Assembly: GCF_964194025.1 (NCBI RefSeq)
Contig: NC_134478.1
Span: forward strand, 15,314,001 to 15,378,000
Source of the DNA: Convolutriloba macropyga
Taxonomy: Eukaryota
DNA: 64,000 bases
Direction of reading: 5' to 3'
Below, piece by piece: positions 1 through 64,000 of this stretch. Each line of letters starts with the position of its first letter. The first letter of the stretch is position 1. The notes below the pieces were generated by a model. The model was not told the DNA's origin and did not search any database. It was given only the letters and a program-made list of their open reading frames with translations. The translations under genes were made by a program, and so were the position numbers.

Positions 1-3000
1 GGCTATGTGAAGGGGCTCTGAAGCCGTGTGCAAGGTGGGGGACTTATGCTAGCAAATTTCTCAAAATGATTTCACCTTAAAAAATACCAGCAATTTCATT
101 ACTTCACAAACTAGGCTACTGCTCAAGACCATCGTACGAAAACAGATGAATTCTCGGAAAGAAAGTCTAAATTCACGTCGTGAACAAATTTGTTTCAGCT
201 AAAAATCAACCACAGAAGGCAAATATTTCTCTTCGAGTCTTAAAATCAAAACTTACAATAATTGCTGTCAACTTTGCTGGAGAGCATTATACACAGAAAA
301 TAATTTAAAAACGTACAGAATTTATAAAAATACTTTGCAAATGAAAAACCATTGAATCAAACGCCTTCAAAAGCATTTTTATGCTTCGTTGTGCCCTAAA
401 ACAACTTGCACGCTTTGAATTTAAATTGCTGCTGATAGTGGAAGAAACTTTGAATGACAAAATTTCAAACATTGCCAGTAAAGTTTGGGCGAACTTCGGG
501 TGGAAAATAACCGCAGCACTAAAATAATTGCTACAAGCGTGGTATGAGAGCAATTGGAAATTACTGCAATTTTATGTTTTCAAATTTGTAGTCATTTTAA
601 GTATGCTTAAGTTTTTTTTAAATATGTTAAATTTTTATGTGTTTCAGTTGGCGCATATACCAATAGTGAAACCAACACAGAACTAACCGACTCTCACTCG
701 AATTAGGCAACCTTCCGATTCAGTACACTAAGCATTTGAAAGACTTTTAAAGCAAACTTGGGGACTGCAACAATTCATTTTAATACCCCAAAACTTTACT
801 TTTCTATCTCTTTGAAAGCTCGAAAACATTACAAACTCCCTAATATCAATTACAAAATCTCAGCGCCAATACTACCAAATTAAACGGATCGTAAAAAAAC
901 AAAAAAGATCGCCTCGCGGCGATTAAGTTTACATATGTTTCAGTTGATACATATACCAATATAAATCCAACACACAGAACTAACCATCTCACTCAACTTA
1001 GGCAGCCTTCCAAGCAAATTCAGCACAATAATCACTTTAAAGACTACCAAAGCAAGCTTGGGGACACCAATGCACGTTAATGCCCCAAGCCTTAAATTTT
1101 TTCTCTTTGAAAGCTCAAAAACATTGCAAATACACTAACACATCAAAAAAACTCAGCGCCAATACTACCGTATTTAAAGGACCTAAAACTAGTGTAAACT
1201 TTTAAAGGTGGAGCGAGCCATCTCCGTCTTCTCAAGAATGCAAATTCAAAAGATTTCAGAAGTTAAAAAATTTCAGAAATTAAAACATAACAGAAATTAA
1301 AAGTTTTGCTAGCAAAAAAAATCCTAAAGCTGCGATTACCTTATTTGCTTATCCAACTTTTCCTGCGTTTTAGTGTTTTCCAGATATTCCATTTCTTTTC
1401 CAAGTTTTTTCACAAATATCTTAACAACCAATGATCGGGGACCAAGCATTTTGCAATAAAAGTATTTGAAAAAGAAAACTTGAAATACCGTTGGTAAATT
1501 CGTCTCAAAAAACCACATCCAATCCGTTCAAGATTTTTGCATCTGCCCAAAGTCATCAATAAATTGCCGACAAATTACCGAAAAACAGCCATCGTTGACC
1601 CACTTGACAAACCTCTAGATTGAAACAAGAAATGTCAAAAAAGGTTCTAATTGGGTTTGAAGTTTAATTTCGATTCTGAAATCAATCTTTATTCAGCTTA
1701 AATCTAAACTGAATGTCATAAAGCCTATTAGTAATGTAAGCTAGCAATTGTGCTAATCAAGATTGAAAACCTACTTATTCTGTTTCCTTTGATTTTTCTC
1801 TTTTGATTTTGACAAAACTCACTACATTGAATAAATGAATGATTGAACGAAATTAAAATCATTACGCCAGTGAAGACAGAGAGCGAGGTGAATTAGGAGT
1901 CAAACGTGGAATTAGTCAATCATGCAAAACAGCAGCACAGGTCTTGAAAATAAAACTATTGCAGCAACTTCAAACAAACACAATCAACACAGCCAATCAC
2001 CATATAGGGGCAAAATTGGTCAAAAAAATTCTTTTTCTAATATCTAATAGTTAGGAATTAATAATGAAACTAATAATAACAACACCTTATAAAACAAATT
2101 AACTCTATGCATCCTTAGAATGAGTGCACAGTACAAAAACCTTGTGAGAATCAATAATACGTAAAGTAAAAAAGAGGTAAGCACAAAATTGTCAAAAATA
2201 AGAATATTTTGGAAAACCAGTTGCTTCAAATTAGGAACCACATAGCTACATGCTAAAATTCTTCACCACAGGATACCATAAAAATTAGAAGAGAAAAACA
2301 TCTTTTATTAGTTTTAATGGCTGAATACGAGACGATGAATCTAGAAACGAAGGCAAGAATCATATTATGAAGGCAAGAATCAATTTATAAATAGGGAAAT
2401 TGGTTAGTCGTAAGCAGACGCATGAAGCGGGGCGTGGTGGGATGTGGGAAGGGGAGTTGGAGGTGCGGGGGATAGGCAATGGGAGGGAGTACGCTTCGGG
2501 CGGTGGTGGAAAGGGTACGTTAGTTGTGAGGAGGGGTAGAGGCAGGGGTAGACAGCTGCTCAGGGGGTACGTGTTGAGGTTTACGTAGTTATAGGGGGTT
2601 GAGTAGTTCGGGGGCTATGTAACGGGGATCTGTAGTTGTGTGCAAGGTGGGTGACTGTTATGCAAGCAAAACTCAAATGACTTTGCCTTAAAAATACCAG
2701 CAATTCCATTATTTTACAAACAAAGCTACTGCTAAGGTCCAACATTCGAAAAAAGAGATAAATGTTTGGAAAGAAAGTCTAAATTCAAGTCGTGAACCAA
2801 ATTGGTTCAGATAAAAGCAACCAGTAGAAGGCAAATGTTCCACTTCACTGGATAGCATTATACACAGGAGAAAACTTAAAAAAACGTACTTAGAAAACTT
2901 AAAAAACGAGTTTATGAAATTACTTAAAACAAAAAATCACCAAATGTCTTAGAAGCATATTTGAGCTTCATTGTACCCAAAATTAACTTGCAAGCTTTTA

Positions 3001-5460
3001 AGAACTTAATTTGCCGTTGAAAGTGAAAGAAACTTCGAATGACAAAATTGCAAACATTACCAATTAAGGTTGGGCAACCTTCGGGTGGAAAGTAACCGCA
3101 GCACTAATATAATTGCAACAACCGTCGTATGAGAGCAATTAGAATTTACTACAACTTTATGTATTTAAATTGACATCACCTTTGATAAAGTTTTTATGTG
3201 TTTCAGTTGATAAAATATACCAATAGTGAAACCAACACACAGAACTAACCATCTCTCACTCAATTTAGGCCGCCTTCCGAGCAAATTAAGCACACTAAGC
3301 ACTTTGAAGTCTACTAAAGCAAGCTTGGAAAGTCCAACACATCGTTTTAATGCCCCAAACTTTACTTTCTTAATCTCTGCAAGCTCGAAAACATTGCAAA
3401 CTCACAAGCACCTCTTACAAAAACTAAGCGCCAATACAACAGAATTCAAATGATCTGAAAAAATGATAGCCTCACCATCACATCGCGGCGATTACTTTAC
3501 ATAGGTTTCAGTTGAGACATATACCAATAAGGAAATTAACACACAACTAACCATCTCACTCAATTTAGGCCGCCTTCCAAGCAAATTCAGCACACTTATC
3601 ACTTTGAAGTCCACTAAAGCAAGCTTGGGGAGTCCGATTTATTTTAATGTCCCAAGCCTTACTTTTTTAATCTCTTTGAAAGCTCGAAAACATTGCAAAT
3701 ACACTAACAAGTCTTACAAAAAACTAGGCGCCAATACTGGCAAAATTAAATGATTAAAACAAAAACACTCGCATCGCGGCGATTTAAAACATACCCGGCA
3801 GTTTCCTGGAAAATAGCCACCGTTGATTCCCATAACCACGATTGGGAGAATAGAAAATAATGGAAATGATTTTCTTAGTGAGACGATGCAGAAGCTAGTA
3901 TCAATACCGATACGCATTAGAGGTGTTAACTAAGACTTATAAGAACCAATTTCGAGAAATGGGCATCCAAAACTGGGCTCTATGGGTTTATCCCGTTTCT
4001 ATTTCAGACTTCGTTTTTTTGATACTGACTCTGTTCATTTTGAATTGCTCTGCTTCGCAACTGCTGTCTAATAGCACTTTGAGCAGAATGAGAAAAGAGT
4101 GGAACTAGCCTAGAGAATTTAGCCAAGATTTCGAGCAAAATGTTGAACAAGCTGTGAACTAAGGTCAAGCGAAAAAATTTTATTAGACGAAGTTAAAACA
4201 ATAGTAGCGCTATAATAGCCGGCTGAATCTGAGGCGGCTTTTGAGAACTAGTAGAAAACTTTAAAGGTGGAGCAAGCCATCTCCGTCGCCTTATAAGCTG
4301 GGATTACATTATTTGCTTTTCTATCTTTTCCTGCGTTTTAGCAATTTCCCGATATTCCATTTCTTTTCTAAGTTTTATTTACAAATACTTTAAAACCCAG
4401 CGATCGGGAAACAATCTTTTCGCAATAAAAGTATTTGAAAAAGAAAACTTGAAATACCGTATTGGTAAATTCGTCTCAAAAAATTACATCCAATCCGTGC
4501 TCAAGATTTTTACATCTGCCCAAAGCAATAAAAAAGCCGACAAATTACAGAAAAACAGCCGTCGTTGACCCGCTTGACCAACATCGGGATTGAAAGAAAA
4601 GGAAGAGAAAAACTGCCAGAATTCGTGAATAAGTGTCAAAAATGGTTCTAGTTGGGATTGAACTTTAATTTTGATTCCGAAATTATTCTTTATTCAGCTC
4701 AGATCTAAACTGAAGGCAATAAGGCTCAAGTAATACAAGCTAGCAATTGCTCTTATGAACATTGAAAACCTACTTGTCTCGTTTCCTTTGATTTTGCTCT
4801 TTTGATTTTGACCATATTCACTATATTAAATAATTCAATGGTTAAAAGAATTCTAAAACTTTAAGTCAGTTAAGCCAGCGGGTGAGGCGAATTAGAAGTC
4901 AAACATGAAAGTAGTAACTCATGCAAAACAAATGGCATGATCGGAGTTTAAAGCGAATTACAAAAACATAGCAGCGCAAGTCTTGAATTACAAGCCAAAG
5001 AATTGTACAACTGAAGAACTGACAAAAAATCCTATTGCAGCAACTTCAAACAAAGACAGTCATCACAGCCCATGTCCATGAAGGCGCAAAAGGGATAAAA
5101 AGAAATGGAAAAAATAAGAAAATTCTTTTCAATATCTAGTAGCGCAAGAATTAATAATGTAAGTGATAATAACGACAACTTACAAAACATTAGCTCTATG
5201 GATCCTTAGAATGAGTACACAAAACAACAACCTTGCGCTTGTGAGAATCAATGCCACACAAAGTTAAAAAGAGGCAAACACTAAATCGTCCAAAATTAGA
5301 GTACTTTGGAAAATCAGTGGCTACAAATTAAGAACCCCATAACTACATGCTAAAATTCTTCGTCAAAGGATACCATAAAATTTAGAAGACAAAAAAATAT
5401 CTTATCAGTTCTAATCGCTGAATACGAGGCGATAAATCTAGAAATGAAGGCAAGAATCAA
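1..5460. repeat. Diverged tandem duplication of a ~2.6-kb composite repeat, with internal ~290-bp subrepeats
   Basis: Sequence from position 1 (ggctatgtgaaggggctctg...ccttaaaaaataccagcaatt) recurs at 2613 and stays colinear to ~5460 (gaaatgaaggcaagaatcaattt, cf. 2345-2390). Each copy has two internal gtttcagttg...ataccaata...aactaacc subunits (~641/937 and ~3200/3505). Confidence 0.75.
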
Positions 5461-5836
5461 TTTCAAACATTTAGAACAAACGGTATACGAGTCAATGAAA
5501 ACGTTAACTGAAAATTGGAGCCGAACAAAAACAAAATGACGTTGCACAAGAAAGCCAATGACAACCATTATTAATGAGAAAAAGCGGTAGGACCACAAAA
5601 AATACATGCAAGAAATCGATTTTTATTTTTCGAATAGAAAGTGCCAGAAGCAAAAAAAAACGATTGCTGTGATAGACGCTTGGAGCCTTCCATGAATTGA
5701 AACAACTAAAGAGAATAGATAGACAGATCGACCACCAGTGCTTTAATAGACCACAAGACTTTTTGGGTTAGCTTTGGACTGTCATGAGACACATAAGCTC
5801 TATAAGGAGAAAGCTCTAATAGGGCTTATCATAATT

Positions 5837-5997
5837 AGGATCTCTTCCGTTTGTGCCCTCAGCTTAGTGGGCGCATATTATTTCCACCCCTCAGATGCAC
5901 GTGCCATATTTTTTACATAATGACTTACTATGTAATGGCACGTGCTCTGTAACTGGGGGGCGCAGAACGTACTGGGGGCACAAACGGAGAAGATCCC
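5837..5997. mobile_element. MITE-like element with ~25-bp terminal inverted repeats, nested in another repeat
   Basis: ggatctcttccgtttgtgccctcag (5837) is inverted relative to ctgggggcacaaacggagaagatccc (5972-5997). The host repeat is uninterrupted at ~6650-6710. Confidence 0.55.
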
Positions 5998-7051
5998 AAA
6001 ATTAACATTAAAAATCAGAAACTCAAGACAATAATAATCAAGAATTAGGGCATATATGTTTGGCACTACTTAGATGCACATTAATGATCTTTAAGTGAAT
6101 GTTCATAAAATTTGAAGTTCCATAAGTGAGTTCAGAAGTCATTTTTTTGGAGTGAGCTAAGTCATTGAAAAATTCAATTCCAAGAAGTCAGGGTAAGACG
6201 AAACAAAAATCTGTTAGACGAAGTAAAAAAAATTAGGAGCGCTATAATAGCCGCCTGGAATTGAGGACGCGGCTATTAATCAACTATTTCATTAGGAATG
6301 TAACCTCTCAATAAAAAGACTAAATGATCAGACAACATAAATTACGATCAATATTTGCCAAAACTCGCAAGTACCCTTTAAAAAGAAATGAATAAAAGTA
6401 AAACAAAAGCATTAAACTCTGACAAAATTATTCTGATTAACCTAATTCTCATAACCAACCAAACAGACCTGTAACTAATGATGTCAAGTAACAAGACAGC
6501 AATAAGAACCTCAAAAAAAACATAAAAGAGCCGCAGTCGACGCTTGTGGCTTTCCATGGAATTGAAACAATTAAAGAAATGAGATACAGATTGACCACCA
6601 GTCCTTTAATAGACCACTAGACTTTTTCGGTTAGATTCGGGCTTTATGAAACACATAAGCTCTATAAGGAATACGCTCCATATACGTTTGGCAATACTTA
6701 GATGCACACTATTAATCTTTACCTAGTAAACGTTCATAAAAATTAAAAACCATTAAGTGAGTTCAGAAGTCACTTTCTGGAGTGAGTTAAGTCATGCAAT
6801 TGACATAAAAGCAGAACAAATGACGTCACGCACACAAATTTCAACTGCAAAGCAGTAGAAGTCACAAATTGAAAAGTCAATGGTCGCAGAATCATTGATG
6901 AAGACGACAAATTACAAAACCATAGCAGGACAAGTCCCGACCTACAATTTAAAGATATTTCGAATCAGTGCCCCAATGCAACTCAAATTCTTTAAATTGT
7001 AAAAAAAACACGATGTCCCAATAATAGCCGCTATTGCTTCGCGGCTATTAA

Positions 7052-7300
7052 ACAAAACATAACCGACTAACGTCGGGCGAATTGCTCTCAAATGAACGGC
7101 TGGCTTCGTCAGTAGCTAGGCACGGTTTAGGGAGGCTAGCTTTAGCTTTATGGAAGGGGCATAAGTTAGCGCAGCGGAGGCGGGGGTGCACCGAGGGGTT
7201 GATGGGGTGGCAACTGTGGGGGGGGGCAACATTGGGTAGGGGAGTCAATCTCTAAGAACCGTCCTTCGCACCATAAGTACAAGTCTCCAAAAAATATTCT
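7052..7300 (+). repeat. Interspersed repeat family (further copies ~9975-10170 +, ~61960-62050 -, ~63600-63737 -)
   Basis: Shared end aacataaccgactaacgt.ggcgaattgctctcaaa, followed by gtagctag/gaggctagcttt and a G-rich tract. Confidence 0.7.
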
Positions 7301-7631
7301 GTGAATAGCTTACTTGAAGAAATATTCTGTGAATAGCTTACTTGTGAATAGCTTTGCTTAAAAATCGCATAAAAAGACCGACAGGGTTAATATAATTGCT
7401 TCAAACTTAGTTTGAGAGCAATTAATTATCAAAAAATTAATTATTTTTTGAGAACGAACAGCGTATAATTCGAAAGCAACAGCGTACACGAACGAGAGCC
7501 ACAGCTGAAATGAACTGAAATAATCAATTCAATCAACTTAGCAATCCTTAGCAACCGAAACGGCCTGTCAATACAGTTTCCGATGTAAAGGTACAAAAAG
7601 GTTGAAAATTTGTCTTTACGTTTGAGAAAAG

Positions 7632-10600
7632 TTAACCTGATGATGGTGCAGCTAATCTTGATGACCTTCCACTCCTCGTATTAGTTGGGGACGAGCATGC
7701 ATTGCTCTGTAGAGCACCATGAGTTGTACCAATACTACCGCTAGCAGCGACACCTCCCGCCAACACATTCGAAGAGGTCACTAATCTATTGCTAACTGAT
7801 GACGTAGAATCCGCCAGGGACTCCGAGACCAGTTCCATCAAGGAGTCACTACTCGCGACCAGGGTTCCACCTTTACTTAGTGAGAACTGGTTTCCAATAG
7901 CACCCATATTGTTGAAAGAATCCACTATCGGCGACACGAAGCCACTGTGGGCACTTGAGCCTGTGGATCCGTCACCACCTCCGAGGCTACTTGTGCCTCC
8001 CGAGATGAGACCCGAACTACCGTTGCCTCCTCCGCCACTCAATGAGATGACTGCGCGACGTGTTGCCGCCCTGGTGGGGTAACGCCTCCGAAATTTCTGT
8101 GGAGGTCCACCTAAACAAGTATTTCATGTAAATTCAATGATCAGTGTTTCAATTGTCCAGTGTTTCCAAATACAAACTTGCATCTAATTAAATGATCACA
8201 GCTTCCAAAAAATGAGTGTTACAGATTGATTGAAAAGAAGAGCAAGAAGAACATTATGGAGTGGGTTTAATCAAGTTCTCCCATCGCCATGAACAAAATC
8301 AGTCGGCAACGCACTAATGTATTTAGGGTTCAAAAATTAAAAGCCTACTATATAATACAAGCCCGTCTGGCAAAGAGACTAAAACATGGTATATCTAAAA
8401 TTGAATAATCGAAATCTAATGCGTTGAGCAAATAGTCCTCAATAAACAATCTAATGCCTCGGAGATCATTCTGAGTTGCTCATCAAATATTCACAAGTAC
8501 CACAAAAATATTTTTTAAACAGTAAAATTGAGTTTCACTAGATTGGAATGCATTGTGAAATTAACTAATGCCCACCCAAAACATCAACCACTATATCAAT
8601 TTCAGCGACCTCTGAAGTTGCTCATAGATGAGCATGATGACGCGAATGATGACTCGGAGCTGGTGTCACACCCATCGATCACTCGGGGCACAGACCGGAT
8701 GACTGGGGGGTAGGACACGAAGGGGGGCATGGTGGGGGCTGCTGCTGAAGATGCATGTTGGTGACCCTGTTTATGGGCTGAAGAGGAAACTGTGTTCCCA
8801 CCACCTCCAAACCTCCTTGGAGGCGTACGTGGCGAACAGTGGATTGGTTTGAAGAGATAGCCCTGAGAAAAAAAATTTCAATTTATGATGCATTTTTGAA
8901 TTTTCTTTCTATGCTCCTCAATTAAATTATATCAGTGGAAGCTTGAAACAACCAACTAATTGATTTGAAACTACGCAGCTGGGGGGTTTGATAATGCCTT
9001 GTTTTCATGCAGAAAGGAGGGGGTGGGGTCATCCCTATTATTGCCCCCATCAATGTATATTACGGTAATTCAGCAATTCTTCAAATTGATAAAATGAAAC
9101 TAAATTCTGTGCAACTTCATTGAATTTTAGTAGACAGATTTTCATCTGCTCAAAATTCTGAATGAGAGTAATTTAGATCACCCAAATATCAAAAATTCAA
9201 GGCAAAAACGACCATCGAAAATTCAAATCTTTCAAGCAAAAATTTGCATTAATAAAATGGACTACAATAATTGCTACAGCTAAAATGTTTCGAACGTCAC
9301 TTTCACTGTACTTAAAAAAACATATCCGGCAGATAGCCGGAAAATAGACCGGAAATAGCCATCTAAAATTGGGATTTATCCGTTTATCCCGTTCTATTCC
9401 TGATTTCATTTTATGACTCCGTTCATTTTATAGTGCTCTGATGAGCAAATTCTGTTTAAAAGCACTTTGAGCGACGACTAAAAACTAGCCAAAAGAAATG
9501 GAAATATTTCACGCAAGACGTTAAACAAGTTGTGACTTAAAGTTAAGCGAAATAAATTTTTATTCAACGAAGTTAAAAAAAACATGGCAGATTGTCAGAA
9601 AATAGCTGTAATAGCTTTGCAGATCTGCAGTCGCACAAAGAAAGTATAAAAAGAAACTTTATTTGATGCGGAGATGATATATTTGCTGCTTCTATCAGCC
9701 GCTATCAAATAACCTTCAATTAAAGTGACACAAACTCACTTGACCTTGTCTCTAAAGTGAAGGAAAGTCAATTTCAGAATGCGGAAGTCATTTTTTAGAG
9801 TGCGTTAAGTCACGAGTGACCAAACTATCACTCGAATAAACACAAAAAACTTGTTCCACTGAGTGAAAAATGACGTGACGTCACGCACATAATTCAGTTG
9901 AAATTGCATGAACGAATGAAAAAAAGCAGATTGGGACGTCATGTGATCGTAACAAAAACCCTAACGAAACAATAAAACATAACCGACTAACGTCTGAGCG
10001 AATTGCTCAGTGAGGCAAGCTTTAGCTTAACTTAAGGGTTGTGAGTTGAGAGCACCGGGGGTGATTCAGGGGGTGGGGGTGTTGTGTTTGTGATCGGGTC
10101 AACCGCTAAAAACCGCCCTTCACACCATAACTATAAGTCTCCAAAACATTTTCTGTGAATCACATACTTAGAATCTAGTGAACTGAAAGCCTCTAAAATT
10201 AATGCCCGCAGTGCTACCTGTTTATCCCGTTTTTGAGGATGAAAAGTCAAATGGGTCGGACGAAAAATCGGTCAAGCGAAATCGGTCAAGAACAACATAG
10301 CCGGCACATTGCCGTAACAGCTCCGAAAGAATAGACTTTTAGAGAAGCCTTTTAGAGTTCCTTTGACCTTAAACTAATTCAAATTAACCTTAAGTTTTAA
10401 AGTGCAGAAGTCATTTTATTGAGTGAGGTAAGTCACGTATGATCAAAATCTATTCACGCAAACGAACTTCGAACCTTTGCTAGAGAGAGAAGGAGAAATG
10501 ACGTCACGCCCGCAAACGCCGTAAGTGAGAGGAAGAAGTCATTCAAAAAATTCGACTTTTTCAGCTTTGCTGTGTGAACAAATTTAAAACGAAAAGAGCG

Positions 10601-13600
10601 TCAGACTAAACAAAGAACATAACAAGACAAGTCCTGACGTACAATTCAAACAATTTTTATTGACTAAACAAAAAACTAGCCTAAAAAGGACTACGAGTGA
10701 ATTGCGAAAACCATTCTAAAAAATCATATCAAAAAATTAACTAAAAAACCAAAATGAATGTCAAAATGCCGCATGTGAACAAAAAACTACCAGCTAAAAA
10801 TGGAAATTTGGTTTCAACAAAAAACAAGGCCTAGAATCAACTATAATGGATTGGGAAAAACATTTAGAAAAATATCCGATCAAAAATATCGAAAAAACAA
10901 AAAAAAATCAACGTGAAATTGCCACTAGCGAGAGGGCGAATTTTTGTTCAAACACCGTTTTCTCAATCTACTTCAAAATTAGAGCAAACAAATTTCACGC
11001 CGCAAAACCACTCGCTTTTTCGCTCCACATCCCGTTTCGGCGTGACCAAAGTAACTACTCCAATTTGACTTCAAAAATCATGAAAATGTGTAAACAGATC
11101 TTATAAAAAGACACCGCCCCAATACAATTCAAATTCTTTAAATTGTAAAAAAAAACCAAGAGCACCGGCGATATGCTCCGCTCAGCTTAAAGCTTCGCAG
11201 CAATATAAAAAAGACAAACAAGAGTAATAAAATTGCTGCAAACTTCGTTTGAGAGCAATTAAAAGCCAATTGAAGACCAATAATAGCCGCAGCTATCGCT
11301 TTGCGGCTATTAATAATAAATAGGGCCGCTATAATAGCCGGCTTAGCAGATGAAGGCGGCTGTTAAAAAAGCAAAACGTTCGAAAATTACAGCAATACCA
11401 TAACAAGAAAATCATTTACACGAATAAGAGCATTAAAAAAATTAGGGTTTCTGTTTCGCACCGACTCGGGCTCGAACCCATATCCCTCGCTTAACAGCCA
11501 TAGGTCTCACCAATTACGCTAACTATGCGTGTTGCACTTGTCCTTTGCTCTTTCTACCGCAAATTTCTGGACACGGGCGTCTGTGACCCGCTTGTTTTTG
11601 CTATACCACATGCTTAATGTGTAAAAAAATGTACATAATAGGATGGCAAAGCGCGTCCAAAAACGCATTGATTATGCGCTAGGTTGCATGATTAAGGACC
11701 CCTAAAATATGTCAAGATAGGAGCAATGTTAACGATTGTGCTCGATTGCGACTGATGTTTAATATAATAAGGGAAGATTAGACAATATGACTAAAACTGC
11801 TCAAAACTTAGTTTCATAGTGATTTTATGGACAGTGGTAATAGAACCGCAAGTCAACAGCTATAAAACAAAACTCAACCTGTGGTTATCCTATGGAGGAC
11901 AGAGAAAAATGTTTGATTTTTCCAATTCAGTCTGTTTGAAACTCTTGGTGTATTCTGTTTTTGCCTCTCGTTTCGTGGGGTGACAATTTGCTCAACTGGT
12001 TTTCTTGAACATTACATTTGAGAAGAGAAAAATAGAGAAGTAAATAAAGGGAGAGAGAGAAACAGAAACGGAAAGGAGATAGGGAGAGCATGAGAGAGAG
12101 AAACAGAACGGAGCAAACAGAAGAAAGAGAGGACGAAACACACATACACACACAGAGCGAGAGAGAGAGAAACAGAGAAAGAAAGAACAGAAAAATGATA
12201 TCTCTAAAATTTGTTTACGGGCAACAATACTAACTGGAAAATCAAAGTGGTTCACGAAAAACGATCGTTGAAAGGCTTGAAATAAAAAAGACAAAAAAGA
12301 CCAAGCGAATGGAAAGAAGAATTGCTACAAAGAGAAAACAATTGCCATTTTCATCCCCCCAAACACACACACGGGAACATAAACCAACTCCCGTCGCACG
12401 GTGTTGATTAGAAATTTTCATGTCTATAAACGGACAGGACTAGCAATTTTCATACCCCAAACACACACAGGAACATAAAACGAATGAGCGTCTCAAGAAG
12501 TGCTCTCAAACAACAGGCGACATGGAGCTGATTAGAATTTTTTTGCCTAAAAAAGGGAGGGTACCCAACACGGGTTCGAACCCTCGACCCTCAGCTTAAC
12601 AGTCATCCATCTTACCAATTGCGCTATAACGACATACCACCTTTGCAGTATGTTTACAATAAGAACTTCAAACTCAGTTCTGGAGCAATTAAAAAACACG
12701 TAGTACCCAGGACAGTAAAACCTCCCTCTGGGCGAGCATAATTTCAAGCCCTCTTGCCTCGTGGTAACTGCACCCGACTAACAGTCTTTTGACACCGGTT
12801 CGGTTCTCACCCATTTACTTTGAGCCTTTTAGGTCATTGACCTCTCTCAAAATGTTCGCTTTACCATGCTGCTCAATGCGGCTCTTAAACATGCGCTTCG
12901 AGAAGCCCCTTAAACATGCAGAAATTCTGTCCCACTTTGAAATCTGTCAGCTCACATGTTTAATAAATAGGAGAAGCATTTTTCATCCCCAAAACACAGG
13001 AACATAAAACGACTCAGCGTTGCAAGTGCCCTCGAAAAACGAGCGGCATGGGGTTGATTAAAAAATTTCATGTCTACAAAAAGGAGGAAAAACCGACACG
13101 GGTTTGAACCCTCGGCCCTCAGAATAGCAGTCCTCCATCTTACCAACTGCGCTATAACGACTACATTCGACCGTATCTCAACTGCTTTTATCGTATCAAT
13201 AAAAATTTCAGATTGAGAGCATTCGAGATCACACATTAAAAAAAAAGTTAAGCGTTAAAAACTTAGTTGAAAGTTAAGAGTGTTCTAGAAGAGCGCAGAA
13301 TCTGTAAAGCTGAAACTTTGCAGAAGAACACGTTTACAATCAGAACTTCAAATTTTGCTCCGGAGCATTTAAAAAACACGTAATAACCAGGACAGAAAAT
13401 TCCTACCTCTGGAAGAGGATAATCTCAAGCCCTCTTAGCCTTGTGGTAACTGCACCTGACTAACAGTCTTTTGACCCAGTTTCGGTTCTCACCCATTTAA
13501 TTTGAGCCTTTTAGGTCATAGACCTCTCTCAAAATGTTCGCTTTACCATGCTGCTCAATGCGGCTCTTAAACATGCGCTTCAAGAAGCCCCTTAAACATG

Positions 13601-16600
13601 CAGAAATTTTGTCTCACTTTACAGCTCACATGTTTAATAAATAGGAGAAGCATTTTTCATCCCCAAAACACAGGAACATAAAACGACTCAGCGTTGCAAG
13701 TGCCCTCGAAAAACAGGCGGCATGGGGTTGATTAAAATATTTCATGTCTACAAAAGGAGGAAAACCGACACGGGTTTGAACCCTCGGCCCTCAGAATAGC
13801 AGTCCTCCATCTTACCAACTGCGCTATAACGACTACATTCCACCGTATCTCACAACTGCTTTTATCGTATCAATAAAAAATTCAGATTGAGAGCATTTGA
13901 GATCACACAATAATCAAAAAGTTAAGCGTGAAAAACTTAGTTGAAAGATAAGAGCGTTCTAGAATACTGCAGAATCTGTCAAGCTGAAACTTTGCAGAGA
14001 AACACGTTAACAATAGGAACTTCAAACTTAATTCGTGAGCAATTAAAAAACACATAGTACCCAGGGCAGTAAAAACTCCCTCAAGCCCTCTTAGCCTCGT
14101 GGTAACTGCACCCCACTAACAGTCTTTTGACCCAGGTTCGGTTCTCATCCGTGTACTTTGAGCCTTTTAGGTCATTGACGTCTCTCGATATGTTCGCTTA
14201 ACCATGCTGCTCAATGCGGCTCTTAAACATGCGCTTCGAGAAGCCCCTTAAACATGCAGAAATTTTGTCCCACTTTAGAGCTCACGAGTTTAATGTATAG
14301 GATTAGCATTTTTCATCCCCAAAACACAGAGAAACATAAAACGACTCAGCGTTGCACGAAGTGCCCTCGAACAACAGGCGGCATGGGCTTGATTAAGAAT
14401 TTTCATGTCTACAAAAAGGAGGAAACCCGACACGGGTTTGAACCCTCGGCCCTCAGAATAGCAGTCCTCCATCTTACAAACTGCACTATAACGACTACAT
14501 TCCACCGTATCTCACAACTGCTTTTATCGTATCCATAAAAATTTCAGATTGAGAGCATTCGAGATCACACAATAATCAAAAAGTTAAGCGTGAAAAACTT
14601 AGTTGAAAGTTAAGAGTGTTCTAGAAGAGCGCAGAATCTGTAAAGCTCAAACTTCGCAGAAAAACACGTTTACAATCAGAACTTCAATCTTTGTTCGGGA
14701 GCATTTAAAAAACACGTAATAAGCAGGACAGAAAATTCCTACCTCTGGAAGAGCATAATTTCAAGCCCTCTTAGCCTTGTGGTAACTGCACCTGACTAAC
14801 AGTCTTTTGACCCAATTGCAGTTCTCACCCATTTAATTTGAGCCTTTTAGGTCATTGACCTCTCTCAAAATGTTCGCTTTACCATGCTGCTCAATGCGGC
14901 TCTTAAACATGCGCTTCAAGAAGCCCCTTAAACATGCAGAAATTTTGTCTCACTTTACAGCTCACATGTTTAATAAATAGGAGAAGCATTTTTCATCCCC
15001 AAAACACAGGAACATAAAACGACTCAGCGTTGCAAGTGCCCTCGAAAAACAGGCGGCATGGGGTTGATTAAAATATTTCATGTCTACAAAAGGAGGAAAA
15101 CCGACACGGGTTTGAACCCTCGGCCCTCAGAATAGCAGTCCTCCATCTTACCAACTGCGCTATAACGACTACATTCCACCGTATCTCACAACTGCTTTTA
15201 TCGTATCAATAAAAAATTCAGATTGAGAGCATTTGAGATCACACAATAATCAAAAAGTTAAGCGTGAAAAACTTAGTTGAAAGATAAGAACGTTCTAGAA
15301 TACTGCAGAATCTGTCAAGCTGAAACTTTGCAGAGAAACACGTTAACAATAGGAACTTCAAACTTAATTCGTGAGCAATTAAAAAACACATAGTACCCAG
15401 GGCAGTAAAAACTCCCTCAAGCCCTTTTAGCCTCGTGGTAACTGCACCCCACTAACAGTCTTTTGACCCAGGTTCGGTTCTCATCCGTGTACTTTGAGCC
15501 TTTTAGGTCATTGACGTCTCTCGATATGTTCGCTTAACCATGCTGCTCAATGCGGCTCTTAAACATGCGCTTCGAGAAGCCCCTTAAACATGCAGAAATT
15601 TTGTCCCACTTTAGAGCTCACGAGTTTAATGTATAGGATTAGCATTTTTCATCCCCAAAACACAGAGAAACATAAAACGACTCAGCGTTGCACGAAGTGC
15701 CCTCGAACAACAGGCGGCATGGGCTTGATTAAGAATTTTCATGTCTACAAAAAGGAGGAAACCCGACACGGGTTTGAACCCTCGGCCCTCAGAATAGCAG
15801 TCCTCCATCTTACAAACTGCACTATAACGACTACATTCCACCGTATCTCACAACTGCTTTTGTATCAATAAAAAATTCAGATTGAGAGCATTTGAGATCA
15901 CACAATAATCAAAAAGTTAAGCGTGAAAAACTTAGTTGAAAGTTAAGAGTGTTCTAGAAGAGCGCAGAATCTAAAAAGCTCAAACTTCGCAGAAAAACAC
16001 GTTTACAATCAGAACTTCAATCTTTGTTCGGGAGCATTTAAAAAACACGTAATAAGCAGGACAGAAAATTCCTACCTCTGGAAGAGCATAATTTCAAGCC
16101 CTCTTAGCCTTGTGGTAACTGCACCTGACTAACAGTCTTTTGACCCAGGTTCGGTTCTCAGCCATCTACTTTGAGCCTTTTAGGTCAGTGACCTCTCTCG
16201 ATATGTTCACTTAACCATGCTACTCACTGCGGCTCTTAAACATGCGCCTCCAGAGGCCTCTTAAACATGCAAAAAATTTGTCCCATTTTAAAACTCACAG
16301 AAAATTCCTACCTCTGGAAGAGCATAATTTCAAGCCCTCTTAGCCTTGTGGTAACTGCACCTGACTAACAGTCTTTTGACCCAATTTCAGTTCTCACCTA
16401 TTTACTTTGTGCCTTTTAGGTCATTGACCTCTCTCATAATGTTCGCTTAACCATGCTGCTCAATGCGGCTCCTAAACATGCGCTTCGAGGGGCCCCTTAA
16501 ACAAGCAAAAATTTTGTTCCATTTTAAAGATCACGCGTTTAACATATAGGATTAGCATTTTTCATCCCCCAAACACACACAGGAACATAAAACAACTCAG

Positions 16601-19600
16601 TGTCGCAAGAAGTTTCCTCGAAAAACAGGCGGCATGGGGTTGATTAAAAACTTTCATGTCTAAAAAAGGAAGGATAACCGACACGGGTTCGAACCCTCGA
16701 CCTTCAGAATAGCAGTCCTCCATCTTGCCAACTGCGTTATAACGACTACATACCACCGTTTCTCACAGTCGCTTTTATCGTATAAATAACCATATTTCAG
16801 ATTGAGCATTTGAGATCACAAAAAATCAAAAAGTTAAGCGTGAAAAACTTAGTTGAAAGTTAACAGTGTTCTAGAAGAGCGCAGAATCTGTAAAGCTGAA
16901 ATTTTGCAGAAAAACACGTTTACAATCAGATCTTCAAATTTTGTTCGGGAGTATTTAAAAAACACGTAATAACCAGGACAGAAAATTCCTACCTCTGGAA
17001 GAGCATAATTTCAAGCCCTCTTAGCCTTGTGGTAACTGCACCTGACTAACAGTCTTTTGACCCAGGTTCGGTTCTCAGCCATCTACTTTGAGCCTTTTAG
17101 GTCAGTGACCTCTCTCGATATGTTCACTTAACCATGCTACTCACTGCGGCTCTTAAACATGCGCCTCCAGAGGCCTCTTAAACATGCAGAAAATTTGTCC
17201 CATTTTAAAACTCACGCGTTCAATATATATAGGATTAGCATTTTTCATCCCCCAAACACACACAGGAACATAAAACAACTCAGCGTCGCAAGAAGTTTCT
17301 TCGAAAAACAGGCGGCATGAGGTTGATTATAAATTTTCATGTCTAAAAAAGGAAGGATACCCGACACGGGTTCGAACCCTCGACCTTCAGAATAGCAGTC
17401 CTCCATCTTAACAACTGCGTTATAACGACTACATACCACCGTTTCTCGCAGTCGCTTTTATCGTATAAATAAACATATTTCAGATTGACCATTTGAAATC
17501 ACAAAAAATCAAAAAGTTCAGCGTGAAAAACTTAGTTGAAAGCTAAGAGTGTTCCAGAATAGCGCAGAATCTGTAAAGCTAACACTTTGCAGAAAAACAC
17601 GTTTACAATCAGAACTCCAAATTTTGTTCGGGAGCATTTAAAAAACAAGTAATAACCAGGACAGTAAATCCTCCCTCTGGGAGAGAATAATTCCAAGCCC
17701 CCTTAATCTCGTGGTAACTGCACCTGACTAACAGTCATTTACACAGGTTCGGTTCTCAGCCATCTACTTTGAGCCTTTTAGGTCAGTGACTTTTCTCGAT
17801 ATGTTTGCTTAACAATGCTACTCACTGCGGCTCTTAAACATGCGCTTCCAGAGGCCTCTTAAACATGCAAAAATTTGGTCCCATTTTAAAACTCACGCGT
17901 TCAATATATATAGGATTAGCATTTTTCATCCCCCAAACACACACAGGAACATAAAACAACTCAGCGTCGCAAGAAGTTTCTTCGAAAAACAGGCGGCATG
18001 AGGTTGATTATAAATTTTCATGTCTAAAAAAGGAAGGATAACCGACACGGGTTCGAACCCTCGACCTTCAGAATAGCAGTCCTCCATCTTGCCAACTGCG
18101 TTATAACGACTACATACCACCGTTTCTCACAGTCGCTTTTATCGTATAAATAACCATATTTCAGATTGAGCATTTGAGATCACAAAAAATCAAAAAGTTA
18201 AGCGTGAAAAACTTAGTTGAAAGTTAACAGTGTTCTAGAAGAGCGCAGAATCTGTAAAGCTGAAATTTTGCAGAAAAACACGTTTACAATCAGATCTTCA
18301 AATTTTGTTCGGGAGTATTTAAAAAACACGTAATAACCAGGACAGAAAATTCCTACCTCTGGAAGAGCATAATTTCAAGCCCTCTTAGCCTTGTGGTAAC
18401 TGCACCTGACTAACAGTCTTTTGACCCAGGTTCGGTTCTCAGCCATCTACTTTGAGCCTTTTAGGTCAGTGACCTCTCTCGATATGTTCACTTAACCATG
18501 CTACTCACTGCGGCTCTTAAACATGCGCCTCCAGAGGCCTCTTAAACATGCAAAAAATTTGTCCCATTTTAAAACTCACAGAAAATTCCTACCTCTGGAA
18601 GAGCATAATTTCAAGCCCTCTTAGCCTTGTGGTAACTGCACCTGACTAACAGTCTTTTGACCCAGGTTCGGTTCTCAGCCATCTACTTTGAGCCTTTTAG
18701 GTCAGTGACCTCTCTCGATATGTTCACTTAACCATGCTACTCACTGCGGCTCTTAAACATGCGCCTCCAGAGGCCTCTTAAACATGCAGAAAATTTGTCC
18801 CATTTTAAAACTCACGCGTTCAATATATATAGGATTAGCATTTTTCATCCCCCAAACACACACAGGAACATAAAACAACTCAGCGTCGCAAGAAGTTTCT
18901 TCGAAAAACAGGCGGCATGAGGTTGATTATAAATTTTCATGTCTAAAAAAGGAAGGATACCCGACACGGGTTCGAACCCTCGACCTTCAGAATAGCAGTC
19001 CTCCATCTTAACAACTGCGTTATAACGACTACATACCACCGTTTCTCGCAGTCGCTTTTATCGTATAAATAAACATATTTCAGATTGACCATTTGAAATC
19101 ACAAAAAATCAAAAAGATCAGCGTGAAAAACTTAGTTGAAAGCTAAGAGTGTTCCAGAATAGCGCAGAATCTGTAAAGCTAAAACTTTGCAGAAAAACAC
19201 GTTTACAATCAGAACTCCAAATTTTGTTCGGGAGCATTTAAAAAACAAGTAATAACCAGGACAGTAAATCCTCCCTCTGGGAGAGAATAATTCCAAGCCC
19301 CCTTAATCTCGTGGTAACTGCACCTGACTAACAGTCATTTACACAGGTTCGGTTCTCAGCCATCTACTTTGAGCCTTTTAGGTCAGTGACCTTTCTCGAT
19401 ATGTTTGCTTAACAATGCTACTCACTGCGGCTCTTAAACATGCGCTTCCAGAGGCCTCTTAAACATGCAAAAATTTGGTCCCATTTTAAAACTCACGCGT
19501 TCAATATATAGGATTAGCACTTTTCATCCCCCAAACACACACAGGAACATAAAACAACTCAGCGTCGCAAGAAGTTTCCTCGAAAAACAGGCGGCATGGG

Positions 19601-22600
19601 GTTGATTATAAATTTTCATGTCTAAAAAAGGAAGGATAACCGACACGGGTTCGAACCCTCGACCTTCAGAATAGCAGTCCTCCATCTTGGCAACTGCGTT
19701 ATAACGACTACATACCACCGTTTCTCACAGTCGCTTTTATCGTATAAATAACCATATTTCAGATTGAGCATTTGAGATCACAAAAAATCAAAAAGTTAAG
19801 CGCGAAAAACTTAGTTGAAAGCTAAGAGTGTTCTAGAATAGCGCAGAATCTGTAAAGCTGAAATTTGCAGAAAAACACGTTTACAATCAGAACTTCAAAT
19901 TTTGTTCGGGGGCATTTAAAAAACACGTAATAACCAGGACAGAAAATTCCTACCTCTGGAAGAGCATAATTTCAAGCCCTCTTAGCCTTGTGGTAACTGC
20001 ACCTGACTAACAGTCTTTTGACCCAGTTTCGGTTCTCACCCATTTACTTTGAGCCTTTTTGGTCATTGACCTCTCTCAAAATGTTTGCTTAACCATGCTG
20101 CTCAATGCGGCTCCTAAACATGCGCATCGAGGGGCCCCTTAAACAAGCAAAAATTTTGTTCCATTTTAAAGCTCACGCGTTTAATATATAGGATTAGCAA
20201 TTTTCATCCCCCCAAACACACACAAGAACATAAAACGAACTAGCGTCTCAAGAAGTGCTCTCGAACAACAGGCAGCATGGTGTTTAGAAATTTTCATTTG
20301 TACAAAAAGGAGGTTACCCGACACTGGTTCGAACCTTCTACCCTCTAAATAGCAGTTCTCCAACTTTCCGACTGCGGTATAACGAATTTACACAACCGTT
20401 TCTCTCAATCGCTTTTATCGTATAAATAAACATATTTCAGATTGAGCATTTGAGATCACACAAAAATCAAAAAGTTAAGCGTGAAAAACTTAGTTGAAAG
20501 CTAAGTGTTCTAGAATAGCGCAGAATCTGTAACGCTAAAACTTTGCAGAAAAACACGTTTACAATCAGAACTCCAAATTTTGTTCGGGAGCATTTAAAAA
20601 ACACGTAATAACCAGGACAGTAAATCCTCCCTCTGGGAGAGAATAATTTCAAGCCCTCTTAGCCTCGTAGTAACTGCACCTGACTAACAGTCTTTTGACC
20701 CAGGTTCGGTTCTCAGCCATCTACTTTGAGCCTTTTAGGTCAGTGACCTCTCTCGATATGTTCACTTAACCATGCTACTCACTGCGGCTCTTAAACATGC
20801 GCCTCCAGAGGCCTCTTAAACATGCAAAAAATTTGTCCCATTTTAAAACTCACGCGTTCAATATATAGGATTAGCATTTTTCATCCCCCAAACACACACA
20901 GGAACATAAATCAACTCAGCGTCGCAAGAAGTTTCTTCGAAAAACAGGCGGCATGAGGTTGATTATAAATTTTCATGTCTAAAAAAGGAAGGATACCCAA
21001 CACGGGTTCGAACCCTCGACCTTCAGAATAGCAGTCCTCCATCTTAACAACTGCGTTATAACGACTACATACCACCGTTTCTCGCAGTCGCTTTTATCGT
21101 ATAAATAAACATATTTCAGATTGACCATTTGAAATCACAAAAAATCAAAAAGTTCAGCGTGAAAAACTTAGTTGAAAGCTAAGAGTGTTCCAGAATAGCG
21201 CAGAATCTGTAAAGCTAAAACTTTGCAGAAAAACACGTTTACAATACAATCAGAACTCCAAATTTTGTTCGGGAGCATTTAAAAAACAAGTAATAACCAG
21301 GACAGTAAATCCTCCCTCTGGGAGAGAATAATTCCAAGCCCCCTTAATCTCGTGGTAACTGCACCTGACTAACAGTCATTTACACAGGTTCGGTTCTCAG
21401 CCATCTACTTTGAGCCTTTTAGGTCAGTGACCTCTCTCGATATGTTTGCTTAACAATGCTACTCACTGCGGCTCTTAAACATGCGCTTCCAGAGGCCTCT
21501 TAAACATGCAAAAATTTGGTCCCATTTTAAAACTCACGCGTTCAATATATAGGATTAGCATTTTTCATCCCCCAAACACACACAGGAACATAAAACAACT
21601 CAGCGTCGCAAGAAGTTTCCTCGAAAAACAGGCGGCATGGGGTTGATTATAAATTTTCATGTCTAAAAAAGGAAGGATACTCGACACGGGTTCGAACCCT
21701 CGACCTTCAGAATAGCAGTCCTCCATCTTATCAACTGCGTTATAACGACTAAATACCACCGTTTCTCGCAGTCGCTTTTATCGTATAAATAAACATATTT
21801 CAGAGTGAGCATTTGAGATCATAAAAAATCAAAAAGTTAAGCGCGAAAAACTTAGTTGAAAGCTAAGAGTGTTCTAGAATAGCGCAGAATCTGTAACGCT
21901 GAAATTTGCAGAAAAACACGTTTACAATCAGAACTTCAAATTTTGTTCGGGAGCATTTAAAAAACACGTAATAACCAGGACAGAAAATTCCTACCTCTGG
22001 AAGAGCATAATTTCAAGCCCTCTTAGCCTTGTGGTAAGTGCACCTGAATAACAGTCTTTTGACCCAGTTTCGGTTCTCACCCATTTACTTTGAGCCTTTT
22101 TGGTCATTGACCTCTCTCAAAATGTTTGCTTAACCATGCTGCTCAATGCGGCTCCTAAACATGCGCATCGAGGGGCCCCTTAAACAAGCAAAAATTTTGT
22201 TCCATTTTAAAGCTCACGCGTTTAATATATAGGATTAGCAATTTTCATCCCCCCAAACACACACAAGAACATAAAACGAACTAGCGTCTCAAGAAGTGCT
22301 CTCGAACAACAGGCAGCATGGTGTTTAGAAATTTTCATTTGTACAAAAAGGAGGTTACCCGACACTGGTTCGAACCTTCTACCCTCTAAATAGCAGTTCT
22401 CCAACTTTCCAACTGCGGTATAACGAATTTACACAACCGTTTCTCTCAATCGCTTTTATCGTATAAATAAACATATTTCAGATTGAGCATTTGAGATCAC
22501 ACAAAAATCAAAAAGTTAAGCGTGAAAAACTTAGTTGAAAGCTAAGTGTTCTAGAATAGCGCAGAATCTGTAACGCTAAAACTTTGCAGAAAAACACGTT

Positions 22601-25055
22601 TACAATCAGAACTCCAAATTTTGTTCGGGAGCATTTAAAAAACACGTAATAACCAGGACAGTAAATCCTCCCTCTGGGAGAGAATAATTTCAAGCCCTCT
22701 TAGCCTCGTAGTAACTGCACTTGACTAACAGTCTTTTGACACAGGTTCGGTTCTCACCCAAGTACTTTGAGCCTTTTGGGTCATTGACCTCTCTCGATAT
22801 GTTCGCTTAACCATGCTGCTCAATGCGGCTCTTAAACATGCGCTTCGAGAGGCCCCCAAACATGCAAAAAATTTGTCCCATTTTAGAGCTCACGCGTTTA
22901 CTATATAGGATAGCATCTGCGGATTCAGAGGGGGGCAGACTTAGTGGCGCCTCACCATTTCCAAAAATATGCCATTATAGAGCTATAACTTTGCGCTTCC
23001 AATGAAATCTCCACACAACCTTCAGTCAAAAAAGGCACAAATGGCCAAACACAAAGATACTTTGAGGTTTTGGGATTATGTACAAAACGTATTTAATCAA
23101 CTTCTGATATCTTAACAAAAACTACTTATACCAAACTCGGCTCAACAGCCGGGGTAGCATAGATTTATGAAGTTATAGAACACAAAATCATCCTTTTCGC
23201 CCAATTGTGAATACTTAATTTCTGTTTCGTTAAAATAAGTGGTTAATAATAGCATCGAAATCTCCCCACAGTGATCAATAAAGACACAAACCGACCAGAT
23301 AATTACAGTGACTCTGACTCTGACAGAGTTCTCCTGACTCTGAAAAAGATTGTATCAATGAAGTTACCTGGACTTCTGGAGTAATAGAATCAATTGAGCT
23401 TGTGCTGGGTGACCTGTAGATGGTACCAAATGTGTTGCTGTCTCCACTCGCACCAACCCCAGAACTACAACCAGTGGCAGATCGACACCTTACGGGTCCA
23501 CTCGGCTGCTGACCACTTGCATCCAAAGCAGCTGCACACTTTGATGACGTCTAAAACATTGCAACTAAAATTTTAAGAAGATACCATATGACCACGTGTA
23601 TATACCAAGCATTAAGAAAGCAGTTCGACAAAAAAATTCCTCGGTTACCTTTGAAGGTATTCATTCGTACAGCAAATCCTTTAACCAAAAGCCCTTCAGT
23701 TTATGAGCCCAAAATTTTGCAGCTCGTTTGCCGTTTACAGCTGTTCAATTTATTTTTTATCATTATGTTTGCATCAGTTCACAGAACTATGACAGCTATT
23801 TTTAGCTAACATACTTCAACTAGTAACAATAACGCAAAACGCAAGATAATTCATTATAATAGAAGTGACAGTAAGTGATAAATCAAATAAAATTTGTCAA
23901 AGCATTCTGAATTTAGATGAGGTTTATATAAATATTGACAGTTGTTTTATAAGAAACCGTAATGTTCAAGGTTACATTAAAATACATTTACTTTGTGAAG
24001 ACTAAAACCAGCTGATACTAGCCCTATCACTCGGGGAGCACTCTTCTTTAATTGACGTTTTACGCAAATTGACAAATTGAAGTAATGAAATTAATATTTT
24101 TAAATTCTTTTCGTATGTTTAAAAGCATTTGCTTCAATGGAAATCCATCATTAATAAAATGCTTCAAGAATCTACTTACATTTGTGGGGGGCTCCGCGGG
24201 AGTGGTTTGTTGGAATTGTAAGAAATTTTTTAGCTTTCGCCTCTTGTTGTCACTCGAAAGTTTTGCAAGAATGAAATCTTCGCTGGCCTTAATTTCATCT
24301 TGACGCTCTTGGCGGAATTCATCACGCACCTAGATAAGGAGAAGTACAATACAATTAACAATTATAAATTAAAAGTATTTACAATCAATGACCTCTTCCG
24401 CCGCTTTATACACTATACCATACATGAAAAGAATGCGGCACAGATCTCTTCATTTAAAAGCAAAAATGAAATTGTTATAGTTGAGATTTTGGGTCTAGGC
24501 TGGTGCGTCTCAAGTCTGTTTATTCCGTACAAGCCAACCCCAAACATACCCTTTGCAACTCCTGCTGATATTCCAGGGATATTTCTCCAGGAAGTGCAAA
24601 ATGATGTGCAACTGCTTTCTTTTCTGAAACCGCAAGATTTCAAATAAATTTTGTTCAATTTTATCAATTGACAAGAAGCAAATCAGACCTGGCGTCTCCA
24701 CGGCGTGTTTTGCGTGTGAAGTGCAAGAACATGGACTTGTCAAGCAGATACATTTGGCAGAAAGGAGACCCAAAGATATTTTACTCCGTATATGATCACT
24801 CACAACAGCTGGAAATTGCGCTTGAATCTGCTTCCACAATTCTTCGTCGACCAGGCTATTTTCTCTGGATACATTTCGAGCCCAATTACTTATTCGATGA
24901 CGGCAAATCGGGCAAGTATAGTTCACTTCCTCAACTTGTTTATCAAAGCATGCAAGGCACAGTTTGTGATTGCAAGGAAGGGATACTGGTTCTATTAAAA
25001 TAAAGAAGCAAATCGGACAGCGAAATTGTTCAAAATTAGTTATTTCACTTGACAT
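7632..25055 (-). CDS. RNF168: RNF168/RNF169-family RING E3 ubiquitin ligase (multi-exon; 3' end may continue beyond window start)
   Basis: Phase-consistent GT-AG exons: 25055-24689, 24623-24550, 24329-24180, 23550-23368, 8862-8610, 8110-7637 (or stop at 7632). N-terminal C3HC4 RING (CPIC...PCNHKLCLAC...CPICRHRISNWAR...LVDEELWKQIQ) and PGEISLEYQQELQR..EIKASEDFIL match RNF168-type RING and LRM1/UMI segments. The spliced SIDSITPEVQ|GYLFKPIHCSPRTPPRR...PPVIRSVPR resembles the RNF169 FKPIVCSPCTPP segment (recalled). Confidence 0.8.
11459..11529 (-). pseudogene. Solitary tRNA-Asn(GTT)-derived pseudogene or SINE head
   Basis: Reverse complement reads GCATAGTTAGCGTAATTGGTGAGACCTATGGCTGTTAAGCGAGGGATATGGGTTCGAGCCCGAGTCGGTGC: A-box, CT-GTT-AA loop and B-box present, stems imperfect. 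Confidence 0.6.
12040..12190. repeat. GA/CA-rich low-complexity microsatellite
   Basis: gagagaga/aacagaa/cacaca tracts. Confidence 0.7.
12345..22915 (-). repeat. Tandem satellite of ~660-685-bp units, 15 of them carrying a tRNA-derived Pol III cassette
   Basis: Unit marker cattttt-catcccc-aaacac recurs at ~12445, 12977, 13651, 14307, 14987, 15643, 16555, 17239, 17920, 18838, 19518, 20197, 20875, 21559, 22238. Near-identical spurious ORFs recur in the ORF track. Confidence 0.95.
12561..12633 (-). pseudogene. tRNA-derived cassette, first of 15 array copies (others at ~13093, 13765, 14427, 15101, 15763, 16678, 17361, 18042, 18961, 19640, 20318, 20997, 21681, 22359)
   Basis: Reverse complement GTCGTTATAGCGCAATTGGTAAGATGGATGACTGTTAAGCTGAGGGTCGAGGGTTCGAACCCGTGTTGGG has A-box TAGCGCAATTGG and B-box GGTTCGAACCC, with a T-run just downstream. 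D, anticodon and acceptor stems do not pair, so it is not a functional tRNA. Confidence 0.75.
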
Positions 25056-25181
25056 TTCTTCACTTGAGTCATTTCTTCACTGAAACCAGTCAACAAATCT
25101 ATTTCCAGATCAGCAACTAATAATTACAAAAATTTTTCGTTTGCGATTTAATTCTTAATTTGCACCTTTCAAAAAAAATCA

Positions 25182-25414
25182 GGTCGTTCTCATTCTTGCC
25201 CCAACCCCCATCATGGTATACAAAGCGTGATGAGGGCTACAATTTTGTTGGGGGGGGGGGGGGGTTACAACGGGAAAGACCCTATTTGAATCAAGGTAAT
25301 GAAAATAAACGGGTCTCTCTCTCATTGTAGCCCCCCCATTATGGTATATTTACCATGATTGGGGGCCTATAGGTTACCTGACCACTGAGCTGGGGGGCTA
25401 TATTGGGAAAGACC
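25182..25414. mobile_element. Two adjacent ~100-bp MITE-like palindromic elements upstream of the RING gene
   Basis: 25182-25281: ggtcgttctcatt...cccc / gggg...aacgggaaagacc. 25311-25414: gggtctctctctcattgtagccccc / gggggctatattgggaaagaccc. Confidence 0.5.
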
Positions 25415-26059
25415 CAAATAAACATAAACCACCAAACAGGAACTTTTAGTTAATTTCCAGGGCTGCAATGGGGATTTTAATTTTAGATTGACCTCAGATA
25501 CTGATACGTATGTGTGGTACTGATAGTTATGTATATGTATGTGTATATATGTATATATATAGGCGCTTTCATCTCCACTTGTTGGTTATTTTTATGACTG
25601 GGCCGTCTTTACACTGTCTGGAGGGCAACAGCTTGGAGTGCAGCATCATCCCTTATGTTCCGACCTACATCCATCGTTGCCGGATGGTGAACACGGTCCT
25701 TTTTATTTATTTTTTTAAAGATAGAGAGAGAGATACTGATAGGGTTGTCAATTTACGACCCCAATTACAAATTTTATGTCGTTATATAGCACGTTACCAT
25801 GTAAAAAAATAGTACGCGCGTGGGGCTTATAAGATATAAGCCCACTAATCTGGGGGGGGGGGAGGCGCAAAACAGAATATATTAGATAATCTAAAAAGTG
25901 GCTCAGGCAAAGATTTTAAAAGTGATCTTTCGGGCTTCACAGTCGTGGTAAAAAAATAAGTAAAAATGAAACATAATGAAGGCTAGCCTACTAACCGTGC
26001 CACTGAAACGGTCAATTCAGTACAGAAACATAAAAAGCTACAAATAGAAACTCTCGTCA

Positions 26060-28380
26060 AAATTTGTTTTGTCATTCAGTTTCCAACACAGGGGCCTTTT
26101 GAAACCTGGAATTTCAAGTTAATTCTGTTTAAGAAAGGTGACGACTCTGAGTTCTCTGTTTACATCGCAGAGCATTTTGCAAAGATTTCTGAGAAAAGAT
26201 TCGATGGATGACCCGGACGCTCCTCGCACTTCAGAAGCTATAGGGCTTCTAGTGGCTCACATTTTCAGCCGCCCAAGCTAAACAAGTGCAAGAAAAAGAC
26301 TCGAGGAGAATTTGTCTACTGGACATGCAGAGTCATTAACACAATAAACCAAAAAATCCAGTTTTGCGACCCTGTCGGTCTAAAATCGCGAATAGTCAAC
26401 CTGATGTGGAAGTTTGTCGACACGATTCTCAGATTCTAACCCTTGCACATGGCAACCATGTTGCGACTGCTGTGACTGTCGCAACATTTGGACATCGTTC
26501 TAATCAAAGTTATGGGAGAAAACCATCTGGTGTCAAACCCCAGGAATCAACAACAACAACCAGAACTAAAATTGTACAAAATATATGTCTCTTTATATTT
26601 TCAGTATCTGGATTTAACCAACTTCGGTATTCGATGATGGGGGCTTAAGTCCCTGGCTCCCAGGTGCAAATCTATTGAATTTCTTATTTGTTGATTCGAC
26701 AGTTTCGGATTTAGGTTTTTGCAGGGATATCCATTCATCCATTGTGACGCAAATCTGTCTTGGAAGCTTTTGAACCGTTTGACTCCAAAAGGACATAGTT
26801 TGAAAATGAAGTCACGGAAGAGTTTCTCGTAAACTCACTTCGAACAATCTGTCTGATGCCCAGAATCAAACGACACTTCTGAATGTATCTTTTTGTACTA
26901 GATGACAAAGCCGCGTTTCAATATCAAATCAGTACGTTTTTACGGGAGAAGTTGAATGGATTCCTGAGTGGCACCACTGCTGAGGCAAAAGAAACCGGAA
27001 GAGCAAATATTTGCGCAGAAGAGACAGCAATCCACACCTTGAGGGGGGAAATACTGCATAAAGAAAAACACATTTTCATCAGGATTGGATTTTGCTACCC
27101 TACACATTCCTGATTACGAAATTGTAAGGTGTTCCTCCAATGAACGTTGTTCAAAGAAACAAAAGCTCATTCGAAGAAAGTAGAGCATTTTTGGCATAAT
27201 GAAACAAGTTCGTAGGAGAAAGAACCATAATGCGCATCTAATTCAGGGAGAATTTCTGACATATTTTCATATCTTTCTTTTTTTCTGAGAGTAGAGAACG
27301 CCTCATGTTTTTTCCGATTGGGGCGTTCCTAGCGTTACAAGACTGTCTCTTGCAGTAACTTTTATCACATGGCACATTTTGCACTCTGGTTTAGAATGTT
27401 ATTTCTCTGAGTCCGTTCTCCCAAAAACAAAACTCAGATTTTGCAAAGTGAAGACTCAAGCCGAACGCCTCCTCAGAATTCCTCAAAACTTTGTATTTTT
27501 TATAGTCATCTGCTTGGTTGCCGTCGTCATAATACAAAATGTTGAATTTTTTCTTTTCTTGGTTAACGTTGGCTTTATTATTTTAGCGAACAGTGGTGGC
27601 ACTTCTGAGTCCCACTGTTGAGTCCCTTCCTCCAACTATATTATAGCTTCTCTAAAAAAATGGTTTACTATAGGCGGCGTATTTATAGTTAAAAACAATT
27701 GCTCTGACATTGCGTACATGCTTATAATTTGATTTACCTATTTAAGCGTTTTTAAAATCTAATTAAAACAAAACACACGCCTTGGCGGAAGGTAGTGCTT
27801 GCAGCTTTCTATAACGAAGAGCTGCTACTTCTGCATCCTTGCTAGTTCCTCAACTAACTTTCTGATTACCGAAATACGTCATACGTGCGTATATGTCCTC
27901 TGAGCCCGCACATCTGGTTTCAACACTTATGCTTTTCAAACAGCTATAGTGCGAAGAACGTCGCCAATTTTATCTAGCGCTGTCAGTTTTGCTCCAAAAA
28001 AAGTTTTCACTGTCTCGGATACCTTGTTTTCTACAATCCAGGTCACTAGTTTCGCTAAATCTTCTCAAAATTGTAATACTGCAATACTGTTAGATATACA
28101 AACCAGATCTCGCAGAACTTGGAACGCCAGACCACAAGCTGAAGGTTTCAACATATAACCACTTACGTCGGACAAGTTGCTCTTAATCGACGTGCGGGCT
28201 ATTTGTTTCCTTCGAGAGCGGTAGTTTATATGAAATATTTGCTCTTGGGTGCAAATCGTCCAACCAGCGTGAACCCACGACTTCTGCAACCCTAAATAGG
28301 AGCAGCCTCCTCTCGGGTATTTGGGCGTTGGAATCTCGTCGGCTACAAACGTTTCTGTTTTAGCAACAAAAGCAATTGAT
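26060..28380 (-). mobile_element. Heavily decayed CRE-clade (RT + restriction-like endonuclease) non-LTR retrotransposon
   Basis: Minus-strand remnants with many stops and frameshifts: FFGAKLTALDKIGDVLRTIAV (~27950-28010; cf. the 'A.L.AL.K..GG.RPIAVG' motif), FFLLRTCFIMPKMLYFLR (~27170-27225), VSSAQIFALPVSFASAVV (~26970-27025) and C-terminal PIASEVRGASG..FLRNLCKMLC..VTFLKQ (~26125-26245). Confidence 0.6.
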
Positions 28381-28401
28381 TTGACGCCCCCAAATAGAAT
28401 G

Positions 28402-29970
28402 ATAGCTGTTTTAGAGAAAAGAGTTTTCTTTTAATTGACTCTTAACAAAGACTTATTTACCTTTAAAACAAGGCAAATTTAATGGTTGTGATTTCAATTT
28501 TACGATTTGTCATCCGTACTAGTCGTGTATGCAACAATAAACAAAAGCATAGGCAGATTTAACAGAAGTGAATTTAAATGGTTTTAAATTAATTTAAATA
28601 AAATGCCCCAATTGAGAAATCTGAACTTAAATGACGCAAGAAAATTTCCTTAACTTTGTTTTTCTTCATAAGAAATTGTCGGTATGATTGGTTTGAGAAG
28701 TAATAGATCGTTGCAATGTTCGGCCTGGAACCTTATAACGCCTAATTTTTTTGAGTACAGCAAGAATTGCTATGTTTGGTTTGGAACCTAGGTATGCATT
28801 GGTACGTTTGGTTTAGCAATGTTCGGTATGTGTGGTTAAATATTGTAAGAAGAATTCTGGTTTTCTTCAGTTTCGTACCTAACAAAAGATCAGTATGTTC
28901 GCTTGAGGACGTAGGAAATGTTGCTTATGTTAGTTAGGGTTATTTTCTATCTTGGAAAATTTGGTTCAACTTAATTTTTTTGTCATTTCAGTTAAACAAA
29001 TTGTTATGAAAAAACAAAACACATATAGGAAATCCATTTTTGCGCTTAACCAATTACGTTTTTTTATTGAGGCATTCCGTTTGTGAAATTTTTTGTAGAA
29101 CGCGGTAAAAAAACATCCGTAATTTTTCTGCCAAACAACTCAATAAACTTTGCGATCATGTCAAACAGGAACCCTGTTTCCAGATTTTTATTAATCCAAC
29201 AGCACGCCTGAAAACTGGCAAAGAATAGTCGCAAGGCTAGCTTTTGTCCATTGATGTTCTCCTCTATAGAAGAGACCAGTCCATATGCATCTAAAGCCAT
29301 ACTGAATTTGGCAACCGGGATGTCCGATATGAGGGAAGATTTGCATTCGTATGTAATCAACTGCATTATGAATAAGAAAATTTTCGCAGTTTTGTCGGGC
29401 TCTACACTCTTCCTCTGAGACACGTGCTCCATGCGTCAGCGCCCTGCAGCGGAAAAAATTGGTGGGAACCACTCTGGAGGAGGGGCGGCTGTTGTTCTTC
29501 AATTATTCATGAATTGATTTTAAAAATGTGGATATACGCATTTTAAGTACAAAGACATTCGTAATTTTTCTTCCAACCAACTCACTGGGCTTTGCGATCT
29601 GGTCAAACAGGAGCCCTGTTTCCAGATTTTCATTAATCCAACAGGACGCCTGAAAACTGTCAAATGATAGTCGCAAGGTTAGATTTTGTCCATTTATGTT
29701 CTCCTCTATAGAAGAGACCAGTCCATATGCATCTAAAGCCATACTGAATTTGGCAACCGGAATGTCCGATATGAAGGAAGATTTGCATTCGTATGTAATC
29801 AACTGCATTATGAAAAAGAAAATTTTCGCAGTTTTGTCGGGCTTTATACTCTTCCTCTGAGACACGTGCTCCATGCGTCAGCGCTCTGCAGCGGAAAGAA
29901 TTGGTAGGAACCACTCTGCAGGAAGGGCGGCTGTTGTCCTTAACTTTTTTATCGATTAGTTTCAATTATT
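28402..29970 (-). repeat. ~2-kb duplicated segment, copy 1, with two ~440-bp tandem units encoding a 122-aa ORF-like remnant
   Basis: ORFs 29064-29432 and 29503-29874 (MEHVSQRKS.EPDKTAKIF...) are paralogous. The whole block recurs at offset ~1967. Confidence 0.85.
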
Positions 29971-30089
29971 TTTTCAAAATCATATTCTACAGATTGAGTT
30001 TTAAATTTGGCTTTCCTTGTTCAATATTCTTATTTTCGTCCCTTTCGCCTTTAATTTCAATTCAATTGAAATATTTGTCCTCTCTTGTG

Positions 30090-30120
<31 letters not shown>

Positions 30121-30370
30121 AGAATATTTATACACACNNNNNNNNNNNNNNNNNNNNNNNNNNNNNNNNNNNNNNNNNNNNNNNNNNNNNNNNNNNNNNN
30201 NNNNNNNNNNNNNNNNNNNNNNNNNNNNNNNNNNNNNNNNNNNNNNNNNNNNNNNNNNNNNNNNNNNNNNNNNNNNNNNNNNNNNNNNNNNNNNNNNNNN
30301 NNNNNNNNNNNNNNNNNNNNNNNNNNNNNNNNNNNNNNNNNNNATTAATTTGGCGCGCCCAAAGAGAAGG

Positions 30371-31779
30371 ATAGCTGTTTTAGAGAAAGACTTCTTTTAA
30401 TTGACTCTTAAAAAGAATTATTTACCTTTAAAGCAAGACAAATTAAATGGTTGTCATTTCAATTTTTCCTTTTGTCATCCGTACTAGTCGTGTATGCAAC
30501 AATAAACAAAAGCATAGGCAGATTTAACAGAAGTAAATTTAAATGGTTTTAAATTAATTTAAACAAAATGCCCCAATTGAGAAATCTGAACTTAAATGAC
30601 GCAAGAAAATTTCCTTAACTTTGTTTTTCTTCATAAGAAATTGTCGGTATGATTGGTTTGAGAAGTAATAGATCGTTGCAATGTTCGGCCTGGAACCTTA
30701 TAACGCCTAATTTTTTTGAGTACAGCAAGAATTGCTATGTTTGGTTTGGAACCTAGGTATGCATTGGTACGTTTGGTTTAGCAATGTTCGGTATGTGTGG
30801 TTAAATATTGTAAGAAGAATTCTGGTTTTCTTCAGTTTCGTACCTAACAAAAGATCAGTATGTTCGCTTGAGGACGTAGGAAATGTTGCTTATGTTAGTT
30901 AGGGTTATTTTCTATCTTGGAAAATTTGGTTCAACTTAATTTTTTTGTCATTTCAATTAAACAAATTGTTATGAAAAAACAAAACACATATAGGAAATCC
31001 ATTTTTGCGCTTAACCAATTACGTTTTTTTTTATTGAGGCATTCCGTTTGTGAAATTTTTTGTAGAACGAGGTAAAAAAACATCCGTAAATTTTCTGCCA
31101 AACAACTCAATAAACTTTGCGATCATGTCAAACAGGAACCCTGTTTCCAGATATTTATTAATCCAACAGCACGCCTGAAAACTGGCAAAGAATAGTCGCA
31201 AGGCTAGCTTTTGTCCATTGATGTTCTCCTCTATAGAAGAGACCAGTCCATATGCATCTAAAGCCATACTGAATTTGGCAACCGGAATGTCCGAAATGAA
31301 GGAAGATTTGCATTCGTATGTAATCAACTGCATTATGAATAAGAAAATTTTCGCAGTTTTGTCGGGCTCTACACTCTTCCTCTGAGACACGTGCTCCATG
31401 CGTCAGCGCCCTGCAGCGGAAAAAATTGGTGGGAACCACTCTGGAGGAGGGGCGGCTGTTGTTCTTCAATTATTCATGAATTGATTTTAAAAAATGTGGA
31501 TATACGCATTTTAAGTACAAAGACATTCATAATTTTTCTTCCAACCAACTCACTGGGCTTTGCGATCTGGTCAAACAGGAGCCCTGTTTCCAGATTTTCA
31601 TTAATCCAACAGGACGCCTGAAAACTGTCAAATAGGAGTCGCAAGGTTAGATTTTGTCCATTTATGTTCTCCTCTATAGAAGAGACCAGTCCATATGCAT
31701 CTAAAGCCATACTGAATTTGGCAACCGGAATGTCCGATATGAAGGAAGATTTGCATTCGTATGTAATCAACTGCATTAT
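30371..31779 (-). repeat. ~2-kb duplicated segment, copy 2 (near-identical, bounded by gaps)
   Basis: ORF 31031-31399 differs from 29064-29432 at only a few residues. A related partial copy lies at ~35680-35920. Confidence 0.85.
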
Positions 31780-32220
31780 NNNNNNNNNNNNNNNNNNNNN
31801 NNNNNNNNNNNNNNNNNNNNNNNNNNNNNNNNNNNNNNNNNNNNNNNNNNNNNNNNNNNNNNNNNNNNNNNNNNNNNNNNNNNNNNNNNNNNNNNNNNNN
31901 NNNNNNNNNNNNNNNNNNNNNNNNNNNNNNNNNNNNNNNNNNNNNNNNNNNNNNNNNNNNNNNNNNNNNNNNNNNNNNNNNNNNNNNNNNNNNNNNNNNN
32001 NNNNNNNNNNNNNNNNNNNNNNNNNNNNNNNNNNNNNNNNNNNNNNNNNNNNNNNNNNNNNNNNNNNNNNNNNNNNNNNNNNNNNNNNNNNNNNNNNNNN
32101 NNNNNNNNNNNNNNNNNNNNNNNNNNNNNNNNNNNNNNNNNNNNNNNNNNNNNNNNNNNNNNNNNNNNNNNNNNNNNNNNNNNNNNNNNNNNNNNNNNNN
32201 NNNNNNNNNNNNNNNNNNNN

Positions 32221-35110
32221 AACAGTTAGAGGTGACATCAAAAAACTGTTGGATGCGTTCAAAAACCTACATCCAAACCCTCAAAATGTATTAGAAACAA
32301 CGCAAGACAAAAAGGGCTAGAAATTTCTGGACATGTCAAATAACGTACAACCAGAGGCTACAGTTTTTTGCACATTGTATCAAAAACCATCAGAAACAGG
32401 AACAAATCATAATTAGCGTAGCAACTCTTCATTATAAAACAAAGGACAATACAGGAAAAAGTAATCTCCCTGTTTCGAGGCACTAGCAATTGGGGAGCGT
32501 TCCATGAAGCATTGACAAAAGATGAAAACAATTCGGAACATATTCAATATCCTAGGCATTGGGTAGGGATAATTGTCAGGGATACAATTAGTACGAATGA
32601 AAGTAAAAAGAAAAAGATATAACGCTGGCGTAGCCGTAAAACAACACAAAAATACTGGAAAAGACCAATTTGTATTACAGTACAGATTTAACATTTGTAA
32701 TGAATAAGTAAAGAAGCTAAACAGAATTTATCCTGTGGAGACAATTTTCACCAATCGGAATTTTAAGAGCTGTTTACCTAGCCTTATGTCAAGCTTTGAT
32801 AAAGTTCTCAAATCCCACGTGCTTTTTCAACTGACTTGTAATAGATGCAATTTCTTCTATGTAGGGCAGACAAGCGGACATATTACCACAAAGTCTGCAG
32901 AGCATGCCAAAGCGGACTCACTGAAATCATGCAGTTGAGTGCAACGGTGGTAAAGTAGCTTTCATTTGGAAGCTATTAGACCAGTGCGGTAACCAATCTA
33001 AGTTAGTGACACTAGAGGCGCTTTATATAAGAACAATGAAACCAGTATCAAAAACCATCAGATACTGGGACAATTCTGAATTACCATAGTTTTGCAACTC
33101 TTCATCATAAAAAAAGCACAATAAAGGGAACAAAACTACCCCTGTTTCGAAGCACTAGCAATTGGGGAGCGTTCCATGAATTACTGACAAAAGATGAAAA
33201 CGTTTCGGAACAGATTCAATATCCTAGGCATTGGGTAGGGATAATTGTCAAGGATACAATTAATACGAATGAAAGTAAGAAAAAGGAAAATAACGCTGGC
33301 GTAGCCGTAAAACAACAGAAAAAGCTGCGAAACACCAATTGGTATTACAGTACAGAGGCAACATTTCTAATGAATAAGTAAATAAGCCGAACAATATTTA
33401 TCCTGTGGAGACAATTTTACCATTCGGAAAATTAAGAGCTGTTTATCTAGCCTTATGTCAAGCTCTGATATAGTTCTCAAATCCCACGTGGTTTTTCAAC
33501 TGACTTGTAATGGATGCAAATCCTTCTATGTAGGGCAGACATGCCAACATATTACCACAAAGGTTGCAGAGCATGCCAAGGCGGACTCACTGAATTCATG
33601 CAGTTGAGTGCAACGGTGGTAAAACAGCTTTCCAGTGGAAGGTATTAGACCAGTGCGGTAACCAATCTAAGTTAGTGACACTAGAGGCGCTTTATATAAG
33701 AAAAATGAAACTGGTATCAAAAACCATCAGATACTGGGACAATTCTGGATTACCGGAGCTTTACAATCCTTCATTATAAAGAAAGCACAATACAGGGAAC
33801 AAAACTACCCCTGTTTCGAGGCACTAGCAATTGCGGAGCGTTCCAAGAAGCATTGACAAAAGATGAAAACATTTCGGAACATATTTAATATCCTAGGCAT
33901 TGGGTAGGGATAATTGTCAAGGATACAATTAGTACGAATGAAAGTAAGAAGAAAAAGAAACTAACGCTGGCGTAGCCGTAAAACAACACAAAAACACTGA
34001 GAAACACCAATTTGTATTACAGTACAGAGTTAACATTTCTAATGAATAAGTAAAGAAGCTGAACAAAAATTATCCTGTGGAGACAATTTTACCACTCGGA
34101 AACTTAAGGACTGTTTACCTAGCCTTATGTCAAACTCTGATAAACTTCTCAAATCCCACGTGGTTTTTCAACTGACTTGTAATAGAAGCAAATCCTTCTA
34201 TGTAGGGCAGACATGTAGACATATTACCACAAAGGTTGCAGAGCATGCCAAGGCGAACTCACTGAATTCATGCAGTTGAGTGCAACGGTGGTAAAACAGC
34301 TTTCCAGTGGAAGATAATAGGCCAGTGCAGCAACCAATCTAAGTTAGTGACACTAGAGGCGCTTTATATAAGAAAACTGAAACCGGTATCAAAAACCATC
34401 AGATACTGGGACAAATCTGAATTACCGTAGCTTTGCAACCCTTCATTAAAAAAAGCACAATACAGGGAACAAAACTACCCCTGTTTCGAGGCACTAGCAA
34501 TTGCGGAGCGTTCTATGAAGCATTGACAACAGATGAAAACATTTCCGAACATATTCAATATCCTAGGCATTGGGTAGGGATAATTGTCAAGAATACAATT
34601 AGTACGAATGAAAGTAAGAAGAAAAAGGAAATAACGCTGGCGTAGCCGTAAAACAAGACAAAAATACTGAAAAACACCAATCTGTATTACAGTACAGAGT
34701 TAACATTTCTAATGAATAAGTAAAGAAGCTGAACAAAATTTATCCTGTGGAGACAATTTTACCACTCGGAAACTTAAGAGCTGTTTATCTAGCCTTATGT
34801 CAAGCTCTGATAAAGTTCTCAAATCCCACTTGGTGTTTCAACTGACTTGTAATGGATGCAAATCCTTCTATGTAGGGCAGACATGCCAACATATTACCAC
34901 AAAGGTTGCAGAGCATGCCAAGGCGGACTAACTGAATTCATGCAGTTGAGTGCAACGGTGGTAAAACAGCTTTCCAGTGGAAGATATTAGACAAGTGCAG
35001 CAACCAATCTAAGTTAGTGACACTAGAGGAGCTTTATATAAGAACACTGAAACCGGCCGTCAACAAGCGCGACCAATCCCAAACACCAGAATTGACACTG
35101 AAAACTTAGT
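32221..35110 (+). mobile_element. Tandem array of four ~670-bp Penelope-like 3' fragments (RT thumb + GIY-YIG), pseudogenised
   Basis: Units begin caaaaaccatcagatactgggac (YQKPSDTGT) at ~32380, 33049, 33718 and 34390. Each contains KSHVVFQLTCNGCKSFYVGQT..HITTKVAEH, WK.LDQC and LEALYIR. The last unit ends ...PELTLKT*. Confidence 0.85.
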
Positions 35111-35259
35111 TTGGGGATGAAATTCGAACTTGAAAGAAAAACACGTTACAAAACGAAAAATTCAACATTTCAGTGAACAAAACAAAATAGGTTTAAAGTA
35201 TTTTTTGTATGCTTTTTTTAAAAAAAAAACATGTCGATATTCATCTGCGACATCAAATC

Positions 35260-35294
<35 letters not shown>

Positions 35295-36149
35295 CAGATA
35301 TAAAATTTTGTAGATACGACTGTAGATATTTAAAAAATTGATTTTAATTTCCTTGAATGAGTGGATTTTAGTGATTTGCAGTTTATTTTCTGGCCTTTCA
35401 TTTTAGCATTTTGTAATCTCTATAAACTGACGATGACCTCAGAGTACGNNNNNNNNNNNNNNNNNNNNNNNNNNNNNNNNNNNNNNNNNNNNNNNNNNNN
35501 NNNNNNNNNNNNNNNNNNNNNNNNNNNNNNNNNNNNNNNNNNNNNNNNNNNNNNNNNNNNNNNNNNNNNNNNNNNNNNNNNNNNNNNNNNNNNNNNNNNN
35601 NNNNNNNNTATATACATAAATATATGTAAACAAGTAGAGACAGAGCAATAGATTTTGAGCCACAAATAGACCGACATCAGTTTCAGAGAAAAGGCTTTTC
35701 TTTTAATTGACACTTAACAAAGAGTTATTATCCTTTAAAGCCAGAAAACTTTAATGGTTATCGTTTCAATTATTTGGTTTCGCGTGCGTACTAGTCGTGT
35801 ATGCCACAATAAACAAAAACACTCGCGGATGTAAGAGAATTGAATTGAAGTTTTTTGCAATACTTTAAGTAAAAAAATGAGAATTCTGAACTAAAATGGC
35901 GCAAGAAAATTTCCCTAATTTTGNNNNNNNNNNNNNNNNNNNNNNNNNNNNNNNNNNNNNNNNNNNNNNNNNNNNNNNNNNNNNNNNNNNNNNNNNNNNN
36001 NNNNNNNNNNNNNNNNNNNNNNNNNNNNNNNNNNNNNNNNNNNNNNNNNNNNNNNNNNNNNNNNNNNNNNNNNNNNNNNNNNNNNNNTATTATTTTTATA
36101 GGTTTAGGCATCATTTAAATACTTTAAAAAGCTTCAAAGTAAAACAATG

Positions 36150-37880
36150 AGAATAAAAAAGTTTTCAGATTTTTCCTACAAATAAGCTTATCTGGTATTA
36201 GCTTCAATTCAAATGGCAGTCTGTTCCGTTCATGCGGAATGGCATGTATGAAAAAAATTTTGTAAGTGATCACTTTTAGTGACCCAAATTTGAAGGTTGT
36301 ATATATACTGGAATCCTGTAACTTTATCATTGCGAGGCACAAGAGAGCTAAGATAACATGGAACATGATGAATCAGGCGATGGCCAAAAAACAAAATTTT
36401 GAACAACACACGTTTTCGCACAGGTAAACAATGTAGCCGCTTGATGAATCTTGTAGTTGTTGTTCCGGTTGACAGTTGAAATATCAGCCTGCATGCACAA
36501 TTCATTATCCGTTGTGTTCTCCATGAAGTACAGCAGGTAATCCATAGCAAAGTGAAATGCAGTAAACAAGCCGCGAAATAATCATTACGCTTATCAAATC
36601 TATTAGGACATCGCTGTCAACTGTGTCTCTGATAGAATAGATCATCCGTAGCATATACTAGCAGGCAGAAGTAACTGAGCTGATTTGCCTTGAAAATAAA
36701 ACTTTGTCATCTAGAATCAAGCAAAAGAATTCCACACGATTGGAACATTTGGAATCCATAGGGTGTTTTTAGATCGGCAATGAAAACATTATTTTGCACT
36801 ACTTTCATAAATTCTGTTTTAGTGATATTCAACTTCTGTTTGTGCCACTAAACCGTTTCTCTAAGCTGCTAATAATCAAATCAAACTTCTCCTGAGTCAC
36901 CGTTTCCTCATAGACAAAAAAAATAACGGTATCGTCCCCAAAGAAATGATAGTTTATTTGCAGCTGCTTAAATTTGAGATCTAATGGCAGCAAGTAAATG
37001 GAGAAAGTAGGAGGCCTGAAACCAAACCCTGACTTACCCGTTTTTATTTCCCGTTCCGAACACAACACATCTTTTATTAAAACACTGTGAGATCGACCAC
37101 TCAGATAGCTTTTTAAAAAACAGACAGCAAAACGTCGGAACCCAAGGCTGACCTCAAGTATTGATAGAAATATTTCTGGATCCAGTGTAACAAAAGCTGC
37201 CGATAGAACGAGTCCAATGTAAAAAGTGCTCTTTCTTAGCATTAATTTAAGTAACATGTCGTTGGTGACTTTTAGTAGCGCGCTTTCTGTTGAAAAAAAT
37301 TCTATAGGCACTTTGAAAAGCACAGAACAAGGCCTTGCTCTCGAGGTAATCGGTAAGTTGTACAAGAGCTGATATTTCTAAGAACTTTGATGTATAACTG
37401 AGTTTTGATATTGGTCGATAGTTTGCAAAATCCTCAGGATCAAGATGAACGCCTTACAAGTATTACAGGATGAGGTTTAACAATCGCTTGTTTAATAGAT
37501 TGGGGAAAACTCCCTTTTCCAAAAAAAATCGATGAGGTTCAATACTACAGAAGTTAGTTCATTAGGAATATATTTTTCAATCCTCGTCCGAATCTTATCC
37601 AGCGCTGATGTGCTAATCGTTGAATCAGTAAATAGCTTCTTCAAATGGTTCAAGTATAACTGAGTGAAGGCGAAAACGTTTTATTTGTCAACGGGAGGAT
37701 CACTGGACACTCAACTGTCTGAAATGATGCAATAATATTCCCAATTCTTGAAATAAAAAATTTATTAAATTCTGTAGCAAGAATTTCCTTATCTTCACAT
37801 TTTGGTAGTGTCTGCTCCTCTTTGACAAGTTGCCAAGTAGGGCTTTCAATAACTTTCGACGTGTACATTTCTTTCCCGTA
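36150..37880 (-). mobile_element. L2/CR1-group LINE reverse transcriptase fragment (decayed)
   Basis: Remnants LATEFNKFFISRIGNI, YRPISKLSYTSKVL, STESALLKVTNDML..LVLSAAFVTLD, HFFGDDTVI, and the L2-type C-terminal LHCLPVRKRVLFKIL...PCYLSSL. Confidence 0.8.
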
Positions 37881-37899
37881 CAAGACAACTTTCAGCGGA

Positions 37900-38990
37900 C
37901 AAAATTTACACAAAAACAAATATGAAAATTTTGCATTAGAAATCTTAGAGGAAGAAACAATTAGTTTGTGTGGACAGCAGGTGAAACCAAACGGAGTTGC
38001 AGTTGTTTTTTATTCCGAGGAAAGTTCAGAACTGAAAGCTGGTAATTTAAAATAACCATGGAAATGTTTCTTGCATGCGTGGTTGACACCTTAAATTTCG
38101 AACTTCTCAAAGAGAGAGAGAGAGAGAGAAATTTTCTAATGGAAATTAGAACGCCCCAATGCGAGATTCAAGGACTAAAAAATCAAACTATGATTGAAAT
38201 ATCAAAAAACATTGTTAGTCCATCAGTAACGCTCTTCGGGGAAAGAACTCACGTCTAAAGAGCAGGATCTGTGTTATATGTTCATAAACGTGCAAAGATG
38301 GTAGCAACAATAACTAAACTTCAGAATTTTTCTTCTATTAGATATATGGACCCTATTACAAAAATTTTGTATCATAATTATACAATCGCTGCATGCAACC
38401 CGCTGTACCCAAATGTTGTCAAATTAGAAGAGGGCAGTTTTCAACAATATGGAGAAACGCTGAAGAAATTCAATCTTGGGATATATCAGTGGTCGATGAA
38501 TAGTAACTGCATCAATACCTCAATGGATCACAGCCTTTTCTTCTTATTAGACGTAACATAGAGCCAAATTTCTCGAACAAATCGCCATAATAGTAAAGGA
38601 ACTGTCAGTCGGGAAGCATTCCGAGATTCAGATGGAAAATACAGTCATGAAATTTTTATTCAAGGGAACGATCAGTTCCAACAACAACTTTTTCTAACGA
38701 ATGAAATGATAATTTTTCGGAATTTAAGATCCGAAAGCTTATACATTTGGTTAAAATCGAAGGACATTGCTGTGTCAGTCTTAACAGTCTACCTAATTTT
38801 TCAATTTGTGAAAATTTTTCCTAAATTGTTCATATATTTAGGGTTAGTTATTAATGGAGCGTCTGGGCGACAAATATTGCGAAATTCTGACCCCATAACG
38901 AGAACACGTATGTATAATCAATTGCTCAAATTAATAAATGAACGCCGAGAACAAAAGAAAATGATTGAAGAAAAAGAATCCTTAAGAGAG
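37900..38990 (+). pseudogene. Viral/env-like glycoprotein remnant (class III fusogen-like, as in chuvirus G and env of some invertebrate LTR elements)
   Basis: Broken frames give NFALEILEEETISLCG, RAGSVLYVHK, RYMDPITKILYHNYTIAACNPLYPNVVKL and LGIY, then a C-terminal hydrophobic segment IAVSVLTVYLIFQFVKIFPKLFIYLGLVING and a basic tail. Motif order matches my recollection of chuviral-type glycoproteins. Confidence 0.5.
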
Positions 38991-39021
38991 TCAGTTGTTT
39001 TTAAAAAAAGAAAAATAAATT

Positions 39022-39387
39022 GTCTTGAGTTCAAGACTAAAAAAGGAAGGAAGGCAACGTCTCGAGTTCGAGACCAAAAAAAGAAAAAAGAAGAGTAGGC
39101 AACGTCTCGAGTTCGAGACCAAAAAAGTTGTCTTGAGTTGTAGACGAAAAATAAGAAAAAAAAGAAGAATAGCCAACGTCTCGAGTTCGAGAACAAAAAA
39201 ATTGTCTTGAGTTCGAGACCAAAAACAAAACGGGAACGTCTCAAGTTCGAGACCAATAAAAATTGTCTTGAGTTCTAGACGAAAAAAAAAGAAAAAAAAG
39301 AAGAATAGCCAACGTCTCGAGTTCGAGAACAAAAAAATTTGTCTTGAGTTCGAGACCAAAAAAATGGGAACGTCTCGAGTTTGAGAC
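39022..39387. repeat. Array of 11 hairpin palindromes GTCTYG-AGTT-CRAGAC with A-rich spacers
   Basis: Copies start at 39022, 39059, 39104, 39130, 39178, 39204, 39238, 39265, 39314, 39341 and 39372. Confidence 0.9.
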
Positions 39388-39496
39388 CAAAACAGTTCAA
39401 GATTGAAAAAATTGAGAAACTTTAGAAGTAAAAGGTGTTTTTTTATCCAAAATAGCGGGTAACGAGATTCCACAGATTGGTGAATATGTATACTAC

Positions 39497-40100
39497 ATGC
39501 AAGAATTGCGGAAATTTATTTTCGAGATTTCCCCGGGAGTTTACCGAGTGGAATCTTGTCTGTCGCGGACTCGGAAAGTATCTACGCTAGAACATCTGGC
39601 ACCAGCCAATATTTGGTCGCGTGCTCTGCAGACTAAAGTGGAACTGCAAAACAAGTGCTCACAGTTAGAGAAGTGGAAGAGTGATGACTCTTCACTTCAA
39701 AAAGACCTCGTCGAGCTTCGACAGGAACTGGATAACTATTACAAGACCAAAGAGGCAACAAAAGAAGTTTTGGGTAAATGGAGTGTCGAGAGTGAGGCGT
39801 TACGAGATAACTTAGGGGCAGCAGCAGCAGCCGAATAGGAGCTATCCATTGAGGTATTGAAGCCAGAGTTGGCCGATTTGAAAGTCAAATTTGCTAAGAA
39901 GTGAGAAGCCATCGAAAATATGGAGAAAATGAATGACCAATTGAGGTCAGAACTTGAGCAGCTGGAACACTACAATCAGTATTTGGCCAACGAATGCCGA
40001 AAAAAAATTCTCTCTTTTATCGACAAAAGAGTACCCTTAGGAACGAAAAAACCAAAACAAAGGCCATGGAGAAATGTTTATTCGAGATTGGGAACAAAAA
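39497..40100 (+). pseudogene. Disrupted coiled-coil protein ORF
   Basis: Heptad-like E/K/L-rich segments (ORFs 39497-39838 and 39920-40108) separated by in-frame stops. Confidence 0.4.
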
Positions 40101-40104
40101 CATT

Positions 40105-40364
40105 ATGAACCGGCCTGCAATGCTATACGAGATTTTGTTGGTAAAAAGTTCAGCTTCAAAAGATCAGATCAAGAAAAACACTACCACAAAACGAGCCTGT
40201 TGACGCACCCTGATGCTGGTGGAGACGAAGAATTCTGCAAGACCATCAACCGGGCATATCAAATTCTGACAAATGATGCGGCACGGGAAGCGTACATATT
40301 TGGACTTGACGAGGCCGAAAAAGATGAAGCTACAAACTTTTTGTATAGTAAGACGTTCACATAA
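40105..40364 (+). pseudogene. DnaJ J-domain ORF, frameshifted
   Basis: MNRPAMLYEILLVKSSASKDQIKK, a frameshift at ~40178, then HYHKTSLLTHPDAGGDEEFCKTINRAYQILTNDAAREAY. This is a canonical J-domain with HPD at 40206-40214. Confidence 0.8.
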
Positions 40365-40426
40365 CAAGATCTTTGAATGAAAAAATATTGTTTAATTTTG
40401 AGTGAGTGGTGCATTCTATTCTTGTT

Positions 40427-40460
40427 AAGAGGGAGGAAGTGTGAGTGTTACACGTATATG
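40427..40460 (+). other. Polypurine tract followed by TG (candidate PPT and start of a 3' LTR)
   Basis: aagagggaggaag (40427-40439) is followed directly by TGTGAGTGTTAC. Confidence 0.4.
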
Positions 40461-40489
40461 AAAAAAGTTTTAAGGTTAAAGATTTAATG

Positions 40490-43400
40490 TAAAAGAAACA
40501 GAATTGTCAAATTAAAATTTCTTCCGATATTTAAAACAAACGTTTTCGAACTTTACGTTCATTGTCAGGTTAAAACTGTTTTTACAAATTGTTAAAAGAT
40601 AAATAAATATGTATTTAAATTTGTCTTAGACCAAACTTAAAACAATTCTAGGAACTATTATAAAAATTCAATCAAAAATTTTTCCATATGCACAAAATTT
40701 AGCCTATATACAACTCATATTTACATCCATTATCAATTGATTTAAAATCATTCCAATTCCGGATTTTTTGATTTTGGCCATGTTCTTAATTTTTAGGGTT
40801 ATTCCGAATTTGCTCTAAACTTAAGTATCCCTCTTGTGGAGGTTTTGCAAATTTCGTTGTGTCATGCACAAAATGTTTTTTGCCCTATGTATCCTCATCT
40901 AGCCAAAATCATAATTCGAACTAATATTTTAACGTGAGTTCCCGCCCCCTATGTTCATCGCGTGTGTTTAGTGCCGGGTTCAGCTTGCTGATGTATATAG
41001 CTTCGATAATCATTAGTTTTTCTTTCTACCGTCCGGCAGGTGCCCAAAATTTTCCATTCAATGTCATTCGTGGCGCCACGACATTCAACATGATGTTGAC
41101 CCACCTGTGAATCTTTTTTTTGATGTTGTGTTATCATTGTGGTAACATGGCGGCTTGTTTGTTCAACATAGATGGATCCGCATCTATTATATTTAATCTC
41201 ATATACCACGTGGTATTATTTCAGGTCTCTATCGAAAGATGACTTCAGGGTGGGGAGGCAAGATCTTTATTTCCGCGCCGTAAAAACCACTTGTAATTCG
41301 CATAGTTTCTTCAATTTGCTTGCAAAATTTTGAGTATGGTTGCCTCTGTATGGTAGAAAATTAGTTGGCGTATTGTAAGATCTAGACGTTCTTTTATGAT
41401 GCTCTTTTGGTGTTGGTCTCATTTGGTCTTCACCGCGACTTATTATCTTTTCTAGATTCTGGTTCACTATTTTTGAAGAGCAATCTTCTGGATAATGATT
41501 TTTGGTCCAGCAAGTTTTGTTCTTTTCAAGTGCCTGATCGAAGGCCAACCAATTAGAGGTTGCATTAAAATCCTTATGAACCGTCCTTTGAATCACAATT
41601 GTCTTATGCTGAAGCGGTGCGCAGCTGCGAAAATTCAGTATCACTCCAGTGTCAGTTGGTTTTTGATACCAATGACAGGTGATATTACTTTTACTGCCCA
41701 CTTTCGCGTTAATGTCAAGAAAAGCCAAATTCACTTCCATGTTGACTTTTTCTAAGGAAAATTGCAGGTTGTTGTGTAAAGAATTTGCAAATATTAAATA
41801 CTCGTCCGGGTGACAACGAATCATGCAGATAATAGATAATATCATCCCCATACCTTTCAAACAATTTCATTCCCTCATAGTTCCCCACTATCTGTTGGTT
41901 GTTGCAATAAGTACAAATCCAAACAACATCCTGCATGTTGGCGTATTCCTCATTCGATATCTTTTGGCATTTTGCATGAAACCAGTTTTTGTATGACTCA
42001 CATTCTTTTCCTCTTCCTCGGAAAGACAATCTCCGTTTACAGTCTTTGCAATTGCCGTTTTGGTCGGATCTGGAAATATTTTCGTTGAGTTCTGGTTTTT
42101 GCAGTGATGCCTCAAACGATTTCATCCACACGTTTGCTAGTATTACAGCCAGTGATGCACCCATAGCCAGACCATTCGATTATACATACCAAGTTCCTTT
42201 ACAATTGAATTGAACATTCGTCACAGCAAATTTTAGCAAAGTTTTCTTGGCGGATCTTGGGATATCTGGAGCTAGTTGCTTGAATAGAGTTCTCTTAGAG
42301 CAATTTCTATAGCCTCGCCAACCGGAACGTTGGTGTACAAACTTTTTACGTCAAGAGATACTATCTGCTCGTCATCTTCAAGAGTGAGAGACTCTAAGGC
42401 CTTTCTAGCATCTTGCGTGTTGTATTCAATATTTGCGCCGGGTAGTTTCTGGAAAAATAGTGTCAGAAATCTGTTTAGATTTTTGTAGCTGCTACCAGGT
42501 ATCGAAAGAACAGGTCGGGGAGGTGTATCGTTTTTAGGTAACTTTGCCAGGCCTTAAAGCCTCGCTGGTTGTGAACCTGTTGACCTTAGTCTTTGATCAA
42601 TTTTGTCACCAATCTTCCCTTGCTTCATTAATTGTTGCAGGCTGTTATTGATCTGTTTTTCATTTTTGATCACAATATCATCTTTTGCTTCATTGATTTG
42701 TTGAAACTGATCCTTTTCCGTGTACGTTGCCTTCTTCATCACACAGAAACCGCAGCCTTTGTCAAATGGTACCGCCAGCAAATCATTGGTTTTTAGGTAA
42801 TCATGCACTTTTTTGACCCCTCTATTCATTCGGGTTTCGCGTACTTTTTTTGCATACCATTTTGCTGACGCCTCAATTTCACAAAGCCTCTCACCCCCAG
42901 CGTTATTCTCGCGTAGCTCACGTACAAGCTTGTTTACGTCTCCAAGGAAGTGCACCTCATTAAACTTGTCACTCACCGGGTGTTTAGGTCCCAACGATAA
43001 GATCTCAAGTACAAAATTTGGAAGTTCACGGCCATCCATTATCACAACATTACTATGGGAGCCATTCCACAGTGGTCTATCCTGTCTCTCTGACAGTTTA
43101 TCAAGTTTTCCATTAAGTCTGTTTTGAACCATTGCGGAGTGATTCCTCATTTCACGCTTAACGCTGCCAACAACGGATGGCATCAGTTCTGGTCTCACAT
43201 TCTCCCTAAAATTACTCCTATCCGTCTCAAGTTTTTCCTTGAACACTTTACGGCATTTCTCCGCACGGTTTATTTCCTGTTTCAGGAGTTTTAATTGAAA
43301 ACTGTGCTCCGCTTGTTCAGAAAAAATTTCATTTTAAGGAGCGCGAAACCTCAAAAAATCCGGAATTATATCATTGTTAAGGCATTGTTTTAAAAACTCA

Positions 43401-44452
43401 ATTCGGTAATTGCAGCTGGTGACCTTATTTAGGGTTTTCAAGTAACAAGATAAAGTTTGTAACAGTTTGATTTTTTCAAAATATACCTGAGCCACGTCTT
43501 TGTTAGCAGCAACCACATTCATCAAAGAAACTCAAGGACAGGGGGCAATGAAACCTGATTGTTCAGGAGCTCCTCCTCAGACTGTGTCTATTTCACCTTC
43601 CTTGCCTTGGCTCTCGATTTCCTCTGCCTTTTTCCCCAGTTCTTGCCTTTTCCTTACTTGAGCAGCCCTCTTAAATTGTACTGATGGCGTATTACTGTCT
43701 CCATGGTCCTAATTTCTAGCCCGGCCTTCTGATGCAGCTGGCAATACTTTCCTGGCTGCGTCTTCCTCTTTCTCTTCGAAATCAGGTGCTTGGTTATGCT
43801 TAGCATCAGTACCACAGACCTCCGCAGCTCCAGAAAAATATAATCTGTGCCTATAAGTTGACAGTAAACAATAGCACTGAAGCGGTTTTTGTTCGTTCTA
43901 AGAAACGTTGTCAACTCCGGCACGCTGCAGGGCTGGTAGTTGTTTGACTTGTGACGTAAGATTGTGTTATTATCCAGTCTTGCCACACTACCAAGTCTTT
44001 GCTGTTGGTCAGATGACCCTTCTGAAGGAAATTCCTTGCGTTTTTGAACCAGTTTTTGGAATTTCTATTGAAGGAGAGACAGGGAACCGATGTAACTTTC
44101 CCTAAAAACTGTTTTTCGCTTGAATATGGGAGACTATTTACAGCGTGGTGAAGCGAAATTGCAGCCAAATAATGAACCATCTCTGTAAATCTATAAAATT
44201 CATACTCGCTAAAACACTAAAATACTGAAAACTTCTCAAAGTATTTTGCATTTAGCCCTTCTTTAGGCCTTGTTTTCAAAATATTTGACAAATTAAATGA
44301 TGTAAAAGAAACCGATCTGTCAAATTAAAATTACTTCCGATATTTAAAACAAACGTTAAAAGATAAAATAAATTTGTATTTAGATTTTTCTGAGACCACA
44401 CTTAAAACAATACTAGGAACTATTCTAAAAAATCAATCGAAAGTTTTTCCAT
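40490..44452 (-). mobile_element. Near-full-length Penelope-like retroelement (RT with PHD insertion + GIY-YIG), decayed, flanked by direct pseudo-LTR-like repeats
   Basis: N-terminal RIEFLKQCLNNDIIPDFLRFR (43525 ORF). RT motifs ARL*GLAK...RPVLSIPGS, SLDVKSLYTNVP (~42325-42360), GLAMGASLAVILAN, RYGDDII (YGDD 41841-41852), LAFLDI and WYQKPTDTG. GIY-YIG VYEIKYNRCGSIYVEQTSRH...IEAIYI..LNPALN, stop at 40921. Direct repeats at ~40490-40688 and ~44304-44452. Confidence 0.92.
40535..40571 (-). ncRNA. Minimal type-I hammerhead ribozyme motif (core G8 to A variant) in the Penelope terminal repeat
   Basis: Reverse complement AAC-CTGACAAT-GAAC-GTAAA-GTTC-GAAA-ACGT-TT-GTT gives stem I AAC/GTT, stem II GAAC/GTTC and a palindromic ACGT mini stem III. 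It sits ~350 nt after the ORF stop. Confidence 0.55.
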
Positions 44453-45078
44453 AATATTTTTGACGTGAAAAGTCGGTTAAAGATTTAGTTTAAAATTTGA
44501 TTTATTGCCTGATTTATGGCTGACACAAGGTTGATAGGTGTCAGAAAAGAAAATAGACCTGTGATTAGACAAAGCTAGGGCTTCGATCGAAATCAACGAA
44601 ACTGACATATCTTTGTTGACTTAGCTAATTTACCACGATGATGGAACCGATATTGGTTACCGACCAAAGCGAGGAATAAATTCATTGAACACCAAACTTC
44701 CATCAGAGCTAACCACTCTATTAAATCTAGTCAAATTAAACCAACTTTTCTTCACCATAATCTACTTGACAATTTAACTTATAACTTTGCATTTTAACCA
44801 AGTACCACGCTCAATTAGCCACGGACATAGAGTATTGCACACGGGCGGCTACTATACTACGTATTTTAATTTCCAAAATTCGTGATATTTTTAACTTTTT
44901 GGGCGTGACTTGGCCAACGGATAGCTACTATGATGGGGCCTTATTTTATCGGACAACTAATTTCGGGAGGGGGTTGGTTATATCATTGAAAAAACACATA
45001 ATAATTTTTCTACGAAATATTTTAAAGTAATTGTAATGAAAGATTAACGAATGTTTCAGATAGAAAGCTTGAGCCGTT

Positions 45079-47583
45079 ATGAACGGGTCCGAAAGCGGCG
45101 TTACTATGACTTCTGCAGAAATAGCGCATCGGGAAAAATGCGAAGATTTGTGTAAAACTGTTATGGAGTCGGTGATGGTCGTTAAACGCAGTGTACCGCC
45201 CAGCGATCAATACGAGTACTACGGGGCTTTTCCTAAATACCAGCACGTCATTCGTAAATTGAATGATTCAATATATAAGACCATGAACACTGTTTTCTCG
45301 CACGAAAAGCTTTCGACGTCATTTCATCAAGATAATCAGTCAGAAACTGACTTCTCGGATAAGTTTGAAATGATGGTGGAAGCGAATGATGTGATATTAG
45401 AGAAAGTTGGTAATCTCATGGACGAAGCGATGGGATTGCGTTCCCAGCCAGCAATTAAAGTGAGCAGTAATGCGCCAGCAGTTGTAGCTTCTTGGAACAA
45501 AAATCAACTGCAATCATCTTTCAAGTCTACTAAATCATTTTCCTGTCTAAATTGGTTGCCTAAACCTCAGAATGATTTCGACGAGAAACCAGATAATTCA
45601 ACTCTGCCGTTTACGACAATGTTGGTTGATAAACCGAACAATGTTAGAGCGTTATCCAGGTCATATTCACTATTTGTCAAAGGAGAATACAAAGAGGCAA
45701 AAGACCAAACTGAAAATCAGCCTCTATTGCAGCGATCGTACTCTTTCTCAAAGCAATTCGTTGAGGAAATCACTGAGCATCACTATGAAGCAGAGCTGAC
45801 TTCTTTTGTATTACCTGATCATTTTCTCGAACCTGTAATGTGCATACGCCCCGTAGAGGCGACTATCGAAAACCTGCATTTTATTGACACCGTGCCTGGA
45901 CTTAATGCCATGATAGACGTTTTGTCGAAAGAGAAAGAAATTGCCGTTGATTGTGAAGCTCACAACCACAGATCATTTTTAGGCTTTGTCTGTTTGATTC
46001 AAATTTCCACCCGGAAACATGATTATGTTGTTGATACCATTGCTCTTAGATCGCATATTCAAAAATTAAATTCTGTCTTCACGAATCCTGAAATTCTCAA
46101 GGTCATGCATGGATGTGATTCGGATGTTCTATGGTTCCAAAGAGATTTCGGTTTGTACCTCGTCAATGTATTTGATACTGGACAAGCTGCGAGGGCTTTG
46201 AATTATCCTACTTTTGCATTGAGTTATCTTCTAAAGAGGTACGTTAATTTTGACGCTCAGAAAGAGTATCAAATGGCAGATTGGCGGCAGCGACCGTTAC
46301 CCAATGAAATGCTTGATTACGCTCGAATGGATACACATGCCTTGCTTTACATAGCGGACAATCTGCGCAACGCTCTTTACGAGCTACAGAATAACGCTCT
46401 GTTTGAAGTCTTCAACAAAAGCAGACTTTTGTGTCTCAAGAAGTATTCAAAACCAGAATATCACGCCAACTCCTATCAGAAAGTTCTGAGAAATGTGAGA
46501 AAGCGGTTGACAAACCAGCAAGAATTTGTCATCGCCAAACTATATGATTGGAGAGAAGAAACTGCTCGAAGATTGGACGAGAGTCCGCATTACGTGCTGC
46601 CCAATCATATGATGATTCGAATTGGGGAGGTACTACCCCGCGAAGCACAGGGTATTCTGGCATGTTGCAACCCAGTGCCGCCTCTGGTACGAGAATACCT
46701 CAGCGTTTTGCACAAAATAATAATGGATGCCAAATTGAAACACCTGACCACTGACAATGAGACAGGGTTGAAGTTCCAAAGTGTTTCCAAAAATGTCTCT
46801 ATGACTGAAAAGTCGTTTCCTCATGATATTAGCCAAGATAGTGCAGTTGAATCTTTTAATGATCTGGATGCAAAATGCGACGACAATTTATGTGCAGAAA
46901 GGCCACAAGTTCAGCTTTTGACCCAATCATTATACAAAAAAGAGAAAGTTGAGAAATCGATGCAGATTCTGTCTAGTTTGGAGCATCCTTTGTCAAAATA
47001 CTTGGCCGATTTGAACATCGAGCCAAAATTTTTGACGACAAATGAACGTTCCGCCAATTCTCTGTCTCTAAACGCGAAAAGGGGAGAAAAGGCAAAGTTT
47101 CCCCATAGATGGAGATTGAAAGCCCAAATTATTGAGAATCCCTTGCCCAATAATGAAGTTCAGAGTATTGAAGAAACAGCTGCTACTCATGATGTTGTTC
47201 AACAAAAACCGGCTGAAATACCGATAGTTTTTGACGCCCAAGACGCGTCACAGAGTATTTTGAAGGACAAATCTGCGCTCAAAAAAGAAAAGAAGAGGAA
47301 AAAACGGGATGTGATCGAGACGACCAGTTATCAAGACGTTCCTCTTAAGAAAAAGAAACGATCAAAAGTCGCATCCATCTCGGAAATGCAGTCGCATGAT
47401 AAGGCAGAGCTTGGCGAACAAGAAAACGGATTCGAAGATGTTGAAGACGAAGAAATGGAACATCCAACATTGGCTCCTTTGAAGAAACCAAAGAAATTAA
47501 AGACCAAGGCTAAATTATCGCATTCGTTGATGCCAAGAATCAGGGCGTTCTCGAACAAGTCATTCTCGTTCAAACCCAAATAA
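45079..47583 (+). CDS. EXOSC10: Exosome component 10 (Rrp6 / PM-Scl100) 3'-5' exoribonuclease, single exon, 834 aa
   Basis: PMC2NT-like N-terminus (VEANDVILEKVG), KPQ..F...PDNS..PF, DEDDy exonuclease (IAVDCEAHNHRSFLGFVCLIQISTR, HGCDSDVLWFQRDFGLY, DTGQA, KEYQMADWRQRPLP, YARMDTH), HRDC domain (LYDWREETARRLDESPHYVLPNHMM) and a basic tail. Confidence 0.97.
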   Translation: MNGSESGVTMTSAEIAHREKCEDLCKTVMESVMVVKRSVPPSDQYEYYGAFPKYQHVIRKLNDSIYKTMNTVFSHEKLSTSFHQDNQSETDFSDKFEMMVEANDVILEKVGNLMDEAMGLRSQPAIKVSSNAPAVVASWNKNQLQSSFKSTKSFSCLNWLPKPQNDFDEKPDNSTLPFTTMLVDKPNNVRALSRSYSLFVKGEYKEAKDQTENQPLLQRSYSFSKQFVEEITEHHYEAELTSFVLPDHFLEPVMCIRPVEATIENLHFIDTVPGLNAMIDVLSKEKEIAVDCEAHNHRSFLGFVCLIQISTRKHDYVVDTIALRSHIQKLNSVFTNPEILKVMHGCDSDVLWFQRDFGLYLVNVFDTGQAARALNYPTFALSYLLKRYVNFDAQKEYQMADWRQRPLPNEMLDYARMDTHALLYIADNLRNALYELQNNALFEVFNKSRLLCLKKYSKPEYHANSYQKVLRNVRKRLTNQQEFVIAKLYDWREETARRLDESPHYVLPNHMMIRIGEVLPREAQGILACCNPVPPLVREYLSVLHKIIMDAKLKHLTTDNETGLKFQSVSKNVSMTEKSFPHDISQDSAVESFNDLDAKCDDNLCAERPQVQLLTQSLYKKEKVEKSMQILSSLEHPLSKYLADLNIEPKFLTTNERSANSLSLNAKRGEKAKFPHRWRLKAQIIENPLPNNEVQSIEETAATHDVVQQKPAEIPIVFDAQDASQSILKDKSALKKEKKRKKRDVIETTSYQDVPLKKKKRSKVASISEMQSHDKAELGEQENGFEDVEDEEMEHPTLAPLKKPKKLKTKAKLSHSLMPRIRAFSNKSFSFKPK

Positions 47584-47984
47584 ATTATCAGTTGTAAGAC
47601 AACTGTAATAGTTGCTCACCTAATAGAGAAGAATATCGTGTCATTATCACAATGAATGTGTGTAGTCGAGTACAGATTCGAACCCTTTAAACTCAAAGTT
47701 ACGCGAGCTTGGACTTTGAAGTGGAGCTCATTTCAATTTAACGAGTTTTAATTTGAACTGATTTTCATTCTGTCGTGTGATTTTTTTGCGGTTTTGATGA
47801 ATTTAAAAAATGAGGTCTCGTTTTTGTTGTTATTTGGATATTATTGATTTAAACGGCTTCAGGTTTTTATGAGTAGTAATATGGTGATGGCAGATATTTA
47901 AACTACCACACAAATAAGAGACAAGTTTGTTTATCATACGTCAAACGGGATAATAATAGAGTTGTGATCAATCTGAGATTGAAA

Positions 47985-50489
47985 ATGGATGTGGAGAAAG
48001 GGCTTAACTTGGGAACCCAGGCTGCCAGTCGGACGGGTGCTGGACTCATTTCTGGGAAAAGAAGTGCAGCCACAGTTCCCTACAGCATCTCACCCTACCT
48101 CAATATTGATCCATCAATCCTGGCTCAACAGGTGAGAAAAAGGCTTCAGAAAGAGTGGCTATTATGAATGGAGTTCGTCGAGAATAAATTTTCAGTTTTA
48201 AATTTGTATCCATAGAAATTAACTAAGGACTACCCCCGACACGGAGTGTCAGTTAATGAATGTGTGTAGTCGAGCACAGATTCGAACCCTTTGAACTCAA
48301 CGTTACGTGGGCTTGGACTTTGAAGGGGAGCTCATTTCAATTTAACAACGAGTTTTAAACTGAACTGATTGGCTATTATGAATGGAATTCGTCGAGAATA
48401 AATTTTCGGTTTCGGTCCCTAACTAATCTCTTGACATCAAAATGAATAAATAAATAAATCACATTAAAAAAAATTTTTTGGAAGCTATTTATTCCCCCAC
48501 TGTATTAAGCTAAAAATAAGGCGGAAAGAAGGGAGAACATTGTAAAAAATTTATTGCTTTATTCTAAACAGTTAGTTATTGGAATTTTTAATTAATTTAA
48601 ATGTTGTTTGCATCAGTTCTCAGATCTAGGCAGGAACTTGTCGCCTTCGAAAGGAAACTACAAAGTTTGTTTTGTCAATGAGGTTTGAAACCAAAAAAAT
48701 TGAGTTTTTTCAACTGAATGGATTTTAAATTCTTTCACGAGATGGATTCTTTCACTGAAGGGATTTTAAATTCTAGTGTTTTTAAACACTAGATTTTTAT
48801 AGTTCCCTTCGAGCAATCTTAGATTTGAATAAGTATTTTTTTTATTTCAACCTTGTTTTCAAGTTTACTACAAGTATTATGCAATTGAATGCCCCTTTCT
48901 AGATTGCATATTTCCGAATATACTCAATTGTTTTTTTTTGCGTGATCGACACTTGAATATTTCCTGTTGAGTTTTTTTTTTTAAAAAAAAATCGCTCTGT
49001 AATTATTATTAGCCGCCGTCAGCCTCTCAGTGGCTGTTATTTTGGCGCTCTCCTTTTTTTAAAATTCGCTTTACCTTTTGCTAAAGCTTTTCGTTTTACA
49101 TAAGTCACAATTTTCACGCTTGACTTCTGACTTATTTCACTAACTGTTTCAACTAAATGGATTTTAAATTCTTTCACGCATTGAATTATGTAATGTAGTG
49201 AATACAGTCAAAGTCAAAAGATCAAAAACAGGATAAGGTCATTAGAGTTATAGTGCATTAGGTTATCAAAGTTCATTAAAGCGATTGCTAGCTAGCATTA
49301 GTATTATGCTTAATAGCGTTCAGCTAAGAAGCTTAAATAAGTGTAACTTTAGAATTTAACCGAATATGCGGAATTTGCACACCAAATAAAAAAGTTAGAT
49401 ACTTGGAAAAATTCAGTCAATTTCTATCTTTTAATTTTTTTCTTTTTCGGTTTTAATTATAAGAATTTTTACTCAAATTTAAATAAGCATATAAAGAATA
49501 GCTAATTCACAGTTTTTTTTATATTGTCAACCAATGAAATAAGCCTATGAAAACTATTGCTATGAAAATGCTCTTTTGACAAAAAGTCCACTGTTATAGG
49601 AAATCTCATAAGAAACAGTTATCGAATTGCTCTTATGGAAAAAGTGCACTTTTAAGGAAATCCTTTTAAGAGCAATTGGCGTGGACTGTCAATTCGTTTT
49701 AGGAACCCGAGTTCATAATCCCAGAGGGCCAAAATGCAAGACGAAGTCGACACGAACAAGCACTCCCAATTATTGGAAGTTTTATCTTCAGTGGAGCAGG
49801 TGCCGGTAGTGCTTACGGGCTCTACAAGGGCTTCACTGACCATAATGTGAAACAGCTGGAAGGCAAATACTTCAACTCTCCTTGGAGGACACAATTTATA
49901 AATGTTGTTACCAGACACGCCAGCACTGTGGCTAGAACAGGTGGCACAATTGGTACGTGATCATTATTTTGAGACTTTCTTTTCACGAAATGAGATTCGG
50001 CGAATATTTTTAATCTCCATTCAGTTGACGAATCATAATCGCTCTTAGACATTTATGAATTCTTTTTTTCCTTCAATCTAAATTATTTTTGTTAAGATTT
50101 TTAGGCTGGTGATAAGTAATGTTTCATTACTTCATCAGTATTTCAGTAGAACTTACAAGTTCAGTAGAAATTACAAGTTAAAGTAACCCAGCCACGTTTG
50201 GTTGTAATTTATTTGACGTCATTTTCTTTCTCTAGTAATACTAACAACTGTTTTAGGCATGTTTTACTGTGGAATTGGCTCAGTTCTTAATGCATTCACA
50301 TCACAAGAGCAGATGGTCATTTCAGCAGCCTCGGGTGCCCTAACCGGTGCTCTTTACAAATCATTCGCAGGTCTCAAACAGGTTGCTATATCTTCAGCTG
50401 TGGGTACTGGTGTTGCACTTGGAGTCTTCTTTTTGACCAACACGAAACAAGTTAAAAAGGCTGTTTATCAAAGTCGCAGTTACTTTTGA
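47985..50489 (+). CDS. TIMM23: Mitochondrial import inner membrane translocase subunit Tim23
   Basis: Phase-consistent GT-AG exons 47985-48131, 49703-49952 and 50257-50489. They encode SPYLNIDP..|EPEFIIPEG..RRSRHEQALPIIG..TQFINVVTRH..|..AASGALTGALYKS. Confidence 0.92.
48415..49400 (+). repeat. Interspersed repeat, second copy at ~51396-51975; related in reverse orientation to ~1700-1850 and ~4700-4850
   Basis: Long shared blocks, e.g. gtattaagctaaaa.taaggcggaaagaagggagaacatt...gatctaggcaggaacttgtcgccttcgaaaggaaactacaaagtttg. Confidence 0.8.
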
Positions 50490-52378
50490 CCCCTTTAAAT
50501 TTATACTAACGAACTTAACTATCAAAATTTAATTGAGAGGTAGATACGTGCTGAAGTGAGAATGTTAATGAAATTGTCTGGATTATATTTCCTTTGTTGT
50601 TTGAAACATTTTCTGATGTGTAAAGGCAGAAAGTTGAATTAACGAATTGTAATGCTGATTCTTTTTTTGTTCCGACCCACATCAATGTGGGGACAAACTT
50701 CATGCTTTGAAAGCCAAATAAAATATTTTTGAACTTTATTTTTCCCGAGAAGTTATTCGGGAAATTTATTTAAATCAGGGTGATTATAGGTAAATAGGGC
50801 TAACTTTGTTCTTTTGAGTAACTTTCTCCAAAGTTTTTCAGTTGCATTTGTTCTTGTTAAATTTTTATTTAACTTATACCACCATATTTTATAATCTTTG
50901 GTTGTATTTGATTTTTAAGCAAATGTTTTGGATTATTTGGCAGATTTTGCTGGTGTAGACCGTTTTCTTCTATTTTATTTTTTTTTCATATGTTTTTTTG
51001 ATTTAATTTTCGGTAATTTTGTTTTCTTCGGTTTCAATTTTTGAAAAGTTATCAATTAACTAATATTTTAATTAATTGATATCACTTACATGAGTTTAAA
51101 AAATTATTAATATTTAAACACCTTTTATTGACATTAATCTTAGGTTTTTGTTGCGAGATTTTTGTTAAGGCTGTTTGTTCAGCCGCAACACTCTTAACTA
51201 AAGCAGCTTTTTTTCATTGATTCGAAGTTTTTCGGGTCCATAGGATATTAGGCGAAGACTTGATTAGGCAAACACATTTTTGGGGGCCACTAGGCAAAAA
51301 ATTTTGAACAAAAGTTTTGTGGGCATTAGGTGAATACCAATTTAAAATACTTAAAATCGGTCCTTTGTCCACTTGGAGCTACAAAGTACTCGAGTGTCCC
51401 TAACTAGTCTGACATCAAAATGAAATATAAATAAATCTCATTAGAAAACATTTTTTTATTCATTCCCCCACAGTAACATTGGGGCAACGATATGGTATTA
51501 AGCTAAAAGTAAGGCGGAAAGAAGGGAGAACATTATTAAAAATTTATTCCTTTATTCTAAACAGTTAGTTATTGGAATTTTTAATTAATTTAAATGTTTT
51601 TTTTGCATCAGATCTAGGCAGGAACTTGTCGCCTTCGAAAGGAAACTACAAAGTTTGTTTTGTCAGTGAGGTTTGAAACCAGAAAAAATTGAGTTTTTTC
51701 AACTGAATGGATTTTAAATTCTTTCACGCATTGAATTACGCAATGTAGTGAATACGGTCAAAGTCAAAAGGGAAAATCAAAAGAAGCAGGATAAGCAAAA
51801 GAAACAGGACAAGCATATAAAGCCCTGTCATTAAGTCATAGTGAATTAGGATATCAAAGTTCATTAAAGCGATTGCTAGCTGGCAATAGTATTACGCGTA
51901 ATAGCGTTCTGTTGAAAAGCTGAGTTAAGTGTAATTTTATAATCTAACCGAATATGCATAATCTGCACAATAAAAAGAGAAATTTGACTCGTATGTCACT
52001 TTCTATCTCTTATTTTTTCTTATTCTGTTTCAATGCCAATGTGCGTCAAGTGGTTCAACGGCAGCTATTTTCTGACAATTTGCCGGCTATATTTGTCTCT
52101 AGTGGTCGAATAATTATTTGCAAAGTTTTTTCTCCAATAAATCCTTGTCGAGATTTTTTAATTCCTCTTGAACGAAGTTCATAGCAATTCTTGACAACGT
52201 ATTGGTCTTTTTTATGCAAATTTTTCGCTTGACCTTTTTACGCTTTTCTAGAACATTCTCCGACTTCTCAAGTGACTTTTTCACGCTTTCGCTCTTCATT
52301 TCTGACTGATCTCTATTGCTCTTACTTCGAAGAAAGCTTTTTGCTAATATAAAGTCGGTTACAGCATAGCAAAAACAA

Positions 52379-52452
52379 GGTCCTGATAACCGAGTGGTTA
52401 GTGCATTTAATTATAGATCGGGAGGTCAGTTGTTTGATTCCCGGTGGGGTCA
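52379..52452 (+). pseudogene. Degenerate tRNA(Cys-like)-derived pseudogene or SINE head
   Basis: GGTCCTGATAACCGAGTGGTTAGTGCATTTAATTATAGATCGGGAGGTCAGTTGTTTGATTCCCGGTGGGGTCA followed by a T-run. tRNA-length with decayed boxes. Confidence 0.45.
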
Positions 52453-53675
52453 TTTTTTTTCTACTCGCCTGTCGTTCAAGAGCAATTTTTCCAACATTAG
52501 TCGGTTTATGTTCTTAAGCTTCTCAACGACGACACGTTCAACTACCGCTTCTGAATTTAGCGCGTATTTTAAAATCTGGGAAACAATTTTTTTCAGTAAA
52601 AATTTGTTCATTTCGGAATTGCATATCGCTTCTACGGAAACGACAGACAAATGTCCTATTTTAATGAGAGGTTTTCCATGGGGCCACAAAAACTATTTCA
52701 GATGATCATTTTCTGCATGGCTACGGAAGCTATTCTCTGCATGAATAGTCGACTGATAGAGGTGTGCATTTTGTGATAGGAATGGTTCATTTTTGTCCCA
52801 TTTATTCTAACTTTGCCTGTTCTGTTTTATCAAGTAAACAAGAGCTGATAATTTTCGCTCTAAGATTTTTTAATAATTTACCTTATAATTTTACCTTAAA
52901 TATATTTTACCTTAAATATAATATATAATTTACCTTAAAGATTTGCCATAAGTATGGGATTTTGAGCTCAATAAAGGTTCTTTGCAGCTTTTCACTAAAT
53001 TAAATAAAAAATTACTAACAATCAAAAAATTGGAGGCTACAAGAAGGACGCTATTTTGTGCGCCACAAACAGGAAAACGGGTCATACCTAGAGTCAAGTA
53101 GTTTATCAGAATATAGCTTTGAAAGCGTCTTGTATTCTGCTTGATTTCGTTTCTTTAGTCGAATCACTTTGAATCGCACGTTAAGGTCCTCATCTTGAAA
53201 GCTTCTTTCTCAATGACTATTTCTAGATGGGATGATTTTACTAACAAGTACAGCTTTTACCTAAACTTTTCAGCAACGGCGAAAAGAGATTTTAGGCAGC
53301 CTATAATTTTTTTCAGCTTGAACAATTAACAAATTTAAGAACAATTTTTTCAGGATAGTAGTGCGTTCCTTCAAAATTGTCAAAAATATTTTTCCATGAG
53401 TCCCGTGATGACAAAAATTGAGAAAAATTGTCATGTACCAATAAACTAATGCATGATGTATGTAATTCTATCGAAAGATGTCGATAATCAGTATCATTTT
53501 TAAGTGAACCTCAGCTAGCAAAAGAAAGTTGCTTACAAAGCTTTCTTGGACGTGTAGTTTAACCACATGTGCTCTGATCGTTTTGGCGCGAAAAGGTACA
53601 ATTTTTTTTCAGATATATTGAAAAACTTACGTTAATTTGGAAATTGTCAATTGAAAAGAGATCCTATCCGAAAGC

Positions 53676-56600
53676 ATGTCGAGTGACATTGGAGACTGGT
53701 ACCGTGGGATCCCTCAGATCAGTCGATATTGGTTCACAGGGTCTGTGGCACTCCCTCTAGCGGGCAAAATTGGCATCGTCACTCCAATCCAAATGATAAT
53801 GAACTTTTATTTGGTGTTCTACAAGTTCCACTTTTGGCGACCATTTACAGCTCTCTTTTATTACCCTATCACCCCTCAAACTGGGTTCCACTATTTGATG
53901 AATCTGTATTTCCTTTATTCTTACTCGACGCAATTGGAAACTGAGTTTTATCAAGGTATGGCAAAAAGTTTGGCCATCATTGTATGCTTTAAATGCTTGA
54001 GCTAGAATTGTCTAGAATTGACCGCATTAATATAGCTTCAACGCGTATATTATCCACCGAGCATTAGATTAAAATGTTACTTAATTTAAGCCAATATCAA
54101 AGCAGGACGCTTTAAAAAATTAAAAGGATAATTGCGAGGTTTTGTCGGCGTTCTTTAATGACGGCTGGCAAAATGCATCAGGATGTAATCATCATGCTTC
54201 TACTTCTCCGCGCTTCTAGTTCACTTAAGCTCGCAAATTTGAACACCATATAGTTTTCCCTTGCATCCTTTAAATCCTCAAACTGTATATCTCAGCGTTG
54301 TAGTAAGTATTTATATAATTGATATCGGGCTGAAATTATAGCGAAGTTTTAAGATAGTAGTGGTGAAAAACGGCACCATCGTCGTTTTGGCTCAAAATAC
54401 GCAACTTTTTGAAATTCGTTAAAGTCAGGTTAATGAGTTGCAAGCCTGTGGTTGTCTCATCGAAAAATTGTTTTTTTTAGGACGACCAGCCGAATACTTG
54501 TTTGCGTTGATCTTCATGTGGCTATGCAGCCTGGTGTTGTCTTGCGTGCTTGAGATTGCCCTTCTCATGGACATAATGGTGATGGCTGTGTTGTATTTGT
54601 GGTGTGCCAACAATAAAGATGTCATTGTACGCTTCTGGTTCGGAACCCAGTTCAAGGTCAGTCAACACGCAAATATTTAGCACGTCAATTTTCTCATCTT
54701 TCTCTGTAATGAGCTATCAGGTCTTGACCTTCCTGCGATGAACACATCTTGAGGCAAGAAAATAGGGATTATGATCCACCCAATCGACGGAACAGTGAGC
54801 CCCCTGTATGAAACATCACAGCAGTGTATTTAAATTTACCGCAAAAACAGATTGCATTTTAAACTTACATCAATATGCTAGGCTCTAGGAGCCGGGTCCG
54901 AAGGTTGAAATAATACTAAACTAATTGTTTTCCACGTACGTTTAAGTTGCTCTCTCAATTTCAACAAGCAAGACGAAAATAAACAAATTTTATCGTACAC
55001 TGAGTCTTGAGCACCCTAGATTGATCCCCCACCAACTTTTCTCTAAAATTTTTGGCTGTTATCATATCAGAAGCACTGTGTACGTGAGGAAATCAATTAT
55101 GTAGTGGTTCTTCAGCGGCCTGTGTAGACCTCAAACCGGTGAGATCTAACCAAAACGACCCCCGCCCTTGTTTTGTTTTCATGTGGTGGGATTAAAAAAA
55201 CTCGGTAGACAGTTGCGCATTCAGTGTTAATCAGATAAAACAGTTACGAAAACTAGAGAAAGCAGAAAGGTTTTGTTGGCTGAGAATGACAATACTACAG
55301 AGCTTAGTCCTGGGGCAAAGCAATGCAATTTATCTTCTTTCTTGACTCAGCAAATGAATAGTTTAATAGATGATGACACCGCTTCCCGCTTTCACGTGCC
55401 GCCCAAAAGAACACTTTTCTATCCGGACAAAAAAGATAAACTGTACCAGATCTCTGTTATTGAACATCATCTCGGAAAAACTAAAATTTGATATGACCAA
55501 TGGGGGTCGAACTTCGATGAGTTGGTGTGCTCCAAATCAATATGGGCCTACTCGAAATTTACACCTTTACTGCCTAAAGTGGAAAAAATACCACGCGATT
55601 TAGCGAAGCGGAATTACGAGATTGTGCAGTCCGCGAGTTCAGCAAATCTAGCTGCAACATATATAAATCTAAATGAACTACCAGATTTCGAAACCATAAG
55701 CAGTAAGCACATTCCTTCCCTAAGGTTCATTCTTTTAAAGTTTCGGGTGAGATGGTCAGAATTACTAACGTCCGTTATCAATGCTTGCATTTCACACTCG
55801 CAATCGTTAGAAAATTGGAAAAAACTCTTTGCAATTAGCAAATGTGTTCTGCGGGCGTCTAATCGTAGGGGTAAGAAGCACAAGCAGCAGCAATAGAAAG
55901 TTGTTGAGCATTCTTGAGCGATAGAAATCAGGTGATTATGCTGCACTGTGGTACGAGGCGGCCTCAATGAAGCAGTCAAGTAAAACTAGCAGCGAGTCAA
56001 TAGACGCTTTTAACAAGCCGCGCGAAATCTCTTTGCCTGCAGGGTTAGTTTGGGAGGGCAGCGAAAGTTTTGTCGTCTGACGGTGACGCACCTGACAATG
56101 CTGCAACGTTGAATGAAATTAAAAAGCTCCCGCCTAAGGAGAAGCAACTTGATCACCAATTTGATCAAGATGATAACACGAACGCATATCAATTTCACGA
56201 GGCATTTTTATTCTTCTAAATAATCGATCTCCAAATTTACTGCAGCTGGGCCGTCAACAATGTATCCCGAACATTTGTTGTATGCAGTAAACTGCGGTGC
56301 CCCTGATCAATCAAAGCGAGCAATCACTTTTTCAAAAAAATCCGTCAACTTAGCCAGCAGTGGTCAGCTTCCCGATTTCGTTTGTCCTATATTATGAAGT
56401 GCAACACTAACTGCATTGATAAAAATTGAAAGGTGGCGTCCTATCGCTGTTGGAGAAGTCATTCGACGTCTTATTGCTAAATGCATTGCTCGTGAAGCAA
56501 ATTCAGAAGCTGCTGATCTTTTTAACAGAAAACAATTGGGAGTAGCAATCAAGGCTGGTGCTGAGGGCATAGCACATGCAACAAGAGTTTCCTTTGAAAA

Positions 56601-59600
56601 ACTGCAAAAATAAAAATTCCGGAATGTTAGATTGATTTCAAAAATGCCTTCAATTCGGTGAAAAGAAGCGTGGTTTTGGAAGCAGTCGCTAACTTATTAC
56701 CTGGTGTTGCCCCTTTTGCGACTTTTTGCTACTAACAACACAGTCATTTGCATTTTTGGAACTTATTTAAGTAGCCAATCGGGAGTACAACAAGGGGATT
56801 CTTTGGAGGTCGCTTTTGTTTTCACTAGCTCTTGGGCCAATCATCAAAGAAATTGAAACAAAATTACCAAATCTGATACAGAATAATTGGTATTTGGATG
56901 ATGGCATCCTTGCTTGTACGAATCAACAATTTCGCACAGCATTGAATTTGTTGACTAATTTGGGTGAAGACTGCGGTTTAGAGCTCAGAATAGAAAAAAC
57001 GAGTTTTGGTCACCCGTTGATTTGAATGGTGTAGTTAACAGGGTAGAGAGAAATAGCAAAGAAGGACTTGAGATCTTGGGATCTGCCAGCGGCAATCTCA
57101 GCACTGTTGCTAAATCTTTGAGGAAAAGAGTCAATAAAATAGAAAAACTGCTCGACAACCTGGCGTATCTAGACGACCCTCAATCTGCACTTGGATTTCT
57201 TCGAAGCTCTCTTGGTGCCCCAAAGATGGTATATTCCCTGCGATGTAACACTGCATCCGACGAATCCTCTGTTTTTTTGCGGGATTTTGACAATCTTCAG
57301 CGAACAACATTTGAGAGTATGTTGGGCACCGTTTTAAGTGACAGCGCTTGGAAGCCGGAATTGGCATTGGAATTAGACAAGCAGTTGACCAATTGAAAGC
57401 GGCGTTTGTCGGGTCAGTATTGCAGTCAGACGATTTAGTAGAACAAATAACCGGTGAGAAAAGAATAAAGAACCAAATCTTCAAGGAAATAGTGGAAGAA
57501 CTGAATAATCTAGAATTTAGCCAATATACCGAACACAAGACTCAGGAGGCACTTGATGATGCTGCTTTTTCTGACCTTCTTTCTAATCAGATTTCAAGTC
57601 GGGACAAAGCTCGTTTGCTTTCACTAACCTTGCCTCAATCTGTTGCCTGGCTTTACTCACCTCTAATCCCTAATCTGGGCCTTCATCTTCAGCCTAATGA
57701 ATTCAGAGCTTGATTGAAGTATCGGATTGGTGTTCCGTTATACGAGGAATGAAAATGTCCCAACTGTCAAAACGGCAGACTGGACAAGCTGGGTTATCAC
57801 GATTTATGCTGTCATGTTCGGGGGAAATATCGCAGCAGGATAGAGTGAGAGATAGAATACTTGCTCGACTGCAAACTTAGCACCCGTCTGCGAACAGAAA
57901 AATTTGATTCCGGATAATAACTCAAGGCCAGGAGATATATACTTGCCCAGCTGGTCAGCGAGACAACGAGCTGCGTTGAATCTAACCATGACTTCACCAC
58001 TGCAGCCCAGTCTGATTTCAGATGTGGCGAGGATTTGATCTGACAAATGCTGAAGGGAATATAAACAATATGCCCAATAATGTGCCGAAATAGGTATCCA
58101 GTTTGTACCACTCGCTTTTGAATCTTTCGGTGGCTTCTCAGATTTGGTTCGAAAAACTTTGAAACGTATAGCCTTGTTTGCCGATAACCGAAACTTACAA
58201 CCAGCTGGTTTATCAATTGCCTACATATGGTTATCTCAAGGAGTCTCATTGACTTAAATGAGAGGTTCAGCCACGATGCTTTTCGCCAAAGATCCCCTGT
58301 TATGAGACTCATTCATGCGACAACACCCTGAGCCCCACAATGGTCCTTTTAAAGTCTTCGCTCACCCAAATTTTGTTGTGCTAGAAATTCTTCGCTCACC
58401 CGCCGAGTTGTTGTGCTAGAACTTCTTTTTCACTCAATGAGTGGGGACCATGCTCATTTTTTCCGCTCAACCCGATTGTGTGGGGTGATGTGGACGAAGT
58501 TTTGAAGACCCGATTGTGAGGGTTTCTGCGAACAACCAAAAAAGACAGACTCAATTGCGTGGGTACCATGGTGATTTGTGAGTACAAACCTGATCGTAAT
58601 AAAATTTTCTGAGAATCGACTAAGCTTAGAACTCCTTTCAATCATGAGCTCCCCAACCAAGCATACCTTATATTGAAGATTTCTTTTGAAAAAAGTCTAG
58701 ATATTAGCAACCTCAGTTACACGTGTCTTGTTCGGAACCCATGAAGGTAATTTTGAGGAATGAATTTAATTTTTAGGACTCGATTGTCGATCGATAATTT
58801 TTGTATTGTGCATTTTTGAAATTCTGAAGTAACTATTACACTTCTAGAATCAATACTCAGCTGTTTTTTTGTAGTTTTTGTAATCTTCAATTTTCTTATA
58901 ACATCTGGGGAAGCTGGATGGCTCTGATTATTTGTTCCAAAAGTTTTGCTGGTCTTCCAATCGGATTCATATTTATTTTGTTGTTTTTGTTATAAAAAAT
59001 TGAGTTAATTTTTTGCAAATTTGTGCCGATTTTTTTTTCATTTTAAGTTATCTGCCTATATTGTTAATTTTAGTGCTACTCACTATAGTTATATGGTCGG
59101 TCCTTCGTTATATGCTATAATACAGTTTTTGTTACTATTAGATGACACTTGAAGGCTAGACATGGCAATTTTTACTGAAACACATCATACTCATTTTTTT
59201 CAGGTTTCTGTTCTTTAATTGTTGAGTATTGTTTCGCGGCTATATTTTGAACGAGTGAATAATCTAGCGGAACATGCAAAAATGTTTTGAAGAAAAAGGG
59301 ATAGAAAATTTCATTTCGGCGTTTTGCAGAGAATTTTTTACGAAAAATATTAGAGAATGTTTGAGAATACTATTTGATGGATTTTCTGTCAATTGGTACA
59401 AATGTATTGCAAACTACTTGGGTTAATGTTTTTGGAGTCACAACTTTTATCGGACGCTAGATCAGTCTTTGTCAGATATTTGTCTCATATTTTTTCTCAT
59501 ATTGCTTCAAATTTTTTAGTATAATTTTGCAGGATGAGCATTATGTCAGTAGGCATCGTCAATTTTCCACTTCGAGTCGTTGCAGGAATTCTGCATACGC

Positions 59601-60469
59601 CCTCTCTTACCTCATTGTCTAAACACTCTGTAAGCTTTAATTATTGTATGTGTAACAAGGTACATTTGTGTCATGATATCTGTTATTTTTCGCAATAGTT
59701 GTCTTCGTTAAGGGTGCTGGCCAAAGCTGCCTGTATCCTGCTTAATTATGCCGGCTGCTTTGTCGGGTTTTAGCTTTTATAAAAATATCTATATTAGTTT
59801 GCAATGATGTTATTGTGTAGGCAATGTATCTTCCGTGGATTCTGTTCCTGTTCAACCTGGTAATCAGGGGAGGGGGGATGGACCAGCTGATGGGTATCCT
59901 AGTGGGACACATGTACTTCTTCCTCATGTTCAAATATCCTCAGGTAATTGATTGTTTAGGAATGGATTGAAACAAAATTGATTTTTAATCCAATATCAGG
60001 CTGTGTTAGAATGTTACGAGGCAACAACTCAATGTAAAGTTTGCATAAATGAACTTGGAAATAAACCCTACTTCTTCAACGCTAACTTAACTGGAGAGAT
60101 AATTACTTGCGGAGCAAGAAAGGACAACAGAATGGGTTGTAAGAGATGTCCAAGTTCTCGAGCTTTAGACCACTTGTTGCAACTTACTAGGCTAGTCAGT
60201 AAGAGATGCTGGTGCTTGTTTTGGTCCATGTTAGCCCTCCTAATACAAAGCAATTTTAATTCAGTTTGTAACCTAGCAGTTTCCGCGAGTTTAGGGAAAA
60301 TATAAGTTCTAAAAAAGAGATGTGTTCCAGGACTTTGGAGGGCGACAGTTGATCCACACTCCCCAGATCCTTTATAAATGGTTTCCCTCCACTAGGGGAG
60401 GGGTGCATGGATTCGGACAGAGACCCTTCGGAGGCAGAGCTCAGAGACCTGGAGACGATGGTGGACAAG
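53676..60469 (+). CDS. DERL1: Derlin-1 (ERAD rhomboid pseudoprotease), multi-exon; last exon likely outside the window
   Basis: Phase-consistent exons 53676-53955, 54481-54656, 59821-59943 and 60331-60469. They encode MSSDIGDWYRGIPQISRYWF..WRPFTA..GFHYLMNLYFLYSYSTQLET..GRPAEY..FWFGTQFK|AMYLPW..GILVGHMYFFLMFKYPQ|DFGG..TPQILYKWFP..GGVHGFG. Confidence 0.95.
55273..58330 (+). mobile_element. CRE-clade non-LTR retrotransposon (RT, CCHC finger, restriction-like endonuclease), decayed, inside Derlin-1 intron 2
   Basis: Remnants AAGPS, WRPIAVGEVIRRLIAKC, QLGVAIKAGAEGIAHA, DFKNAFNSV, SGVQQGD, WYLDDG, GLEILGS, PKMVYSLRC, CPNCQ..D..GYHDLCC, SRPGDIYLPSW and FVPLAFESFGG. Confidence 0.9.
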
Positions 60470-62139
60470 GTTAGTTTACAAATTACATTCGTTAGAACTG
60501 TTACTATTAACGGCGCTGTATTACCCTTATTAATTGCTCTCAAACGAAGTTTATTAATTGCTCTCAAACGAAGTTTGTAGCAATTATATTAGTCCTGTTG
60601 CTCTTTTCTATGCGATTTTTTGCTTGACAGATTTTTCGTATGACCCATCTGACTTGTCCTTAAAAACGGGATAAACAGGTAGCGCCGGGCAGGCGTTAAG
60701 TTTCATTAGAGGCCCTTGGTTGTGTTTAGTAGTCCTTCATGTGCTTAGTGTGATGAAGCTACGGGAAGGCCGTAGTTTAATGTTAAAAAGTCATTTTTAG
60801 GAGTTGTTGGGCCCAAAATGTTGCAATTTTTCGTGTTTATTTTGTCATTTTTAGAATTTTTTGTTGGACCAGTCTAAAATAGAGGCTGATTTAAGTTGAT
60901 AAAGGTCTTTTGAAAGACATAAGTAGTTTTTATGACCATTTTAAGAGCTGTATGTTTTGGTAATCCAAACAAAAACACACAATTTTATTCTAATATTTTA
61001 ACAATCTTTTTTCAAACTTTTTGAAAATGTTTGTCAGTTTTTGAGTGTTTTCAGCCCTAGGTGTCAGGAAGCCCACTCAAATAGATTACTGCACAGTTTC
61101 TAGTGGTAACGGAATGGTGTTCAACTTTTTTATGTCACCAATTTTTTTAGTTTTCTCCAGCCCCAAGAGCCAAGGAACCTTCTCTGGGGTTTGAAAATAG
61201 TTTACTTCATAGTTTCTAGATGTAATGGAATGTTTTTGAAGATTTTAATATCACGAATTTAAGCATTTTTTTAAAACAATATTTGCATTTTGTTGAAGTT
61301 TTTTGGAATGTTTTTGATTTTCTTTTCATTTTGCGAGGTTTGATAATAATCTGTTGCATAGTTTATAGAGTTAATGGAATGGTTATCAGTTTTTTAGTGT
61401 TTCGAGTTGTAGCAATGTTTTGATAAAATTTAATTTTTTTTTCATTTTTCCGAAAAATTTCTATATTCAAGTTTATGGATCTTTGAGCCAGTGAGACTGT
61501 TTAAGGGTTAAAATAGGGACACTGGATAGCCCCTTGAGACAATAAAATTGTTCTGAAGATAATATCACGAGTTTTAGCAAGATTTTGTTAAAATTTGCAA
61601 ATTTTTTTTAAGTATTGAATATTTTTGTCCTGAGTTTAACGATTATTACTGGCCAACAAAACTTTTCAAGTTTTGCAGATGGGTTACATGACAGAACTCC
61701 AGAGACAAATGTTTTTAATTTCATTCTAACTGCGGAATGTCGAAACTTTTGAATTTTGCACTTTCAGTTTTCTTCTATATGATTTAATTAATAACAAGGC
61801 TGGAAAGAAAAGTAGAAGTTGCAGAGCCGACTATCGTTATAGAAAAAATACGAAGCCTTATCTCTGTTGGTTGGGGTTTATTTCATTCTCTTTGTCGTTC
61901 GCTTTTCTCTCTCGCACACTATCTCCCTCACCTCACTGCCCTTCAATTAAACTAAAACTAGCCTAACTAAACTGTGGCTAGCTACTAACGAAGTCAACCG
62001 CTCGCCGGTTGTTTGAGAGCAACTCACCTGACGTTAGTCGGTTATGTTAGCAGTTGTATTAGTCCTGTCGGTCTTTTTTATGCAAGTTTCGCTTGACCGT
62101 TTTTTGTCTGACCCATTTGACTTTTCCTCATCAAAAACG

Positions 62140-62375
62140 GGATTAAATAGGTAGCGCCCAGTGGTCATCAAATGCTCCTAGAGCTTTTCAGCTCTCTAGT
62201 CCGCAAGTAAACGAGATAAATAGGTAGCGCCCAGTGGGCATCAAATGCTCCTAGAGGTTTTCAGCTCTCTAGTCCCCAAGAGTTCCTCCTCAGAAACAGG
62301 ATAAATAGGTAGCGCCCAGTGGACATCAAATGCTCCTAGAGCTTTTCAGCTCTCGAGTCCCCAGCTCTCTAGTAA
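62140..62375. repeat. Three ~75-bp tandem repeats
   Basis: taaataggtagcgcccagtgg.catcaaatgctcctagag.ttttcagctct at ~62144, 62217 and 62302. Related to ~60670 and, in reverse orientation, ~10210. Confidence 0.85.
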
Positions 62376-63109
62376 TTCTCCCCAGGTTAGTAGGTCATTT
62401 TTATTCCGTCTTTCTTTTGTGCTATTTTTTGCTTGGTGGATTTTTCGTCGGACGCTGACTTTTCTTGTGACTTTTTCACATTTGATTTTTTTGGTCTTTG
62501 CATAATTTAATTTGCGTTCAATCAAAATTTAAGCCGTTGATTCAATTCGTAGTAGTTAAATATTGACAGTCATATCAAGAGAGCGTGAAAGGTGGATTTA
62601 TATTTGAAACGGTAGTCGGTCAACTCGTGGGCGGCAAGTTAACTATGTACATTCAGAACGGCCGCTTCTTTTCTACTAAGGCTCTAATGGGTGCTTCAAC
62701 GAGGGGAGCCTGCTCATTGATCGCGCGCCTTGGAGGTAGAGTATGGAGCTACCGCAAAAAAGCTTAGCTAATTTTTGTCGTAATTTATGTGGTTACGTCA
62801 GAGTAAGTACTTTTTCCCCAGCTGATTCTTTCTACCAACATATAAACGGTTGTCGGCTCTGCCTGAAGAGCTTAATATCGATGGACAGAAGAATGCCTCC
62901 TCGACTTCAATTATTTTTTGTTTATTTAATTTTTTCTAATATATTTTTGAATCCTATGTTTTTAGGGCAACTATTAGCTAACAGTTATCGCACTTTCACA
63001 TCAAAAAACTTTGTAAAGCGTGAACCAAAAACGTTATGTTTTCATTTCTAATTCCAAGTATGCGATTCACACAAAAACTGTTTTAGAGACTTACATTTAT
63101 ATTGTGAAG

Positions 63110-63445
63110 GGACACACACATACACACCACACATTCATACATACGTACATACACACACGGGCACATGCACACACTCCGCGCACAGGCACACCACGCTCAC
63201 ACACCACGCACACACACACGCGCGCAAGCACACATGCGCACACACACTCACGCACACACGTACACTCNNNNNNNNNNNNNNNNNNNNNNNNNNNNNNNNN
63301 NNNNNNNNNNNNNNNNNNNNNNNNNNNNNNNNNNNNNNNNNNNNNNNNNNNNNNNNNNNNNNNNNNNNNNNNNNNNNNNNNNNNNNNNNNNNNNNNNNNN
63401 NNNNNNNNNNNNNNNNNTTGCACACACACATAACCACACCCACCA
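63110..63445. repeat. (CA)n-rich microsatellite spanning a gap
   Basis: cacacaca tracts on both sides of the N run at 63268-63417. Confidence 0.85.
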
Positions 63446-64000
63446 GCTCCCTCTCACTTCACCCTCAATCTCCAGCCCTGCACATCGTTTAGGTCGTAAC
63501 GGCCCCGTGCAGCCAAAACCCCTCCCAACGTTGCACCTCCCCCCCCCCCCCCCCCCCCCCCTGTTGCCCCCCGCCGACTTGCCCGACCCCCCCCATCAGC
63601 ACCCCCGCTGCGCTCACCTCACGCCCTTTCAATTAAGCTTAAAGCTAGCCTCACTAAACCGTTGCTAGCTACTGACAAAGCCAATCGCCCGACGGTCGTT
63701 TGAGAGCAATTCGCCCTACGTTAGTCGGTTATGTTAATAGAACGTATTGTTAGTAATAACGAGCTCGATCTCTGTCTAGCATATACAAACCAAAATCAGG
63801 GTAGAAATATGTAGTAGTTTGTTTATAGAGGCCCCATCGTATCATTGACTTGAAGAAGTGTTGTAGTAGTTATTTGGGACCTCTTCTTTGTTTACCTTTT
63901 TCGCCTGTTGACTTTCATCTAACCGGATTTTCATCGAGGGAAACGGGATGAGCTGGTAAAGCCCAAATGCTGCAGGGCGCGATGCAGATGTGTAATTGTG

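Follow-up and report, generated by a model that had tools for sequence, protein, structure and literature searches.

A predicted J-domain protein encoded behind env in Ty3/gypsy retroelements of Convolutriloba macropyga

The window analyzed here, a stretch of 64,000 nucleotides from Convolutriloba macropyga, holds at positions 37880 to 40486 and 44475 to 44856 the decayed 3' part of a high-copy LTR retroelement, a Ty3/gypsy (Metaviridae) element by its sequence. Between env and the polypurine tract (PPT), this element carries a fourth open reading frame, ORF4, which is under strong purifying selection and ends in a predicted J-domain. A preliminary description had read this cassette as the 3' half of an LTR retroelement that has both an envelope and an accessory J-protein, and that reading held up: the envelope gene is of class III type, its linkage to the J-domain ORF recurs across copies, and LTRs and gag-pol flank the cassette.

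The window copy and the complete element

Three-frame translation revealed decayed plus-strand frames across 37880 to 40340, with an HPD-bearing J-domain last. As previously described, all parts lie on this strand in the order env, hairpin array, coiled coil, J-domain, purine tract, and TG. The 3' part of env (37880 to 39002, plus strand), identified by tblastn to the 677-residue ORF of another copy and by PF24664 and Foldseek matches, corresponds to codons ~292 to 677 of an ORF that other copies keep open over 677 codons; it is 5' truncated and spread over two frames with internal stops. Everything 5' of codon ~292 is lost, and a minus-strand LINE-like fragment, which had no Pfam match and is labeled by the appearance of its motifs, adjoins there. 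Downstream on the plus strand are an array of 11 near-palindromic 16-nt units in A-rich spacers (39023 to 39388), a T-rich tract plus AG that is a putative splice acceptor by its sequence and by the same context in families A to E described below (39440 to 39458), and the decayed small beta-rich domain and long coiled coil of ORF4 (39443 to 40115, with the coiled-coil portion spanning 39443 to 40063). The C-terminal J-domain of ORF4 (40116 to 40322, plus strand; HPD codons at 40206 to 40214) matched Pfam DnaJ (E = 2.5e-7) and Sis1 and DNAJA1 in the PDB, and it is split by a frameshift. Thus, the coiled coil and the J-domain, formerly taken as separate ORFs, belong to one frameshifted gene that is a single frame in open copies.

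The PPT (40427 to 40439, plus strand) is followed by TG at 40440, where the first piece of the 3' LTR begins (40440 to 40486, plus strand; matching the LTR start of six other copies). This LTR is not cut off by a Penelope insertion, as had been thought, but split by it. Its remainder, ending in CTATA, continues at 44475 to 44856 (plus strand; 74 to 90% identity to LTRs of other copies by blastn), behind a minus-strand Penelope-like insert of ~4 kb (40487 to 44474) that is foreign to the element and has a 13-bp duplication on its two sides, at 40474 and 44475. The Penelope label is based on ORF appearance and repeated ends, with profile support from RVT_1 at E = 7.5e-5 only. At 32300 to 35150 of the window, a Penelope-like 3' region is repeated in tandem, as decayed copies spaced about 670 bp. 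About 220 bp past the end of the 3' LTR begins a single 836-residue ORF (45073 to 47583, plus strand) for an EXOSC10/Rrp6-like exosome nuclease with PMC2NT, exo, and HRDC domains.

Other copies were sought in genome DNA searches with the env part (567 first-look candidates, 40 scored) and the distal part (613 first-look candidates, 40 scored) as queries. Env was followed by ORF4-region DNA in 19/19 other loci examined, one of which stops short and one of which has an inverted distal piece, and in 18 of the 19 the similarity to the window ended at 40449 to 40467. Paired LTRs with gag-pol flank the cassette in other copies, in which the order is LTR-gag-pol-env-palindrome array-ORF4-PPT-LTR and the element length is ~9.9 kb. 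Direct repeats of ~432 bp, about 9.4 to 10 kb apart, were paired in six of the nine places mapped in full, with 1 to 8 mismatches per pair in all six copies. The LTR runs from TGTGAG to CTATA, ending TG...TA rather than TG...CA, and four of five evaluable copies of family A, the family of the window copy, had matching 4-bp flanks. The primer binding site (PBS), which begins one base past the LTR, can pair with 13 nt of the host tRNA-Ser(GCT). One family A copy (G000:C11:11187884) has an 18-nt PBS with 17/18 matches to the tRNA-Ser 3' end, which is consistent with copying of the primer during reverse transcription; the other copies examined match over 13 nt only. The exact tRNA pattern from one variant PBS matched only itself. 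A large tandem cluster of tRNA-Ser(GCT)-like genes at 2.70 to 2.80 Mb of contig C10 (G000:C10) holds most of 107 pattern matches. Internal segments (env-ORF4, or pol or env pieces) were duplicated head-to-tail in many element copies.

The complete element encodes gag (zf-CCHC), pol, the 677-codon env, and ORF4 of ~308 codons. In other copies (the window copy is without pol), pol has the order PR-RT-RH-IN-p58C with gypsy-type RH and IN profiles. We assign the element to Ty3/gypsy because of this gag-pol domain set, the paired LTRs, and the PBS. BEL/Pao and a Maverick-like virus had both been put forward, and neither survived the Pfam pol profile and the direct LTRs. Pao peptidase and DUF1758-1759 gave no Pfam matches at E = 0.01, and there is a single zf-CCHC stretch; likewise, direct LTRs and RT are present instead of the pPolB and terminal inverted repeats of Maverick/Polinton elements.

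The product of env matched PF24664 (Monjiviricetes_fusion) over the cut-off in families A (E = 5e-7), B (E = 5e-20), and E (E = 2e-14). An AlphaFold model built from 33 sequences was weak (pLDDT 57). With this model, 40 of the 40 PDB matches listed by Foldseek were class III fusogens, including thogotovirus GP, GP64, and herpesvirus gB (best E = 1.6e-7; TM-scores of 0.09 to 0.26), and the top BFVD matches were mostly xinmo-, chu-, and rhabdo-like glycoproteins (best E = 7e-13). The profile and Foldseek results agree with the original reading of an Env-like fusogen. Because the TM-scores are low, we place Env among the class III (gB/chuvirus-type) fusogens by family assignment, short of a full structural match. 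The N-terminus has a hydrophobic peak at residues 28 to 47; the C-terminal segment is hydrophobic by eye and falls below the hydropathy cut of 1.6.

ORF4, its J-domain, and five related families

In open copies, ORF4 is one frame encoding a stretch of predicted beta strands (~50 residues), a ~170-residue helix, and the J-domain. The Pfam DnaJ profile was over the cut-off in families A (E = 1e-16), E (E = 8e-14), and D (E = 2e-10), and the predicted model contains the J-domain helices, with HPD between helices II and III. By these sequence features, the ORF4 product of these families is a predicted J-domain protein of the class C type. HPD was intact in 28 of 35 family A copies and in the family D and E ORF4s inspected. 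The closest J-domains in the PDB are those of cellular Sis1/DNAJA/B proteins (E of ~1e-9 to 1e-10). The parallel with polyomavirus T antigen drawn earlier does not extend to the source of the domain: T antigen was found at E = 0.14 or was absent, versus ~1e-9 for cellular J-domains. A phylogeny, which the preliminary description had called for, grouped the J-domains of families A, D, and E at 98/98, apart from 17 host J-domains (on long branches, with bootstrap not fully settled). No close host parent was found among these 17 (at most 37% identity), a sample that may miss intron-split or low-scoring host genes.

The N-terminal domain of ORF4 had no convincing Pfam match, with single members at E = 0.01 at best, and a search of PDB sequences likewise found none; we read it, from a motif and a low-confidence model (pLDDT ~50), as possibly Tudor/SH3-like. 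A fold search with ORF4 returned generic coiled coils only and hardly probed the low-confidence N-terminal part. In protein database searches, all 162 matches belonged to families A, D, and E, copies of which crowded the results, and no phage match was found; there is no sign yet of ORF4 relatives in other taxa.

Genome searches with distant env and ORF4 proteins identified four further families, B to E, and all five families have a fourth sense ORF between env and the PPT. Families D and E are ~75% identical to A in RT and 27 to 30% in env, and the ORF4s of A, D, and E have a common layout of beta domain, coiled coil, and HPD J-domain at 26 to 33% identity. Gag-pol-env and young LTR pairs (99.8 to 100% identity in B, 93 to 99% in C) are also found in families B and C (RT ~60%), whose ORF4 has a coiled coil and a basic, serine-rich tail and no J-domain. 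The RT tree of the five local families split A+D+E from B+C at 100/100; it has no outgroup and so leaves gain versus loss of the J-domain unpolarized. Homology of the B/C ORF4 N-terminus to that of A/D/E was not supported (hhalign probability of 0.3%, blastp E of 0.017 or worse), and the ORF4s of the two groups appear to have only position and rough layout in common. Family B is very young, with at least ~37 near-identical copies and a 684-codon env; its ORF4 product of 330 residues matched no Pfam family. The family C ORF4 product, of ~407 residues, has a poly-Asn start, and its gene overlaps the end of env; compared with B, the env of C is 62% identical, and the ORF4s are barely alignable.

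Selection was evaluated as net divergence between two family A subfamilies, with the first 10 of 25 young copies compared to 10 copies of the window's subfamily. Net dN/dS was 0.09 for ORF4 (95% CI, 0.06 to 0.15), 0.05 for its beta domain, 0.11 for the env part, and 0.04 (0.01 to 0.09) for the J region, where dS was near saturation (0.97; CI, 0.5 to 3.1). In family E, the net dN/dS of ORF4 was 0.19 (0.06 to 0.46; 4 versus 3 copies). Values within groups were 0.5 to 1.3, reflecting decay after insertion. ORF4 is thus under strong purifying selection. Net dS was 0.02 to 0.04 over env codons 290 to 550, 0.32 at the end of env, and 0.69 in ORF4, and the net difference between the subfamilies rose from 0.00 to 0.03 before about env codon 560 to 0.06 to 0.20 after it. 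Since dS is low in env and high in the env end and ORF4, the two subfamilies have a common env ectodomain and different 3' modules, with the switch near codon 560. ORF4, the array, and the LTR move together as one exchanged 3' module.

A J-domain ORF carried as a captured host fragment, or a chance pile-up of parts, is a very improbable explanation. LTR elements do pick up host fragments, and the window copy is broken; however, env and ORF4 are linked in every one of the 19 other loci, which defeats the pile-up that the preliminary description had allowed for. Moreover, net dN/dS was 0.04 to 0.12 across the ORF4 parts, three families retain the J-domain ORF, with about 30% identity between them, and the host J-domains sampled include no close parent.

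Expression and possible function of ORF4

The palindrome array, found only in family A among the five families examined, has an RNA fold z-score of −6.7. Two-sided, palindrome-keeping change was seen in 10 units, versus 81 units of the commonest stem type. A heat-shock element was rejected as an identity for the unit, as the spacing does not fit the consensus. Motifs of the CTCGAGTT type, resembling the array unit, occur in the family A 5' leader ~100 to 450 nt past the PBS. The 5' leaders of families A, D, and E each contain a putative GTGAGTA donor; the family B donor is weaker, and the pattern searched found none in the leader of family C. A T-rich tract plus AG directly precedes the ORF4 ATG in families B to E and the ORF4 frame in family A. 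This acceptor pattern, tuned after the sites were seen, was present at 4/4 sites versus 53/731 background ATGs. The donor and the T-rich tracts suggest that ORF4 may be made from a spliced subgenomic RNA. Against this model, family A has its first in-frame ORF4 ATG within the beta domain and no ATG in the part of the leader that precedes the donor.

A C-terminal HPD J-domain, a long coiled coil, and a small N-terminal domain make up the layout of a targeting co-chaperone, which binds a client, triggers ATP hydrolysis by Hsp70, and remodels the client. We give an even chance to the reading that ORF4 serves as an adaptor whose HPD J-domain brings in host Hsp70 to dismantle a bound target. What that target is forms the least certain part of the reading, with a host silencing complex the most likely. 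The GTGAGT donor in the leader would be spliced to the AG just before ORF4, the N-terminal domain would bind the target, and the J-domain would stimulate ATP hydrolysis by Hsp70, so that the client, possibly a host silencing complex restraining the element, would be remodeled. T antigen stimulates Hsc70 by means of its J-domain and requires this domain to act on pRB (PMC11720896), and J-proteins have roles in the silencing of TEs and in the loading of Argonaute (PMC8616336; PMC11194074). We favor a host silencing complex as the target because J-proteins serve host silencing and T antigen turns its J-domain on a host complex; it is favored over the element's own particle because the J-less families B and C propagate with the same core genes and because ORF4 is swapped as a module.

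Recruitment of Hsp70 to the element's own particle, for Gag assembly, uncoating, or Env handling, would resemble the way auxilin directs Hsc70 to clathrin coats. ORF4 lies directly behind env, and the env anchor and tail diverge together with ORF4 from about codon 560, fitting a coupled tail-ORF4 pair. On the other hand, that breakpoint may simply reflect 3' template switching, no hydrophobic segment was found in ORF4, and families B and C, which share this gag-pol-env, are young and abundant and lack a J-domain. We therefore regard a role on the particle as rather unlikely.

ORF4 might also be a helper at the level of transcription, binding element DNA such as the array, or an Hsp70 decoy, and raise LTR expression with no specific disassembly target. 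The movement of ORF4, array, and LTR as one module would fit such a role, as would the palindrome-preserving change in the array units and the basic, serine-rich tails of the B and C ORF4s. Nonetheless, families D and E have a J-bearing ORF4 separated from env by only ~15 to 30 nt, with no array there, and no DNA-binding domain was detected in ORF4; we consider this possibility improbable.

Relation to known elements and implications

Accounts of endogenous retroviruses in invertebrates usually present them as simple elements with gag, pol, and env. Extending the adaptor reading, we suggest, tentatively and at somewhat less than an even chance, that a clade of enveloped gypsy elements in an invertebrate consists of "complex retroviruses" with a dedicated post-env accessory slot, in which one branch's old capture of a cellular J-domain gave a T-antigen-like counter-defense disassemblase. 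Its reader domain would grip a host silencing complex, and its J-domain would have Hsp70 pull the complex apart.

"Ancient errantiviruses" are Ty3/gypsy elements with an HSV/gB-type env (Chary & Hayashi, eLife 2026, PMC13524379). The present element resembles them in gag-pol-env order, gB-type class III env, paired LTRs, tRNA-Ser PBS, and many near-identical copies, and it differs in having a fourth sense ORF with a J-domain between env and the PPT. Neither DnaJ nor acoel is mentioned in the main text or seven supplements of that paper (supplement cells to 400 characters), and the same holds for J-domain in its main text and ORF4 in its supplements (cells to 400 characters). Anakin, a mosquito BEL/Pao element (Dezordi 2020, PMC7642597), likewise has a chuvirus-like class III glycoprotein inside LTRs; unlike Anakin, the present element is Ty3/gypsy by its Pfam pol profile and has ORF4 in addition. 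The additional ORF3s of bdelloid Juno, Vesta, and TelKA are of F-type env, GDSL, DEDDy, coiled-coil, or TM types (Rodriguez 2017, PMC5408684). These elements also hold captured genes between pol and the 3' LTR, which in bdelloids are non-env, family specific, and typically spliced (PMC5408684), whereas here the extra gene is present in addition to env; the accessible text of that paper has no mention of DnaJ. As in polyomavirus T antigen (PMC11720896), an HPD J-domain of the element's own is joined to what is here a predicted targeting part, and families D and E have a short HPDKGG-type loop. In contrast to T antigen, the J-domain is C-terminal, closest in sequence to cellular Sis1/DNAJA/B, and located in a retroelement. 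The literature listings searched, which take in few subscription papers or bioRxiv supplements, showed no paper describing an LTR element with a J-domain ORF. Thus, a gB-type env in gypsy (PMC13524379) and extra ORFs in LTR elements (PMC5408684) were known, and a J-domain fourth ORF behind env, not seen in the sources covered, is apparently new.

Altogether, all five related families have retained a fourth gene, which in three of them still encodes a strongly constrained J-domain with its HPD intact. They provide a directly testable case of a predicted retroelement-encoded Hsp70 co-chaperone, for which the J-less sister families are natural controls. Should a host silencing complex prove to be the target, the finding would name a counter-defense route for animal LTR elements and tie it to the known need for J-proteins and Hsp70 in small-RNA and chromatin silencing.
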